Below, one piece after another: positions 1 to 64,000 of a DNA stretch of 64,000 nt (positions are counted from its first letter, which is position 1; every line of letters starts with the position of its first letter). Under the pieces are notes generated by a model that saw only the letters and a program-made list of their open reading frames with translations, was not told where the DNA came from and made no database searches. A program made the translations under genes and the position numbers. This stretch comes from Armatimonadota bacterium (GTDB taxonomy: Bacteria > Armatimonadota > Fimbriimonadia > Fimbriimonadales > GBS-DC): assembly GCA_037445735.1 (NCBI GenBank), contig JBBIJY010000003.1:1-64000 (forward strand), written 5' to 3'.

Positions 1-601
1 GTGGTGAATGGCGAGCGCGTGCCCGGCTATCTGGACGAGGAGAATATCCCGCACGATTCGACCACCGAGACCTACGGCGGTCAAGCTCTATGTGGATAAC
101 TGGCGCTGGCGAGGCGTGCCTTTTTATTTGCGCACTGGCAAGCGCCTCGCCGCGGATCGCAGCGAGATTGCTATCCAGTTCAAAACACCCCCGTTACACC
201 TGTTCCGTGAAACGCCGCTCGATCGGCTGGAGCCGAACTGGTTTATTTTCGAGCTGAAGCCTGCCGAAGCGATCTACATCGTGGCGCAGGCGAAGAAGGT
301 GGGACTGGAGATGACGCCTCGCACGCTGATTCTGCGGGCGCCCTACCGCGAACCTGGTCAGGAAGGGTTCGACGCCTACACCACACTGCTGCTGGATGTG
401 CTGGAGGGCAATCGTCAGCACTTTTTGCGTTTTGATGAGGTGGAGTGGGCGTGGCGCGTGCTGGATCCCATCCTCAAAGCGTGGCAGAGCGATTCGGGTC
501 CGCTCCCCACCTATCCCGCCGGCTCCGAAGGACCCCCTGAAGCCACCCGCATTCTCGATTCGGAACACCACGCCTGGCGACCGCTCTGTGTGTCAGCATA
601 G
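1..601 (+). CDS. zwf: Glucose-6-phosphate 1-dehydrogenase, C-terminal part (5' end outside window; frameshift at ~76)
   Basis: Frame 1 reads VPGYLDEENIPHDSTTETY. Frame 2 continues AVKLYVDNWRWRGVPFYLRTGKRL...AYTTLLLDVLEG...FLRFDEVEWAW...YPAGSEGP. All are G6PD motifs. Confidence 0.93.
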
Positions 602-629
602 ATACCCTGCAAGGTATAATCGAAGCGGT

Positions 630-704
630 GCCGGCGTAGCTCAGCGGGAGAGCAGCCGCCTTGTAAGCGGAAGGTCAGGGGTTCGAATCCCCTCGCCGGC
701 TCCA
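630..704 (+). tRNA. tRNA-Thr (TGT)
   Basis: GCCGGCG acceptor stem, TAGCTCAG D-arm, CCGC-CTTGTAA-GCGG anticodon arm, GGTTCGAATCC T-loop, encoded CCA. TATAAT at 615-620. Confidence 0.96.
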
Positions 705-784
705 GAACACAACCTGTTGTGCTTCTAAACCCTCCAGCCCAGCAGATCGCGGAAGTGCGCTCCTATTCTCCTCTGGGGATTGCT

Positions 785-1066
785 ATGCAGACCTTCCGCC
801 TGATAGAGGGTGCTTCTACAGAGATAGAGCAAACCTTTGAACTCTGGCTCGAACACTTACACGCATGGGGCGCCAGCCCTAAGACCCTGCGCAATTATCG
901 CTGTGAAGTCGGGCAGTTTATTCGCTACCTGACGCTTACGCTGAACCTTGCTGCGGGCGATTGTACCAGTGCCCGCCAGAAACCTGCTGAAGTGCCTTAC
1001 CTGCGAGAAGCCTCTGAAGACCGAAGCACTCGCAAGGAGCCGAAAAATGCCACCACAAGGGGATAG
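785..1066 (+). pseudogene. Truncated tyrosine recombinase/integrase (N-terminal SAM-like domain only)
   Basis: FELWLEHL..GASPKTLRNY..EVGQFIRYL resembles the XerC/D/integrase N-terminus. No catalytic domain follows. It sits just 3' of a tRNA. Confidence 0.6.
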
Positions 1067-1098
1067 GCAGCAGGGGTATTCAGGACACAGGATATTGG

Positions 1099-1173
1099 TG
1101 GAGCCGACGGTGGGACTCGAACCCACGGCCTGCGCATTACGAGTGCGCCGCTCTACCGCTGAGCTACGTCGGC
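1099..1173 (-). tRNA. tRNA-Thr (CGT)
   Basis: Reverse complement GCCGACGTAGCTCAGCGGTAGAGC-GGCGCA-CTCGTAA-TGCGC...GGTTCGAGTCCC-ACCGTCGGCTCCA. Minus-strand TATAAT at 1184-1189. Confidence 0.96.
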
Positions 1174-1359
1174 TCTGGGAGGTATTATACCCTACCCCCA
1201 CCGCACGATTGCAAGTTCGATTGGGGCGCTCGAGCATCCCGTTTTTCGCGAGATGGCTAAAACCGTTCCTGCGAAACAGTCGTAGGGGGCGCGGTCACCG
1301 CGCCCCCTACTTCGGGGCAGCTCAAGCCGTTCCTGTGCGAACCAGAATGACCTGCACTC

Positions 1360-2133
1360 TCACGGATTGGGATCAGGATACCGCCCATTCCACCAGCGGT
1401 TGTCCTGATAGAGGGCATCCACCCTGCTCCAGCGGGCGTGACCATCCACGAAGGCGAAGTTCGTGCCGTTGCTGTGGCGCTCGTGGGGCGGCGACCAGCG
1501 TCCCGCACTGCTCGGCGCGTTGGGTCCCGAACCGTATCGGCAGGGCGGTAAGACGGGTGGATCCAGCGAGTAGCCGTGATTGTGCAGACAATCGGGATTG
1601 GTGAAGTCGGCGTCGTTGGGGTCGTCATTTTTACACGGGCGCGTGCCCGTACCACGACTGTCGCCAACGGCAATCGTCTGCGCAGGCGTTTCGATCATGC
1701 TTTCAACAACAGGCACATTCCAGCAGTTCACCCGCGAGAGACCCAGATACTGGTAGTTATAGCCGTAGGTCGCGTTGCGCCCTGCCGCGCCGAAATCCCA
1801 TCTGCGCGGAACCTGCGGACACACGAAGATGCCCGCGTTGCGCGTGTAGGTGAACACATGGTCATACCAGCGCACGGGCTGCCCGTGCGTTACATAGGAA
1901 AAGGGTGGGAACGCCTCCCAGTCCTGCACATACATGGCAATCGCCATGCCGTGCTGGCGCAGGTTGCTTAAGCAGCTGCTCTGGCGCGCTTTTGTGCGCG
2001 CCTGCGCAAACACGGGGAACAGAATCGCCGCCAGAATCGCGATAATCGCGATTACGACCAGCAGCTCGATCAAAGTAAACCCGCGGCGGTTCGGCAAGAG
2101 TGCCGTCCGCTCCCTCTGAAAGTGGCTCTCCAT
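1360..2133 (-). CDS. Prepilin-type N-terminal cleavage/methylation protein with DUF1559-like and H-X9-DG C-terminus
   Basis: [56 protein letters not shown] 2133 follows a GGAGG SD. Confidence 0.92.
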
Positions 2134-2232
2134 CGCTCGGTTCCTCCATTCTCTATAAATATACCCCTTAGCGTGGCTAAATATCAAGCCCCCGCCATAG
2201 CGAAGCTTAAGCGGCAATCTGTAAGGTTGGGT

Positions 2233-3297
2233 TTATTCAGCAGGTGGCGCGGGGTTCGGCTGGAAGATAGCGTCCACCAGCGAGTCGGCGCCGAAGCGCA
2301 CGGGGTCGGTGCAGGGTAAGCCCGTTTCCTGCGCGGTTTGATCGATGGTGGCGCGGGCTTCCGAATCGCTCAGGTGCGCCGTGTTGAGCGCGATTGCCGC
2401 CACGCGCGACGGGTAGAACGACCCGCCCGCCGACGCCAGCTCCTCATAGAGCCGAATCGCCACCGGGAGCGGCGGGATGGGCACATCAGGATAGCGCCAG
2501 ATGTGGGTCTGACCCGCGCGGTGAACCAGAATGAGGTGCGTAGGCTGGGCGCCGCGCAGCAGGGGCAGCGTCGCCGTCGAGGCGGGGTTGAACAGCGCAC
2601 CCTGCCCCTCGATATGCACCACATCGGCATCCTGCCCCAGCTGAAGGGTGAACTTCTCAATCGCGCCGGAGGCGAAGTCGACGCGCACGGCGTCCAGCGC
2701 GACCCCATCGCCCTCGATCATAATGCCCGTCTGACCCGTCGCGAGGAACTTTGAGCGCAGTCCGCGCTGGAGGCAGGCGCGATGCATCTCGATGCTGACG
2801 GTCATTTTGCCGACCGACATGTCGGTGCCGACGGTCAGCACGCGCTTGCAGGCGAGGTGGCGGGCGGCGCCGGTGCCGACCCGCAGGTCGGGCGGCTCGC
2901 GACGGATGTCCCAGACCCACTGGCAGCCGTGCAGGAACGGCTTCAGGTCGGGATGCTCCGCCATCGGGATGTGCAAGCCGTTCACGAGGTTCAGCCCTGC
3001 CATCACCGCCTGCCGCACCTCCTGCCACCACGCATCGGGCAGCATGCCGCCTGGCGGTGCGATGCCAATCACCAGCGTGTCGGGCTGATAGGCGAGCGCG
3101 TCCTGCAACGAGGCGACGATGGGCACCTCACGCGGGATGCCCGTCAGCGCGGGGATGGAGCCGCCCGCACACTCATAGTCGATGACGGCGACAATCGGGG
3201 CGCGACTGTAGCGCAGCAGTCCCAGCCCCGTCTTGCCGATGGGGCTGCGCAGACCCTCGTGCATCAGAAGTGCCAGTCGGTTCCGCTCGGTCAACAT
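2233..3297 (-). CDS. DUF1611 family P-loop protein (DgcN-like)
   Basis: GKTGLGLLRY, VIGIAPPGG, NGLH, VGTDMSVGKM, ATGQTGI, EGQG and DPVRFG motifs. Confidence 0.88.
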   Translation of the reverse strand: MLTERNRLALLMHEGLRSPIGKTGLGLLRYSRAPIVAVIDYECAGGSIPALTGIPREVPIVASLQDALAYQPDTLVIGIAPPGGMLPDAWWQEVRQAVMAGLNLVNGLHIPMAEHPDLKPFLHGCQWVWDIRREPPDLRVGTGAARHLACKRVLTVGTDMSVGKMTVSIEMHRACLQRGLRSKFLATGQTGIMIEGDGVALDAVRVDFASGAIEKFTLQLGQDADVVHIEGQGALFNPASTATLPLLRGAQPTHLILVHRAGQTHIWRYPDVPIPPLPVAIRLYEELASAGGSFYPSRVAAIALNTAHLSDSEARATIDQTAQETGLPCTDPVRFGADSLVDAIFQPNPAPPAE

Positions 3298-3308
3298 CGG
3301 TGGCTTCG

Positions 3309-6300
3309 CTATGGCACGCGCTGTGCCTGCAGGCTGAAAGTGAATCCCATCGCGCTGATGCTGCCCTGCATGCGGTCGCCCTCGATGGTGGCGTTCACCG
3401 TGATGCTCATGCCATCAGGCGTCTGGAAGGTGAACTGCAGGGCGCCGGTGGTCGGGTCGAACTGGGCGTCAGCGAAGTTCACCGTGCCGAGCAGGGTCTG
3501 GATGGTGCCGCTCCATCGTTCGCCCTGCTGGGTCAGCGTGAGGGTGAACTCGATGCCTTCGGGTGGCAGCGGGTCGCCGCCTGTGATGGTTCCCTTCCAG
3601 GTGCCTGCGGCGGTGCGCTGGGCAGGGCGCGACGGCTCGGCAGGGCGCTCGGAGCGCGACTCCTCGCGCGGGCGGTCAAACAGCGATGCAGGGCGCATGG
3701 TCTTCAGATACTCCTGACGCTCCTGCTCCAGCTGCTGGCGCCACTGGCGGTCGCGCTCGATATCGAAATAGAGCACGCCGTCGATGAAGGTCTTCTCGCA
3801 GCGGGCGTAGACGCTAAGCGGGTTATCGCTCCAGAGCGCGAGGTCGGCATGCTTGCCCGGCTCGATCGTGCCCACATAGCGGTCGATGCCCAGCTGTCTG
3901 GCGGGGTTGAGCGTGACGAGCTTGAGTGCCTCGACCTCGCTCATGCCGCCATATTTGATGGCTTTGGCGGCTTCGGTGTTGAGCCGTCGCGCCAGCTCGT
4001 TGCTATCGGAGTTGAAGGAGACGACCACACCGCGCGCCGCCATGAGCGCCCCGTTGTAGGGGATGGCGTCGTAGGCTTCCATTTTGTACGCCCACCAGTC
4101 GGAGAAGGTGGAGCCGCCGACGCCGTGTTGCGCCATCTCCTTCGCCACCTTATAGCCCTCCAGCACATGCTGGAAGGTGGCGATGCGCACGCCGAACTCC
4201 TCGCACACGCGCATCAGCATCAGAATCTCGTCCTGTCGATAGCTGTGGCAGTGGATGAGGCGCTTGCCTTCGAGAATCTCCAGGAGCGCTTCCAGCTGCA
4301 GGTCGCGGGCGGGCGGGTAGGGTCGCCTGCCAGCGCGATACTCTTCCTGCTGGCGTTTGTAATCTAACGCGGCGAGGAACCGCTCGCGCACGACCTGTTC
4401 GACGCCCATGCGGGTGGCAGGGTAGCGCGTGGGTGCGCCCGCTCGCCCGCCGAAGTTGGAGCGTTTCACATTCTCGCCCAGCGCGAACTTGATTCCAGGC
4501 GGCGCCTCTTTGAAGAGCATCTCGTCCGCGCTCTTGCCCCAGCGCCATTTGACCACTGCGTTCTGACCGCCAATCACATTGGCGGAGCCGTGCAGCACAT
4601 TGGCGGTGGTGACGCCGCCTGCCAGCTGGCGATAGATGTTCACATCGTCGGGGTTCAGCACATCCTGGATGCGCACTTCGGCGGTGCAGACATTGGTGCC
4701 CTCGTTCACGCCGCCGGAGATAGCGGTGTGGGAGTGGCAGTCGATGATGCCGGGCGTGAGGTGCTTGCCGGTGGCGTCGATGATTCGCGCACTGGCGGGC
4801 GCGGGCAGGTTCTTGCCGACGGCTCGAATCTTGCCATCCACAATCAGCACATCGGTGTTGGGCAGGGGCGCATCGGTTGTGAGCGTCCACACGGTGGCGT
4901 TGCGGATGAGCCAGGTGTTATGCTCATCGGCGGGCGGCGGCATGATGGGTTCCAGCTTCACGCGGGGCAGGCGCGGGGGCTCGTCCGGGCGCGATTCGCC
5001 CGACGGCTGGCTGGAGGGTTGCTCCTGCGGGCGCGTGCCGCCTTCCAGCGAGGCGGGTTCCTGCGGGATTCCAGCGGTGAGATGGTCGCAGCTGTCGCCG
5101 CAGTGCGCATGTTCGTAGCAGCAGGAGGCTTCATAGGGGCTGCTGGTCCCGGTGGCGTCCCAGTCGCGCGGGCGACGGAATCGGGGCATGGGCGGTGCCG
5201 CGCTCGCTGGCGGTTCTTCCAGCCGATAGCGCCTGCCATCCACAAACAGGTAGCGCAGGCGCGTGCGCGGTTCGAACAGCTCGCCCTCGCTGATGACAAA
5301 GCTCGCCAGCTTGCCCTTTTGAATGGAGCCGAGCCGATCGTCCACGCCGAACAGCCGCGCGGGGATCATCGTGAGCGCCTCCAGCGCCTTCTCCTTCGGC
5401 AGACCATTCGCAATCGCGATTCGGATATTGCGCAGCAGGCGTTCGGGATCGTTCAGTCCCTCGGTGGTGAAGGCGAAGGTCACGCCCTTCTCGTGCAGGA
5501 TGGCAGCGTTCTGGTAGGCGAGGGCGCGGTTGCGCAGGCTCGTGAGCGAAGGCGGGTTCAGCGGGTCATAGGTGCGCAGGGGTTCGGGCATCTCCATGCT
5601 CAACAGGATGGGGATTTTGCGTCTGGCGAGCGTGTCGGCGATTCGGGCGGCTTCCTGCCCGCCCGCGATAATGAGTTTCAATTTAAACTCATCGGCAATT
5701 CGGATGGCTCGCAGGATGTCCTGCGCGTTATTGGCGAGCGCAATAAGGGGCATCTCCTGCTTCAGCACGGGCTGGAGCGCGTCCAGTGCGCGATTGAGTG
5801 TCGGGCGCGGCTTGCCGTCGGGCGATTTGCGATAGATCGCCCACACCTGCGCCTGGTGCTGGGCGTCGTAGAAGGTCTGACGCACCAGCGCGATGGCGCC
5901 CATCAGCGAGCTGGGGTAGCCGCCGCCGAAACCCTCTTCCGAAACGGCACGCCCGCGCAGGTTCATATGGACGCCGAAGTCGGGGCGAATGACCGTCGCG
6001 GCGGGTGAGCCGTCGCCCAGGCTCACCAGTGCGCTGGTGCCCGACAGGATGCCGTGTGGGGGCACCACGAGCGCTGCCACGAAGCCCGCGCGGCGCCAGC
6101 GTGCCAGCGCGCCGCTATCGGGCTGATACAGCACCGACGCCTGCCGCTCCGGACGCACCTGCGCATTCGACGCCGTGTTGCCACGCTCATAGGCAGCGTA
6201 GGCGGGATCGTTCGCCTGTGCGGGCATGCCCAGCGCGGTGAAGCCGTCGATAAAGCCCGGATAGACCGTCAGCCCTGTGCCGTCGATCACTTCGGCATCG

Positions 6301-6509
6301 GGCGGGATGGGCGTCTTCTCCGCTTCGCCCACCGCCATAATCACGCCGTCGCGCACCACGATCGTGCCCTTCTCGATGGGCGGGCTGCTCACAGGCACGA
6401 TTCGGGCGCCCTTTATCGCGTACACCTCTGGCAGGCGATAGGGTGTATCCTGCGCCCATAGCACACCGATCAGCCAGAGTCCCAGCAGTGCCAACAGCCG
6501 TTTGAACAT
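3309..6509 (-). CDS. Secreted tandem (two-domain) amidohydrolase
   Basis: Signal peptide. Two amidohydrolase units: VYPGFIDGFT...GSIQKGKLA and LTPGIIDCHSH...HSYRQDE...FNSDS...GTIEPGKHAD. Extra C-terminal beta domain. Confidence 0.88.
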   Translation of the reverse strand: MFKRLLALLGLWLIGVLWAQDTPYRLPEVYAIKGARIVPVSSPPIEKGTIVVRDGVIMAVGEAEKTPIPPDAEVIDGTGLTVYPGFIDGFTALGMPAQANDPAYAAYERGNTASNAQVRPERQASVLYQPDSGALARWRRAGFVAALVVPPHGILSGTSALVSLGDGSPAATVIRPDFGVHMNLRGRAVSEEGFGGGYPSSLMGAIALVRQTFYDAQHQAQVWAIYRKSPDGKPRPTLNRALDALQPVLKQEMPLIALANNAQDILRAIRIADEFKLKLIIAGGQEAARIADTLARRKIPILLSMEMPEPLRTYDPLNPPSLTSLRNRALAYQNAAILHEKGVTFAFTTEGLNDPERLLRNIRIAIANGLPKEKALEALTMIPARLFGVDDRLGSIQKGKLASFVISEGELFEPRTRLRYLFVDGRRYRLEEPPASAAPPMPRFRRPRDWDATGTSSPYEASCCYEHAHCGDSCDHLTAGIPQEPASLEGGTRPQEQPSSQPSGESRPDEPPRLPRVKLEPIMPPPADEHNTWLIRNATVWTLTTDAPLPNTDVLIVDGKIRAVGKNLPAPASARIIDATGKHLTPGIIDCHSHTAISGGVNEGTNVCTAEVRIQDVLNPDDVNIYRQLAGGVTTANVLHGSANVIGGQNAVVKWRWGKSADEMLFKEAPPGIKFALGENVKRSNFGGRAGAPTRYPATRMGVEQVVRERFLAALDYKRQQEEYRAGRRPYPPARDLQLEALLEILEGKRLIHCHSYRQDEILMLMRVCEEFGVRIATFQHVLEGYKVAKEMAQHGVGGSTFSDWWAYKMEAYDAIPYNGALMAARGVVVSFNSDSNELARRLNTEAAKAIKYGGMSEVEALKLVTLNPARQLGIDRYVGTIEPGKHADLALWSDNPLSVYARCEKTFIDGVLYFDIERDRQWRQQLEQERQEYLKTMRPASLFDRPREESRSERPAEPSRPAQRTAAGTWKGTITGGDPLPPEGIEFTLTLTQQGERWSGTIQTLLGTVNFADAQFDPTTGALQFTFQTPDGMSITVNATIEGDRMQGSISAMGFTFSLQAQRVP

Positions 6510-6559
6510 CGTCTCACCTCACCGTCGGCACGGTTCGGCATCGCTGCCAGGAGTCCTGC

Positions 6560-7231
6560 CTACTCTATCGGCTCGATGAGGCTGGGGTCGTCGTTGGCGG
6601 GATTGTTCACGCGCGGGCTGACGGGATAGGCGATCAGCATATCGTCGGGCGCAGGGCGCAGAAGGGGCAATAGCTGCTCGGGACGCTGCACATTCGGGTC
6701 TAACCACAGCTCATACGCCTCTTCAGGCAGGATGACCGCCATCCGATTATGCAGGGGACGGATGACAGCGTTCGGTTCGGTTGTGATGATGGTGCAGGTT
6801 TGCAGTTCGGAGCCGTCCGCGCCCTGCCAGTGTTCCCACAGCCCCGCCAGCGCCAGCGTTTTGCCCGCGCGATGGCGCACAAAGTAGGGCTGTTTCGTCT
6901 TGCCCTGCGATTGCCATTCGTAGAAGCCATCGGCGGGGATGATACAGCGTCGGTAGCGGAGCGCGGCGCGGAAGGCGGGCTTCTCGGCGAGCGTCTCCGC
7001 GCGGGCGTTGATCATCCGATTCCCGATGCGGGGGTCATCTGCCCATGCAGGCACGAGACCCCACTGCAGATGGGTCCATTCGCGCTCGCCACGCTCGCGC
7101 AGGGTGCGCAGCGCCAGCACAGGCTGGCTCGGCGCGATGTTATAACGCGGCGCAATCGCGAACGGCAGCGGCAGCTTAAACTGCGCGGTCAGTTTCTCCG
7201 CCGATGTATAAAGCGCGAAGCGTCCACACAT
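6560..7231 (-). CDS. SRAP/YedK-family abasic-site (SOS response-associated peptidase) protein
   Basis: Starts MCGRF (catalytic Cys2); RYNIAPSQ, WGLVP, INARAET, RCIIPADGFYEW, HNRM. Confidence 0.95.
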   Translation of the reverse strand: MCGRFALYTSAEKLTAQFKLPLPFAIAPRYNIAPSQPVLALRTLRERGEREWTHLQWGLVPAWADDPRIGNRMINARAETLAEKPAFRAALRYRRCIIPADGFYEWQSQGKTKQPYFVRHRAGKTLALAGLWEHWQGADGSELQTCTIITTEPNAVIRPLHNRMAVILPEEAYELWLDPNVQRPEQLLPLLRPAPDDMLIAYPVSPRVNNPANDDPSLIEPIE

Positions 7232-7233
7232 TG

Positions 7234-8004
7234 TTATCCCTCCTGTTCGTTTGAACTGCCGAAGTAGCGGGCGCACAGGGGCAGGTACTCGCAGGTGTCG
7301 CAGTGCGGAATCCGTATCGGTTCCAGCGGCTCGTAGCGCGTGTTCAGAATCTGCTCGGCGAGTCCGTCCAGCAGCTGGGCGAACTCCTGAAGCTGTCGGT
7401 TATCGACGGCGACGGTCGCCTTCGCGCCCGCTCGCAGTGCATAGATGGAGATGAGCAGGGGGCGGTCGGGATAGTGGTGCTGGAGCAGGAGCGCGTAGCA
7501 GTTGAGCGCGAGGTCGTTCGCCACCTGCTCTTCGGTGATGCTCTCGCGCCCGCTTTTGTAGTCGATAATTTCCAGCGTGCCGTCGGGATATTCATCCACG
7601 CGGTCGAGGCGTCCCTGCAGCACATAGAGGTCGCGTTCGAGGCGCAGTTGCTTTTCGGTGAACAGGGTACGGGCAGGTGGTGGCTGGCTGGCATGGCGCT
7701 CGTAGTAGTGGGCGATGAGCGCGTGTCCGAGCTGTTTCTGTTGCTCGCTCTGTTCGAGCGTTTCGAAGCCGGCGTGGCTCCAGAGCGTTTCGAGGGCGTT
7801 CGCGACCTGCTCGCGCGTGAGCGTCTGCGCCCCGCCCAGCTCATGGAACACCTGCAGCACGCGATGGAGGTTCGCGCCGAGTGTCAGCACGGGGTTCGGG
7901 CGACGGTAGCGGCGCCCTATCGGCGAGAGATACGCCCAGTAATATTTCACCTGACAGGTGAGATAGGTCTGGATTCGCGTGGGGCTGAGCGTGGGCTTGC
8001 GCAT
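7234..8004 (-). CDS. PD-(D/E)XK RecB/AddB/Cas4-like nuclease with probable Fe-S ligands
   Basis: LSPTRI..Y..C, G..LH..L, GRLDRVD...IIDYKSG, C-terminal CDTCEYLPLC (four Cys in Cas4/AddB layout). Confidence 0.85.
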   Translation of the reverse strand: MRKPTLSPTRIQTYLTCQVKYYWAYLSPIGRRYRRPNPVLTLGANLHRVLQVFHELGGAQTLTREQVANALETLWSHAGFETLEQSEQQKQLGHALIAHYYERHASQPPPARTLFTEKQLRLERDLYVLQGRLDRVDEYPDGTLEIIDYKSGRESITEEQVANDLALNCYALLLQHHYPDRPLLISIYALRAGAKATVAVDNRQLQEFAQLLDGLAEQILNTRYEPLEPIRIPHCDTCEYLPLCARYFGSSNEQEG

Positions 8005-8008
8005 CGGG

Positions 8009-9418
8009 TTAACTCTCCAGAGTTTGCAGGCGGAGCATGCCGAAGTTCGCCAGCGTGAAGAGCGATTCCACCTCCGCCAGCGTGAACTCGCGTGGGGCGG
8101 AGCTGACCAGCATCAGCACGCCATACACCTGCTCGGCGCGTTGCAACGGCACGGCGAGCGCCGACTGGAAATCGCCGGGCAGTGGCTCCTTCAGGTTCTG
8201 GGGATGATGGGGCAGGTCGGGCGCGTCCAGCGGCGCGTTGAACGCATAGACCCATCCCGGCAGGCTATAGGGCACACCGGGCATATAGCGCAGAAGGGTC
8301 TCGTTGGGGGGCGAAACGCACACGGGTTGCAGCCGTTCCGGCTCGGTGCTGGCGTCAGGCGCAAAGTAGATCACGGCGTGATCGGCGGGTGCCAGCTGGA
8401 GGGCAGTGTTCGCCATCAGCGCGAAGCCCGATTCGAGCGAGCGTACCTCGCCGATGCGATGGGAGAACTCGTACAGGCTCGCCATCTGTTGCGAGCGGCG
8501 GGCGAGCTGCTCATGGAGCATGGCGTGGGCAATCAGCAGGGCGATGGGCACCAGCAGGGGCGAAAAGTCTTTTGCCTCGTGTAGCAGGGGCAGAGATGCC
8601 CCTGCTACTGCTGCTTCCTGAATCGCGCGGGGCAACGATTCGCCTCTGGCGTGTTCACCGAGGGCGAGCAGTCCCAGCGGGCGACCGGTGAGGTTCAGCG
8701 GGAGTAGTTTGGCAACCAGACCCGATTCGGTGTTCAGCTGGCTCGGCGTCGTGTACCAGTCAGGAGGCAGGGTGGCGGGGTCAAGAGCGGCTGGTAGCAG
8801 GGGTGCGCCGTAGTGGAGGGTGCAGAGCAGGCGGGTGCGCTCCTCGTTGTAGAGCCATAGACCGCCGCTGACAGGCGCCATCGCGCGCAGCACGGGTTCA
8901 ATCGTTTGCAGCACACGCTGGAGGCTGAACTCTTCGCGGAGCGGTTCGGGCAGGTGGCGCAGCCACTCCCGCTCGCGCTCATGCTGCTCCAGCGCCTGAC
9001 GCAAACCATGCAGATAGACCGCGATGGTGAACAGGGGCGCAATTGTTTGAAGCAGGGCGATGGCGTTTTCATCAAACGGTTCGTGCTGGCGGCGGTTGAC
9101 CAGCACCAGTGCGCTGGTGGGTAGTGCGGGCAGGGGGACGCCGATGCCGCTTTGCAGCCCTTTGAAGCCGCGTCGCACACCCCGCGAATGGCTTTCAGGC
9201 TCGCTTTCGTTATAGAAGCGCCACACGGTGCGTTTCTGGAGCAGGTCATCCAGCACCGTTTCGTCCGGTCGCAGGCGCAATCCGCGCAATTCCTCCGCGC
9301 CCTGACCCACGGCAAGCGCGAAATCGACCTCCGTGCCGCCGGGTGTGGGCAACAATAGCAGTGCGGTCTGGGCAGCGGTCTGTTTGCGCACCCATTCCAG
9401 CACCTCTTCCAGCAGCAT
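8009..9418 (-). CDS. Multi-GAF domain protein without a recognisable output domain (may start at CTG 9493)
   Basis: GAF-like segments (LVLVNRR..EPFDE; LLPLNLTGRPLGLLAL; SALAVPL...YGVLML...REFT). No kinase, GGDEF or HTH motifs. Confidence 0.75.
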   Translation of the reverse strand: MLLEEVLEWVRKQTAAQTALLLLPTPGGTEVDFALAVGQGAEELRGLRLRPDETVLDDLLQKRTVWRFYNESEPESHSRGVRRGFKGLQSGIGVPLPALPTSALVLVNRRQHEPFDENAIALLQTIAPLFTIAVYLHGLRQALEQHEREREWLRHLPEPLREEFSLQRVLQTIEPVLRAMAPVSGGLWLYNEERTRLLCTLHYGAPLLPAALDPATLPPDWYTTPSQLNTESGLVAKLLPLNLTGRPLGLLALGEHARGESLPRAIQEAAVAGASLPLLHEAKDFSPLLVPIALLIAHAMLHEQLARRSQQMASLYEFSHRIGEVRSLESGFALMANTALQLAPADHAVIYFAPDASTEPERLQPVCVSPPNETLLRYMPGVPYSLPGWVYAFNAPLDAPDLPHHPQNLKEPLPGDFQSALAVPLQRAEQVYGVLMLVSSAPREFTLAEVESLFTLANFGMLRLQTLES

Positions 9419-9535
9419 CAGCGGGTCTGTGTCTGCCTGCAGGCGCTGGAGCCATCGCTCCCAGTCGGGACGAACCCACGTCTCTATCAGCAGCGCTGCA
9501 CCTCCCGCCTGGATTGTACCCTGCAGGCAGCGCGT

Positions 9536-11083
9536 CTATCCACCTGTGGAACCAAAGTTGAACAGCACAATCAGCAAATCGGCATCGTCGACATAGGAGT
9601 CGCCTGTGAGGTCCAGGTCGGTGTTCCAGGTGCCGTATGCCATCAGGATGGTGAGCAGGTCGTTGTCGTCCACGATGCCGTCTCCATTCAAATCGCCGTT
9701 GCCCAGCACCACATGCACATAGCCGGGCGAATCGGTCTCGATAGGCACGCTTTCCACTGTGCCCGGCAGCGAGCGGCGCAGGCGAACTTTGATGTCATGG
9801 ACGCCGACGGGCGTGTTGGCAAGGAAGAAGTTGCCGCTGGCGTCGAGGGGAGCAATCATTTCGTATTTCAGTTCGCCATCCTGATAGAACTGCACGACCG
9901 CTTCCTGCCCCGCATAGCCGCCGTTCCAGCCTTCCAGCTCCGTACCGCCCATCAAAAAGCCGCTGAGCGGACCGAAAGCACGCAGAACACCGTTGGTTTC
10001 CAGCACATAGACGGTGCCATCGGCGCCAATAGCGGGCGAGCTGGCAATGCTGGATGAACCCAGCAAATAAACCCAGCGAGTCAACCCGTTTGCGGGGTTA
10101 ATGGCATAGACGCGCCAGCCGCCGCTGCCGACCACATAGATGGTGCCGTCAGCTCCCACTGCAGGCGAACCGGTGCGTGTGCCAAAACTGGCTCGCCAGC
10201 GAAGAACACCCTGATGGCTATAGGCTCTGAGTCGCGAGTCCCACGACCCAAAATAGACGCCATCATCCGTTACGGCAGGACCGCCTTCGATCGTGTTATC
10301 GGTGACCACCATCCACAGTTGCTGTCCTGACAGGCTCACTGCACGGAAGGCGAAATCGAACGAGCCGAAAAAGAGGCGGTCGTTTGCGAGCGCAATAGTG
10401 CCCCTGACGGGATAGAACACGGGAAACCGCCACAGGATGGTGCCGTTGGGGCGAACAGCATTAAGATAGTTCGCGGAGCCGACATAGATGGTGCCGTCCT
10501 CGCCGAAGCATGGCGTGCTGTTCGCCTCCCAGTCCAGATAGAGTCGCCATGCGACCGTGCCGTTCGGGTTGACGCAGTAGAGGTAGCCGCCGGGCGTCTG
10601 CCCGTTCGTGACATAGATGCGCCCGTCGGGTCCGATCGTGGGTGAGGAGCGCACTTCGGTGCCGCCCAGATAGAGGCTCCAGCGCAGGGTTCCATTCGGG
10701 TTAAGCGCGATCAGCATCGCGTCGTTCGGATTGCCAATCACATAGATGGCGCCGTCGGCGCCAATCGCGGGTGTGGAGTAGGGCACGCTGAAGCCAGCCG
10801 CCCAGCGCCAGCGGCGCGTGCCATTCGGGTTCACCGCATCCACGCCGATAGCGGTCGGCACATAGATGGTACCGTCGGCAGCGACAGCGGGGGAGGCGAA
10901 GGTGCGACCGCCCGCGTTATAGCTCCAGCGCAGGCTGCCGTTGGTCGGCGCACCCAGTATGGTGCGGCGCGTGTTGCGATAATCGCGCCCTAACGAGGGC
11001 CACGGTGCGCTCGGCTGGAGCTGCGCCCAGCCATAACTGTACAGGCTGACCCCAATCAGCCCAATCCATTTCCACCTGCTCAT
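9536..11083 (-). CDS. Secreted PQQ-like beta-propeller protein with C-terminal dockerin-like tail
   Basis: Signal peptide; repeated SPAIGADGTIY...NPNGT.RW blades; tail GDLNGDGIVDDNDLL...DLTGDSYVDDADLLIVLFNFG. Confidence 0.88.
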   Translation of the reverse strand: MSRWKWIGLIGVSLYSYGWAQLQPSAPWPSLGRDYRNTRRTILGAPTNGSLRWSYNAGGRTFASPAVAADGTIYVPTAIGVDAVNPNGTRRWRWAAGFSVPYSTPAIGADGAIYVIGNPNDAMLIALNPNGTLRWSLYLGGTEVRSSPTIGPDGRIYVTNGQTPGGYLYCVNPNGTVAWRLYLDWEANSTPCFGEDGTIYVGSANYLNAVRPNGTILWRFPVFYPVRGTIALANDRLFFGSFDFAFRAVSLSGQQLWMVVTDNTIEGGPAVTDDGVYFGSWDSRLRAYSHQGVLRWRASFGTRTGSPAVGADGTIYVVGSGGWRVYAINPANGLTRWVYLLGSSSIASSPAIGADGTVYVLETNGVLRAFGPLSGFLMGGTELEGWNGGYAGQEAVVQFYQDGELKYEMIAPLDASGNFFLANTPVGVHDIKVRLRRSLPGTVESVPIETDSPGYVHVVLGNGDLNGDGIVDDNDLLTILMAYGTWNTDLDLTGDSYVDDADLLIVLFNFGSTGG

Positions 11084-11161
11084 AGCGGCTCCTTTCCCTG
11101 CTCTATTATACACCAACTCTGGCGGGGTGGCTGCTCTGCAAAAGCACCAGTTCGAGTGGAT

Positions 11162-12169
11162 TCAGACCCGGATTGGCTCCGCCTCGCCCCGCTTCACATG
11201 GTGGAGCACGCTCTCCAGCACTGTGTCGGGCGTGATGCCATCTGCCTCCGCTTCGAAGTTGAGCAGGATTCGGTGGCGCAGGGCGGGTTTGAGCGCCTTT
11301 TCGATATCCTCGCGCGCCACATTGTAGCGTCCGTCTAATAGACCATAGACCTTGCCGGCAAGGATGAGCGCCTGGGCGCCGCGCGGGCTGGAGCCGTAGC
11401 GCACATAGCGATTGACTTCGGGGGGCGCGTGGGGCGAGCCGGGATGGGTCGCCACGATGAGGCGCAGGGCGAACTCCTGCACGGGGTGGGCGATGGGCAC
11501 CTCGCGCACCACCTGCTGCATGCGCAGCAGGGTCTCTTTGTCGGCGACGGCGCTCGCCTGCGGCGTCTCCACGCCCGTCGTGCGGTTCACAATCTCGCGC
11601 AGTTCTTCCAGCGACGGATAGCCCACCAGAATCTTGAAGAAGAAGCGATCCAGCTGGGCTTCGGGCAGGGGGTAGGTTCCCTCCTGTTCGATGGGGTTCT
11701 GGGTTGCCAGCACCCAGAAGGGCGGCTCGATGGGGTAGCGTCTGCCGGCGACCGTCACCGCCTGCTCCTGCATCGCCTCCAGCAGCGCCGATTGGGTTTT
11801 GGGCGTGGCGCGGTTGATCTCGTCCGCCAGCAGGATATTGGTGAAGACCGGTCCGGGGCGGAACACGAAGGTGCGGGCGCCTGTTTCGCTCTCCGCCAGG
11901 ATGTTTGTGCCTGTTACATCGGCGGGCATCAGGTCAGGCGTGAACTGGATTCGGGCGAACTGGAGGTTGAGCGCCTGTGCCAGCGTGCGCACCAGCAGCG
12001 TTTTGCCCAGACCGGGCACGCCTTCGAGCAGGGCGTGCCCGCCCGCCGCGACCGCCACCAGCACATTTTCCACCACCGCCTCCTGACCCACAATCACTTT
12101 CGCGATTTCCGCGCGCAAGGCTTCGAATCGCTCGCGAAACCATTCCGCCACCTGCTTGCCGTTCTCCAT
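11162..12169 (-). CDS. moxR: MoxR family AAA+ ATPase
   Basis: GHALLEGVPGLGKT, RIQFTPDLMPAD, LADEINRA, ATQNPIEQEGTYPLPEAQLDRF. Confidence 0.95.
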   Translation of the reverse strand: MENGKQVAEWFRERFEALRAEIAKVIVGQEAVVENVLVAVAAGGHALLEGVPGLGKTLLVRTLAQALNLQFARIQFTPDLMPADVTGTNILAESETGARTFVFRPGPVFTNILLADEINRATPKTQSALLEAMQEQAVTVAGRRYPIEPPFWVLATQNPIEQEGTYPLPEAQLDRFFFKILVGYPSLEELREIVNRTTGVETPQASAVADKETLLRMQQVVREVPIAHPVQEFALRLIVATHPGSPHAPPEVNRYVRYGSSPRGAQALILAGKVYGLLDGRYNVAREDIEKALKPALRHRILLNFEAEADGITPDTVLESVLHHVKRGEAEPIRV

Positions 12170-12197
12170 AGCTTGAATTTTACCCTGTGTTGTTGAT

Positions 12198-12237
12198 GCC
12201 CTCACCCCGTGCCCCTCTCCCACGCTGTGGGAGAGGG
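12198..12237. repeat. REP-like palindromic repeat (CCCTCACCCC..CCCTCTCCC-loop-GGGAGAGGG)
   Basis: The same motif occurs at eight sites in the window. Confidence 0.8.
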
Positions 12238-12306
12238 ATTCTGAATGCAGGGCGCGCTGCCGTGCGCCCCTCCATTGTTCACGGGCAGGGATGCCCGTGC
12301 TACCTG

Positions 12307-13311
12307 TTACTGGAGCAGTCGCTGGCGGAGCCATGTGGCACGCTGGGCGGGCGCGTAATCGGGTTCGGGTGGGGCGTAGACGCTCAGTTCGAACAGCAGA
12401 TGGTCGGCGCGGTCGCGCTGGGCGGGGTTGCTGGTGAGCATTGCCAGCATGCGATAGACCGCCAGGGCGCGCAGGGTGGTTCCCAGCGAGAGCGCGGCGG
12501 CGTGGCGCAGGGTGGTGGTCAGTTCTTCCCATTCGGCATGGAGTTCCTCGATGGGGAGCTGGGCGCGGGCGTCCAGTTCGGCGTCGATGAGGGTGCGGAG
12601 CGTGCCGCGCAGACGCGCCAGCAGCTCTGGCAGCGGGTCGTGCCGACCCAGCATGGAAATCTGCACATAGCCCTCAAAGGCGAGGCTGCCCTCACCATAT
12701 AGCCCGCGTGTGTGGCAGCCGAGCGCCTGCAACGCCTCCAGCCAGCGCGTGATCTGCCGTGCCCGCTGCAGACCCATCAGGTGCATCAGCAGTCCCAGTC
12801 GCGCGCCGGAGCCAAGATTGATGGGCGAGGCGGTCAGATAGCCCAGTCGGGACGAGTAGCCCCAGCGGAGCGGCAGGGCGTTCAACCGCTCTTCCCAGCC
12901 CTGCAGTTCGTTCACCATGCGGTCGGGTTGCCAGCCAGCGTGGGTGATCTGCAGGCGCAGGTGGTCTTCCTCGTTCAGCAGGGCGCTGACGCTGCCGTTC
13001 GGGTTGAGCAGCACCCATCGGTGGGGTAATGCGGGCAGCAGGGCGGGGCTGATGATGCGGGCGCCTGTCAGGCGCGCCCGCTGGTCAGGGCTGAGTCGGC
13101 TCAGCTCAATTGCGCCGCCTGCGCCCAGCCCCATCGGCTCCAGCGCCTGCCGCAATTGCATCGCCGCTGCCTGCAACTGCGCGTCGCTCGCCACATGCGG
13201 GAACGGCAGATGCAACAGGTTGCGCGCCAGTCGTACCCGCTGGGAAATGACCACATCGCGGTACGGCGCAGGCTCCATCAGCCAGCTCAGGTACGCCCCG
13301 TCAGCATTCAC
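12307..13311 (-). CDS. ATP:guanido phosphotransferase / McsB-like protein (divergent)
   Basis: VVISQRVRLARNL..LPFP, LNEEDHLRLQ, LGYLTASPINLGSG, RGLYGEGS. The GTG start overlaps the upstream TGA. Confidence 0.8.
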   Translation of the reverse strand: MNADGAYLSWLMEPAPYRDVVISQRVRLARNLLHLPFPHVASDAQLQAAAMQLRQALEPMGLGAGGAIELSRLSPDQRARLTGARIISPALLPALPHRWVLLNPNGSVSALLNEEDHLRLQITHAGWQPDRMVNELQGWEERLNALPLRWGYSSRLGYLTASPINLGSGARLGLLMHLMGLQRARQITRWLEALQALGCHTRGLYGEGSLAFEGYVQISMLGRHDPLPELLARLRGTLRTLIDAELDARAQLPIEELHAEWEELTTTLRHAAALSLGTTLRALAVYRMLAMLTSNPAQRDRADHLLFELSVYAPPEPDYAPAQRATWLRQRLLQ

Positions 13312-14348
13312 CGATAGACCTCCCATTTGATACGCGCCATCAGATAGCTCAGGATCGATTCTGCCCCGCGATTGAGATTCAGCCCGACGGGTGTCAGCCC
13401 ATCGTACACCACGCCCGTTTCGGGGTCATACAGCGCCAGCTGGTGGATGTTATCGCCGTGAAACCACAGCAGGGCGCGTCGTGCGTAGTAGCGGAACAGG
13501 CGGTAGCGATCGAAGGCGTGATAGGCGTCCAGAAAGGCTTCGACGGTTGCGCCCGCGCACACAGGCTGCTGGTCGAACAGGGCGCGGCTGCGCCCGCGGA
13601 AGTACCAGCCTTCGGTGCCAATCGCGCTGAAGTAGCCTGTGGGGGCGAAGGTGGTCTCGATGAGAAACAGCAGCGCCTCACGGGCGATTTTGAGCCAGTC
13701 GGGTTGCTGCAGGCGGGTGGCAGCCCGCAGCAGTGCCTGCGGCAGGCGCGGATTCTCGTAGGTCAGGAACGGCTCGAACCAGCGCCAGTCTGGCTCGCGC
13801 GTGAGCTGGTACTGCTCCATTAGATGGCTCACCAGATGGCGCAGGCGGTCGGGTTCCTCCTCTTCCAGCATTAAAAACGCAACGGAGCGCAGCGGCTTAA
13901 TCTGATAGAAGTGCTTCCAGGCGGGGCGCAGCAGTGCGTCGGCGCGAGATGACCACTCACTGTCGGGCAGCAGCTTCTTGAGCGTGTAAAGCGACCAGAT
14001 GGTGCGCCCGAACGAATCGTCGCTGCCGACCTCATCCACCCAGCGCCCTTCCGCGTCGCGGAAGTTATGGAACCGTCCGCCGGGCAGCTGCGCCTCTTCA
14101 ATATAACGCAGGCATATTTCGATCAGGCGCGTCGGGAACTGCTCATCGGGCAACAGCAACCAGTCGGGCTGGCGTGGCTGCAGCCATTTCAGCCACGCGC
14201 CCACAATCAGCCCACGCGCCTGATCGTCTATCGAGAAGCCATGCTCCACCCATGGCTCCCCATAGCGCGTATGCTGCCAGATGCCCAGCGGTGTCAGCAA
14301 CCGATTCAGGTGTTGCAGATTGACAGGTGGCAGTGAAGGCTGCATCAC
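13308..14348 (-). CDS. Stand-alone helical glycosidase-like domain, of the type found C-terminal in some glycosyltransferases
   Basis: GIWQH, DDQARGL, DDSFGRTIW, WFEPFLTYENPRLPQAL, FDQQP, WFHGDN, YDGL, NRGAES motifs. Confidence 0.7.
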   Translation of the reverse strand: MMQPSLPPVNLQHLNRLLTPLGIWQHTRYGEPWVEHGFSIDDQARGLIVGAWLKWLQPRQPDWLLLPDEQFPTRLIEICLRYIEEAQLPGGRFHNFRDAEGRWVDEVGSDDSFGRTIWSLYTLKKLLPDSEWSSRADALLRPAWKHFYQIKPLRSVAFLMLEEEEPDRLRHLVSHLMEQYQLTREPDWRWFEPFLTYENPRLPQALLRAATRLQQPDWLKIAREALLFLIETTFAPTGYFSAIGTEGWYFRGRSRALFDQQPVCAGATVEAFLDAYHAFDRYRLFRYYARRALLWFHGDNIHQLALYDPETGVVYDGLTPVGLNLNRGAESILSYLMARIKWEVYR

Positions 14349-14362
14349 GCCCCGATTTTACC

Positions 14363-15967
14363 TCAAAACGGCGTGCTCCAGCTGAGGGCGAACAGGTTGA
14401 TCCGATAATCGAGGCGCGAATCGACGCGATCCTGATAGTGCCAGGGGGCGATGGTGAGCGACCATGCGACGCCGTTCGGCAGTTGATAGCGCAGGGCAAC
14501 GGTCAGGAACCGCCCCTCCGTGTTGCCATCGGGCAGGAGAAGCGGGTTATCGGTGCTGCTGACGAACCGGGTGTAGAGCAGGCTTGCGTTCAGGCGTGAG
14601 TTGACCGTCCACTGCAGACCCACCATCGACGAGCGCGTATCGGGCAGGAAATGTGGCAGGGCAAGCAGTTCGTCCGCGCCGCCCGTTCCATGCCAGCGTT
14701 CGATGCGATGCTCGGCAATCAGGGTCAGTTGCGGCTGGAGGGTGCAGCTGCCACCGATGAGCAGCTGGTCGCTGCGCAGGCGGGTGGCGCGGCGGTCGTT
14801 CAGCCATCGCTGGCGGCTGAGCGTGAGGTAAACAACCCCGTTCGCGAGGCTGGCGTCGAGGTTCAGCCGCGCGGTTTCGCGTCGGCTCCAGAAGAGCGTA
14901 TGGGATGGCTCATCGGTCGGCTGATGGCTCCAGCGCTGGCTCGCGCCGTACAGGCTGAGCCGAACAGTGCGTGCGAGCCGACCCCACAGCCGCGCTTCGA
15001 GACCCTCGCGCTGCACTGGCTCCGTGCCGCTCTCACCGTCCACGCGCTCAATCGCCTGACGGCGGACGCCTATCTGCAATCGCCAGTTGCCCAGCTGTTG
15101 CACGAGGCTGAGCGCCCCTGTGCGTCGCTCACGGCTCCAGTTGTTGCGCACCAGTGGCAGGTTCGCCCGCTCGCGCTCCAGCGTCAGCCCGATTGTGGTC
15201 GTGTCGCCCGGTGTCAGGTCGGTGGCGAGCGTGAGGCGCTGCAGGCGGCTGGTGGTTCGCTGTGGCTGCTCGAACTGCGCTTCCGACCAGACGGCTTCCA
15301 CACCCAGCACGGGTGTCGGCTCCCACAGGTAGCCTGTCTGCCAGCGCTGGAGCGTGATGTCGGGGCGTGTGGCGGTTCGATCGCGATAGCGCCAGCGCGT
15401 GTATTGCAGGCTGAGCCGCCCCGCGCCTGCAACGCCCTCCAGCATCATATCCCACGCCTGTGCCGTCTGGTCGTAGGGCACATGCGCGCTTGCGAAGCGT
15501 CGTCGCAAGAGTTCGTCACGGAATCGCACGGTGAGCGCGAAGTCGGGCGTGATCAGATAGCGCACGGTCGCCTCCCGATTGAGCCGTTCGCTCAGCGGTG
15601 CAGGTGCGGTGCCAGGGTCTGCGAACTGGGCGCGAGCGTGCTGTGCCTGCAGGGTCAGGCGTGCGGGCACAAGATGCATCAGCGCGTCGCCGCGGGTGTC
15701 CTGATCGCCGATGCCCTGCCAGAGCCATCGGATGGCAGCGCGCTCATAGCGGATCGCGCGCAGGAAGAAGCCGCGCAGCGGCTGTGAATAGTGGCGAAAC
15801 CTGGCAGCGTTGCCGCTCAAGCCCCAGTTCGACCAGCCCAGTTCCAGCTGGGTGCGCGCCTGCACGGGCGGCAGGGGTGTTTGCGCCGAAGCTATCAGCA
15901 GCAGACAGCCCGCCGCTTTAATGGCGCAGAAAGAGCGCGTCGCTATTCGAACCGTGATGAGCCACAT
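14363..15967 (-). CDS. Outer-membrane beta-barrel, putative MtrB/PioB-like porin (start uncertain)
   Basis: Alternating amphipathic strands rich in R/W/Y. C-terminal aromatic residue (LFALSWSTPF). Directly downstream of a decaheme cytochrome. Confidence 0.72.
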   Translation of the reverse strand: MWLITVRIATRSFCAIKAAGCLLLIASAQTPLPPVQARTQLELGWSNWGLSGNAARFRHYSQPLRGFFLRAIRYERAAIRWLWQGIGDQDTRGDALMHLVPARLTLQAQHARAQFADPGTAPAPLSERLNREATVRYLITPDFALTVRFRDELLRRRFASAHVPYDQTAQAWDMMLEGVAGAGRLSLQYTRWRYRDRTATRPDITLQRWQTGYLWEPTPVLGVEAVWSEAQFEQPQRTTSRLQRLTLATDLTPGDTTTIGLTLERERANLPLVRNNWSRERRTGALSLVQQLGNWRLQIGVRRQAIERVDGESGTEPVQREGLEARLWGRLARTVRLSLYGASQRWSHQPTDEPSHTLFWSRRETARLNLDASLANGVVYLTLSRQRWLNDRRATRLRSDQLLIGGSCTLQPQLTLIAEHRIERWHGTGGADELLALPHFLPDTRSSMVGLQWTVNSRLNASLLYTRFVSSTDNPLLLPDGNTEGRFLTVALRYQLPNGVAWSLTIAPWHYQDRVDSRLDYRINLFALSWSTPF

Positions 15968-16895
15968 GGCAGCCGCTCCCCCAGCAGTTGCGGGCGGGAT
16001 AATGCGCCACGCCCTTATCGGTGTGGCACTGGGCGCACAACCCGCGCGAGAACAGTTTGAGCATGCGCGGGTTCACCGAGCCGTGCGGACGATGGCACTC
16101 CAGACAGCTGTCGCCCATCCAGCCCGCCACCGGCTCATGCTCGTACATAAATGGACCCATCTTGTCCGCGTGGCAGTGGGTACACATCTCGCGGATGAGC
16201 CGCTCCCGCTTAACGCTCTCCCGATTGGGATGGGCATCGTGGCAATCGGTGCAGAGCAGTCGCCCTTCGGGCAGCGGGTGATGGAAGCTCAGTCGGAACT
16301 CGCTTGCCTCGCGTGCATGGCAGCCGCTGCAGAGCGCGGTCTCCTCGCCTTTCAGCAGCGGGTGCGAGGGCGAGCGCGCGCTCGGCAGGACGGGCGAGAC
16401 CTGCGTATTCTGTGGGGCGCGCTGATGAATCTGATGGCAGCTGATGCAGCTCAGCCCCGCACGCGCGTGCGCCGTGCGATGCCACTGGCTGGGTCGCATC
16501 GTCGCGCCATGACAGCGCAGGCAGGCGCGGGAGACCGCTTCAGGATCGAGTTTGCTGTAGCGGATGACCCCCTTCGGCGCCAGCACCTCACGCAGGTGGA
16601 TGCCGCCCGGTCCGTGGCAGCCCTCACAGCCCTGGCGGTCGATCGGCAGGTGCGGGTCTGCCATATAGGGCGCGTGTGCCGAGTTGCGAAACGAAATCAC
16701 ATAGGAGCGGTGGCAGGGCACGCATGCTGGCTCGCCCAGATAGTCCTCGCGCTTCGCCTCGGCGAACAGATTGAGCGGGAAGGTGCGCTCGCGTGCCTGC
16801 TGACGCGCCGCCGCCATTAGCAGCAACGCGAGCAGTATCGCTCCCATTATCCAGGGGCAACCCCGCTGGAATCGCCAGACTGTTGGTCTCTCCAT
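15918..16895 (-). CDS. MtrA/DmsE-type periplasmic decaheme c-type cytochrome
   Basis: Signal peptide. Nine CxxCH (CVPCH, CEGCH, CLRCH, CISCH, CSGCH, CTDCH, CTHCH, CLECH, CAQCH) plus CWGSGCH. Family motifs GPF..EH.PV, CH.PHGS and HGSN. Confidence 0.9.
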   Translation of the reverse strand: MERPTVWRFQRGCPWIMGAILLALLLMAAARQQARERTFPLNLFAEAKREDYLGEPACVPCHRSYVISFRNSAHAPYMADPHLPIDRQGCEGCHGPGGIHLREVLAPKGVIRYSKLDPEAVSRACLRCHGATMRPSQWHRTAHARAGLSCISCHQIHQRAPQNTQVSPVLPSARSPSHPLLKGEETALCSGCHAREASEFRLSFHHPLPEGRLLCTDCHDAHPNRESVKRERLIREMCTHCHADKMGPFMYEHEPVAGWMGDSCLECHRPHGSVNPRMLKLFSRGLCAQCHTDKGVAHYPARNCWGSGCHVAHHGSNSDALFLRH

Positions 16896-16901
16896 TGTTT
16901 T

Positions 16902-18863
16902 TCAGTTATTGCGGGCGCCCTGCTCGATCCAGAGCCGAATGAGCAGAATCTGTTCGTCGCTCAATCGCCCGCCCAGTGGCATGCGCGAGCCGACAGGCGG
17001 GTTGTCTTCCGCCACCTTGCGATAGAGCAGGCTATGTATCGGGTCGCCGGGCACCACGCGAATCCAGTTCGGGTCCTGCACGCTGGGCACATTCACGATG
17101 CTGGCATAGGCGTTGCCTGCGCTGAGATCGAGATCGGCGGCGCGTCCCAGCGGGTCGTGGCAGCCACGAATGGCACACCGCTGCGTGAAGATGGGCTGAA
17201 TCGTGTGCTGGAAGCTCACCAGCACCTGCAGGGTCAGCGTCGCGGTGCGGGTCAGACTGCCCGCTGTACCCTGCACCGTGAGTGTGTAGCTGGCGCTGGC
17301 GACCTGCGGGTCGACCTGCAGGGTGAGCTGGCTCTGCTGATCAGGGCGAACGGCAGAGGGATTAAAGGTCGCGCTGATTCCTGCTGGCAATCCGCTGATG
17401 GTGAGGCTCACTGGTTCGTCGAACCCGCCGACTGCGCTGATGGCGACCTGAACGGTGGCGGTGCCGCCCTGCGCCACGCTCAGCGACGAGGGATTGAGCG
17501 CGATCAGGAAATCGGGCGGGACGCGCACCTCCAGCGTGAGCGTTGCTGTGCGGGTGCGGCTCGCTGCGCTGCCCACCACCTGCAGCGTGTAGGTGCCGGG
17601 CGCGACCTGCGCTGCCACCTGCAGGTTCAGCGTTGCGCTCGCCTGATTCGGTGCGAGGCTGCCCGGTGTGAACGAGGCGGACACACCGGCGGGCGCGCCC
17701 TGCAGGCTGAGCGCCACCGTTTCACTGAATCCGCCCACGCGCGTGAGGCGCACCGTCGCACTCCCGACACCGCCCTGCTGAACCGTCAGGCTCGATGGCT
17801 CCACGCCGATGGAGAAGTCGGGCGCCTCGCTGATGCGCAGGGTGAGCGTCGCCGTGCGGGTGAGGCTGCCCGCCACGCCGCGCACCGTGATGGAGTGCGT
17901 GCCTGACGACGCACTGGCGCTGACCTGCACCGTCATGCGAGCGGTGGTCTGGTCGCCGGGCAGGGTGGACGGGTTGAAGCTCACCGTAACGCCCGCCGGG
18001 ATGCCCGTCGCGCTGAACGCCACTGGCTGCGCGAAGCCCCCGATGCGCGTTACGGTGATGCCCACTGTTGCTTGACCGCCTGGCTGCAGGCTCACCTCGC
18101 TGCTGCCCAGCGTGAGCGTGAAGTCGGGCGCGACGGCAAGCGCCAAATTGAACTGTGCCGTGCGCCGAATCGAGCCGCTGCTGGCGACCACGGTCAGTGA
18201 AAAAGTGCCCACAGGCGCGTTAGCAGCAGCCCGGACGGTGAGCGTGCTGGTGTCCTGTGAACCGCTGAGTGTGGGCGGTGTGAACTCCGCTGAAACGCCC
18301 GCTGGCGCGCTTTCGAGGCTGAGCGTGATGGGGTTCGCGAAGCCGCCGATGCGCGTCAGCAGCACCTGCAGCGTGCCGCTGCCACCCTGCACCAGCCCGA
18401 TGCTGCTCGCGCTGAGCTGAATGTTGAAATCGGGCGCGGCGGGCGTGATACTGAGCTGGATGCGTGCCTCGCGCAGCACCGCGCCGCCCTGCGCCCGCAC
18501 CAGAATGGTGTAAGTGCCCGCGGGCGTCTGCAGCGAGGCGCGAAGGGTCAGCTGGGTGCTGGGCTGATTGGGCGGCACAGGGTTCACGCTGAAGCTCGCC
18601 TCCACACCCTGCGGCACACCTTCGAGGCTCAACCGGATTGGCTCCCCGAAGCCGCCCACGCGCTCCAGCCCTATCGTGAGCGTCGCCTGACCGCCCTGTA
18701 ATGCACTCAGGCTGGGATTGCGGATCGACACAAAGAAGTGGGGTCCCGTGGCAGGACCGCGCCCGCCCCCACAGCCCGTCAGCAGGAGCAGGCAGCCCAG
18801 CAGCGCTATCTGCTGACCTCGCTGGATGGTTGTGTCCCGGAATTGTTCTGTCAACCCTCTCAA
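16902..18863 (-). CDS. Lipoprotein with five ~102-aa Ig-like repeats and a C-terminal monoheme cytochrome c-like domain
   Basis: TTG 18863 after an AAGGAAGG SD; lipobox LLLTG-C. Five PDF...QGG...GGF...P.G...GTY..T repeats. Tail VSF..IQPIF..RCAIRGCH...VVPGDP..SLL...MP...WIEQGA. Confidence 0.85.
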   Translation of the reverse strand: MRGLTEQFRDTTIQRGQQIALLGCLLLLTGCGGGRGPATGPHFFVSIRNPSLSALQGGQATLTIGLERVGGFGEPIRLSLEGVPQGVEASFSVNPVPPNQPSTQLTLRASLQTPAGTYTILVRAQGGAVLREARIQLSITPAAPDFNIQLSASSIGLVQGGSGTLQVLLTRIGGFANPITLSLESAPAGVSAEFTPPTLSGSQDTSTLTVRAAANAPVGTFSLTVVASSGSIRRTAQFNLALAVAPDFTLTLGSSEVSLQPGGQATVGITVTRIGGFAQPVAFSATGIPAGVTVSFNPSTLPGDQTTARMTVQVSASASSGTHSITVRGVAGSLTRTATLTLRISEAPDFSIGVEPSSLTVQQGGVGSATVRLTRVGGFSETVALSLQGAPAGVSASFTPGSLAPNQASATLNLQVAAQVAPGTYTLQVVGSAASRTRTATLTLEVRVPPDFLIALNPSSLSVAQGGTATVQVAISAVGGFDEPVSLTISGLPAGISATFNPSAVRPDQQSQLTLQVDPQVASASYTLTVQGTAGSLTRTATLTLQVLVSFQHTIQPIFTQRCAIRGCHDPLGRAADLDLSAGNAYASIVNVPSVQDPNWIRVVPGDPIHSLLYRKVAEDNPPVGSRMPLGGRLSDEQILLIRLWIEQGARNN

Positions 18864-18943
18864 CGCCCGTGCCTTCCTTTCCCGTTTCCCTGAACGAAGC
18901 AGGCACCTCACGGTTCCCGTCGGCGGGTAAAATGGGAGAGCGC

Positions 18944-19819
18944 ATGGGCTGGCAAGGGGTTCCGGCAGAGGTGCTGACGCGGCTGGAACGGTATCGGTTG
19001 CAGCCGCGCAAGATGCATGCGGCGGCGATTCGGGGAGAGCGGCTCTCGCCACGCAAGGGTCTCTCCATCGAGTTCGCCGACTATCGCCATTACGCGCCGG
19101 GCGACGACCTGCGCCATCTGGACTGGAACATTCTGGCACGCCTTGATCGCGCCTACCTGCGCACCTATCAGGATGAGCAGGAGCTGCCCCTCTTTCTGCT
19201 GCTGGATTGCTCGGCGTCGATGGAGTTCGGCGAGCCGCCGAAACTGAACCTGGCACGGTCCTTAGCGGCATGTCTGGGCTATATCGGGCTGATAGCGGGC
19301 GATGCGGTCTATCCGATAGCGCTGGATGGTCGGGCAAGCGAGATTCGGGCGCTGCGCGGGCGCATCAGCTATCGGCGGCTTGTTGAGTGGTTGCGTTCGC
19401 GCGAGGCGGACGGGCGCGACCTGAACCGCAGCCTGCAACGGTTCGCCCACGCCAACCTGCCCACGGGCATGGTGTTCCTGTTGACCGATGGGCTGGACGA
19501 GAGCCTGCCCGACGCCCTGCGCGCGCTCGCCAGCCGCCGTCACGAGCTGGTGCTGATCCAGATTCTTTCCGAAGCCGAGTTAGACCCCGATCTGGAAGGC
19601 GATTTGAAGCTGATCGACGCAGAAACGAGCGAGACGCTGGAGATTACGGCGACGGGCAGCGTGTTAGCTGAGTATCGTCGTCGGCTGAACGCTCACAACG
19701 AGGCGATAGCGGGCGCATGCCGGCGCGTTGGGGCGCACTATCTGCTGGTGCGCAACAGTCAGTCGCCCGAAGAGGTGCTGGTGCGCGGGCTGCGTCCGCT
19801 GGGCATTCTGGGCGATTAG
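18944..19819 (+). CDS. DUF58 (MoxR-associated, vWA-like) protein
   Basis: G.SIEFADYRHYAPGDDLRHLDW, LLLDCSASM, LLTDG. Confidence 0.92.
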   Translation: MGWQGVPAEVLTRLERYRLQPRKMHAAAIRGERLSPRKGLSIEFADYRHYAPGDDLRHLDWNILARLDRAYLRTYQDEQELPLFLLLDCSASMEFGEPPKLNLARSLAACLGYIGLIAGDAVYPIALDGRASEIRALRGRISYRRLVEWLRSREADGRDLNRSLQRFAHANLPTGMVFLLTDGLDESLPDALRALASRRHELVLIQILSEAELDPDLEGDLKLIDAETSETLEITATGSVLAEYRRRLNAHNEAIAGACRRVGAHYLLVRNSQSPEEVLVRGLRPLGILGD

Positions 19820-21258
19820 GCTCGCTTTTTGCCCCACTGCTCGAACAGCCCGAGCGCGCGCTCGCGGCTGGCGCCCAGATCCGCCTGTGGGAGCGGGTAA
19901 GTTCTGCCCAGTTCGACGCCCGCCCGACTGAGCACTTCGGGTGGGGCTTCCCACGGTGCATGGATGTATTCGGTCGGAAGGTCTGCCAGCTCGGGCACCC
20001 ACTGGCGCACATAGTTGCCGCTGGGGTCGAACTTGCGCCCCTGAAGAACGGGGTTGAAGATGCGATAATAGGGTGCGGCATCCGCGCCGCAGCCCGCTGT
20101 CCACTGCCAGCCCAGCACATTGCTGGCGGGGTCGGCGTCCACCAGTGTGTCCCAGAACCACGCCTCGCCCAGCCGCCAGTGGATGAGCAGATTCCTGGTC
20201 AGCCACGACGCGACAATCATGCGCACGCGGTTGTGCATCCAGCCGATTCGCCACAGCTGGCGCATGCCGGCGTCCACCATCGGGATGCCCGTGCGCCCCT
20301 TCTGCCACGCCCGGAGTTCGGGCGAAGGGTCAGTGGACCACGGGAAGTCGCGAAACTCTCTGCGCAGGGGCTGGATGAGCGTGTCGGGGAAATGGTAGAG
20401 AATGTGGTAGGCGAACTCGCGCCAGCCCAGCTCGCGCAGGAAGCTTTCCACGCCCTTCGTCCAGTTGCCGCGGCTATGGCGCAGGGTGGCATGCCAGACC
20501 TGGCGCGGTGTGATCTCACCGTGATGCAGGTGAGGCGACAGGCGTGAGGTGTTGTCCAGATCGGGACGATCGCGCAGGGTGGCGTAGTCGTCGAGGGCGT
20601 TGCGCAGGAACCACTCCAGCCGTCGATGCGCACCCGGCTCGCCCGGTTGCCAGGTTGCCCGCAAGCCACCCGCCCAGTCGATGGTGGGCAGCAGCTGCAG
20701 CTGCTCCAGTGGCTCACTGATGAGCGAATCGGCTGGCGCAGGCGTGAGGCGTTCTGGTGCAGGCAAGGGTTCGGGCACCCTGAGCTGTTGCAGGCAGCGT
20801 TTCCAGAACGGCGTGAACACCGTGTAGGGCTGACCCGAATCGGTGCGAACCGATTCGGGATCGTGCAGCAGGTGGCTGGCGAAGGTGCGCACTTCGATTC
20901 CGCGCTGGTGGAACCGCTGAGCGATTTGCTCATCCAGCTGACGGCGCTGGGGGTCATACCGCTGATTGAAGTAGAGCGCGTCGGCGCGGGCAGCGGTCAG
21001 CACCGCTTCGAGCGCGTCGAGGCTGCGGGTGGCACGGCGAACGATGAGCCGCGCGCCGCGCGCCCGAAGCGACTCGTCCAGCGACTGTAAAGCATAATGG
21101 AGCCACCACCGGCGGGCGCCGCCCGGTGCGCGGTCGCCCAGCTCTTCCGGCGCATAGATGAACAGCGGCACGACCGCGCCCCGCTGCGCCGCCGCAGCCA
21201 GGGCAGGATTGTCCGATACACGCAGGTCGTTGAAGAACCAGACCACCGTCGTTTTCAT
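19816..21258 (-). CDS. phrB: Deoxyribodipyrimidine photolyase (class I CPD)
   Basis: WF..DLRVSDNPAL, YTVFTPF, TSRLSPHLHHGEI, WREF, GRTGIPMVDAGMRQL..GWMHNRVRM, WQW.AG.G.DAAPY.RIFNP. Confidence 0.95.
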   Translation of the reverse strand: MKTTVVWFFNDLRVSDNPALAAAAQRGAVVPLFIYAPEELGDRAPGGARRWWLHYALQSLDESLRARGARLIVRRATRSLDALEAVLTAARADALYFNQRYDPQRRQLDEQIAQRFHQRGIEVRTFASHLLHDPESVRTDSGQPYTVFTPFWKRCLQQLRVPEPLPAPERLTPAPADSLISEPLEQLQLLPTIDWAGGLRATWQPGEPGAHRRLEWFLRNALDDYATLRDRPDLDNTSRLSPHLHHGEITPRQVWHATLRHSRGNWTKGVESFLRELGWREFAYHILYHFPDTLIQPLRREFRDFPWSTDPSPELRAWQKGRTGIPMVDAGMRQLWRIGWMHNRVRMIVASWLTRNLLIHWRLGEAWFWDTLVDADPASNVLGWQWTAGCGADAAPYYRIFNPVLQGRKFDPSGNYVRQWVPELADLPTEYIHAPWEAPPEVLSRAGVELGRTYPLPQADLGASRERALGLFEQWGKKRA

Positions 21259-21325
21259 ACTGAGCGGAAGAGAGCATACCCGATTCTGGGATGGTGGGCG
21301 AGGTATACTGGGGCGAGCAGGTACG

Positions 21326-22225
21326 ATGTTGAAACGGCTTGAGCGGGTGCTGGGTCGGCTGGGGCTGAAGCTGGCGTGGGGACTGTTCCGTCGCTTGCCG
21401 ATGGGCGTCGCGCTGAAACTGGGCGCGGCTATCGGGCTACTCGGCTACTCTCTGTCGGCTCGCTATCGGCGCGTGGCGATTCGCAACCTCCAGCGAGCGT
21501 TCCCCGACTGGAGCGCGAAGCGTGTCCGCGCGGTCGCACGCAGCACCTTCCGCAACTTCGGCGTCGCGCTCGCCGAGTTCCTCAAGGCGCCTTTCTTGAC
21601 GCGCGAGCAGTTAGAATCACGCATCGAGCTGGTCGGGCGCGAGCATCTGGACGCCGCCTTTCGCGAGGGCAAAGGCGTGCTGCTGCTCACAGGGCACTTC
21701 GGCAACTGGGAACTGATGGCGCGCTACCTCGTGCTGCTGGGCTACCCTATCGCGGTGATTGCCCGCCCGACCGAAGACCCCGCCACCACCGAGCTGGTGA
21801 CGATGGTGCGCGAGCGGTGCGGCTATCGCGTCTACGCGCGGGGGAACGCGGCACGCGCCGCGCTGAAAGCGCTGCGAGCCAGCGAAGGCATCGGCATCCT
21901 GCCCGACCAGAACGCAGGCGATGTGTTCATCGAGTTTTTCGGGCAAAAGGCGGGCTGCGTGGCGGGACCTGCCCTCTTCCATCTGCGCACGGGCGCGCCG
22001 ATTGTGCCCCTCTTCAATGTGCGCCTGCCCGGCGACTATCACCGAATCGAAATCCTGCCGCCGATGCGTTTTGAGCCGACGGGCGATGTGCAGGCGGACG
22101 CCCAGCGCATCATGCAGGCGTGGCACGATATTTTAGAGCGCTATGTGCGCCGCTACCCTGACCAGTGGCTGTGGCTGCATGACCGCTGGAAGTCGGCTCG
22201 TAAGCGGTTCGGAGAACTCGCCTGA
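21326..22225 (+). CDS. Lipid A biosynthesis acyltransferase (LpxL/HtrB family)
   Basis: LLLTGHFGNWE, ILPDQ, FFG, PDQWLWLHDRWK. Confidence 0.9.
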   Translation: MLKRLERVLGRLGLKLAWGLFRRLPMGVALKLGAAIGLLGYSLSARYRRVAIRNLQRAFPDWSAKRVRAVARSTFRNFGVALAEFLKAPFLTREQLESRIELVGREHLDAAFREGKGVLLLTGHFGNWELMARYLVLLGYPIAVIARPTEDPATTELVTMVRERCGYRVYARGNAARAALKALRASEGIGILPDQNAGDVFIEFFGQKAGCVAGPALFHLRTGAPIVPLFNVRLPGDYHRIEILPPMRFEPTGDVQADAQRIMQAWHDILERYVRRYPDQWLWLHDRWKSARKRFGELA

Positions 22226-22296
22226 AAGCCGGGCGAACTATACGCGAGGCGCGTAGAACTATACGCGTAGAACTATAATGGAACGCTGGCGATCAA

Positions 22297-22372
22297 CCCC
22301 TCACCCCAGCGGGGAGAGGGAGAAACGCAGTCCCTCTCCCCCAGCGGGGGAGAGGGTACGGGTGAGGGGGCT
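22297..22372. repeat. REP-like repeat cluster between convergent genes
   Basis: CCCTCTCCCCC-AGC-GGGGGAGAGGG-TACGGGTGAGGGGG unit plus a truncated unit. Confidence 0.8.
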
Positions 22373-22382
22373 AAAGCGGGTG

Positions 22383-23237
22383 CTACCGTGTGGACAAGCG
22401 GACAATGGCGTCGGCGACGCGCACGGCGCGCACGGCTTCCTTCACATCGTGCACGCGCACGGCATCGGCACCCCATGCGACGGCGAGCGCGAGCGTCGCC
22501 AGCGTGCCCTCCAGCCGCTCTTCGGGCGGCAGCCCGCCCAGAATCGCCCCGATGAACGACTTGCGGGAGGTGCCCACCAGCACGGGGTAGCCGAGCGCTT
22601 TGAGCGCGGGCAGGTGGCGCAACAGCTGCAGGTTATGTTCCAGCGTCTTGCCGAAGCCGATGCCGGGATCCAGCCAGATATGCCCGGCGGGCACACCCGC
22701 CTGCTGGACGCGCTCTGCATGCTGCTTTAAGGTGTCGCACACCTCGCGCACCACATCGTCGTAGGTGGGGTTCTGCTGCATCGTTTTGGGCGTGCCCTTG
22801 ATGTGCATCAAGATGGCGAGTGCGCCCGATTCGGCGGCGACTTCCGCCATGCGGGGGTCGAACTGCATGCCGCTGATGTCGTTGATGATGTGGGCGCCTG
22901 CCTGCAGGGCGCAGCGGGCGACCGCGCTCTTGGTGGTGTCGATCGAGATAGCAACATCCCAGCGGGACGCGATTGCCTCGATAACGGGAAGGGTGCGGCG
23001 CAGCTCCTCATCGAGGGGCACGGGGTCGGAGCCAGGTCGGGTCGATTCGCCCCCGATGTCGAGAATATCGGCGCCGTCGGCGATCATCTGTTCGGCGCGA
23101 GCCAGCGCGCTCTCCAGCGTGGTGTATCGCCCGCCGTCATAGAAGCTGTCGGGCGTGAGGTTCAGCACGCCCATCACCAGCGTGCGCACACCAAGCGCGT
23201 TCTGCAACCGCTGTCGCACTTCAGGAATAGCCGCCAT
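22383..23237 (-). CDS. folP: Dihydropteroate synthase
   Basis: MGVLNLTPDSFYDGG, DIGGESTRPG, DPGIGFGK, GTSRKSF, RVHDV. Confidence 0.97.
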   Translation of the reverse strand: MAAIPEVRQRLQNALGVRTLVMGVLNLTPDSFYDGGRYTTLESALARAEQMIADGADILDIGGESTRPGSDPVPLDEELRRTLPVIEAIASRWDVAISIDTTKSAVARCALQAGAHIINDISGMQFDPRMAEVAAESGALAILMHIKGTPKTMQQNPTYDDVVREVCDTLKQHAERVQQAGVPAGHIWLDPGIGFGKTLEHNLQLLRHLPALKALGYPVLVGTSRKSFIGAILGGLPPEERLEGTLATLALAVAWGADAVRVHDVKEAVRAVRVADAIVRLSTR

Positions 23238-23991
23238 GCCGTCTTGTCCGCTGTGTCATCCATTGCATCTCGTCGGGGAAGTAGGTGAGCATCTCTTCGC
23301 CGGCGGGGCTGAATCGGAACCCGCGCTGGCGCACCGCCGCGACCGGATCGCGCACAAACTCCAGTCGAAAAGCGGGGTCTTCCATCAGCAGCGGCACCAG
23401 CACCGTCAGCTGCTGGTGATCGAGCCGCCTCAAATCCAGGCTCGCCGTCACCATCACCTCAAAAGGCGCCGAATCGTCTTCCACGAGGCGCTGATACTCT
23501 TCGGCTGCCTGCGCATAGCGTCCCATATCTTCCAGCAGGTGGGCGCGGCGCAGGCGGTGGTGCGCGGAAGCGGGGAGCAACTGCACCAGTCGGTTCGCCA
23601 GCTCCAGCGCGCGCTGGAACTCCATCCGTCGCCAGTAGACATCCATCAGGCGTTCCAGTGGGATGGGATGGTCGGGCGATTGGCGCAGCCAGCGGCGGCA
23701 CTCGCGGATTGCAACGCGCCACCTGCCGCTCTCCAGCAGCACCTCGATGAGGGCGGCGCGGTACGGGTCGGGATTATCGGCAAAGCGGATTGCCTGGCGC
23801 AGCGCCCAGATAGCGCGCGAATAACGCCGCTGCTTGCGATAAAGCTCCGCCATCTTCTGATAGCAAATAGAGGGCGATTCGCAGATGCACGCCATCAGCC
23901 GCAGCAGGTAGATGGCATATTGCACCTTGCCCTGCTGAATGCACTTCTCCACATCCCGTAAGACCAGCTCCAGAATCGGGTCTTCTTTCAT
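23221..23991 (-). CDS. TPR-repeat protein
   Basis: Helical TPR-like repeats. Overlaps both neighbouring genes. Confidence 0.75.
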   Translation of the reverse strand: MKEDPILELVLRDVEKCIQQGKVQYAIYLLRLMACICESPSICYQKMAELYRKQRRYSRAIWALRQAIRFADNPDPYRAALIEVLLESGRWRVAIRECRRWLRQSPDHPIPLERLMDVYWRRMEFQRALELANRLVQLLPASAHHRLRRAHLLEDMGRYAQAAEEYQRLVEDDSAPFEVMVTASLDLRRLDHQQLTVLVPLLMEDPAFRLEFVRDPVAAVRQRGFRFSPAGEEMLTYFPDEMQWMTQRTRRHGGYS

Positions 23992-26201
23992 TGGGTTCCG
24001 TCGAAGTGTACGCCACTCACAATCCGATTCCTGCCCGTTTTTTTGGCGGTTTCGAGCGCTTCGTCGGCTTTTTCCAGAATCTCGACGGGGCTGTCGCTAC
24101 TGTCGGAGTAGGCAGCCAGTCCGATGCTGAGTGTGAGCGTCGGCACCGGCTCGCCTTCGGTGGTGGTGAAACGGTGGTTGCGCACCGTTTGGAGCAACCG
24201 CTCGGCAGTGTGGCGGGCGCCCTGCAGGTTGGTGGCGGGCAGCAGCAGGGCGAACTCATCGCCGCCGTAGCGGGCGATAATCTCCGTCTCGCGCACCGTG
24301 CGCCGGATCAGCTCCGCCACCTGCACCAGCACCGCGTCGCCCTCCAGATGACCGTACTCGTCGTTGACCTGCTTGAAGTTATCGAGATCGACCAGCATCA
24401 CGGCGAAGGGGATCTGATAGCGGCGGGCGCGGCGCACCTCCTCCTGATACCGCTCGTGGAAGTGGCGATAGTTATACAGTCCGGTCAGCCCGTCCGTTAC
24501 TGCCAGCCGCTCCAGCTGGTGCAGGAGGCGCGCACGCTCCATCAGCAGCGTCAGGTGCGTCGCCATCACCTGGGCCGTCTCCAGATCGGCGGGCGTGAAA
24601 AAGCCCGGCTGCGAGTGTCCCAGCATCAGAAATCCGTTCAGGCGCGTGCCAGTGGACAGCCCGATGAGCATCAGGCTCTGAATGCCCGATTGAGCCAGTT
24701 CGGGCGTGGCGTGCGGGTCGGTGCGCGTGTCGCTGATGAGCAGCGGGCGTGCGCGCGCCGCCCGCCAGCCCTGCAGACCCCTGCCCCTCTCGAACTGCAG
24801 GGCGGGCAGCAGGTCGGGCATCTCGCGCCAGCGGGCGATAATGTGGAACTCGCTTTCGGGGGAGGCAGTCAGGCTCGCTTCGGCTTCGGGCGAGCCTGCA
24901 GGAGACCCAGAATGAGGTGCAAAGTGGAGCGCGCTCGCTCGCCAGGCGAGCAGCGCCGCCTCAAAGCGCAGCACAGGCTGCAACAGCGCGAGCGCCCGCT
25001 GCGGAATCTCCATCGGCGTGGTGGCGGTGAAGAGCAGCTTATCCAGATCGTGGAGTACCTGCGTCTCCTGCAGGCGCGTCTCCATCAAGTTCATCTGCTC
25101 GCAGAGGCTCACGATGGTTGTCAGGTGGGGCGCCAGCGCGTGCGCTCGCGCCTCCACGCTGGGGTCGAAACCGCGCCGCGCGTCCGCCACCAGCACCAGC
25201 ACGCCATAGTAGCGCTCGCCCGTGCGCAGCGGAACCGTCAGCACGCGCGGGTCAGACGGTATGCCGAGCCGATGGGCATGGGCAAGCGTCTCGTCGCCTT
25301 TTGCCGCCAGCGACTGCAGATACTGCACGGTCTCTTCGGCGATTCGGCGCTGCCATGCGGGGCGTGCGCCCGCGCCGCTGAGCGACCGCTCCCAGCGGGT
25401 CAGCACGCCAGTGGCGGAGACAATCTGCATGCGGTTCTCTTCCATCAGCCAGAGGGCGGCGCCCGCCACCTGCAACCGCGCCTGCAACCGCTCCAGCATC
25501 GCCCTGTAGACCTGCTGGGGCGACGCGAGCGGGCGGATCGCCGTCCACAGCTCCAGCGTGTCCTGCGCCGCCATCAGCGAATCCTGCAGCTGGCGATAGT
25601 GATGGGTTAGTTCCCGATAGCGCACGCGCAGCTCGCGATGGGCAGTCTCGCTCTCTTCGAGGGCATCGACGACCTGCTGCATCAGGGCTGTGTCGGGCGG
25701 TTCGGGCAGGCGTGTGGCGACCCATGCGAGCAGGAAGCCGTAGGCGGTCAGCCCGCCCAGCCAGCCCCAATCGGCGGGTGAATCGAACAGCAGGGCGCGT
25801 GTCGCCAGCCCGTGGGTCAGCCAGAAGGCGGCAGGCGTCGCCACCGCGCTCACAACACCGCCTGCGCTCCCCATCCGCCACGCCGCATACGCGCCCGGCA
25901 GCAGATAGAGCAGCTCCAGCGGCAGCCGCTCCCCCTGACCAGGCACGGTGCCGGAGTGCCCCACCCCATCCAGCAGCATCAGCAAGCCACTGACCAGCGC
26001 CAGATCGTAGAGCAACCCCGCGAGTGTGATCAGGAACTGCCTGATTGCCCCCCGCCCGTCAGCATGTTGCTCCAGTGCGAACAGCCCAGCGAGCAGCAGA
26101 AGTCCGCCCATCAGCAGACCTGCCACCAGCATCGTGGAGCCGCGCCACCACAGCAGCCCGCCCGCCAGCACCAGCCCTGCCCCGCGCACCAGCACCCACA
26201 C
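23988..26201 (-). CDS. Membrane-bound diguanylate cyclase (TM + 2 GAF + GGDEF)
   Basis: Hydrophobic N-terminal helices; TDGLTGLYN, DLDNFKQVND.YGH..GD, ARYGGDEF, ADEAL..AK..GRN. Confidence 0.93.
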   Translation of the reverse strand: MWVLVRGAGLVLAGGLLWWRGSTMLVAGLLMGGLLLLAGLFALEQHADGRGAIRQFLITLAGLLYDLALVSGLLMLLDGVGHSGTVPGQGERLPLELLYLLPGAYAAWRMGSAGGVVSAVATPAAFWLTHGLATRALLFDSPADWGWLGGLTAYGFLLAWVATRLPEPPDTALMQQVVDALEESETAHRELRVRYRELTHHYRQLQDSLMAAQDTLELWTAIRPLASPQQVYRAMLERLQARLQVAGAALWLMEENRMQIVSATGVLTRWERSLSGAGARPAWQRRIAEETVQYLQSLAAKGDETLAHAHRLGIPSDPRVLTVPLRTGERYYGVLVLVADARRGFDPSVEARAHALAPHLTTIVSLCEQMNLMETRLQETQVLHDLDKLLFTATTPMEIPQRALALLQPVLRFEAALLAWRASALHFAPHSGSPAGSPEAEASLTASPESEFHIIARWREMPDLLPALQFERGRGLQGWRAARARPLLISDTRTDPHATPELAQSGIQSLMLIGLSTGTRLNGFLMLGHSQPGFFTPADLETAQVMATHLTLLMERARLLHQLERLAVTDGLTGLYNYRHFHERYQEEVRRARRYQIPFAVMLVDLDNFKQVNDEYGHLEGDAVLVQVAELIRRTVRETEIIARYGGDEFALLLPATNLQGARHTAERLLQTVRNHRFTTTEGEPVPTLTLSIGLAAYSDSSDSPVEILEKADEALETAKKTGRNRIVSGVHFDGTQ

Positions 26202-26264
26202 GACTGGAACTCTCCCAGCAAAAGTTTACCCAATCTGATAGCTTTGACCGCTTAAAGGGGGGAT

Positions 26265-26482
26265 TAGCCCTCACCCCCGTGCCCCCTCTCCCACGCTGTG
26301 GGAGAGGGGGTTCAGTTTAGCCCCTCGCCCCCTTTGGGGGGAGAGGGTACGGGTGAGGGGGCTATGCACCGCACGCTCGTAGAAAACCCCTCACCCCCGT
26401 GCCCCCTCTCCCGAAGCTTCGGGAGAGGGGGTAAATTCAGCCCTCGCCCCCAGCGGGGGAGAGGGTACGGGTGAGGGGGGCT
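26265..26482. repeat. Two composite REP-like (BIME-like) units
   Basis: Two tandem copies of a hairpin A plus inverted hairpin B arrangement. Confidence 0.85.
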
Positions 26483-26498
26483 GATAGGGAGAACAACT

Positions 26499-27230
26499 AT
26501 GCGCAGGGTGGAACGAATCGTGTGGCATACGGCTGCACACGGGCGCAACGGCATGGCGTTCGATACGACCGCCGCCCAGATAGACCAGTGGCATCGCGAG
26601 CGCGGCTGGGACGGCATCGGCTACAATGTGGTCATCCGATTCGACGGCACGATCGAAAAAGGGCGCGACCCCGACAAAATCCCCGCCGCCGTGCAGGGAC
26701 TGAACACAACCACCTACCACCTCTGCTTTTCCGGGCACGGCGATATTGCGCCGCTCACGCCCCAGCAACTGCAAAGCGGCATTCAGCACACCATCGAAAT
26801 GCTGGATCGGTACGGTCTCACAGAGCGGTTCCTTGCCGAACCCGATGGATTGATCGTGATGGGACATCGCGAGGTGAACGAGCTGGTCAGACGCGGGCTG
26901 GCGCCCATCCCCACCAGCAAGACCTGCCCGGGCAGGCTGGTGGATATGGACGCTGTGCGGGCGCTCATTCGGGCGCGGCTCAACACGCAGGTCCAAACCT
27001 ATCACTATGACCCTCGTGCCGCCGAGCAGCTCTACCGTGCGCTGAAAGACCTCTACGCCACCGCGAGCGCGCTCAAACTCGCCGACGACCTGCTTGCCGA
27101 ACTGAACGCCTTTCGCAAACAGCCCGAAATCGACGCGATTATCGAGCGCTATCTGCAGCACGATCCGCCCCACCTTCCGCCAAAAACTGGTAATCCTGCT
27201 GGGCGCAACCAGCCGAAAGATGGATTATAA
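26499..27230 (+). CDS. N-acetylmuramoyl-L-alanine amidase (Amidase_2, T7 lysozyme-like)
   Basis: IVWHTAA, IDQWH..RGWDGIGYN.VI..DG.IE.GR, GHRE, KTCPG. Confidence 0.88.
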   Translation: MRRVERIVWHTAAHGRNGMAFDTTAAQIDQWHRERGWDGIGYNVVIRFDGTIEKGRDPDKIPAAVQGLNTTTYHLCFSGHGDIAPLTPQQLQSGIQHTIEMLDRYGLTERFLAEPDGLIVMGHREVNELVRRGLAPIPTSKTCPGRLVDMDAVRALIRARLNTQVQTYHYDPRAAEQLYRALKDLYATASALKLADDLLAELNAFRKQPEIDAIIERYLQHDPPHLPPKTGNPAGRNQPKDGL

Positions 27231-27374
27231 TTCCCCCGACTGACCGAATATGCCCTGCGAAAGGAGCGAAATCGTATCAAGAGCCGTTTGCTGTCCGCTC
27301 CTGTCCGCTTTTGGGCGATTCGAGAGTCATGATAAGATGGGAGCATTCCAGTTGCTCCGAAGGAGGTTCAAGCG

Positions 27375-28109
27375 ATGAGCAAAACACTGGCGCGATTGAT
27401 GACGGCAGCAATGGGACTTGGTCTGGCGACCCTGATTGCAGGCGCACAGACTCGAATCTATGATACCATCTATGCGGCAGGCGGTCCACCGAACCTTGAT
27501 CTGCCCGGTCTGGTTTTCACTGGCTCCACTCCGCGCTACAACATGGGCGACGGCGTGGGGGTCAGCCTGTCCAGCAACGCTCAACTGGTTCGTTTCGACT
27601 TCATCCTGGTCGTCGCCACCGCGGTAACGAACGCCTCGGTCCAGTTCACCGTTGATGTATTCAACAACTGGACAACCACAGGTGCAGGCACCGATCCCGC
27701 CTTCAGCAACCTTGCAGGCTCGTTCAGCGGTGTTGTGTCGGGCATCACCACAACGGGTGCGGCGGCTTTTGTCATCACCGTCACTCCCAATACACCGATC
27801 GTACTGAACACGAACCCGAACAAGGGCGTGGTTATCAAGCTGCTGCTGAACAACGCCGCCTCCAACAATGTGACGGTAGGGGTTGTTAACCGCCTGCCCA
27901 CTCCTGGCACGGAAGGGCTTCTGCCGGATGCCTTCTATCGGGATGCGAATGGCAACGGCATTATCGAGATTGGTGAGGCGCGTACCTTTGACACCACTCG
28001 AACTCAGGACAATCTGGCAATCACCCTGTGGGTGCCGGAGCCAGCGTCGATGCTGATACTGGGCAGCGGGCTGGCAGGGCTGATTGCGCTCCGCCGGCGC
28101 AGGAGATAG
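27375..28109 (+). CDS. PEP-CTERM sorting-domain protein
   Basis: Signal peptide; C-terminal VPEPASMLILGSGLAGLIALRRRRR; AGGAGG SD. Confidence 0.93.
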   Translation: MSKTLARLMTAAMGLGLATLIAGAQTRIYDTIYAAGGPPNLDLPGLVFTGSTPRYNMGDGVGVSLSSNAQLVRFDFILVVATAVTNASVQFTVDVFNNWTTTGAGTDPAFSNLAGSFSGVVSGITTTGAAAFVITVTPNTPIVLNTNPNKGVVIKLLLNNAASNNVTVGVVNRLPTPGTEGLLPDAFYRDANGNGIIEIGEARTFDTTRTQDNLAITLWVPEPASMLILGSGLAGLIALRRRRR

Positions 28110-28110
28110 A

Positions 28111-28208
28111 TTGCCCTCACCCCCATCCCCTCTCCCGCGGCTGCGGGAGAGGGGAAGCGATCGATTGCCCTCACCTCCAGCCCCTCTCCCGCAGTTATGG
28201 GAGAGGGG
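28111..28208. repeat. Two REP-like hairpin units
   Basis: TTGCCCTCACC..CCCCTCTCCCG-loop-GGGAGAGGGG occurs twice. Confidence 0.8.
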
Positions 28209-28323
28209 AATACCCTGCACCCTGTGCGGTTGCTTTTGCCCAGCAGAAGCTGTTGCTGGGATTATGAACATAGCCCGCCACGCCAGCAGGAGTCGCGCGG
28301 CTCATACCGAACCCTCTGCCCGC

Positions 28324-28941
28324 ATGTTCACGGGGCTGATTGAGGCGGTGGGGCGCGTGGTGGCGCTGGAGCAGTTGCCTGAAGGCGGGGCGCGGCTCAC
28401 CATCGGGGCGTTCCCGGTGGCGGTTGGCGAAAGCCTTGCCGTCAACGGCGTCTGCCTCACCGTTCAGCACGCTGAGGGCAGCCATCTGAGCTTCGATCTG
28501 GTGCCCGAAACGCTGCGCCGCACCAATCTGGGCGACCTCAAAGCGGGCGACAGGGTCAATCTGGAGCGACCGCTCACCCCGCAGAGCCGATTGGGCGGGC
28601 ACTTCGTGCAGGGGCACATCGATACCACTGCCCGCCTCGTCGCCATCCAGCCAGAAGGTAACGCCCGCATCCTGCGCCTGCAGTTAGAGGAGCCGTTTTA
28701 CATGCGCTATATCGTGCCCAAAGGCTCCATCGCCGTGGATGGCATCAGCCTCACCGTGGTCGAGGTGGGCGAGGACTGGTTCACCGTGTGGATTGTGCCC
28801 CACACCTGGCAGGCGACGAACCTCGCCACACGCCAGATCGGTGATCGGCTCAACATCGAGACCGATATTTTAGCCCGCTATGTGGAGAAACTCTTAGCCC
28901 CCTCACCCGTACCCTCTCCCCCAAAGGGGGCGAGGGGCTAA
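28324..28941 (+). CDS. ribE: Riboflavin synthase alpha chain
   Basis: MFTGLIE, GESLAVNGVCLTV, VNLER, GGHFVQGHID, KGSIAVDGISLTV, NIETD. Confidence 0.96.
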   Translation: MFTGLIEAVGRVVALEQLPEGGARLTIGAFPVAVGESLAVNGVCLTVQHAEGSHLSFDLVPETLRRTNLGDLKAGDRVNLERPLTPQSRLGGHFVQGHIDTTARLVAIQPEGNARILRLQLEEPFYMRYIVPKGSIAVDGISLTVVEVGEDWFTVWIVPHTWQATNLATRQIGDRLNIETDILARYVEKLLAPSPVPSPPKGARG

Positions 28942-28993
28942 ACTGAACCCCCTCTCCCACAGCGTGGGAGAGGGGGCACGGGGGTGAGGGCTA
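28895..28993. repeat. Composite REP-like unit overlapping the ribE 3' end
   Basis: Near-exact reverse complement of the first unit at ~26265-26363. Confidence 0.85.
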
Positions 28994-28997
28994 ACCC

Positions 28998-30602
28998 TCA
29001 CGCCGTATCGTCCAGCACCTCACGAATCCAGCGCTCGATCCAGCCGTCGCACACGACGGCTTCCTTTGCCCGCACCGCCTCCAGCGCCTCTTCAATCAGC
29101 GCGTGGTCGAGGTCGTTCTCCTCTTCCAGTTGCTCCATCAGCAGGAGCGCGACGGCAGTAATCTGCTCCATGCGCTCCAGCCACGGCTCGATCTCTTCCA
29201 GCAGGAGTTCGTTTTTGATGCTCTGGCGCAGGCGGGCAGGCAGGCGCTGCAGGCGCTCCAGCTCGGCACGCAACAGCTCGGTATCACCCGTCATCTGCCA
29301 GTCCTCGATGGCTTTCACGATGGCGGGCGGGTCCGCTCGCCAGTGGCGCGACCAGAGGTTCTGCTGGCAGAACTCCAGCATGACGGGCATCGCCTCCTCG
29401 CCCACCAGATGCGCGATGGCAGCCTCCCAGCTGCGTTGCGGGTCGTAGGCTTCGGCGTTCCAGAGCAGGTCTGCATAAGTGCCGAGCGCGATTCGCGACG
29501 CCTCCGCCTGATTCATCGGGTTGGCGACCAGCGCTTCAAGGTGAGCGAGCGTCTCGCGGTCGCGCCCCGTGATGGGTCCCAGCAGCAGGCGGCTCGGCTC
29601 GTAATCGTTCACCGGGTAGTTGTCCCACACGAACGGCTTGCGGCGGATCGCGCGCCCGAACAGCTCCGCTTCCTCCGCCGTGATCTCGCGCGAGACCACC
29701 TTCTTGCCTGTCCACATAATCGAGATGCCCGGCTCCGTCCGCTCGCCCAGCTCCTGCACATAGGGCGGCTCGCCCAGATTGTGATAGAAGGTGGGGCACA
29801 CAATCAGCCAGGCGTTCGGCTCGCGCTCCTTCAGCCAGCGGTTCAGCCGATTGGCGAGGTCAGCGTGCGCGTGCGCCAGCGAGCCATACACCTGGCGGTC
29901 GGCGGCGTGAATCAGCTGTTCGGGGATGTCGTCTAACAGCAGCCCGAAGGTGCGCACGCCCATCTGCCGCACCGCCTCCACCTTCGCCACGAGACGCTCA
30001 AGCTCCTGCGGGTCGGAATAGACCATCGACAGCCCCGGGCTGATGCAGAAGACGAACTCGATAAAGTTCTCGCGGGCGGTGTCGATCAGCTCTTGCAGCT
30101 GTTGCGCCTCATCGGGCGGATAGGGTTCGCGCCAGTGTTCGCGATGGAACGGGTCATCTTTGGGCGCATAGAGATAGAGGTTCATTTTGACCTGCGCCAT
30201 GAATTCGAGCATGTGCAGGCGGGCGGTATGCTTCCAGGGCACGCCGTAGAAGCCCTCCACAACGCCGCGCCACGCCAGATCGGGCTGGTCGGTGATGGTA
30301 AGCAGCGGGAGCGATTTGCCGTCCCAGGCTTGCAGCAGGGTCTGGCAGGCGTAGAAGGCGGCGCGGGGCGAGCCAGCGCGGATGCGGATGCGCGCATTCT
30401 CCACTGTCAGCTGATAGCCTTCGGCGGGCAGTTCAGGTGCATGCTCCACAAACGCGGTCCAGCCGCCGTACGCCTCGCCCAGGCGGGTCAGTGGGCGCAC
30501 CGACGCCTCCCAGCCCGGCGGATACTTCACCGAATGGCAACCGGCGAACGGCAGCCGCTCGCCGGTTGCGGAGATCGCTTTTGGAAGCGGTAGCCAGCGC
30601 AT
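28998..30602 (-). CDS. GH84 O-GlcNAcase / beta-N-acetylglucosaminidase
   Basis: RGVVEGFYG.PW, YLYAPKDD, ISPG, LLLDDI, WTG, WDNYPVND, NPMNQ. Confidence 0.9.
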   Translation of the reverse strand: MRWLPLPKAISATGERLPFAGCHSVKYPPGWEASVRPLTRLGEAYGGWTAFVEHAPELPAEGYQLTVENARIRIRAGSPRAAFYACQTLLQAWDGKSLPLLTITDQPDLAWRGVVEGFYGVPWKHTARLHMLEFMAQVKMNLYLYAPKDDPFHREHWREPYPPDEAQQLQELIDTARENFIEFVFCISPGLSMVYSDPQELERLVAKVEAVRQMGVRTFGLLLDDIPEQLIHAADRQVYGSLAHAHADLANRLNRWLKEREPNAWLIVCPTFYHNLGEPPYVQELGERTEPGISIMWTGKKVVSREITAEEAELFGRAIRRKPFVWDNYPVNDYEPSRLLLGPITGRDRETLAHLEALVANPMNQAEASRIALGTYADLLWNAEAYDPQRSWEAAIAHLVGEEAMPVMLEFCQQNLWSRHWRADPPAIVKAIEDWQMTGDTELLRAELERLQRLPARLRQSIKNELLLEEIEPWLERMEQITAVALLLMEQLEEENDLDHALIEEALEAVRAKEAVVCDGWIERWIREVLDDTA

Positions 30603-30611
30603 GGTCTCTCC

Positions 30612-31124
<513 letters not shown>

Positions 31125-31162
31125 TCTCTGTTCACCTCCATGCGGGAGTATACCTGCTTTTA

Positions 31163-31196
31163 AAAGCAAAGTGCGCCCCAGTGAACTGGGGCGCAG
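31163..31196 (-). terminator. Probable intrinsic terminator downstream of the PEP-CTERM gene
   Basis: GCGCCCCAG-TTCA-CTGGGGCGC hairpin followed by a T-rich tract on the minus strand. Confidence 0.55.
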
Positions 31197-31263
31197 CCTT
31201 GCTCACATCGGGTCGGGGCAGCCACCGGATGCATCCGGGGCTGCCACGCTCTGGAACCGGGAC

Positions 31264-32073
31264 TTACGCCTTGCGGCGTCGGCGCAGTGCCACCAGCCCG
31301 ATCAGACCCGTGCCCAGCGCAATCATGCTCGCCGGCTCAGGAACCACTATGGTGATCGAGAACCGCTGACCGTAATCGGAGCTGGGGTTGCCGTTCGTAC
31401 CGAAGTTGGTGCGCACCGTAACGCCCTCGCTGCCGATCAGGCTTCCGTTGCCATCCAGATCAAAACCAGCGAGCCGGTTCAGCCCGAGCTCGAAGTTGCC
31501 GGGCTCGTTACCAGCTATTACACGAAGCCAGGCGACAACGAATGCCTCGCTGTACCCCTGAGCTCCGCCCGTGACCAGAACTTTGGCCGCAAAACCCTTG
31601 TTGGTCACCAACGGGAAGTTGGTGTTGCCGGGGTTGACGCTGTTCGCACGGATATCGCCCGATCGAATAGTCTGTTGGGTGTAACCGCCTCCTTGCCAAT
31701 TAGGATTATTCGATGGGTTGTCAGCCCAGTCGCGGTCCTGGTTTGTGTTACCAAGGATGGTAAAGCCATAAGTGGTATAGTCGGGGTTGCGACCGAACGC
31801 GCTGGACTGACGGGTCAGGTCGAGGAAGAGGTTGATAATCGCCCAGTCGGTTGCATTACCGAAGCCAGGCTGGAACTGCGCCTTGAAGAAGAGGTAGAAG
31901 GTCTGACCAGGATTGACCGCAAAATCCTTGGTGGCGGTATTCCCATCGCCCCAGACTGCGTTGCTCCAGTTAGATGTATATCCGGCACCAGTCCAGAATT
32001 TCGACTGAGCCATTGCTCCGCTGGCAACCAGGGTTGCAGCCGCCAGAGCTATCAGAATCTTGTTCGTACGCAT
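31264..32073 (-). CDS. PEP-CTERM sorting-domain protein
   Basis: Signal peptide (AMA-Q); C-terminal VPEPASMIALGTGLIGLVALRRRRKA. Confidence 0.93.
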   Translation of the reverse strand: MRTNKILIALAAATLVASGAMAQSKFWTGAGYTSNWSNAVWGDGNTATKDFAVNPGQTFYLFFKAQFQPGFGNATDWAIINLFLDLTRQSSAFGRNPDYTTYGFTILGNTNQDRDWADNPSNNPNWQGGGYTQQTIRSGDIRANSVNPGNTNFPLVTNKGFAAKVLVTGGAQGYSEAFVVAWLRVIAGNEPGNFELGLNRLAGFDLDGNGSLIGSEGVTVRTNFGTNGNPSSDYGQRFSITIVVPEPASMIALGTGLIGLVALRRRRKA

Positions 32074-32211
32074 CACACACATCCTCCTTTCTGAGGTTTG
32101 GTGTTGCCGTTTTCAGGGCGAAACTGAAACGGCACTGCAGCGACTACGCTGCATCAGCGCATTGCCTATGGCTGGTGCGGGAGAGTGCCACTCTCCGCAT
32201 CACCGATTCCT

Positions 32212-32305
32212 ATTATACCCCATTTCTGGGGCGATTGTCAAGGGGTCAGAAGCGTTTTCCCCCGATTCGCCCTCTATTATACCCCATTTCGGGAGCGTTT
32301 GTCAG
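32212..32305 (-). promoter_or_regulatory. Tandem duplicated sigma70-type promoters
   Basis: TTGACA (32241-32236) N18 TATAAT (32217-32212) and CTGACA (32305-32300) N18 TATAAT (32281-32276). Both copies share CTATTATACCCCATTTC. Confidence 0.75.
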
Positions 32306-32500
32306 GCAGCGGCATGGTGTTCGAAAATGCTGTTCGTAGTGAGGTGGCTAAAGCCGTTCCTATAAAACGAAGCCGACCTGAGTCGGCTGAAGGAGCAAGC
32401 GCGTCTCGTGCTGGAACCCGGCGGGGCACCCCAGGCCACGGAAGCCAGCGCCAGCGGGCTTTGTCTGGATGAGCGTCACAAATCGGGTACAATATTTTCG

Positions 32501-33895
32501 ATGGCAGCAGCGCAGGTGGTGTCGGTCAAGCAGGCATATCAGATGCCCATCGGCAGTCGGCTCACTGTGCGCGGCTGGGTGCGCTCCCGCCGCGATTCGA
32601 AGGGCATCTCGTTCATCGAACTCAACGACGGCTCCCGCTTCAAAAGCCTGCAGCTGGTGGTGAACGAGGGCGTCGTGCCTGAAGGCTTGCTTAAGCGCAT
32701 CACCGCCGGTGCCTGCATCGCCGCCACGGGCGAGCTGGTCGAATCGCCTGCACCGGGTCAGCCCGTCGAGCTGCGCGTGGAGAGCCTCCATCTTTACGGC
32801 GAAGCCGACCCGGCGACCTACCCGATGCAGAAGAAGGGGCACTCCTTCGAGTTCCTGCGCGAGATTGCCCATCTGCGCGTGCGGGGCAACACCTTCGGGG
32901 CGGTGTTCCGCGTGCGGAACGCGCTCGCCTATGCCATCCACAAATTCTTTCAGGAACGCGACTTCCTCTATGTCCACACGCCCATCATCACGCCTTCCGA
33001 CTGCGAGGGCGCAGGCGCGCTCTTCCGTGTCACCACCCTTGATCTGGAGAACCCGCCGCGCACGCCCGATGGACACATCGACTGGAGCCAGGACTTCTTC
33101 GGCAGACCGACCTACCTCACCGTCAGCGGTCAGCTGGAAGCCGAGATTTTCGCGCTCGCCTTCGGCAAAGTGTACACCTTCGGTCCCACCTTCCGCGCCG
33201 AGAACAGCAACACGCCCCGCCACCTCGCCGAGTTCTGGATGATCGAACCCGAAATGGCGTTCTACGAGCTGCCCGACAACATGCGCCTCGCCGAAGAGTT
33301 CCTCAAATATATCATCCAGTATGTGCTGGACAACTGCCGTGAAGACATGGATTTCTTCCACCAGCGCATCGACAACACGGTGCTGGCGACACTGGAGCAT
33401 GTGGCGACCGCCACCTTCGAACACCTGACCTACACGGAGGCGATCCAGATTTTGCAACAAGCCGGGCGCGATTGGGAGTTTCCACCAGTGTGGGGCAACG
33501 ATTTGCAGACCGAGCATGAACGCTATCTGACCGAAGAGGTGTTCAAAAAGCCCGTGATTGTAACGGACTATCCGAAGGAGATTAAGGCGTTCTATATGCG
33601 GCTGAACGACGACGGGCGCACGGTGCGGGCGATGGATGTGCTGGTGCCGCGCGTGGGCGAGATAATCGGCGGCAGTCAGCGCGAGGAGCGGTACGATGTG
33701 CTGCTCCAGCGCATCCGCGAATCGGGGCTGAACGCGGAGGACTACTGGTGGTATCTTGACCTGCGCAGGTACGGCTCCGCACCCCACTCCGGCTTCGGAC
33801 TGGGCTTCGAACGCATGCTGATGTATATCACGGGCATGAAGAACATTCGCGATGTGATCCCGTTCCCGCGCACGCCAGGCAACGCCGAGTTCTGA
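32501..33895 (+). CDS. asnS: Asparagine--tRNA ligase
   Basis: [63 protein letters not shown]. Confidence 0.97.
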
Positions 33896-33921
33896 TGGAG
33901 CGTCTAATTAACGAGGCAACC

Positions 33922-34506
33922 ATGAGAGGCACAGTTTCCAGAGTCCAGATAGGTTTAGGAATCATCGGGCTGTTGATCCTGTGGGCGTGCTCGGGTGGCG
34001 GTGGAGGCGGCACAGGTAGCCTGCGTGTGGAGGGTACACCGCCTGGCGCCCAGGTGTTCCTGAACAACCAGCCGCGCGGCACCGCACCGCTCGAACTGAC
34101 CGATTTGCCCACCGGCACCTACACGGTTCGGGTCGAACTCGCCGAGAACGGGCAGATAGTTGCCCAGGAGTTTCAGGTGCGCGTTGGCGCCCAGAGCGTG
34201 GTGCGCTATGATCTGAATCAATTTCGCATCGAGGCAAGCCCTGCGCCGATAGCGGTGTGGGTTGGGGAACGACAGCAGGTGAGCGCCGTCGTGCGCGATT
34301 CCGCTGGCAACCGCCTCGCAGCGTCCTTCCGCTTCTCCATCATGGACACCACCGTTGCAACCATCGTCGAAACCACCGGGACCAGCTGCACCGTTCAGGG
34401 ACTTCGCAGTGGTAGCACCTACCTGAAGATTGAAGACGCCAATCGTGGTGTGGGCCTGCGCGTGCCCGTGTCTGTGCAGGACTTTCCACCCCCACCAGGT
34501 AATTAA
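33922..34506 (+). CDS. PEGA-domain lipoprotein with an Ig-like domain
   Basis: Lipobox LWA-C, Gly linker, GSLRV.GTPPGAQVFLN...GTAPL...L..GTY.VRV. Confidence 0.8.
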   Translation: MRGTVSRVQIGLGIIGLLILWACSGGGGGGTGSLRVEGTPPGAQVFLNNQPRGTAPLELTDLPTGTYTVRVELAENGQIVAQEFQVRVGAQSVVRYDLNQFRIEASPAPIAVWVGERQQVSAVVRDSAGNRLAASFRFSIMDTTVATIVETTGTSCTVQGLRSGSTYLKIEDANRGVGLRVPVSVQDFPPPPGN

Positions 34507-34524
34507 ACAGCACCGGGCAGAGGA

Positions 34525-35037
34525 ATGAACGAGGCAAAACGGCTGACGGTGCTGGAGATTGAGACCCGAAAGTTCCGCCGCCGCCTGCGCGGGTATGACC
34601 CGACGGCGGTGGAAGCTTTCCTGCAAGAGGTTGCCGCCTGCTACGAAGAGGTGCTGACCGAGAATCAGCAGCTGCGCGAGGAACTGATCGGCTTGCGGGA
34701 GGAGGTGCAGCGCTATCGCACTCTGGAGAACACACTCAAGGAGTCGCTGGTGCTGGCGCAAAAGAGCGCGGATGAGACCCGCGCGAACGCCCATCGCGAA
34801 GCGGAGCTGATTCTGCAGGCGGCGCGTCAGCAAGCCGAGCAGATTCGGCGCGAAGCGGAGGCGCGCATCCAGCACCTGCTGAACGAAATCGAGGCTCTCG
34901 AAACCCGCAAGCGCACGCTGATTATCGAACTGCGCTCCATGCTGCTCTCACACCTGCAGGCGCTTGAAGAACCTTTGCTGGACAATCAACATACCCTTAT
35001 TGATGCCAGTGCCACTCCACAAGAGAGTCCATCTTAA
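34525..35037 (+). CDS. DivIVA-domain protein
   Basis: LT..EI....F.R.LRGYD...V.AFL followed by a coiled coil. Confidence 0.88.
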   Translation: MNEAKRLTVLEIETRKFRRRLRGYDPTAVEAFLQEVAACYEEVLTENQQLREELIGLREEVQRYRTLENTLKESLVLAQKSADETRANAHREAELILQAARQQAEQIRREAEARIQHLLNEIEALETRKRTLIIELRSMLLSHLQALEEPLLDNQHTLIDASATPQESPS

Positions 35038-35041
35038 TCTA

Positions 35042-38000
35042 CTATTCATTTATTATTAAATCAATTACAAATTTAATTAATTCATTTGCTTCACTTATAT
35101 TTTGTGGTGTTCGAATTTGAGTATCTGATCGCTGAAGGTTTTTACGCTTCAATATCTTTTGTAAGTAGTGGTCGATCCAGAAGGGAATATGAAGCTGCCC
35201 ATAATGATATAGTGCTAAAGCGGCTTCAGCGATTGAAGTTGCAAGTGCATACTGTCCCTGCAAGTGGAAGAGGGTCGCTAAGCCAGCAAATATTTCTGGA
35301 AAGGCGCGTATATTGTCCGTATTCTTAAACTTTTCCATTAATTTTATTAGTAAGCTTTCAGCTTCGTGCAAATCTTTTCTTAGCAGTGCGAGCCAAGCAT
35401 GTGTAATTTCCAAATTTTCCAAGCGAATTGAATATTTTATCATGATATTTTCTATTTTATTCATTATTTCTTTAAATTTTTTGTTTTTATTGTCCAAGAG
35501 ATAAAGAAATGCTAATCTGTAAAGTACCTTTAATTCAACTTTAATAATATTTGTTTGACGACAGAAGTCTAAAATATTGCAGAAAATTTGTTCAGACTTA
35601 CTAAAATTACGATGTAGGAGATGCAATTCAGCCAGACGCAGGAGGGAGTAGAGGCGATAGGTTTTATCGTGTTGTTCCTCACTTAGTTGGAGACTCTGCT
35701 GTAGCAACGACTCGGCAGGTTCAAATTGCCCCTGCAGCATTGCAATCCATCCCAGATTATTGAGGACCAAGCCAAGATCGCGGTAATCACCAGCCATTTC
35801 AAATAGATGGGCGGCTTGCTTCCAACATTGCTCGGCTGTTTGAAGCTGTAAACGGGCGCAATGCACATAACCCAATCGATGCAGCAGATCGCCCCTGAGC
35901 TTGGGTGAGTCTGCAATTTGCATACAAAGCGATAACGCTTGTTGAATCCATCTGTCCGCTTCTGAAATCTGTGCGTCATCGATTGCTAAAGCACTGAGAC
36001 CGCTGCATACCTCAGCTGCGCATTCCCAAAGTCCAAGACGATCGGCTTGCTGATAGGCATATTCATAAAGTTGCCAAGCGATCTGGTATTCACCGACTCG
36101 GCGCATTAGATAAGCAACGGCACTGCATAAGCGAATCTCAACCTCTGCTGGAAGCGCAGGATTAGGTAACTGACTCAACAGTTCTGCATACCAGTGCTGA
36201 ACCTCACCATAGGCACCAATAATCTCCAATAGTGATACCAGCCGTATAATCATCTCTGCTCCAACTACAATTTTGCCTGATCGAATCGCAGCGTTGATAG
36301 CCTCTATAAATTGATCACTGTATGAGACAACATGTTTATTTTTCAAAATAAAAACTTCTTTTTCATTTGATAAAATTTTGCATAAATTATAATAGTAATC
36401 AATAAATCGTTCTTTAATTTGTGATTCTCTATCTTTAGTTAAGTATTTTTTAGCAATCTCGCGGACAGGAGCTGGTACGGTGAACCAAGTTACTTGCTCA
36501 TCATATTCGGCTGTCACCAAGCCCGCTGCCAGCAGCTGTGCCAAATACTCATGGGCTAAGGGCTCCTCCAAGATAGCCTCCGTTGCTTCTATATCCCACC
36601 GCCCTTGAAAGATGCTCATTCCGCTTAGTAATTTTTGCAAAGGAGCAGAAAGGTGGTGATAGCTCCATCCGACTGCTGCCTCGAGCGCATCGCTAAATGA
36701 GCCATGACTCAGCTTATCATAAAGTTGGGTAGGGGTGTAAACGGCGATCCGCTTCGCCAGCAGGACTAATGCCAGGGGCAAACCGCCTGCCCAGCGACAT
36801 ATAGCAGCAACCGAAGACGCATTATGTACTGTTAGAGTGAAATAAGGGCACACACGATGTGCCTCTTCCACAAACAGGCGTACACTTGGATACATGGCAA
36901 TCCGCTCCATCTCGGTTTCGGCTACGGGCGGTGTCGGTAAGGGAGTCAAGGCTATTATCTCCTCCCCCTCAATACCAAGCGGCAGGCGCGAAGTCACCAA
37001 GCATCGTAGCCGTGGTGATTGAGCAAACCAACTCGACAACATCTCTCTCAACTCCTGAAGGTATAAGTCGGCTCCATCCAAAATCAAGATTGCAGAGCGA
37101 TTCTTCATTAAAGTTCCAATATTTTCAATAAAATTAATATTATCTAAATTTAAATTATTTAAAATTATTCTGTTTAAATTAGAATCTCTGCTTGACAACG
37201 AGAGGGGAATGAAAAACACCTCATATTTGCCTTGTTGTCGAACGCGCCAAGCAAATTCTTGAGCTAACCGCGTCTTGCCCACGCCTGCAGGACCAGTAAT
37301 GGTTAGCAGTTGGTCAGAGGCACCATGGTGCAGCCAGTCGCTAAGCATTGCCAGCTCGCTTTCACGCCCCCAGATATGCCCAACTGGGCGAAGTGATGAC
37401 AGAGAGGGTTTAACAAAGGGACTTGAATATGTTCCTTCATTTTTTATATATCCATTTATTAGAAATATATTTTCAGAATAATTTAAATTGTCATAAATTC
37501 CAAATAGCTCGAAGGTAAACTGTTGGGTTCGCCTCAGCCAAACCACCACGGGTTCCGTCGCGATAATCTGCCCAAGCGGTACTTGCAAGGCTAACTGTTG
37601 AGCAAACTGAAGTAGACGGCGCGGCTCGGACTGCCATTGCCCCATCAGCAGAGCACCAGCACCTTTTGAGGAAGCTATCTCCATCAGCCACTTCAGCGCC
37701 GTTTCTGGCGTGCTAAAGAGGGCAATGACAGACCGCTCTGCCGTCCGCACCAAAGTGCCTCCATGCTGACTTGCTGCTTTCCGAATGGCACGCGCATCGA
37801 TAGCAGGCGACAAGCGTGCAGCGGCAACTGTTACCAATCCCATCGGTAACGAATACGGATTAGAATAACTATGAACAATTTCAGTGCTTTGTTCCTTGTT
37901 TTCCAAACAAAAATCTTCTATTTTTTTCTTCAAATCTTTTGGCAGACATGACCAGTGTTTATGGAGCAGGCACTGAAGCGTATGAATATGCTTGTAACGC

Positions 38001-38503
38001 AAGCAAAGCAAGCAGAGTTGATGGAGCGCCTCTTGAAATCGTTGTTCCAGCATGGAGCGGTAGTTCCCTATCCAGAAGGCTTCATAACCTGCCAGGTACT
38101 CGCCTTCATAGAGTAAGCATGCCTGTTCGAGCAGAGGGATTCGTTCCGTCTCAGGCAAGTTGATCGCTTGCTCCAGCAACCAGAGGAACTGGGCTACATC
38201 TACTACCACTTGTGAAAAGTCCAGCGCAACCGTACGCCGTGTAATAATAAGCGGAGAGCGGAGGGGTATTGTTTCATCGGCAAGTGTGCGCTTCAAAGCG
38301 TGCAACTCCACTCTCAAATTCAATAAGGCTTTGGAGCGCACTGTCTTAGGAAACAGCAACTGCGCTAAATGCTCGCGTGTGTGCGGCTTGGGGAAGGTCG
38401 CCAAATATGCCAAGAGTACTTCCCCCTTGCGTGATCGGAATCGCTCGATAGGTTGCTGGTCGCGCTCCACACGAAAACCGCCCAAAAGCGCGATACGGTA
38501 CAT
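35042..38503 (-). CDS. SARP/AfsR-like regulator (HTH-BTAD, degenerate cyclase-like domain, NB-ARC ATPase, TPR)
   Basis: LLGGF, LLAYLA, VDV..F, LY.G.YL.G, ITGPAGVGKTRLA, LVTSR.PL...GE, GGLPLAL, WSY..L and C-terminal TPR helices. Low GC. Confidence 0.85.
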   Translation of the reverse strand: MYRIALLGGFRVERDQQPIERFRSRKGEVLLAYLATFPKPHTREHLAQLLFPKTVRSKALLNLRVELHALKRTLADETIPLRSPLIITRRTVALDFSQVVVDVAQFLWLLEQAINLPETERIPLLEQACLLYEGEYLAGYEAFWIGNYRSMLEQRFQEALHQLCLLCLRYKHIHTLQCLLHKHWSCLPKDLKKKIEDFCLENKEQSTEIVHSYSNPYSLPMGLVTVAAARLSPAIDARAIRKAASQHGGTLVRTAERSVIALFSTPETALKWLMEIASSKGAGALLMGQWQSEPRRLLQFAQQLALQVPLGQIIATEPVVVWLRRTQQFTFELFGIYDNLNYSENIFLINGYIKNEGTYSSPFVKPSLSSLRPVGHIWGRESELAMLSDWLHHGASDQLLTITGPAGVGKTRLAQEFAWRVRQQGKYEVFFIPLSLSSRDSNLNRIILNNLNLDNINFIENIGTLMKNRSAILILDGADLYLQELREMLSSWFAQSPRLRCLVTSRLPLGIEGEEIIALTPLPTPPVAETEMERIAMYPSVRLFVEEAHRVCPYFTLTVHNASSVAAICRWAGGLPLALVLLAKRIAVYTPTQLYDKLSHGSFSDALEAAVGWSYHHLSAPLQKLLSGMSIFQGRWDIEATEAILEEPLAHEYLAQLLAAGLVTAEYDEQVTWFTVPAPVREIAKKYLTKDRESQIKERFIDYYYNLCKILSNEKEVFILKNKHVVSYSDQFIEAINAAIRSGKIVVGAEMIIRLVSLLEIIGAYGEVQHWYAELLSQLPNPALPAEVEIRLCSAVAYLMRRVGEYQIAWQLYEYAYQQADRLGLWECAAEVCSGLSALAIDDAQISEADRWIQQALSLCMQIADSPKLRGDLLHRLGYVHCARLQLQTAEQCWKQAAHLFEMAGDYRDLGLVLNNLGWIAMLQGQFEPAESLLQQSLQLSEEQHDKTYRLYSLLRLAELHLLHRNFSKSEQIFCNILDFCRQTNIIKVELKVLYRLAFLYLLDNKNKKFKEIMNKIENIMIKYSIRLENLEITHAWLALLRKDLHEAESLLIKLMEKFKNTDNIRAFPEIFAGLATLFHLQGQYALATSIAEAALALYHYGQLHIPFWIDHYLQKILKRKNLQRSDTQIRTPQNISEANELIKFVIDLIINE

Positions 38504-38648
38504 CGCCCACCACCTGTTTTCGAGTATACCTCATTCTCCGCGCATTTCCTGCCAGTTGCGCGATGCAAACGGCGAAACGAACCCCATGAACGCATGCCTT
38601 CCACTTTTTTGACCAGAATACCGATAATCTCCATGAGGTGAACACATC

Positions 38649-38819
38649 ATGGCGGAGGGTATTCGCCCACCGGAGCGGGTGCTGCCGCGTGAGCCGGTGC
38701 GGGTCCAGCCGGTGCGGGACCAGCCGAACCAGCCGCGCCGTCCCCCACCACGCCCGAAATCGGGCGAGGAGCAGCCGCCCGACGAGAGCGAGGCACGCCA
38801 GCTCGATGTGGAAGTGTGA
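38649..38819 (+). CDS. Small (56 aa) Pro-rich hypothetical protein absent from the ORF track
   Basis: GAGGTG SD; MAEGIRPPERVLPREPVRVQPVRDQPNQPRRPPPRPKSGEEQPPDESEARQLDVEV. The stop abuts the next SD. Confidence 0.7.
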   Translation: MAEGIRPPERVLPREPVRVQPVRDQPNQPRRPPPRPKSGEEQPPDESEARQLDVEV

Positions 38820-38831
38820 GGAGGTGCTGCG

Positions 38832-39299
38832 ATGGCAGAGATGATGGTGCTGCTGCAGGCGCTGCTGCTGGTGGCAGGCTGGCTGCTCTTCTTGCGGGCG
38901 CAGGCGGAGTTGCGGGCGCAGGCAGCACGCCAGTCGCTCACCGGCGAGATGGAAGAGCTGCGCCGTACCGTCGACGCGCTCCTGCAACGGCTCACCCGGG
39001 AAGCCGAATCTGCTGAGGCGCGCGTGCAAGCCGCCATCCACACGCTCCAGCAGACGCTGAACGGGGCCCAATCCCCGCAGCCAGTGCCAGAGACCACCAC
39101 CGAATCGCCCCCTGTGGAAACCCCCACCCCCACTATCGGGTATAAAATAGGCGAGAATGAGCCACACGCTTTTGGCACCGTCGCCGTGCTGGCGCAACAG
39201 GGCTTGAGCATCCAGGAAATCGCCCATCAAACGGGCTATGCACCAGGCGAAGTGGAACTCATTCTCAACTTGCAACGCCGACACCTGGAGGAGGAATGA
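38832..39299 (+). CDS. Membrane-anchored coiled-coil protein with C-terminal HTH (DUF2802/DUF6115-like)
   Basis: N-terminal TM helix, coiled coil, LAQQGLSIQEIAHQTGYAPGEVELILNL. Confidence 0.7.
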   Translation: MAEMMVLLQALLLVAGWLLFLRAQAELRAQAARQSLTGEMEELRRTVDALLQRLTREAESAEARVQAAIHTLQQTLNGAQSPQPVPETTTESPPVETPTPTIGYKIGENEPHAFGTVAVLAQQGLSIQEIAHQTGYAPGEVELILNLQRRHLEEE

Positions 39300-40342
39300 T
39301 GAAATATTCGATCGGAATTTGCTGGATCACAGGGCTGATAGCGGTGCTGATGCTACCTGCCTGCCGTTCAGGCGAGCCGTCCGTCGCCACAATCAACGAT
39401 AAACAGATACCCCGTGAGGAGTATTACCGACGGCTCGAAATAGTCAATCTGCCCGTGCAGATTGCACCAAACCAGTTCGTCACAATCCCCGCGGGCTATG
39501 CAGTGCTGCTGGCTATGATTCGTGAGCAGGTGCTGCTGCAAATGGCACGGGAGAAGGGTGTTATGCCGACCGATAAACAGGTCGAAGAGCGCGTCGAACG
39601 CGACTTCAAGAACAATCCCCAGATCAAGCAAGCCATCACCGAGCAGAAGATCATGACGCTGGACGAATATCGGCAGCAGGTTCGGGTGAATCTGGCTTAC
39701 TTTAACCTTATCACGCGCGGCGTGACCGTCACCGAGCAGGAGGTTCGAGAGTATTACGAACAGCGCAAGCGCGACTTTTATCGCCCCGCCTCCGTCCGCG
39801 TGCGCTATGTGGCGGTGGGGAACCCCCTCATCCGCAAGCAAATCGATGATGACCTAAAGCGCGGCTTCAGCTTCCAGAGCATCGTGCAAAAGTACGCGCA
39901 GAACCCCGCTGCGAACACCCAGGCCGGCGAGGGGGAAATCGCGATCGAGGGACCCATCCAGGCGCAGAACCAGGCACAGATGGCGCTGCAACAGCAGACC
40001 CGCCGTGTCTTACAAAATGCCAAGGTGGGACAGGTAACCGACTGGATCGAACTGGGGAATACCGCAATCCGATATGAGATCATCACCCGCCTGCCCGGTC
40101 GCCAGCTGCCCTTCGAGGAGGTGAAAGAAACCATCCGCGAACAACTGCTGTGGCAGAAGGGCATCCAGAAAAATCGGGACATCGATGTCGAGATTGCCCG
40201 CGCCGTCGCCAGAGCGAAGGTCGAGATTCTCAACCCGCGCTGGAAAGAGCGCTACGAAAAAGACCTGGAGCAGGTACGCAAGTCGCTGGAGGAGCAGGCA
40301 AAGCAAACGAGCCAGACCAATCCGACAGGCTCGACTCGTTGA
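39296..40342 (+). CDS. SurA/PrsA-like foldase lipoprotein
   Basis: Lipobox LPA-C, VATIN...I..EE, V.E.EV..YY, LPFEEVKETI. Confidence 0.78.
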   Translation: MMKYSIGICWITGLIAVLMLPACRSGEPSVATINDKQIPREEYYRRLEIVNLPVQIAPNQFVTIPAGYAVLLAMIREQVLLQMAREKGVMPTDKQVEERVERDFKNNPQIKQAITEQKIMTLDEYRQQVRVNLAYFNLITRGVTVTEQEVREYYEQRKRDFYRPASVRVRYVAVGNPLIRKQIDDDLKRGFSFQSIVQKYAQNPAANTQAGEGEIAIEGPIQAQNQAQMALQQQTRRVLQNAKVGQVTDWIELGNTAIRYEIITRLPGRQLPFEEVKETIREQLLWQKGIQKNRDIDVEIARAVARAKVEILNPRWKERYEKDLEQVRKSLEEQAKQTSQTNPTGSTR

Positions 40343-40357
40343 CAGGCTGGTCTTGCG

Positions 40358-41806
40358 ATGATCTATCTGGTGGGGCTGGGGGCAGGCGGTGCGCGGGAGA
40401 TGAGCGCGGAGGCGCTGGGCGCGCTTCGGCGCGCCCAGCGGGTGCTGTTGCGAACCGCCAGCCACCCCGCTGCCACCACACTGCGCCTGGCAGGCATCGC
40501 CTTCGAATCGCTGGATGAGCTGGCGCCCGATGCGGATGCGGATGCGAATGCGCGCGCCCATCGCATCGCCGAGTTCGTGCTGAACGCCGCGCGGGAAGCC
40601 AGCCCCATCGCCTACGCCGTGCCCGGACACCCCCTCATCGCCGAAGATTCGGTGCGAATCGTGCTCGAACGCGCCCAGCAAGAGGGCATCCCCACACGCC
40701 TGGTGCCCAGCCGCAGCTTTGTAGAACCTGTGCTGGAAGCCGTCGGCTACACCCTGAGCCACGGACTGCAACTGCTGGACGCTGGCACCCTGCCCCGTGT
40801 GCAACCGAACCCGAACCTGGCGCAGATTTATTATCAGTTAGAATCGCCCGAACTGGTGCGCCGCGTGCAGACCGAACTTCTGCGCCACTACCCGCCCGAC
40901 TTCCCCGTCACACTGGTGCATGCCGCGGGCATCGAAGGCGCAACGGAGGTCAAAACGGTGCCGCTGGCGCAGTTAGACCAGCAGCGGTACGACCCGCTCA
41001 CCAGCCTGTTCGTGCCGCCCGCGCCGCAGCGCCAGCGCCGCTTCGAAGGATTCGACGGGCTGGCAGAGATTGTCGCCATCCTGCGCAGCCCCGAAGGCTG
41101 CCCGTGGGACCGGGAGCAGACCCACGAAAGCCTCAAGCCCTTCCTGATTGAGGAGGCGTACGAGGTCATCGACGCCCTCGATTCGGGCGACGCCGATAAA
41201 CTGTGCGAGGAGCTGGGCGACCTGCTGCTGCAGGTGATGTTGCACAGCCAGCTGGCGAAGGAGCGCGGCGCGTTCGACATCTATCAGGTGGTTCAGCGAC
41301 TGAACGACAAGCTGGTACAGCGCCACCCGCATGTGTTCGGCGATGTCGCGCTGGAGAACGCCGACGAGGTGCTGCGCAACTGGGATCGGCTCAAGCGCGA
41401 GCAGCGAGCGCACGCCTCGATCCTGGAGGGCATCCCGCGCTCGATGCCCGCATTACTGCGGGCGCTGGAGGTCTCCCGGCGCGCCTCCCGCGCAGGCTTC
41501 GAGTGGGAGAGCATCCAGGGCGTGCTGGAAAAGCTCGAAGAAGAGGAGCGCGAGCTGCGCCGCGCCATCGAAAGCGGCTCGGAAGAACGCATCGACGCCG
41601 AAATCGGCGACCTGCTGTTCACGGCGGTGAACATCGCCCGCCACGCGGGGCTGAACCCCGAAGAGAGCCTGCGCCGCATGGTCGATCGCTTCATCCAGCG
41701 ATTCCACTGGATGGAGCAGGCGGTTGCTCAACAGGGACGCACCCTCGAATCGCTCACGCCTGACGAGTGGGAAGCCCTCTGGCAGCAGGCGAAACAGCAG
41801 ACATAG
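40358..41806 (+). CDS. mazG: Tetrapyrrole methylase-MazG fusion (YabN-like)
   Basis: LVGLGAG...YAVPGHP; LRSPEGCPWDREQTH, EEAYEV, EELGDLLLQV, RHPHVF, EIGDLLF. Confidence 0.93.
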   Translation: MIYLVGLGAGGAREMSAEALGALRRAQRVLLRTASHPAATTLRLAGIAFESLDELAPDADADANARAHRIAEFVLNAAREASPIAYAVPGHPLIAEDSVRIVLERAQQEGIPTRLVPSRSFVEPVLEAVGYTLSHGLQLLDAGTLPRVQPNPNLAQIYYQLESPELVRRVQTELLRHYPPDFPVTLVHAAGIEGATEVKTVPLAQLDQQRYDPLTSLFVPPAPQRQRRFEGFDGLAEIVAILRSPEGCPWDREQTHESLKPFLIEEAYEVIDALDSGDADKLCEELGDLLLQVMLHSQLAKERGAFDIYQVVQRLNDKLVQRHPHVFGDVALENADEVLRNWDRLKREQRAHASILEGIPRSMPALLRALEVSRRASRAGFEWESIQGVLEKLEEEERELRRAIESGSEERIDAEIGDLLFTAVNIARHAGLNPEESLRRMVDRFIQRFHWMEQAVAQQGRTLESLTPDEWEALWQQAKQQT

Positions 41807-41810
41807 CGCA

Positions 41811-42716
41811 TCAACGACACGCCTGCAGGAATCGGCTCGGCGGCGTGCCCCGCTGGAGATATTGCAAAATATAACGCGCCGCCTCAGCGACCTTCCGCTG
41901 ATCGACGCCCGTCTCGATGCCCATCCCGTGCAGCATGGTGAGCAGGTCTTCGGTGGCGAGGTTGCCCGCTGCGCCGGGCGCGAAGGGACAGCCGCCCAGC
42001 CCGCCCGCACTGCTATCAAAAATCGACACGCCTATCTGCAACGCCATCAGCACATTCGCCAGCGCCATCCCGTAGGTGTCGTGAAAGTGATAAGCGAGCT
42101 GTTCCAGCGGCAACACACCCTGCAATCGCTCGGTCAGCTGGGCGACCTGTGTGGGCACAGCGGCGCCTATCGTGTCGCCGAGGCTGATCTCGTCCACGCC
42201 CATCGTTAGCAGCCGTTCCACGATGGGCAACACTTTATCGGGGCTGATGATGCCCTCATAGGGGCACACGAACGCCGTCGAGATGTACGCCCGCACCCAC
42301 AGACCCGCCTGACGCGCCTGCGCCACCACCTGCTCGAACTCCTGCAGCGACTGCTCTATTGTGCGATTGAGATTCTTCTGGCAGAAGGTCTCGGAGGCGG
42401 CGGTGAAGATGGCGATTTCGCGCGCGCCAGCCGTCAGCGCCCGCTCCAGTCCCTTAAGGTTCGGAACCAGCACGGGATAGCGCACGCCTGATAGCCGCCG
42501 AAGCCCCATCAGCACCTGCTCGGCGTCGGCAAGCTGGGGCACCCAGCGCGGGCTGACGAACGAGGTCGCCTCCACCACCGATAGCCCCGCCTCCGCCAGC
42601 ATCTCGATGAAGCGAATTTTCGCTTCGGTCGGCACGAAGGTCGGCTCGTTCTGCAGCCCGTCGCGCGCGCCAACCTCCACCACCTGAACCCGCTTCGGAA
42701 ATGAAAACGCGCTCAT
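41811..42716 (-). CDS. Hydroxymethylglutaryl-CoA lyase
   Basis: EVGARDGLQNE, TSFVSPRWVPQ, SLGDTIG, HFHDTYG, GGLGGCPFAPGAAGNLATED. Confidence 0.95.
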   Translation of the reverse strand: MSAFSFPKRVQVVEVGARDGLQNEPTFVPTEAKIRFIEMLAEAGLSVVEATSFVSPRWVPQLADAEQVLMGLRRLSGVRYPVLVPNLKGLERALTAGAREIAIFTAASETFCQKNLNRTIEQSLQEFEQVVAQARQAGLWVRAYISTAFVCPYEGIISPDKVLPIVERLLTMGVDEISLGDTIGAAVPTQVAQLTERLQGVLPLEQLAYHFHDTYGMALANVLMALQIGVSIFDSSAGGLGGCPFAPGAAGNLATEDLLTMLHGMGIETGVDQRKVAEAARYILQYLQRGTPPSRFLQACR

Positions 42717-42983
42717 CCGAATCGCTTCTGCTGATTCGCGAAGTTGAAGCCTGTTCCTGCTTTTCCGGTTCGCAGAACCCATCGCTCCAGAAGGGAGGCA
42801 ATCAGCAGGCTCAACGCCAGCAGCCCGCCCGCGCCGCAACCGCGTCGCCTTGAACACCCTCCATCCACCAGCGGCGCACACAGACCCTGCCAATACACCG
42901 GTTCTCACCGTCCCAGCCCATTCTCATATCGGCACTGCGCGGATGGTCTATCCCCCGCAACCCGCTCGGTCTCCTTCACAGGG

Positions 42984-43510
42984 CTATCCATTTTTGACAA
43001 TCCGTATCTGCTCTACAAAGATAAGGTCTGGTTTCGTTCTGCCCTGAGCATCCAGTGGTCCTGCCCAGGGACACCAGTAGCCCCGCACTTCCAGCTCCAT
43101 GCCTAACTTCAGCCCCAGCAAGTGCTGCTGCTGAAAGCTTCTCTGCCATCGCGGATCTCCTATCAAGCGAACCTTCCGACGCAGCTTCACCCTCACAATC
43201 CTGTCAGCCGATTTCAGTTTACCCTGCCACCCGCCAGTGTCTTCATCTACCTCAACCAGTTGTCCTTTCAGTTGTGCAGGCGGCAGGTATAGTTTCCAGC
43301 TAACAAGGCGCACTTCTGGACTGTCTATGGAGGCTTCCGAGTCGCTTACAGTCAGTTCTCCTCGCAAGATTACCCGCATACCCAACTCCAGTTCCTCCGC
43401 CACCTTGCGACTCAAGTCGATGTCAGCAAGGTTGGTCACCCCGCGACAGCACCGACTGCGACCACGCCTCTCACGGGGTCGATCCTCACAACGGATAAAC
43501 ACACAACCAT
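42984..43510 (-). pseudogene. Hypothetical beta-rich (OB-fold/DUF5666-like) protein with apparent frameshift at ~43440
   Basis: AGGAG-ATG at 43510 gives MVVCLSVVRIDPVRGVVAVGAVAG then stop. One extra G in the GGGG run would join it to the long frame containing LELGMRVILRG and LKLGMELEVRG. Confidence 0.4.
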
Positions 43511-43525
43511 CTCCTCTTCGTCTGC

Positions 43526-44740
43526 CTATGCTGGTTGCAGTGGGATGCGCACGCGGAAGGTGGTGCCCTTGCCCGGTGCGCTGGTGGCGTCCCACTGACC
43601 CCTGTGTGCCAGCACCGCGCTGCGGATGATTCGGGTTCCCAGTCCTGTGCCGCCCGCCTTGCTGCTGGTAGCGCGTCCATCCAGAATCTCGCGCACGCGG
43701 AAGGCGGGCATACCCGCGCCCGTGTCGCTCACCTCCAGCTCCAGATAGAGATGACCCCTGCCGTTGTCTTCCGGATGCGCCCGCACCATCACTTCGCCAC
43801 CGGGCGGCGTCGCCTCAATCGCATTATGCAGCAGGTTGTACACCATGCGCTCGATAAGGAATCGATCCAGCAGGGCGGGCGGGGTCGGCTTAATATCGGT
43901 TTTGATGGAGACCTGTTTCTGGCGCGCCAGCGGCATCAGTGCGCCCACCCGCGATTCGACAATCTCGGCGAACGAATGCGGCTCCAGTTTCACTTCGGAG
44001 GTGGCGCCCCGGATGGCGTCGGCGACCAGCTGGGTGTCGCGATAGACCTCTGTTGTCGCGCCATAGATCGCGCCCAGCGCCTCCTGCATCATCATGTAGG
44101 CTTCCGGATGAACGCGCGCAATCTCGCTCAGATAGGGGTCGATGGTCTGGATCCAGCCCAGCACCACATTCACCTTATTTTTGATGTCGTGCGCCAGCGT
44201 GCCCATCGTTTCGGCTAAATGGGCTAACTCGGCGTCGCGTGCGAGCTGCGCGTTCTGGATTGCCAGCGCAGCGATGTCGGCAATAATGCCTGTCATCGTC
44301 AGGTCATCTTCGCTGAACACGCCCTGCCGACGGTTCACCAGCTGCATCACGCCCAGCATCTCACCGTCGGCGCTGCGCATCGGCACGGTCAGCAGGCTGG
44401 TGGTGCGATGGCGCAACGCGATGTCGACGCGCGGCGAGTGTTGCGGGTCATGTTCAGGGTCGAGTGTGAGTTTGGGCTGACCTGTGCGGAACACCTCGCC
44501 CGCGATGCCCTCGTCCACATCGAGCGACATGCCCTGCAGTTCATGGCTCTTATCGCCCACCACATAGCGGAACACCAGCGCCTTGAGCGACGGGTCGTAG
44601 AGCAGGATCGAGCCGCCTTCCGCGTCCACACTCTGCATCGCCACCTGCAGAATGCGGCGCAGGCGCTCCTCGAAATCGAGTGCAGTGAACAGCTGCTGCG
44701 TCACCGCCTGAATCACCTGAATGCGATTACGCTCTTCCAT
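43526..44740 (-). CDS. GAF-sensor histidine kinase
   Basis: GAF domain; H-box LAHDIKN, N-box NLLHNAIEA, G1 DTGAGM, G2 GTGLG. Confidence 0.92.
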   Translation of the reverse strand: MEERNRIQVIQAVTQQLFTALDFEERLRRILQVAMQSVDAEGGSILLYDPSLKALVFRYVVGDKSHELQGMSLDVDEGIAGEVFRTGQPKLTLDPEHDPQHSPRVDIALRHRTTSLLTVPMRSADGEMLGVMQLVNRRQGVFSEDDLTMTGIIADIAALAIQNAQLARDAELAHLAETMGTLAHDIKNKVNVVLGWIQTIDPYLSEIARVHPEAYMMMQEALGAIYGATTEVYRDTQLVADAIRGATSEVKLEPHSFAEIVESRVGALMPLARQKQVSIKTDIKPTPPALLDRFLIERMVYNLLHNAIEATPPGGEVMVRAHPEDNGRGHLYLELEVSDTGAGMPAFRVREILDGRATSSKAGGTGLGTRIIRSAVLAHRGQWDATSAPGKGTTFRVRIPLQPA

Positions 44741-44785
44741 CGATACCTCCTGAATTGCCAGATACCCAACGACTTTGCCATGGGA

Positions 44786-45688
44786 TTATTCGACGGGCGT
44801 TGCGCCGTTTCCTGCATGGGGCACCACCTGTTCGGGCGCGATTTGCACCGCGTGGAGGGCGGCTTGCAGGGCGCGGGCGGCGTCGGTGGTCAGCAGGACG
44901 CCGATCAGCTCGGTGTCGCGCACATCGGTTCCCAGCGCTCGCGCCTGCTGACGCACATACTCCAGCACGCGATAGAGGTCGGTGCGGTCGGGACGGGTGA
45001 GATTGAGCGAGACCTGTGCTGTCTGGCGTGAGGGGAGCCAGAAGCCCAGCGCGCGCACGCCCTGCAGGGCGGGGTTGGTTGCCCGCTCGCGCCGAATCTG
45101 GCGGGCAATCTGCCGCGCCAGCGCCGCATCGGGCGTTTGCAGGTTGATGTTGAACGCGATCAGCGGGTCGCGCACGCCCAGCACGGTCGCGCCCGCCGTC
45201 GGATGCAGCTGCGCCCTGCCGTAATCGGGCGGATAGTGCTCAACGCCCGCATTCACCCGCTGGCGAATGGTTGGCAAATCGCGGATGCGCCCCTCGGCAG
45301 CCGAATGCTCATACAGATAGACGGGCACACGCAGTTGTTGCGCAAAACGGCACGCCAGCCGACGGGAGAAGGCGACCGCCTGCTCGCGCGACAGCCCCTC
45401 CAGCACCGTCAGCGGCACCACATCGACCGCTCCGATGCGTGGGTGAACGCCCTGATGCACGCGCAGATCGATGCGCTCGATGGCGACCTGCGCCGCGTGC
45501 AGCACCGCCCGCGCCACCTGGCGCGGCGTGCCCGAAAACGCCAGCACCATCCGATGATGGTCATAATCCCACGAGAGGTGATGCACCACCACACCCGCCG
45601 CGCGTGCCGCGTCGGCAATCGCATGAATGGTCGCCTCGTCGCGACCTTCCGAAAAGTTCGGCACGCACAACAGGCGCGGACGGCTCAT
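44786..45688 (-). CDS. ftcD: Glutamate formimidoyltransferase
   Basis: CVPNFSEGRD, D.DHHR, IDLR.H.GVHPRIGAVDVVP, HPTAGA, QVSLNL. Confidence 0.9.
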   Translation of the reverse strand: MSRPRLLCVPNFSEGRDEATIHAIADAARAAGVVVHHLSWDYDHHRMVLAFSGTPRQVARAVLHAAQVAIERIDLRVHQGVHPRIGAVDVVPLTVLEGLSREQAVAFSRRLACRFAQQLRVPVYLYEHSAAEGRIRDLPTIRQRVNAGVEHYPPDYGRAQLHPTAGATVLGVRDPLIAFNINLQTPDAALARQIARQIRRERATNPALQGVRALGFWLPSRQTAQVSLNLTRPDRTDLYRVLEYVRQQARALGTDVRDTELIGVLLTTDAARALQAALHAVQIAPEQVVPHAGNGATPVE

Positions 45689-46419
45689 GACAGGCTCACC
45701 GGTTCAGGCACGAGGCTCAACAGCTCATGGAGCGTGCGCAGGATCGGCACTGGCGCATCGGGTTCGGGAACGGGTGCGCCTTCGCGATTGAGCCACGCCG
45801 CGCGCCAGCCCACCTGCAAGGCGCCCTTCACATCATGCTCCCACGAGTTGCCCACGAACAGAATCTGCGCGGGCGCCACCTCCAGCTGGTGCTGAACCCA
45901 CCGAAAGAGCGCGGGGTCAGGCTTGCCGACGCCCCGCTCGCCTTCGATCGCAATCACCTCAAAATAGGGTTCCAGTCCGAGCAGACGCAGCTCGCGCCGC
46001 TGCTCCAGCGCGGGTCCGTTCGTGATGAGAAACAGCCGATAGTGCGGGCGCAGGGCGTTCAGCACTGGCAGGGCGTCCTCATATAACTGCAACTGTTGCT
46101 CGCGCAGCTGCAGATAGCGGGCGCTAAGCTGTTCGGCGAGCCGGTCGGATGGAACCCCTAACAGCGCCAGCATGCGGCGCATCGTCTCGGTGCGCGTCGG
46201 CTCGCCGCTGTGCAGATAGCGCGAGCGCCACGGCTCCCGCTGGATTTCGTCCATCATCTGCCAGAACGCCTGCCGATACGCCTGATCGATGGTGTCGAGA
46301 TCCAGCCCCGTCAGGGGCTGAACCAGCTCTGCGAACGCCTGCCGCCGCGCCCGTACCGCCACCGGCATATAGACGCACAGCGTATCGTCCAGATCGAACC
46401 CGATAGCCTGCAACTCCAT
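45685..46419 (-). CDS. HAD-family hydrolase
   Basis: FDLDDTL, ITNG, KPDP, FVGNSWEHDV.GA. Confidence 0.92.
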   Translation of the reverse strand: MELQAIGFDLDDTLCVYMPVAVRARRQAFAELVQPLTGLDLDTIDQAYRQAFWQMMDEIQREPWRSRYLHSGEPTRTETMRRMLALLGVPSDRLAEQLSARYLQLREQQLQLYEDALPVLNALRPHYRLFLITNGPALEQRRELRLLGLEPYFEVIAIEGERGVGKPDPALFRWVQHQLEVAPAQILFVGNSWEHDVKGALQVGWRAAWLNREGAPVPEPDAPVPILRTLHELLSLVPEPVSLS

Positions 46420-46483
46420 CGCACAGAGTGTACCCCCTCTTTCAGCAGGAGAATCGGGCGGGAGCGCGAAACGCTTTAGTGCT

Positions 46484-48910
46484 ATGCGCAGAGGCATGGG
46501 AAAGATGATAGCGGGTGTGCTGTTATTGCCGACGCTGTTGCTGTGGGCGTCGCTGACCGATGGCGAATCGCGCTATATCGGCATGCGGATGGCGAACGGG
46601 CAGCTTATGCCTGCCCCGCCCGGAAGCGACCTGACGGAGCCAGCGACGGGGTTGCAAAAGGCGTTCCCGCCGATTGTTCAGCCTGACGACAACCCCACCA
46701 CGCCCGAAAAGGTGGAGCTGGGACGCATGCTCTTTTTCGACCCGATTCTTTCGGACGACAACACGCTCTCCTGTGCGCACTGCCATCATCCCGATCTGGG
46801 TTTCTCGGACGGGTTGCCGCGTTCACGGGGCAGGGGTGCGCAGGGCGCGGGCATCCATCGCAGGGCGGGCATCGAACTCACGCGCGGCGCGCCCACCCTC
46901 TGGAACGCGCTCTATAACCACCGCCAGTTCTGGGACGGACGCGCCGCCGATCTGGAGGAGCAAGCCCGCATGGTCATCACCACGCCCGAAGAGGTGAACG
47001 CCGACCCCGACGCGCTGGTGCGCGAGCTGAAAGCCATTCCCGAGTATCGGCGACTGTTCGACCGCGCCTTCGGCGGGCAGAACGGTGAATCGATCACCTT
47101 CGGCAATATCGCGCGGGCGATTGCCGCCTTTGAGCGCACGCTGGTCAGTTTCAACTCGCGCTTTGACCGCTATGCGGCGGGCGACGGCAGCGCGCTCACC
47201 CCGCAGGAGAAGCGTGGGCTGAAGCTGTTCCTGTCGCCCAAAACGCGCTGTAATGAGTGCCACGGACTGCCCACCTTCGCCAATCGCGACTTCAAGGTGA
47301 TTGGCGTGCCCAATCCGCCCGACGGTCCGCCCGATGTGCCGAAAGCGGGAGCCGAACCCGGACGCGGCGGCGGACCCAACGGCGCGTTCAAAATCCCCAC
47401 CCTGCGCAATATCGCGCTCACCGCGCCCTATATGCATAACGGCATCTTCCAGACGCTGGAGGAGGTGCTGGACTTTTACTCGAACGGCGGCGGGCGCGGA
47501 CGCGGACTCGATGTGCCCCTGCAGGATGACAAGATTCGCAAGTTCACACTCACCCCGCAGGAGAAAGCCGACCTGATTGCCTTTCTGCTGGCGCTGACCG
47601 ACGAGAGCGCGAAGCCACCGATTCCAGAGCGCGTGCCGTCGGGGTTGCCAGTCGTGCCGCGTATGGCGCCCCATCTGCCCACGCGCCTGAACCTGCCCAG
47701 CCCCGAGCTGCGTCGCATCCGCGCGATGCAGAAGGAGCAGCGCTCCGACGCGCGTCGCACCGCTGATGCCAGCGCCACCCCGCGCCGCACGCGCCTGTCG
47801 ATGGCGTTCAGCCAGCCTTCGCCAGAAAGCCGGACTTTCTCACGCCCCTCGACGACGCGCGCCCAAACCGCCCCACAGCCGACTCGCGCCCGCATCGTCG
47901 AAGTGCGCCCGGGCGACAGCATCCAGGAAGCCGTCGACAAAGCGGGACGCAACGGCATCGTGCGCATCTACCCCGGCACCTACCACGAGAATGTGCTGGT
48001 CATCCATCACGGCATCACCATCGAAGGCGTGATCCAGAACGGCAGGCGCCCTGTGCTGGACGGCAAAAATCGCCTGCCCGATGCGATTGCCGCGCTCGGC
48101 AACGACTTCACCGTGCAGAACCTCGAAATCCGCAACTATCAGGGCAACGGCGTTGTGGTGCATAAAGCCCGCAATGTGACCTTCCGCAACCTGCGCATCC
48201 ATAATACGGGCGTGTACGGCATCTATCCCGTAGAGTGCGAGGGCGTGCTGGTCGAAAAGTGCGTCGTGTCGGGCGTCAAGGACGCGGGCATCTATGTGGG
48301 TCAATCGCGCAACATTATCGTGCGCCAGAATGAAGCCTTCGAAAATGTCGCAGGCATCGAGATCGAGAACTCGGTGAACGCGCTGGTGGAAGAGAACTAT
48401 GTCCATCGCAACACGGGCGGTATCCTTGTGTTCCTGCTGCCGTTCAACCCGTCCAAAGTGCAGGACACGACGGTTGTGCGACGCAATCGTGTGATGGAGA
48501 ACAACACGCCCAACTTTGGCGACCCGAACGCGATTGTGGCGAATGTGCTGAAGGGCACAGGCATCCTTATTCTGGCAGCTGACCGCACGGAGGTGTACGA
48601 GAACGAGGTGGTGGGCAACGGCTCGTTCGGGATTGCGGTGGTGAGCCTGCTCAATCTGTTCCCGCGCGACACCCGCTTCGATGTGGAGCCGTTCCCGGAT
48701 GGCAACCGCATCTACAATAACATCCTGCGCGAGAACGGCAAAGACCCCGACCCGCGCCTGAGCCGATTCGGCGTGCGCCCTGTCGACCTGCTCTGGGACA
48801 TGTCGGGGCGCGATAACCGCTGGCATCAGCCAGGCGCGACCACCTTCCCTGCGAACCTGCCCGGCGACTCACTCGCAACCGAGACCGAACCGAAGCAACA
48901 CAATCCGTAG
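46484..48910 (+). CDS. Di-heme cytochrome c peroxidase/MauG-like domain fused to a parallel beta-helix
   Basis: Signal peptide; LGRMLFFD..LS, CAHCH, QFWDGRA, CNECH, FKIPTLRN...TAPYMHNG. Then a beta-helix (YGIYPV, DAGIYVGQS, NVAGIEIENS, NTGGILVF). Confidence 0.9.
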   Translation: MRRGMGKMIAGVLLLPTLLLWASLTDGESRYIGMRMANGQLMPAPPGSDLTEPATGLQKAFPPIVQPDDNPTTPEKVELGRMLFFDPILSDDNTLSCAHCHHPDLGFSDGLPRSRGRGAQGAGIHRRAGIELTRGAPTLWNALYNHRQFWDGRAADLEEQARMVITTPEEVNADPDALVRELKAIPEYRRLFDRAFGGQNGESITFGNIARAIAAFERTLVSFNSRFDRYAAGDGSALTPQEKRGLKLFLSPKTRCNECHGLPTFANRDFKVIGVPNPPDGPPDVPKAGAEPGRGGGPNGAFKIPTLRNIALTAPYMHNGIFQTLEEVLDFYSNGGGRGRGLDVPLQDDKIRKFTLTPQEKADLIAFLLALTDESAKPPIPERVPSGLPVVPRMAPHLPTRLNLPSPELRRIRAMQKEQRSDARRTADASATPRRTRLSMAFSQPSPESRTFSRPSTTRAQTAPQPTRARIVEVRPGDSIQEAVDKAGRNGIVRIYPGTYHENVLVIHHGITIEGVIQNGRRPVLDGKNRLPDAIAALGNDFTVQNLEIRNYQGNGVVVHKARNVTFRNLRIHNTGVYGIYPVECEGVLVEKCVVSGVKDAGIYVGQSRNIIVRQNEAFENVAGIEIENSVNALVEENYVHRNTGGILVFLLPFNPSKVQDTTVVRRNRVMENNTPNFGDPNAIVANVLKGTGILILAADRTEVYENEVVGNGSFGIAVVSLLNLFPRDTRFDVEPFPDGNRIYNNILRENGKDPDPRLSRFGVRPVDLLWDMSGRDNRWHQPGATTFPANLPGDSLATETEPKQHNP

Positions 48911-48967
48911 GTCGCTGTCATCGGGGTAAAGAGTCAGGGTGCACCCCGACGGAGGAGGTTGAGGCGG

Positions 48968-49447
48968 TTACTTCTCGACCTGCACCTGCACGACGCGCGG
49001 CTTCGCCGCCTCCGCCTTGGGCAGGTGAATCTCCAGAATGCCGTTGCGGTACACCGCCTTCACTTTCTTCTCGTCGATGGCGGTCGGCACGGTGTACGAG
49101 ACGCTGAACTTGCCGTACCCACCCAGGCGGCTGATGTAGTGCGCGGTAATGTTCTCGCCCTCCAGCAGCGGCTTGCGCTCACCCGACACCGTCACGGTGC
49201 CATCAGCAATCTCCACATGCAGGTCTTTCTCGTGAACACCGGGCGCCGTGACGAACATCACGAACTCGTCGGGTGTCTCATACACATCCAGCGCGGGCGA
49301 GAACTCCAGCGCCTCCGCGCGTGCAGGTCGCAGATCAAAGAAGCGATTGAACAGCTCATCCATCTCGCGGCGGAACTGCTCCAGCTCACGGAACGGATTC
49401 CAGGTCATCAGCGCATTCTCCGGCTCGCGTCGTACCAGCGTACGCAT
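48968..49447 (-). CDS. Hsp20 / alpha-crystallin small heat-shock protein
   Basis: PALDVYET, ITVSGER-like segment, A.Y.NGILEIHLPK, VQV tail. Confidence 0.95.
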   Translation of the reverse strand: MRTLVRREPENALMTWNPFRELEQFRREMDELFNRFFDLRPARAEALEFSPALDVYETPDEFVMFVTAPGVHEKDLHVEIADGTVTVSGERKPLLEGENITAHYISRLGGYGKFSVSYTVPTAIDEKKVKAVYRNGILEIHLPKAEAAKPRVVQVQVEK

Positions 49448-49495
49448 CGTCGACTCACCTCCTTCGCCAGATTTGAGTGTCTTGATGGAAGGTCT

Positions 49496-49545
49496 CTTGA
49501 GTGCCTTCCACTCACCCTATACGGAGGTCGGCACCAAAAAGTTCC
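49496..49545 (-). promoter_or_regulatory. Candidate ECF-sigma promoter and HAIR-like operator for hsp20
   Basis: GGAAC (49545-49541) N17 CGTAT (49523-49519); CTTGAGT-N7-ACTCACC at 49496-49516. Confidence 0.5.
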
Positions 49546-49593
49546 CGGGCGCGTTTCTGGTATACTCCCGTTTCGGGCGGAAGGAGCGAACGC

Positions 49594-51093
49594 ATGGAGG
49601 CATTTGGGATACCGCAGGTCGAATGGAGCGTGCTGGCGCCTCTGATGATCGTGGTGGGCACGGCGCTCGTGGTGCTGATTGGGGAGCTGTTCCTGCCGCG
49701 GGGTCAGCACGCGCCGCTGATGCTGATGGGCTTGCTGGGACTGGCGCTGGCAGCCTATTTTCAGGCGGCGCTGTGGGGTTCCAGCCTCTCCACATGGGCG
49801 GATACTGCGCTCACCGACAATATCGCCACCCTGCTCAATCTGGTGATACTGGTCTCCAGCGGGCTGGTGCTGCTGTTCGCGGATGACTATTTGCGGGCGC
49901 GCAATATTCGCTATGGCGAATTTTATCCGCTCCTGCTGTTCGCGACGGCGGGCGCGATGACCATGACCATCAGCACGAACCTGATGGTGATTTTTCTGGG
50001 GCTGGAGGTGATGTCGCTCGCGCTCTATGTGCTGGCAGGGCTGGCGCGAGCGGAGGTGCGTTCGGAGGAGGCGGCAATCAAATATTTCCTGCTGGGCGCG
50101 TTCGCGTCGGCGTTTCTGCTGTACGGCATCGCCCTGCTGTACGGCGCGACGGGCACAGTTGACCTGCGCGCGATGGGCGCACGCTGGCTGGCGACCGCGC
50201 CGGGCGAGAGCGCGCACGCGCTGCTGATTGCCAGCCTGGTGCTGATTCTGATCGGGCTGGGCTTCAAGGCGGCGCTCGTGCCGTTCCATATGTGGACACC
50301 CGATGTGTATCAGGGTGCGCCGACGGTCGCCACCGCGCTGATGGCAGCCATCTCCAAAGTGGCGGCGTTCGCCGTGCTGATCCGGCTGCTCAGTGCGGCG
50401 ATGCCGATGATGACGCTCTGGGCGCCGATCCTGTGGTGGCTGGCGGCGCTCTCGATGGTGGTGGGCAACCTGACGGCGTTGCTCCAGCGCGACGCCAAGC
50501 GGATGCTCGCCTATTCCAGCATCGGGCACGCAGGCTACCTCGCGGTCGGGCTGGTGAGCATGAACGCGACGGGGCTGACGGGCGTGCTGTTCTATCTGGC
50601 GGCGTATGCGCTGATGACGATTGGCGCGTTTGGGGTGCTATCGCTGATGGCGCGGGCGGGCGACGCCACCACCCTCGACGCGCTGCGCGGGCTATCGCGC
50701 CGCCAGCCGCTGACCGCGTTTGCGATGGCAATCTCTCTGCTCGCGCTGGCGGGCATCCCACCCACAGCGGGCTTCTGGGGCAAGTGGTATCTGTTTCTGG
50801 GCGCGCTGGAGGCCGGTCAGACGCTGCTAACGGTGCTGCTCGCGCTCACCAGTGTGGTGGGCGCGGCGTACTACCTGCGCCTGCTGTTCAGCCTCTATGC
50901 GGAGCCTGTCGATGCGCCCGCGCCCCGCTGGAGCCTGCCCCTGCCGATGGTTATCTGCCTGCTTGCCTGTCTGATCGGGCTGATCGGGCTGGGCATCGTG
51001 CCGCGCCCGCTCGCCGAATCGAGCCGCCAGGCAGTCAGCCAGCTGCAGACCGCACTGCCCGAAGGATCGCTCAAGGCGTGGGGACGCAGGTAA
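49594..51093 (+). CDS. nuoN: NADH-quinone oxidoreductase subunit N
   Basis: Polytopic; EFY.LLLF, LE.MSL..YVL, EAAIKYFLLG, FK...VPFHMWTPDVYQGAP, KRMLAYSSI.HAGY, GIPPTAGF.GK. Confidence 0.93.
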   Translation: MEAFGIPQVEWSVLAPLMIVVGTALVVLIGELFLPRGQHAPLMLMGLLGLALAAYFQAALWGSSLSTWADTALTDNIATLLNLVILVSSGLVLLFADDYLRARNIRYGEFYPLLLFATAGAMTMTISTNLMVIFLGLEVMSLALYVLAGLARAEVRSEEAAIKYFLLGAFASAFLLYGIALLYGATGTVDLRAMGARWLATAPGESAHALLIASLVLILIGLGFKAALVPFHMWTPDVYQGAPTVATALMAAISKVAAFAVLIRLLSAAMPMMTLWAPILWWLAALSMVVGNLTALLQRDAKRMLAYSSIGHAGYLAVGLVSMNATGLTGVLFYLAAYALMTIGAFGVLSLMARAGDATTLDALRGLSRRQPLTAFAMAISLLALAGIPPTAGFWGKWYLFLGALEAGQTLLTVLLALTSVVGAAYYLRLLFSLYAEPVDAPAPRWSLPLPMVICLLACLIGLIGLGIVPRPLAESSRQAVSQLQTALPEGSLKAWGRR

Positions 51094-51102
51094 ACTTTAC
51101 CT

Positions 51103-52452
51103 ATGTTCGAAAGCCTGACCGATAAGCTGCAGGGCATTTTTGAGCGCATTCGCGGGCGCGGGCGGCTCGATGAGAAGACCGTCGACGAGGTGCTGCGCGA
51201 AATCCGCCTCGCCCTGCTCGAAGCCGATGTGAACTTCCGTGTGGTCAAGGCGTTCATCGCCCGCGTGCGCGAGAAGGCGGTCGGCGAGGAGGTGCTGAAA
51301 AGCCTTACACCCGACCAGCAGGTGATACGAATCGTGCGCGACGAGCTGATCGCGCTGCTGGGCGGTGAGGCGGAGCCGCTCCACTGGGCGGCGCAGCCTC
51401 CGACCGTGCTGATGCTCTGCGGTCTGCAAGGCTCCGGCAAGACCACCACCGCTGCCAAGCTTGCGCGCTGGCTGCGCTCGCAGGGGCGCAACCCGCTGCT
51501 GGTGGCTGCCGACCTGCAGCGCCCCGCCGCCATCAAACAGCTGGAGGTGCTGGGTCAGCAAATCGGCACGCCGGTGTTCACCCCCGCGCAGGGCAACGCC
51601 ACCGACGCCATCCAGACCGCCCAGCAAGCTGTCGCCTATGCCCGCGCGAACGGTCTCGACTGCGCCGTGCTGGACACCGCCGGACGCCTGCAGATCAACG
51701 AAGCGCTCATGCAGGAACTCCAGCGCGTCAAAGCCGCCGTCCAACCCCACGAGATTCTGCTGGTGGTCGACGCCACCACGGGTCAGGAGGCGGTGAATGT
51801 GGCGCAGGCGTTCCATGAGCAACTGGGGCTGACGGGCGTGATTCTGACCAAGCTGGACGGTGACGCGCGTGGGGGCGCCGCGCTCTCCATCAAAGCGGTG
51901 GTGGGCAAGCCCGTGCGATTCATCGGCACCGGCGAGCGCGTCGACGCGCTCGAACCGTTCTACCCTGACCGAATCGCCAGCCGCATCCTCGGCATGGGCG
52001 ATGTGCTGTCGCTGATTGAGCGCGTGGAGCAGACCATCCAGGAAGAAGAGGCACGCCAGCTGGAGAAAAAGATGCGCGAGGCGCGCCTCGATTTCAACGA
52101 CCTGCTCCAGCAGATCCGCCAGATTCAGCGCATGGGACCGTTCGAACAGCTGCTCCAGCTGCTGCCGGGCTTCTCGCAGATTAAAAGCCAGCTGGGTGAG
52201 GTGGCGGTCGATGACCGTGCGCTCAAGCGGGCGGAGGCGATTATCCTTTCGATGACGCCGCAGGAGCGTCGCCACCCGGAGATTCTGGACTACAGTCGCA
52301 AGTTGCGGATTGCGCGGGGCAGCGGCACGCGCCTGGAGGAGGTGAGCGCGCTGGTGCGCCAGCTGATGGAGATGCGCCGCCTGATGAAGCAGCTCACGCG
52401 GCAGGAGGAGCAGCTCCGCCGCCGCAAGTGGCACCCCTTCAAACGGCGCTGA
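51103..52452 (+). CDS. ffh: Signal recognition particle protein
   Basis: MFESL, GLQGSGKTT, DTAGRL, TKLDGDARGGAALS, RILGMGD, SMTPQER, RIARGSG. Confidence 0.97.
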   Translation: MFESLTDKLQGIFERIRGRGRLDEKTVDEVLREIRLALLEADVNFRVVKAFIARVREKAVGEEVLKSLTPDQQVIRIVRDELIALLGGEAEPLHWAAQPPTVLMLCGLQGSGKTTTAAKLARWLRSQGRNPLLVAADLQRPAAIKQLEVLGQQIGTPVFTPAQGNATDAIQTAQQAVAYARANGLDCAVLDTAGRLQINEALMQELQRVKAAVQPHEILLVVDATTGQEAVNVAQAFHEQLGLTGVILTKLDGDARGGAALSIKAVVGKPVRFIGTGERVDALEPFYPDRIASRILGMGDVLSLIERVEQTIQEEEARQLEKKMREARLDFNDLLQQIRQIQRMGPFEQLLQLLPGFSQIKSQLGEVAVDDRALKRAEAIILSMTPQERRHPEILDYSRKLRIARGSGTRLEEVSALVRQLMEMRRLMKQLTRQEEQLRRRKWHPFKRR

Positions 52453-52460
52453 GGCGAGCG

Positions 52461-53129
52461 CTACTCCAGCGGGATCAGGCGGATGTTGCGAAAGTGGATT
52501 TCGCCCCCTTCCGATTGGAGCGCGATCTTGCCTGGTCGCACCTCCGCGCCCCAGCCCTCGTTCACCACCTCGCCGTTCACCTTGAGCGTGATGCGGTCGC
52601 CCTTCACGATAATCTCATACTCGTTCCATTCAGGCGCAGGCTTCTCGGCGGTCTTCTTGCGCCAGCGGTGGCGCGGCGCGTTCTTGTCGACATATTCGGG
52701 ATCGGTCTCCAGCGGCGCCCCATCAATCAGCCAGAAGTCGCCCGAATTCATATACATCAGCTGTGCCTCAATAGAGCGCGGCCAGATTTTATGCTCGCCA
52801 TGCACGCGCAACAGCACGCCGCTGTTGCCCGGCTGCTTGCCTGGCGCCCATCGCCACTCCAGCTTCAAAATGAAGTTCGTGTAATCCTTTCGGGTGTAGA
52901 TGTAGCCGGGCGGCGAGCCTTTGCAGATGAGGATGCCCTGCTCTTTGTCCACACTCCACACATCCTCCATCTTCGCGTTCGGGTCCGCCAGATAGTAGTC
53001 CCAGCCCGACAGGTCTTTACCGTTGAAGAGTTTGATCTCTTTGCCTGCCGGTTTGGGCTGCTGCTGAAGCCCGAAGCCCGTCAGCAGACCAATCAGCAAC
53101 AGCACGCCGATACACCCGTAGAGTCGCAT
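52461..53129 (-). CDS. Secreted DUF1080 (3-keto-disaccharide hydrolase-like) protein
   Basis: LFNGKDLSGW, NSGV, EWN.YEI, G.IALQSEG...FRNI. Confidence 0.9.
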   Translation of the reverse strand: MRLYGCIGVLLLIGLLTGFGLQQQPKPAGKEIKLFNGKDLSGWDYYLADPNAKMEDVWSVDKEQGILICKGSPPGYIYTRKDYTNFILKLEWRWAPGKQPGNSGVLLRVHGEHKIWPRSIEAQLMYMNSGDFWLIDGAPLETDPEYVDKNAPRHRWRKKTAEKPAPEWNEYEIIVKGDRITLKVNGEVVNEGWGAEVRPGKIALQSEGGEIHFRNIRLIPLE

Positions 53130-53269
53130 CGTTTTCCCTCCTCATCAGGGGATTTCGGGACGGGAGGGCAATCTCCTGCTTTCTGGTGTATAATGACCTC
53201 TGACAGGGGGCGCAGCAGGGAACCTCTGGGGGGGCGGAATCGTTCCAGAAACCTCTGGAGGAGGGACAC

Positions 53270-54799
53270 ATGCAAAGCGGGAGCCGTTTTATCCGACTGG
53301 TTGGATGGCTGCTGGCGGGTTTCATCGGCAGCTTACTGATGGCAGGGGCAGACCTGACCCCTGAATGGGTCACGCGCATCGCCTCCAGCTACTCCGATAG
53401 CCTGACCAGCATGCTGGTGGATAGCGCGGGGCAGGTCTATATTGTTGGTTCCACGGGCGCTTCGAGCAATCGCAGCATTCGAGCCGCCGCGATTAATCCC
53501 GACGGCACGGTTCGCTGGTCGAGCGTGTTGAGCAGCGGGCAGGCGGGCGGCGCGGCGCTCGGTGCTGATGGCGCCCTCTACATCGCGGGCAGTGCGCCCG
53601 GTCAGGGAGGTGCCTCCGACCTGATTCTGCTCAAATGCGACGCCAGCACGGGCAACCTGCTGCAGACCTATCGGTACAGCCGGGGCGCTGGCATCGCCGC
53701 AATCGGTGGGGCTGTGGCAGTGGACGCCCAGGGCAATCTCTATATCATGGGCGCCACGACGGGCGATGGCGCCGATGTGCTGCTGCTCAAGCTCGACGCC
53801 AGCCTGCAGCTGCAGTGGACGCGACTCTGGGACGGTCCTGCCAGCGTGCCCTACTCGCAGGATAGCGGCGTGCAGATGCTGCTGGATCCAGCGGGCAACC
53901 CCGTGCTGCTCATACGGGCAGTGATGGCGGACAACCAGCCGGATTATATGGTCGTCAAATACAGTCCCAGCGGCGCCATCCTCTGGCAGCAGAACTGGGG
54001 CACGCGCGCAGGCGATACGCCGCTGAAGATGGTGATGGACACCAGCGGCGACATCTATGTAACGGGATCCACCACCCGCACGACGCTGGTTTACGGCACC
54101 ATCAAACTGCGGGGCAGCGACGGGCAACTGCTGTGGGAGCAAATCGATTCGCAGGCGCTTCGCGACATCGGGCGTAGCCTCGCGCTCGACGCGCAGGGCG
54201 ATGTCTACATCACGGGCAGTGTCGACCCCGAAGGCAACGAAAGCAACTTCAACGACAACTTCTACACCGTGAAGCGCGGGGGCGCGACGGGCACGCCGCG
54301 CCGCTGGAGCCATCTCTACGGGCAAAACTGCGTGAACTGCTTCGATGTCCCCGCCGATATCGCCGTCGACTCCGCCGGGCATGTGCTGGTGGTCGGGCGA
54401 ACCAGCTCGCCGCCCTATGTGAACGACATGATTCTGCTCGTGCTGAACGCGCAGACGGGTCAGGAGCAGGATCGCGGCGTGGTGGATAGCGGCAGCGCCA
54501 TCTGGGGCGTGGAACCCGGCATCCTGCGGCTGGACAGCCGCGAAAACATCTATGTGGGCGCCGTGTTCAGGAACCTGAACACCGAAGTGCGGGAGCTGAC
54601 CGTCATCAAATATCGCTCCCTGACGCGCCCGCAGGGCGATGTGAACGGCGACGGCTGTGTGGACGATGCGGACCTGTTAGCCGTGCTGTTCGCGTTCGGG
54701 CAGTCGGGCAGCGGCTTGCCCGAAGATGTGAACGGCGACGGTATAGTGGACGACGCCGACCTGCTAATTGTGCTGTTCAACTTCGGAAACGGATGTTGA
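53270..54799 (+). CDS. Secreted beta-propeller (SBBP-like) protein with dockerin-like tail
   Basis: Repeated VD..G..Y..G blades; tail GDVNGDGCVDDADLLAVLFAFG...DVNGDGIVDDADLLIVLFNFGNGC. Confidence 0.87.
   Translation: MQSGSRFIRLVGWLLAGFIGSLLMAGADLTPEWVTRIASSYSDSLTSMLVDSAGQVYIVGSTGASSNRSIRAAAINPDGTVRWSSVLSSGQAGGAALGADGALYIAGSAPGQGGASDLILLKCDASTGNLLQTYRYSRGAGIAAIGGAVAVDAQGNLYIMGATTGDGADVLLLKLDASLQLQWTRLWDGPASVPYSQDSGVQMLLDPAGNPVLLIRAVMADNQPDYMVVKYSPSGAILWQQNWGTRAGDTPLKMVMDTSGDIYVTGSTTRTTLVYGTIKLRGSDGQLLWEQIDSQALRDIGRSLALDAQGDVYITGSVDPEGNESNFNDNFYTVKRGGATGTPRRWSHLYGQNCVNCFDVPADIAVDSAGHVLVVGRTSSPPYVNDMILLVLNAQTGQEQDRGVVDSGSAIWGVEPGILRLDSRENIYVGAVFRNLNTEVRELTVIKYRSLTRPQGDVNGDGCVDDADLLAVLFAFGQSGSGLPEDVNGDGIVDDADLLIVLFNFGNGC
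54633..54797 (+). repeat. 165-nt direct repeat, copy 1 (encodes the dockerin-like tail)
   Basis: Matches 56343-56507 with 4 mismatches. Confidence 0.92.
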
Positions 54800-54817
54800 G
54801 AAGGAGGTGCAATCGCC

Positions 54818-56509
54818 ATGCGCAACGGCTGGTTTGAAGCGTGCTGGCGGCGCGCGGGTTCCCGCTGGCGGTGGAGCCTGCTCGCGTGTCTGGTGCTGTG
54901 CTGGTCGTCGGGGCTGGCTCAGCCGCAGATTCAGTCGCTTTCCGCCACGAGCCTGCCCCGCAGTGGGCGGCTGCGCATCTTCGGCACAGGGTTCGGTGCG
55001 CCCTCGTCCAGCAGCTTCGTGACGATTGGTGGCGTGCGCTGCTGGACGACGCGCTGGACGGATACCGCCATCACCGCCTATGTGCCCGAATCGCTCGCGC
55101 TGGGCAGCCATCCCGTGCAGGTGGTGACGCCCGCAGGCGCGAGCAACACGGTGCCGCTGCAGGTTACAGCACGCACACCGCAGGGGCGCGTGCTGTGGCG
55201 CTTTCAGGCGGATGCAGACTATATTTATCAGCGCCCCGCTGTGGGACCCGATGGTACGATTGTGGTTCACGACTCGCGCGGCTATGTCTACGCGCTCAGC
55301 CCCGATGGGGGCTTGAGATGGGTTTTCGCCGCAGGCATCCCCTACGGACCGCCCTCCATCGGCAGCGACGGCACGGTCTATGTGGGCACGGGAGCCACCG
55401 TTAAGGCGATCAACGGCGCAACGGGCGCACTCCGCTGGCAGTTCACGGACAACACATCGGGCGCGCTCTGGATTATCGCTGGTCCGACGGTGGGTCCTGA
55501 TGGGAATATCTACGCGGTGACCAATACCTCCACATCGGGCGGCGGGCGGGGCGTCTTCTCGCTCACGCCCGCAGGACAACTCCGCTGGAGCGCACGCGGC
55601 AACCCGAATGTGTTTGAATATGGCTCTCTGGGCGTTGAAATCGTGTTTGGCGCCTCCCAATCGGGACGCCAGCCAGACCAGCTCTATGTGGCGTTCGATG
55701 AGCAGGGGGTGGCGATGTCGTCCCTGTTCGCCTTTCGGATGACAGGCGGGCAACGATGGTCGGTTACCACAGGCGGGCAGACCCAGAGCGGGTTCTCGCA
55801 GCCGCAGTGCCAGCCCGCGGTGGGACCCGATGGCACCATCTATCTCACAACCTTTTCGTCGTCAGCCGGTCATCAGTTGCAGGCGGTGAACCCTTCGAAC
55901 GGCTCGTTCCGCTGGGTCGTCACCCTCGATCCGGGCAACGATGTGTCCGCGCCCGATGTGGGTGTGGACGGCACCATCTATGTGGCGCATGCGCTGAGCT
56001 ATTTGAGCGCGTATGCGCCCAACGGCACGCGCCGATGGCGGATTTTCGATGGGGGCGTCCTGAAATACCCCATCGTCAGCCCGAGCAACCGCGCGCTGGT
56101 AGCGGGACAGCAGCCTCAGCTGGGCATGCCAGGCGCGGCACGCGGGTATAACCCCAGCAACGGGCAGCTGCTCTGGGAGGTGCTGCTGGGCAGCGAAAAC
56201 GGCGGCAATCAGGTGCTGTTCTCGCGCCCGCGCTTCTCCCGCGATGGGCGCATCGTCTACTTCGGGACCACCATCCTGGGACAGAACAGCCAGGACCCGT
56301 ATTGCTATCTGTATGCCGTTTATGCGGACCCCTCCTGGCAGGAGGGCGATGTGAACGGCGACGGCTGTGTGGACGATGCGGACCTGTTAGCCGTGCTGTT
56401 CGCGTTCGGGCAGTCGGGCAGCGGCTTGCCCGAAGATGTGAACGGCGACGGTATAGTGGACGACGCCGACCTGCTGATTGTGCTGTTCAACTTCGGAGAT
56501 GGGTGTTAG
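54818..56509 (+). CDS. Secreted IPT/TIG + PQQ-like beta-propeller protein with dockerin-like tail
   Basis: Signal peptide; I.GTGFG...WTDT.I...VP (IPT); P.VGPDG.IY blades; same tail ending NFGDGC. Confidence 0.87.
   Translation: MRNGWFEACWRRAGSRWRWSLLACLVLCWSSGLAQPQIQSLSATSLPRSGRLRIFGTGFGAPSSSSFVTIGGVRCWTTRWTDTAITAYVPESLALGSHPVQVVTPAGASNTVPLQVTARTPQGRVLWRFQADADYIYQRPAVGPDGTIVVHDSRGYVYALSPDGGLRWVFAAGIPYGPPSIGSDGTVYVGTGATVKAINGATGALRWQFTDNTSGALWIIAGPTVGPDGNIYAVTNTSTSGGGRGVFSLTPAGQLRWSARGNPNVFEYGSLGVEIVFGASQSGRQPDQLYVAFDEQGVAMSSLFAFRMTGGQRWSVTTGGQTQSGFSQPQCQPAVGPDGTIYLTTFSSSAGHQLQAVNPSNGSFRWVVTLDPGNDVSAPDVGVDGTIYVAHALSYLSAYAPNGTRRWRIFDGGVLKYPIVSPSNRALVAGQQPQLGMPGAARGYNPSNGQLLWEVLLGSENGGNQVLFSRPRFSRDGRIVYFGTTILGQNSQDPYCYLYAVYADPSWQEGDVNGDGCVDDADLLAVLFAFGQSGSGLPEDVNGDGIVDDADLLIVLFNFGDGC
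56343..56507 (+). repeat. 165-nt direct repeat, copy 2
   Basis: Matches 54633-54797 with 4 mismatches. Confidence 0.92.
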
Positions 56510-58416
56510 GCGAGCGCTTCCAGCACGCGCAGGGCGATCTGGGCGTTGCCAGCGGGCGGCATCAGATAGATGCCCTGCGCGCAGGGCGCCGCGGCGCGGA
56601 CGAACGCCTGCGCGATCTCCAGCCCCACCTCCAGCGCGCGCTCTTCGGGCGCCTCCGCCATCCGACGCAGCACCGCTTCGGGAATGCGGATGCCCGGCAC
56701 CTCGTTATGCATGAACTCGGCATGGCGGGCACTGCGCAGGGGCAGCACGCCCACAAACCACGGCACGCCCAGCCGCTGGCACAGCTCCGCCGTCGCCTCC
56801 ACAATCGGCATCTCGAAAATCGGCTGCGTGTAGACCAGGTGCGCTCCCTCGTCCACCTTGCGCTGGAGCCGCTCGCGCTCCATCGCCAGATCGGGCGCCA
56901 GCGGGTTATAGGCGACGGCAATCGTGAAGTTCGCCCGCATGCCAATCGTGTTGCCCGCCAGATCGATGCCCTCGTTGAACCGCTTCAGAATGCGCACCAG
57001 CCCGATGGCGTCCACATCGAACACGCTGGTGGCGGTCGGATAGTCGCCGATCTGGGCGGGGTCGCCCGTGATTGCCAGCACATTGCGGATGCCCAGCGCG
57101 TGCGCGCCCAGCAGGTCCGACTGAATCGCCAGCAGGTTGCGGTCGCGGCAGGCGAAATGCATCATCACTTCAATCCCTGCCTGCTCCTGAATGAGGTGCG
57201 AGATTGCCATCACATTCATGCGCAGGCGGGCGCGCGCCCCGTCCGAGATGTCGATCAGATGCACGCCGTTCTCTTTGAGCAGGCGGGCGCTCTCTATCAC
57301 CTTCTGAACGGTCAGTCCACGCGGCAGGTCCAGCTCCACCGTGATGACGCGCTCTTTGCCCAGCCGTTGCGCGAGCTGGGAGGGGCTGGCGAGCGGCAGT
57401 TCGGCGGGCAGGCGTTCGCGCAGGGCGCCCCCTCTCCCCTCTGGGGAGAGGGCCGGGGTGGGGGGTCTCCTTGCCGGGTGGACACGCGGCTTCGCGCTCG
57501 CCACCGCACGGGCGACAGCGCGAATGTGGTCGGGCGTCGTGCCGCAGCAGCCTCCGACAATCTGTGCGCCCGCCTCCACCAGCCGCGCCGCATAGCGCCC
57601 GAAATAGTCGGGCTGAATATCGTACACCACCTGACCGCGCACCAGCTGGGGCAAGCCGGGCGTCGGCATCGCCGAGAGGGGCAACTCGCTCGCATGCGCC
57701 ATCATGCGAACGATGTCCAGCATGCGCTGGGGACCCACCACGCAGTTGGCGCCTATCGCGTCCACGCCGAGTGTGCTGAGGTGGCGGGCGAACCGTTCGG
57801 GCAAGCCCTCCATCAGCGTCTCGCCGTCCTCAATAAAGCCTTTGGAGGCGATCAGCGGCAGGTCGGGCGCGAGGCGGCGCACCGCGCGGATGGCGACCTC
57901 CAGCTCGCGCGGGTCGGTGAAGGTCTCCAGAACGATGCCGTCGACGCCCGCCTCGATGAGCGCCTGCGCCTGCTCGGTGAACGCCTGCTCCGCCTCCTGT
58001 AGCCGAATCTCGCCTAACGGCTCCAGCGGTTTGCCGACGGGTCCGATGGAGCCGAAGATGAGCGCGTCGCCCCCCACCGCGTCGCGCGCCAGCTCCACCG
58101 CCCGCTGATTGATGCGGCGCACCAGCTCTTCAGGCGAGCCGTACTGCTCCAGCAGGCTCTGCGCGGGCGGCAACTCGCTGCCCCGTTCAGGAATGTTCAG
58201 CAGGCGGATGCGGTTCGAGGTGTAGGTGTTGGTCTCGATCAGCCGTGCGCCCGCCTCGTAATAGGCGCGATGGATCTGCTGAACCAGTTCGGGCTGGGTC
58301 AGGTTCGCCAGATCGTAGGGCATCGGGATGCCCCGCAGCGCGAGCATCGTGCCCATCGCCCCGTCGGCAACCAGCACCCCCTGCGCCAATCGCTCCGCAA
58401 ACTCCTGCCGCGTCAT
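56506..58416 (-). CDS. Bifunctional homocysteine S-methyltransferase / methylenetetrahydrofolate reductase (YitJ-like)
   Basis: DGAMGT, IETNTY, GANC, GGCCGTTPDHI; then VELD.P, H..CRDRN, LAITGDP, TQPIF, HNEVPG. Confidence 0.93.
   Translation of the reverse strand: MTRQEFAERLAQGVLVADGAMGTMLALRGIPMPYDLANLTQPELVQQIHRAYYEAGARLIETNTYTSNRIRLLNIPERGSELPPAQSLLEQYGSPEELVRRINQRAVELARDAVGGDALIFGSIGPVGKPLEPLGEIRLQEAEQAFTEQAQALIEAGVDGIVLETFTDPRELEVAIRAVRRLAPDLPLIASKGFIEDGETLMEGLPERFARHLSTLGVDAIGANCVVGPQRMLDIVRMMAHASELPLSAMPTPGLPQLVRGQVVYDIQPDYFGRYAARLVEAGAQIVGGCCGTTPDHIRAVARAVASAKPRVHPARRPPTPALSPEGRGGALRERLPAELPLASPSQLAQRLGKERVITVELDLPRGLTVQKVIESARLLKENGVHLIDISDGARARLRMNVMAISHLIQEQAGIEVMMHFACRDRNLLAIQSDLLGAHALGIRNVLAITGDPAQIGDYPTATSVFDVDAIGLVRILKRFNEGIDLAGNTIGMRANFTIAVAYNPLAPDLAMERERLQRKVDEGAHLVYTQPIFEMPIVEATAELCQRLGVPWFVGVLPLRSARHAEFMHNEVPGIRIPEAVLRRMAEAPEERALEVGLEIAQAFVRAAAPCAQGIYLMPPAGNAQIALRVLEALA
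57428..57465. repeat. REP-like unit within the coding sequence
   Basis: CCCTCTCCCC-TCT-GGGGAGAGGGCCGGGGTGGGGG, translated PPTPALSPEGRG in the interdomain linker. Confidence 0.75.
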
Positions 58417-58484
58417 CTTCAGGGGGATTGTACCATAAACGGGCGTTCCACACCCATGCGCGAGCGGGTCTGATGGCGGCATCC

Positions 58485-61400
58485 TCAGCAGGACTCGCCC
58501 CCACCGATTGCCTCTAACACCACCTTTCCAATCGCCTCCGCCTGTTCGGGGTAGGCGCGAATCAACACAGCGCACATCCTCAGCGCAGACAGCCTGAAAT
58601 AGGCGCACGGTAGCAGGAGCTGCTTGTAATACTGCCGGTCGCCCGCCTCCACCATTGCCTTTGCAACTCTTGGGAAAACCTCATGATATTTGCCTGCGAG
58701 CAGCTGGGCAGTGTTCACCGCATCGGCAAACAGTCCTGCCCGCGCCTGCTCTTGCGCTATCACCCGCGCCCCAATATGCTTTTCTATATCGGGAACCCCC
58801 CGAACAACATTCACTGCTTCGTCAAAGAGCTGAATGGCTTGCTCCCTCTGCCCTTCTCGCGCCAGCGCTTCAGCTCTCAACGCCGACTCCCAAACCCCTC
58901 GGCAAGTCGCCGTCTCAATCCTCGGATAAGCCTTCAGCGCTTCGTCAAAGATTTGCTGGGCTTCTTCCCTTTGCCCTACCAACGCGAGTGATTCTGCAAT
59001 CGCTGTCAGTGCATTTGCTCTCCAATAAGGCTCCACAATCACCCGAGCAGCAGCAAGCGCTTCCCCAAAGACTTGCTCGGCTTGTTCTCTTTGCCCTGAT
59101 CGTGCCCGTGCTTCAGCAATCGCTGCCAATGCCCAAATCGGTGTATACGCGTCGACAATTCGAGAGGTGGTTCCCAGCGTTTCGGCAAAGAGTCGCAGAG
59201 CTTCCTCCCGTTGCCCTGACTGTGCCAGCCTTTTGACCCTCTTCACTTGCGCCTCCGCCCTCTGATACAAATCGATAGTCTCAAGCTCAACTTCCGATTC
59301 TTCTTCAGGAGCCTGCGCAGTTTCTTCTGTAAAAGAGCGCTCGATATCAGTCCAACAGTGGTCGGGAAGCAGAGACTTGAGCTTCTCCAAGAAGCCCTTT
59401 TCTATGTCTTCAGCAATCAGCTGAAGCAGAGCGCTAGCAAACAGCTGGTGCCAGCGCCTCTCAAGAGAAAGAACAGACGACTCGGTCAAACGCTCAAGAA
59501 CAACTTTGCGCTGCTCGCGGTCGGGTTGGGCTTCCGCCAGCATGAGGTACCAGAGGGTGCGGATGCGGGCTTCATACATGTCGGCAACTTTCAGCGCGTG
59601 TTCCAGATTGCCCGTGGTGCGCCAGATTTCGTAGGGCGACCGGGTGCTGCGCGTCGCTTCGACAATCTGTGCATGGCGGAGCATTAGTTGAGTCAGTATC
59701 ACAGCCTCGTCGCGCTGGCTGGCGACCTGAATCGCCTGCTGGAGCGGTTTCAGGAGCAGGTCTGGCTCGGTGGGGAACGCCTCGCGTTGCGCCTGCAGGA
59801 AGTTATCATCCAGCGCCAGCGTGTAGAGCGCTTCGGCAGCCGCTTTATCGCGGGGGGCGCGCTCCATCAGGTGAGTGGAGTAGTGGCGCAGGGCGTAGCC
59901 GCTTTTGTGTTCCTTCCAGCGAGCGCAGTGGTTCAGCAGCGCCTGTTCCATCCACTCGGCTTCCCCGCCCAGCGCATTACGGAACTCTATCGCCAGCAGG
60001 GGGTGCGCGAACTGCCAGCCCGCCTCGGAGCAGAGGAACCAGCGGCGCACAGGCTGGGGCAGGTTCTGCAAGTCCCACACAGAGACCTCGCAGAGGGTTT
60101 CCAGATCGCTTTCAGGCAGGGGCGCTTTGACGACGGTGAGCAGGGCGAACATGCGTCGGATACCCTGCGCGTTGGACACATGCGACGCCAGCTGGCGAAT
60201 CTGGCGCTGGATGTATTCCTGCATCCCCCTCGGCGCGTTCTGAAGCGCCTGTTTCGGGTCTGGGGACTCCTGCAGATCTTCCAGCAGGTAGCGGGCGTAG
60301 AGTGTCAGCCCTTCGGTGCGCTGGTGAAGCTGGCTGATGAAGTCGGGGTCGTCGGCATAAGCGCGGAGCGGTTCAATATTGCTCACCCATTCGCGCAGGT
60401 CGTCTTCGCTCAGGGCGTCCAGCGCGAACTGGGCGTCGGCGCGTCGGAGCCACGCCTCAAGGTAGGGCGGCGGCTCAGGTCTATTGTCCCAGCGTGCGCT
60501 GACTATCACGAATATGCCGTCGGGCAGGGTATCGGGCAGGGGCGGATAGAGGATGGGCGCGTCCGCCTCGTCCAGCGCGTCTATCAGCAGCACGAGGCGC
60601 TTGCGTGGGGGCTTCAACTCGCGAATCTGATAGAGTAGTTGCGCACGCAGCTCGTCGGGATTGTTATCGGGCAGGTAGACCTGCATACTGGTGATGTGTC
60701 CCAGTTGCAGCAGCAGGTGGGCATAGGCGTACTCCACGCGCGTGCCCAGCCCGCCCAGCTCCTCGCGCGTGGAGAAGAAGTGGAACGCGACATCGGTGTC
60801 GCCGCGCGCCTGCAATCGGTTCAGCAGTTTCATCATCAGGCGGGTTTTGCCGTAGCCTGCGGGCGCATGCACCACCGCCGTCCCGCTGGAGCGCGTCGTG
60901 AGGAACGCTTCCAGATTCGCCAGAATATCGTGCCGCCCCACGAATATCTCCTGCGTGTAGGCTTGCAGGAATCGGAGCGTGCCCTCGTGGAGCAGGCGGT
61001 AGCGGTGCTTTTCGCCGAGCAGGTTGACGATGAACTCCACGCGCTCGCGGGTGTCGCGGATGGCGTGCAGGATGGGTTCGGTGATAGAGTGAGCCAGCTC
61101 ACGGGCGCGTTCCTGCCAGCGGTCAGGCTCCGATTCGAGCCACTCGCTGAAGGTGCGAGTGAACTGCTCGTGGCGCTCCTGCAGGAGCTGAACCCCCTGC
61201 GCGATTTCGGGCGTGAGTTGCTGCGTTTCACGCAGCGCCTGAAGAGTCGCGTCCAGCATCTGCTTCTGGAAGGCAATCCACGCACGCTGGTGCTGGGGGT
61301 CTTTGAGCAGCTGGGCGAACTCGTGCCGAAAGAGGTCGGGCAGGCGGGTTTTGAGGAACTCGCTCAGGCTGCTGGGGATAGGTGTGGGTTCTGTTAGACG

Positions 61401-61883
61401 CTGGAGCAGGTTCAGCAGCCAGTCGGCAATCGCTGGGCGCGGGGATGTTTCGAGCGCGGGCGCGTCGAAAGATTGCTCGCCGACAGTTTCGAACACCTGC
61501 GCGTCGCCCCCTCTGATGGCTTCGGCAAGTCGCCCCTCCCACTCGTTGAAGAGCCTCTCTTCTTCTGGAGAAAGCCCGCGCGGGAGGTTGCTGGTGTCGC
61601 TGGTTTGCTGGCGCAGTTCCTCACGGGCGCGGTTGAGGGCGTTTCGCAGCGCTTCGAGCTGGGCGCGTTCCAGGTCGGCGTTGCGGGGCGGTCGGAAGCG
61701 GCGAATCGCGTTCTCCAGACGCTCTCTGGAGAAGTCCGCTGCCGCTGGCACTGCAATCTCCCCCAGCACGCTGCCGATGAACCCGCCTGCGAAGCCGCCG
61801 ATGGGTCCGCCCATCACGCTCCCCAGAGCCATGCCTGCGGCGATGCAGGCGTCCCTGACAGGGTTTTCGCCACCGAAGAGCAT
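58485..61883 (-). CDS. STAND/NACHT-like P-loop ATPase with N-terminal glycine zipper and C-terminal TPR repeats
   Basis: FVGR, Walker A APAGYGKT, FHFFS, Walker B LLIDALDEAD, FAH.L...F winged-helix segment, HYALRH-like YALRHY..HL, TPR units (ALAAIAEA.A..GQREQA..F.EAL). Confidence 0.85.
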   Translation of the reverse strand: MLFGGENPVRDACIAAGMALGSVMGGPIGGFAGGFIGSVLGEIAVPAAADFSRERLENAIRRFRPPRNADLERAQLEALRNALNRAREELRQQTSDTSNLPRGLSPEEERLFNEWEGRLAEAIRGGDAQVFETVGEQSFDAPALETSPRPAIADWLLNLLQRLTEPTPIPSSLSEFLKTRLPDLFRHEFAQLLKDPQHQRAWIAFQKQMLDATLQALRETQQLTPEIAQGVQLLQERHEQFTRTFSEWLESEPDRWQERARELAHSITEPILHAIRDTRERVEFIVNLLGEKHRYRLLHEGTLRFLQAYTQEIFVGRHDILANLEAFLTTRSSGTAVVHAPAGYGKTRLMMKLLNRLQARGDTDVAFHFFSTREELGGLGTRVEYAYAHLLLQLGHITSMQVYLPDNNPDELRAQLLYQIRELKPPRKRLVLLIDALDEADAPILYPPLPDTLPDGIFVIVSARWDNRPEPPPYLEAWLRRADAQFALDALSEDDLREWVSNIEPLRAYADDPDFISQLHQRTEGLTLYARYLLEDLQESPDPKQALQNAPRGMQEYIQRQIRQLASHVSNAQGIRRMFALLTVVKAPLPESDLETLCEVSVWDLQNLPQPVRRWFLCSEAGWQFAHPLLAIEFRNALGGEAEWMEQALLNHCARWKEHKSGYALRHYSTHLMERAPRDKAAAEALYTLALDDNFLQAQREAFPTEPDLLLKPLQQAIQVASQRDEAVILTQLMLRHAQIVEATRSTRSPYEIWRTTGNLEHALKVADMYEARIRTLWYLMLAEAQPDREQRKVVLERLTESSVLSLERRWHQLFASALLQLIAEDIEKGFLEKLKSLLPDHCWTDIERSFTEETAQAPEEESEVELETIDLYQRAEAQVKRVKRLAQSGQREEALRLFAETLGTTSRIVDAYTPIWALAAIAEARARSGQREQAEQVFGEALAAARVIVEPYWRANALTAIAESLALVGQREEAQQIFDEALKAYPRIETATCRGVWESALRAEALAREGQREQAIQLFDEAVNVVRGVPDIEKHIGARVIAQEQARAGLFADAVNTAQLLAGKYHEVFPRVAKAMVEAGDRQYYKQLLLPCAYFRLSALRMCAVLIRAYPEQAEAIGKVVLEAIGGGESC

Positions 61884-61953
61884 AACGGTATGATTATACC
61901 TCCTGCAACTATACTGTCAGGGGTTTCCGAGCGGGTGTTCGCAAAAAAGGAAA

Positions 61954-61980
61954 GCCCCCTCACCCGTACCCGCTCCCCCG
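61954..61980. repeat. Partial REP-like unit
   Basis: GCCCCCTCACCCGTACCC.CTCCCCC half unit. Confidence 0.6.
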
Positions 61981-62050
61981 CAGGCGTTGATATGGGTTAT
62001 AATTATGGTAGCCCTGTGCGCCCGATGAGCGCATGGGGGAGACCAATCTG

Positions 62051-62884
62051 ATGAATGGTGGAACAACGATGGGACGGCTGGTTCGGGTGTACGCACTTGT
62101 TGGCGCAGGCGTTCTGTCGTTGCTGGTGACGGCAGGCTGGTCGCAGAGGTTGACCTGGCTGGGCACGCTCGGCGGTTGGGGGAGCGAGGCTTGGAGCGTA
62201 TCGGCGGATGGCGCGGTGGTGGTTGGCTGGGCATTCAATGCCAGCGGTTATGACCAAGCCTTCCGCGGGACGCCTGCTGGGGGAATGCAGGACCTCGGCA
62301 CGCTGGGCGGCAGTGTGAGCGAGGCTCGCAGTGTTTCTTCAGACGGCGCAGTGATTGTCGGCTGGGCATGGAATGCCAGCGGTCAGACTCGCGCCTTTCG
62401 CTGGACGCCAGCAACAGGGATGCAAGACCTTGGCACGTTGGGCGGCAGTCAGAGTGGGGCTTACGGCGTATCAGCGGATGGCACAGTGGTGGTTGGCTGG
62501 GCATTCAGCGCCAGTGGTCAGACACGCGCCTTCCGCTGGACACCAGCGGGCGGGATGGAAGACCTGAACCAGACCTACGCCAGCCTGTTGAGAGATGGCT
62601 CGTATCTGACGAGAGCGCACGCCATCAGCCCCGACGGGCGCTACATCGTGGGCTGGGGCTATAATGCGGCGACGGGGTTCAGCGAGGCATACTTGCTGGA
62701 TACCTGGCGCATGGGCGATACCAACGGCGACGGTTGCATTGATGACTCCGACTTACTTGCCGTGCTGTTCGCGTTTGGCACGCCTGGCACAGGCTCCACG
62801 CGCCACGAGGACATCACCGAGGACGGTATCGTGGACGACGCGGACCTGCTGGTGGTGTTGTTCAACTTCGGCAGTGGGTGTTAG
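62051..62884 (+). CDS. Secreted HAF-type repeat protein with dockerin-like tail
   Basis: Three LGTLGG..S.A..VS.DG.V.VGW...AFRWT repeats; tail GDTNGDGCIDDSDLLAVLFAFG...DDADLLVVLFNFGSGC. Confidence 0.88.
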   Translation: MNGGTTMGRLVRVYALVGAGVLSLLVTAGWSQRLTWLGTLGGWGSEAWSVSADGAVVVGWAFNASGYDQAFRGTPAGGMQDLGTLGGSVSEARSVSSDGAVIVGWAWNASGQTRAFRWTPATGMQDLGTLGGSQSGAYGVSADGTVVVGWAFSASGQTRAFRWTPAGGMEDLNQTYASLLRDGSYLTRAHAISPDGRYIVGWGYNAATGFSEAYLLDTWRMGDTNGDGCIDDSDLLAVLFAFGTPGTGSTRHEDITEDGIVDDADLLVVLFNFGSGC

Positions 62885-62998
62885 CCCTCACCCCCCTGCC
62901 TCCTCTCCCCAGGCTTGTTAGCCCCCTCACCCGTACCCTCTCCCCCACTGGGGGAGAGGGGCTAAACTTCTCCCTCCCCCGCAGGCGGGGGAGAGGGC
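62882..62998. repeat. REP-like repeat cluster
   Basis: Three full or partial CCCTCACCC..CCCTCTCCCCC-loop-GGGGGAGAGGG units. Confidence 0.8.
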
Positions 62999-63118
62999 GT
63001 GCGGACTCCCGTTTTATGGCAGGCGGTAGCGGTAGTCCCACACGGTTTCGCCAGGCGGCACGGTCAGCTCCCCGATGAGCAGGGTGGCGCCGCGCCGTTT
63101 GTGCCACTCCCACCGCTT

Positions 63119-63706
63119 TCAGCCGAGCGCCATGCGGGTCAGCATCAGCGCTGTTACGAGGGTGTTCCAGAGCATGACGCGATGCTCGCCGTTCGCCCAT
63201 GCGGTCTGCCAGCGGAACTCGCCTTCGGGGGTATGCCAGGCGCGATGGGGCAGCGGGATCAGCAGGGGCACACGCTGGCGATACTCGTCGTGCTGGGGGA
63301 ACAGCTCGCTCAGGCGGCGCTCCTCCATCGCGACGGCGCACCCGTACAGAAACGCGCTGTACGCGCCAATCAGCCCACCATACGGCAGCCAGCCCACCAT
63401 CGTACACCAGCCGCCGAGGATCAGCAGCATGCCGCCGTAGAGCGGATGGCGCACGCGCGCGTACGGACCCGCCGTGATGAGATGCGTATTTTTCTGCAGA
63501 TAGCCCGCCGCCCACAGGCGCACAAGCGAACCGAGCAGCACCAGCAGGCTGCCCATCGCTGCCTCGCTAAGAGTCGGATCCGCCAGCCCAATCAGCAGGA
63601 GGGGCACAGGCAGAAAGAGCCGACTGCGCCTGCGCCCAATCCACACCACCAGACTGGTCAGTCCGCTCGCGCCTGCGTCGATTCGATCAAGAGTTGCTCG
63701 ATCCAT
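63119..63706 (-). CDS. Isoprenylcysteine carboxyl methyltransferase / PEMT-family membrane protein
   Basis: RLWAAG, LITAGPYARVRHPLY.G, EE..L...F...Y...VP. Confidence 0.85.
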   Translation of the reverse strand: MDRATLDRIDAGASGLTSLVVWIGRRRSRLFLPVPLLLIGLADPTLSEAAMGSLLVLLGSLVRLWAAGYLQKNTHLITAGPYARVRHPLYGGMLLILGGWCTMVGWLPYGGLIGAYSAFLYGCAVAMEERRLSELFPQHDEYRQRVPLLIPLPHRAWHTPEGEFRWQTAWANGEHRVMLWNTLVTALMLTRMALG

Positions 63707-64000
63707 TCGGGTCCCTCGCTCAGCGGCTCGCCTTCGCCGAGCAGGCTCCGCAGAGTGCTGAAAGCCTCTTTTTGACATCGATAGTTTTCGTCCTGCCGCA
63801 GCAGCCCGATCAGGTAGCGAGCTAATGCGCTGGGCGTCGCCGCCTCCTGAATGAACTCCGGGCACACCTCGCGCTCCAGCAACAGATTGGGCAGCCCGAT
63901 ATGGCGCAGGTTCAGCCGCCGGCGGCGCAGGCGATATTCCAGATTCATCCAGCTGGAGCCGCGATAGATGATGAGCATCGGCGTGTCCAACAGCGCCGCC
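63658..64000 (-). CDS. lpxB: Lipid-A-disaccharide synthase, C-terminal part (5' end outside window)
   Basis: AALLDTPMLIIYR, IGLPNLL...VCPEFIQ..ATP..LA. Confidence 0.8.
   Translation of the reverse strand, partial: AALLDTPMLIIYRGSSWMNLEYRLRRRRLNLRHIGLPNLLLEREVCPEFIQEAATPSALARYLIGLLRQDENYRCQKEAFSTLRSLLGEGEPLSEGPEWIEQLLIESTQARAD

Follow-up and report, generated by a model that had tools for sequence, protein, structure and literature searches.

To our knowledge, outer-membrane electron conduits end in multiheme proteins and pass electrons by hopping from heme to heme. The locus described here raises the question of whether the outer partner can be a protein with one heme at the end of a long stalk. 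The window analysed is a 64,000-nucleotide stretch of contig JBBIJY010000003.1; the host is a hot-spring Armatimonadota bacterium. From the list of open reading frames and a reading of the sequence, three minus-strand genes form the operon, in the order stalked monoheme protein, decaheme cytochrome and barrel (Table 1). An earlier note on this DNA had described a tight operon comprising a lipoprotein with five Ig-like repeats and a distal CAIRGCH, a decaheme cytochrome, and a barrel that overlaps the decaheme gene and ends in Phe. All of these descriptions were borne out.

Table 1. Coordinates of the operon and its features in the window
Feature	Position	Strand	Details or basis
Stalked monoheme protein gene	16902..18863	-	653 aa: signal peptide with lipobox, then five Ig-like repeats and a cytochrome c domain at the C-terminus
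Signal peptide ending in lipobox L-T-G-C (Cys31), then Gly-rich CGGGRGPATGP	18771..18863	-	Sequence
Five tandem Ig-like repeats (residues 41-548)	17220..18743	-	Repeat comparison
Tip domain, residues 549-653, PSCyt1-like monoheme cytochrome c	16905..17219	-	Alignment, AF2, fold match
CAIRGCH (CX4CH) heme-attachment motif, residues 563-569 of 653	17157..17177	-	Sequence, alignment
Met628-Pro629, candidate distal heme ligand	16977..16982	-	Conservation; putative ligand role
MtrA/MtoA-class decaheme cytochrome, 325 aa, 9 CXXCH and 1 CX4CH	15918..16895	-	Profiles, 6r2q_A match
CWGSGCH, tenth heme motif (CX4CH) of the decaheme	15966..15986	-	C304, C309, H310 invariant
Predicted MtrB-like outer-membrane barrel, compact, 26 strands; 534 aa with signal peptide and C-terminal Phe	14363..15967	-	AF2, Foldseek, VIA

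The open reading frame of the stalked protein spans 16902..19337. Its most likely real start is the TTG at 18863, which is preceded by the purine-rich sequence ggaaaggaagg and followed by a hydrophobic stretch and then the lipobox. Between the lipoprotein stop (16902) and the start codon of the decaheme gene (ATG 16895) there are 6 nt. The barrel ATG at 15967 lies inside the decaheme gene, giving an overlap of 50 nt, and this start codon takes its A and T from the His codon in the last heme motif of the decaheme. The C-terminus of the barrel protein reads ...STPF. Long shadow open reading frames are abundant in the 65% G+C DNA of the window, but all three genes have relatives or family matches and therefore are considered real.

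The decaheme cytochrome scores 187.4 bits against TIGR03508, the DmsE/MtrA family profile, and covers profile positions 1-257 of 258; with a cut-off of 192.2 this is a near miss, and the genome-wide profile search likewise gave a value below the cut-off (184.3 bits). Its best NCBIfam match is NF041028 (GSU2203 decaheme), at 202 bits, far below the cut-off of 325. Among solved structures the sole match is the MtrA chain 6r2q_A (E 3.1e-32, residues 44-311 against 54-302). Thus the profile comparison with the DmsE/MtrA family that the earlier note had proposed yields a near-cut-off score together with homology to MtrA. There are ten heme sites, one of them a CX4CH variant, and all heme Cys and His residues are invariant in 13 family sequences. 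The CX4CH precedes a shared C-terminal HGSN, as does the tenth CXXCH of MtrA. Identity to decahemes from other Armatimonadota lineages is 43-55%.

The barrel protein has no Pfam or NCBIfam match. None of the 56 barrel-family members matches PF11854 (MtrB_PioB) at E up to 1, and a profile search of solved structures with the barrel family returned weak porin fragments only. The family comprises 104 representative clusters, and identity to barrels of other Armatimonadota lineages is 22-38%. The mature protein has a single Cys and no CXXC; an N-terminal CXXC motif is a feature of Shewanella MtrB. The AF2 model (pLDDT 90.7) has 26 strands, and its top Foldseek match is 6r2q_B, the MtrB chain (TMq 0.72). 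By VIA it superposes on MtrB with Z 26.3 and an rmsd of 2.9 over 486 residues; the next-best fold has Z 17.3. The proposed relationship to MtrB/PioB thus stands at the level of the predicted fold and fails at the level of the PF11854 profile. This compact 26-strand barrel family is not named in current profile libraries. Together, the decaheme and the barrel very probably constitute an MtrA/MtrB-type conduit across the outer membrane.

The third protein matches DUF5980, Ig-type Pfam models and NF058595 (62.4 bits). It has no match to TIGR03507, the MtrC/OmcA outer decaheme profile, and carries one heme motif versus ten. Full-length relatives share 56-70% identity. The five repeats measure 103, 102, 102, 102 and 99 aa, with pairwise identities of 35-55%; relatives P0121, L071 and L072 have four repeats, not five. 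In the alignment of close relatives, Cys31, Gly32 and Gly33 are invariant (8/8). The lipobox is canonical in this genome, and Arg occupies -1 in five of the seven aligned close relatives. As Arg at this position does not make a canonical signal peptidase II site, anchoring of those relatives is uncertain.

The tip is assigned to the PSCyt1-type cytochrome c domains with conserved Cys, His and Met. The PF07635 (PSCyt1) score is 12.3 bits (E 0.28), below the cut-off of 22, and the Cys...Cys-His, Met-Pro and WIxxGA elements are shared with P0125, P0132, P0136 and P0139, which carry PF07635. The alignment covers 35 related domains. In a narrower alignment (A3, 21 sequences) C19, C24, H25, M84, P85 and W101 are invariant, and Met-Pro is also invariant in alignment A5. 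Across the relatives the heme-motif position is occupied by CXXCH, CX3CH or CX4CH, the last in many of them. The AF2 model of the tip (pLDDT 91.7) finds c-type heme domains as its best fold matches, the first being the heme domain of hydrazine synthase alpha (5c2v_A, TMq 0.61). FoxE (5mab_A) is matched weakly, in sequence over the last 50 residues only (E 0.0043) and in fold with TMq 0.46 and probability 0.18. Class I cytochromes appear among the fold matches only at E above 2, and MtoD is absent both from the sequence matches to solved structures (E up to 10) and from the 21 fold matches. Conservation is 70-89% in the tip and 56-70% in the whole stalked protein. CcmE is present in the genome, and the invariant CX4CH in the decaheme family means that the cell must mature this type of motif. 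The tip thus has conserved features of a c-type domain that would bind heme. Outside the clade, its closest relative is a stalkless lipoprotein cytochrome of 144 aa, encoded 1 Mb away from the conduit cluster of the genome that carries it; accordingly, the tip may descend from an ordinary tethered periplasmic cytochrome c.

The decaheme-barrel pair is found in 83 of the 401 sampled Armatimonadota genomes, about a fifth, including relatives of the cultured Chthonomonas and Fervidibacter. Outside the genus, the decaheme gene is upstream of the barrel gene in 34 of 37 loci, and upstream DNA is missing in two of the three exceptions. Among the 31 other-lineage loci with at least 1.2 kb of DNA downstream of the barrel, 28 have a multiheme open reading frame within 3.5 kb downstream, usually an eight-heme lipoprotein. 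A homolog of the eight-heme protein was not found in this genome or in three genus mates, where the best matches (18-25 bits) are to an unrelated tetraheme protein. Conversely, the tip-domain HMM matched none of the 37 non-genus loci. Pairs without an outer cytochrome also occur in the Chthonomonas relatives L026 and L027.

Within the clade the stalked gene lies upstream of the pair in seven of eight informative loci. The complete trio is present in genus genomes G000, G001 and G002 and is wholly missing from G003, a 97% complete genome; the synteny check that had been proposed thus finds the three genes all present or all absent together within the genus. In metagenomes, the decaheme and barrel genes follow the stalked gene in four of five loci with downstream DNA. 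The exception is L073, an 80%-identical relative with no decaheme or barrel within 6 kb; its neighbours encode one protein that is propeller/dockerin-like and one membrane protein that we read as similar to heme A synthase. The seven stalk-associated barrels form one clade in a quick tree (SH-aLRT 100), with a stem of 1.25 changes per site. This comparative support is real, and it suggests that the stalked protein is the clade's substitute for the eight-heme lipoprotein of other Armatimonadota. The stalked gene lies upstream of the decaheme gene, whereas the eight-heme gene has its place downstream of the barrel, and therefore a simple in-place swap is not indicated. The view that the lipoprotein stands in place of MtrC is thus upheld by the absence of the eight-heme gene and by co-conservation, and is weakened by the upstream position and by the locus that lacks the pair.

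The arrangement can be set against known systems. Cytochrome cy and lipoprotein c551/c552 have a monoheme domain on an N-terminal anchor with a short flexible linker and work between inner-membrane complexes. The stalked protein resembles these in having an N-terminally anchored single heme that would carry one electron at a time, but its linker is a long rod of folded domains encoded beside an outer-membrane conduit. PSCyt1, the C-terminal heme domain of hydrazine synthase alpha and FoxE share with the tip an N-terminal helix, Cys...Cys-His, Met-Pro and a C-terminal WIxxGA helix; those domains are N-terminal in large proteins or lie within enzymes, whereas the tip ends an Ig stalk beside a porin-cytochrome pair. 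MtrCAB of Shewanella (6R2Q) likewise has an MtrA-type decaheme, a 26-strand barrel (here predicted) and a third, N-terminally anchored cytochrome in the operon. It differs in its larger barrel (649 residues in the 6r2q_B chain versus 534 aa), in its barrel family, which is the one that PF11854 describes, in a tenth heme site that is not CX4CH, and in a third protein with ten hemes versus one heme on a five-Ig stalk, here encoded upstream. The module of other Armatimonadota uses the same decaheme and barrel families; here its eight-heme lipoprotein is missing, the stalked gene is added and the barrels are on a long separate branch.

MtoAB-MtoD of Sideroxydans and PioABC of Rhodopseudomonas also combine a decaheme and a barrel with a one-electron carrier encoded alongside and no multiheme outer cytochrome. 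MtoD and PioC are small, soluble and periplasmic, whereas the present monoheme domain is PSCyt1-like and tethered via about 500 residues of Ig repeats. The Pcc conduit of Geobacter (OmaB/OmbB/OmcB) similarly has a periplasmic cytochrome, a porin-like barrel and an outer lipoprotein cytochrome (PMC4245776, PMC4282303). Its barrel is unrelated, and its periplasmic and outer cytochromes carry 8 and 12 hemes, respectively. The earlier statement that extracellular electron transfer was undescribed in this lineage proves too strong: one report gives MtoAB-like genes in an Armatimonadota genome bin (PMC9671151). Conduit genes of the phylum are thus briefly in print, which weakens the claim of novelty for the lineage. 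A conduit with a stalked monoheme rod instead of a many-heme outer partner is an arrangement not described before.

How might such a conduit work? On the basis of homology and predicted fold, the decaheme would thread the compact 26-strand barrel and carry electrons across the outer membrane. At its N-terminus, where the Cys encoded in this genome would be lipid-modified, the stalked protein would be anchored to the outward-facing side of the outer membrane. Its five Ig domains would make a rod on the order of 20 nm long (an estimate, not a computed value) ending in a single c-type heme with His/Met ligation. A rod without cofactors is non-conducting, and the heme would therefore have to move. 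Perhaps the Gly-rich segment after the anchor is the pivot. The tip could then touch, in turn, the decaheme at its exposed end and any acceptor or donor within one rod length, as a tethered one-electron shuttle, and electrons could flow in either direction, into an overflow sink for an aerobic heterotroph or inward from Fe(II). What the analysis establishes is how the genes are built and related, which folds they are predicted to encode, that they are co-conserved and that the eight-heme gene has been lost; heme binding, complex formation, surface location and swinging motion are all steps that we infer. Taken whole, the model of an Mtr-type conduit with a surface-located, N-terminally anchored, swinging monoheme rod as substitute is held at just short of an even chance. 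Its evolutionary form, in which the lineage dropped its multiheme surface cytochrome and a rod of four or five Ig domains, anchored by lipid, swings a single heme, like a fishing rod, from the conduit mouth to targets tens of nanometres off, is possible, though on balance doubtful.

A serious rival, albeit an unlikely one, places the stalked protein in the periplasm. The anchor would be in the inner membrane or in the inner leaflet of the outer membrane, the stalk would span the periplasm, whose width is about that of a five-Ig rod by estimate, and the heme would connect the respiratory complexes of the inner membrane with the decaheme at its periplasmic end in the manner of MtoD or PioC, leaving a conduit with no outer cytochrome. 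The stalkless relative of the tip is of a kind usually tethered in the periplasm, and hydrazine synthase alpha and FoxE, with the tip's related folds, are not known as cell-surface proteins. The same contig encodes an ACIII/Qrc-like complex and one heme-copper oxidase, with which a monoheme cytochrome c would naturally pair, and in the relatives Arg at -1 could point to a signal anchor or to a protein that is soluble in the periplasm. Pairs such as those of L026 and L027 are typical of iron oxidisers with a periplasmic monoheme partner. Loss of the eight-heme protein with gain of a monoheme one parallels MtrCAB versus MtoAB plus MtoD (PMC4412085; 10.1101/2022.01.10.475773). However, RuBisCO was not found in the genome, and thus nothing indicates autotrophic iron oxidation of the classic kind. 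Surface proteins are the more usual setting for Ig repeats of this type. A surface location is weakly favoured over a periplasmic one by the role-slot of outer lipoprotein cytochrome that the stalked protein would hold, by the repeat number of four or five among close relatives, which fits a fixed span poorly, and by the reasoning that a heme on a non-conducting rod must travel between partners, while a rod could not sweep through peptidoglycan, whichever side of the cell wall held its anchor.

It is improbable that the stalked protein is a mere co-transcribed neighbour, an envelope or surface protein for adhesion, sensing or a redox activity of its own such as FoxE-type Fe(II) oxidation. PSCyt1-like domains do occur in 117 of the 401 Armatimonadota genomes in many architectures, a decaheme or barrel is nearby in none of the 72 tip-only metagenome loci, and both the pairless L073 and the weak FoxE match point the same way. 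Against this are the 6 nt spacing, the joint presence and absence of the trio in the genus, the order kept in all but one of the informative loci, the concurrent loss of the outer cytochrome and the long stem branch of the associated barrels. That the tip binds no heme, with CAIRGCH degenerate and the domain a structural relic, is very improbable: the motif is CX4CH instead of CXXCH, the PSCyt1 score is under cut-off and relative P0127 lacks the first Cys in both its domains, but the alignment of 21 sequences shows no change in either Cys, the His or Met-Pro, many relatives likewise carry CX4CH, the decaheme family has this motif invariantly at its tenth site, and the tip is the best-conserved part of the protein.

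If the surface model is true, a single heme on a long non-conducting stalk would have to work by motion, so that extracellular electron transfer would follow another physical principle in its final step, and the clade is an experiment of nature that tests how few hemes suffice in the outer component. Annotation pipelines built on MtrB/PioB profiles will miss Armatimonadota conduits of the compact-barrel kind. The Armatimonadota are regarded as aerobic sugar degraders; in hot springs and soils, members of the phylum may also give electrons to minerals or partners or take electrons from them.

Homology, predicted fold and synteny make it highly probable that the decaheme cytochrome and the beta-barrel protein form an Mtr-type conduit. 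The stalked monoheme protein is very likely a dedicated component of this conduit, based on the six-nucleotide spacing of its gene, the all-or-none presence of the trio, a gene order kept in seven of the eight informative loci, the simultaneous loss of the eight-heme lipoprotein and the long stem branch of the associated barrels.

The start codon of the stalked gene is most plausibly the TTG at 18863, with a purine-rich stretch before it. The N-terminus read from this codon, MRGLTEQFRDTTIQRGQQIALLGCLLLLTG/CGGGRGPATGP, has a signal peptide and a canonical lipobox, L-T-G-C. Six nucleotides separate the stop codon from the ATG of the decaheme gene, and the barrel ATG (15967) lies 50 nt inside the decaheme gene, within the His codon of its last heme motif. 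The barrel protein starts with a signal peptide, and its last residue is Phe. The earlier note's account of the trio, i.e. its open reading frames, spacing, overlap, repeats, CAIRGCH motif, ten heme motifs and terminal Phe, is accurate. Shadow open reading frames are abundant in the window, which is 65% G+C; despite these, homologs were found for all three genes. A scan of the locus for promoters and terminators gave a single site for each, counts that do not exceed the shuffle mean, and Rfam shows only two tRNAs, both distant from the locus.

Features of the window and of related loci discussed in the text
Feature	Sequence	Coordinates	Strand	Source
Trio, stalked monoheme protein	window	16902-19337	-	ORF listing
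Trio, decaheme cytochrome	window	15918-16895	-	ORF listing
Trio, barrel	window	14363-15967	-	ORF listing
Gene past barrel	window	13308-14348		
PQQ/beta-propeller protein with dockerin-like tail; ATP:guanido phosphotransferase	window	9536-13326, 18950-19819		
STAND-type NTPase	window	35042-38503	-	
Pentaheme homolog	window's genome, G000:C15	33598-34650		
Pentaheme gene	L008	4822-5841		
Pentaheme gene	L010	4271-5242		
Tandem decaheme-barrel pairs	L036	1656-9777		
Small monoheme cytochrome	L036	4955-5314		
Small monoheme cytochrome	L037	10179-10607		
Small monoheme cytochrome	L043	12449-12781		
Stalked cytochrome and following genes	L073	1-5006		

The gene that begins 15 nt past the barrel was considered as a member of the system and rejected; it has no family match and was not found in the genus loci L004 and L006. 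Neighbors of the operon include the propeller protein and the phosphotransferase, identified by Pfam, and on the opposite strand, from translations alone, the gene for a MoxR-like ATPase and another that is DUF58-like. None of these four was linked to the conduit. Elsewhere in the window, a 1153-aa STAND-type NTPase with NACHT/NB-ARC and TPR repeats is found within a low-G+C stretch (34001-38000). Its DNA is 46-51% G+C vs about 65% around it. The gene looks laterally acquired and could have a role in defence or signalling.

The decaheme cytochrome has nine CXXCH motifs and one CX4CH motif. In an alignment of 13 Armatimonadota decahemes, none of the heme Cys and His residues varies, those of the CX4CH motif included. 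This motif precedes a C-terminal HGSN, as the tenth CXXCH does in MtrA, and the HGSN is common to both. Among solved structures, the decaheme has a single relative by sequence, 6r2q_A, the MtrA of the Mtr complex (the chain's molecule name is odd in the file), with an E value of 3.1e-32. A DmsE/MtrA assignment, which the earlier note proposed to check by HMM, is borne out in part: the NCBIfam model is matched over its whole profile and homology to MtrA is clear, but the score of 187.4 bits falls under the cut-off of 192.2. The protein thus counts as a near miss for the DmsE/MtrA family.

The barrel protein matches no Pfam or NCBIfam model. When all 1.84 billion representatives were searched, its family came to 104 clusters, with full-length members of about 500-600 aa. 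None of 56 aligned members matches MtrB_PioB, and a few match generic porin models. An AlphaFold2 model from the 56-member alignment, computed without hemes, has a pLDDT of 90.7 and 26 strands as counted from DSSP elements. With this model, Foldseek places MtrB (6r2q_B) at the top with a TMq of 0.72, the others being at or below 0.54 among the matches listed. VIA-align superposes model and MtrB with a Z of 26.3 and an rmsd of 2.9 Å over 486 residues; the runner-up, an LptD model, has a Z of 17.3. The barrel is thus predicted to be MtrB-shaped with short loops, sharing the modelled fold of MtrB and not its sequence family. The earlier note held that a barrel too small for the cytochrome, or of an unrelated family, would undo its reading; the predicted fold gives no sign of either. 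By its Pfam profile, the MtrB/PioB family does not include this protein. A complex prediction of barrel, decaheme and tip domain without hemes had an ipSAE of 0.00 in both runs and is uninformative either way.

A locus scan of species-representative genomes, built on a 13-sequence barrel alignment and on two peptide patterns that favour close relatives, returned 39 loci of the barrel family. Their titles assign 27 to Armatimonadota lineages (Chthonomonadales, Fimbriimonadaceae or unclassified) and six to Fervidibacter/Fervidibacterota; the other six are from unlabelled bacteria. No other phylum is named in these titles, but the patterns favour close relatives and confinement to the phylum is therefore unproven. 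Among 401 sampled Armatimonadota genomes, the barrel profile matches 83 at E ≤ 1e-5, 60 of them at E ≤ 1e-100, and the matches are scattered patchily over the families. In the window's own family, a single-protein search found the barrel in two of 24 genomes, both genus mates.

Outside the genus, 34 of 37 loci have a decaheme homolog upstream of the barrel and in its orientation; of the other three, L033 and L042 have no upstream DNA, and L034 has 3.5 kb of it without a decaheme. A multiheme open reading frame is found within 3.5 kb downstream of the barrel in 28 of these 37 loci and is usually a lipoprotein of 480-520 aa with eight CXXCH motifs. Six of the remaining nine have less than 1 kb of downstream DNA, and L026, L027 and L034 have 2.4-6.8 kb. 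The eight-heme proteins match generic multiheme models only; compared with solved structures, they show a weak match (E 1e-4) to 6i5b_A, which we take to be OcwA.

Loci of the Fervidibacter type, such as L008 and L010, have an extra pentaheme gene directly upstream of the decaheme gene. The window's genome keeps a homolog (E 1.4e-108) away from the trio, beside a gene for a 471-aa protein without a family match. The pentaheme cytochrome may feed the conduit from the periplasm or the inner membrane.

The Chthonomonas locus L036 has two decaheme-barrel pairs in tandem and a multiheme lipoprotein, with seven CXXCH and one CX4CH, only after the second pair. Its first barrel groups with those of the octaheme-less pairs of L026 and L027, a pattern that points to an ancient duplication giving rise to two-part and three-part versions. 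In Chthonomonas and Fimbriimonadaceae relatives (L036, L037 and L043), genes for small monoheme cytochromes (110-142 aa) adjoin the conduit clusters. These cytochromes carry a C-terminal DxDxDG-type calcium-binding or dockerin-like motif and belong to a family distinct from the tip domain.

An eight-heme homolog is absent from the window's genome, where the best match (E 1e-5) is a UshA-like tetraheme protein, and likewise from three genus mates. Within the barrel loci, the tip-domain HMM finds a match in L003-L006, which belong to the genus, and in no locus of the 37 outside it. The trio is complete in the window's genome (G000) and in the genus mates G001 and G002, and none of its three genes is found in the genus mate G003 (97% complete). 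In metagenomes, eight loci encode full-length-type relatives of the stalked protein, and five of these contain the 3′ end of the gene and downstream DNA. Decaheme and barrel genes follow in four (L069-L072, two of them nearly identical). The fifth, L073, encodes an 80% identical stalked protein followed by other genes, with no decaheme or barrel. After a short repetitive region come genes for a propeller protein of 775 aa, which has a dockerin-like tail, and for a membrane protein of 371 aa, which is read as heme A synthase-like. The fetched flanks of 72 tip-only metagenome loci have neither decaheme nor barrel. The co-conservation anticipated in the earlier note is thus observed, with the trio all-or-none within the genus and the order kept in seven of eight informative loci.

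A quick maximum-likelihood tree was made from 43 barrels, leaving out the duplicates L003 and L004 and rows that cover less than 450 positions of the profile. All seven barrels encoded alongside a stalked gene fall into one clade, with an SH-aLRT of 100 and a stem of 1.25 changes per site. The clade lies apart from two Fimbriimonadaceae rows, and its placement among the other groups is not resolved by this tree.

The stalk consists of five tandem repeats of 103, 102, 102, 102 and 99 aa, with 35-55% pairwise identity. They match DUF5980 and several Ig-type models, and the NCBIfam model NF058595 ('lipo-invert putative C-terminal anchoring domain') matches them in six stretches at 62.4 bits vs a cut-off of 37. 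Four repeats are present in the relative P0121, by clean loss of the third repeat, and in L071 and L072. The N-terminal Cys is invariant in aligned relatives, and five of seven have Arg at -1 (A/V/T/N-R-C). A CGGG(G/R)GP stretch after the lipobox is common to the stalked protein and the eight-heme lipoproteins. It was considered as a joint sorting signal and judged generic, because seven of 118 crude lipoprotein-like N-termini in the genome go on with GG and a stretch of this type is also found in a stalk-less 144-aa cytochrome.

The tip is a 105-aa C-terminal domain with CAIRGCH at residues 563-569, and is the best-conserved part of the protein (70-89% identity vs 56-70% overall). It scores only 12.3 bits on PSCyt1, and aligns with domains from proteins carrying PSCyt1 or other cytochrome c families. 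Common features are Cys...Cys-His with two, three or four residues between the Cys, a Met-Pro that is invariant, and a WIxxGA helix at the C-terminus. For a tip model without heme (pLDDT 91.7), the best fold match is in hydrazine synthase alpha, to the heme domain at its C-terminus (E 2e-3, TMq 0.61, 28% identity), with FoxE and class I cytochromes as weaker matches. Tip-like domains are found in 117 of 401 Armatimonadota genomes, mostly within proteins of about 1000 aa. The closest relatives outside the clade, 54-57% identical, are 144-aa lipoproteins with a lipobox, a Gly-rich linker and a CX4CH domain, and no stalk. These are found in two genomes, which have their own pentaheme-decaheme-barrel-octaheme cluster elsewhere. 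Judged by sequence comparison, the stalked protein stands outside all named cytochrome families.

The genome is 2.78 Mb in size and 99.2% complete, and its closest named proteins are from 'Fimbriimonadales bacterium' and 'bacterium HR15'. It encodes CcmE, one heme-copper oxidase subunit I and, on the contig of the trio, an ACIII/Qrc-like complex; ResB and RuBisCO were not found in it. We infer that the host is an aerobic heterotroph.

A full-text search of articles brought up neither a description of a stalked monoheme partner nor one of this barrel family. The only mention found for the phylum is of 'MtoAB-like proteins' in one Armatimonadota genome bin (PMC9671151), and a term search of a survey of outer-membrane multiheme cytochromes did not return the phylum (PMC11475568). 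The stalked monoheme partner and the unnamed barrel family are new to the literature searched, and MtoAB-like genes in the phylum are already in print.

The working analogue of the trio is MtrCAB. A strong rival places the stalked protein in the periplasm, where the conduit would resemble MtoAB plus MtoD. A short tethered cytochrome c is the probable ancestor of the tip, whose fold relatives are non-surface proteins, both in keeping with such a location. In addition, iron oxidisers provide a precedent for a conduit with a periplasmic monoheme carrier, and ACIII and the oxidase are available as inner-membrane partners. The outer face of the outer membrane is favoured here, because the stalked protein takes the place of the outer lipoprotein cytochrome, the length of the stalk is variable and peptidoglycan would block the sweep of a rod, whichever side of the cell wall holds its anchor. 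Since the stalk is without cofactors, the single heme of the stalked protein can play a part only if it travels from one partner to another or is itself the end point.
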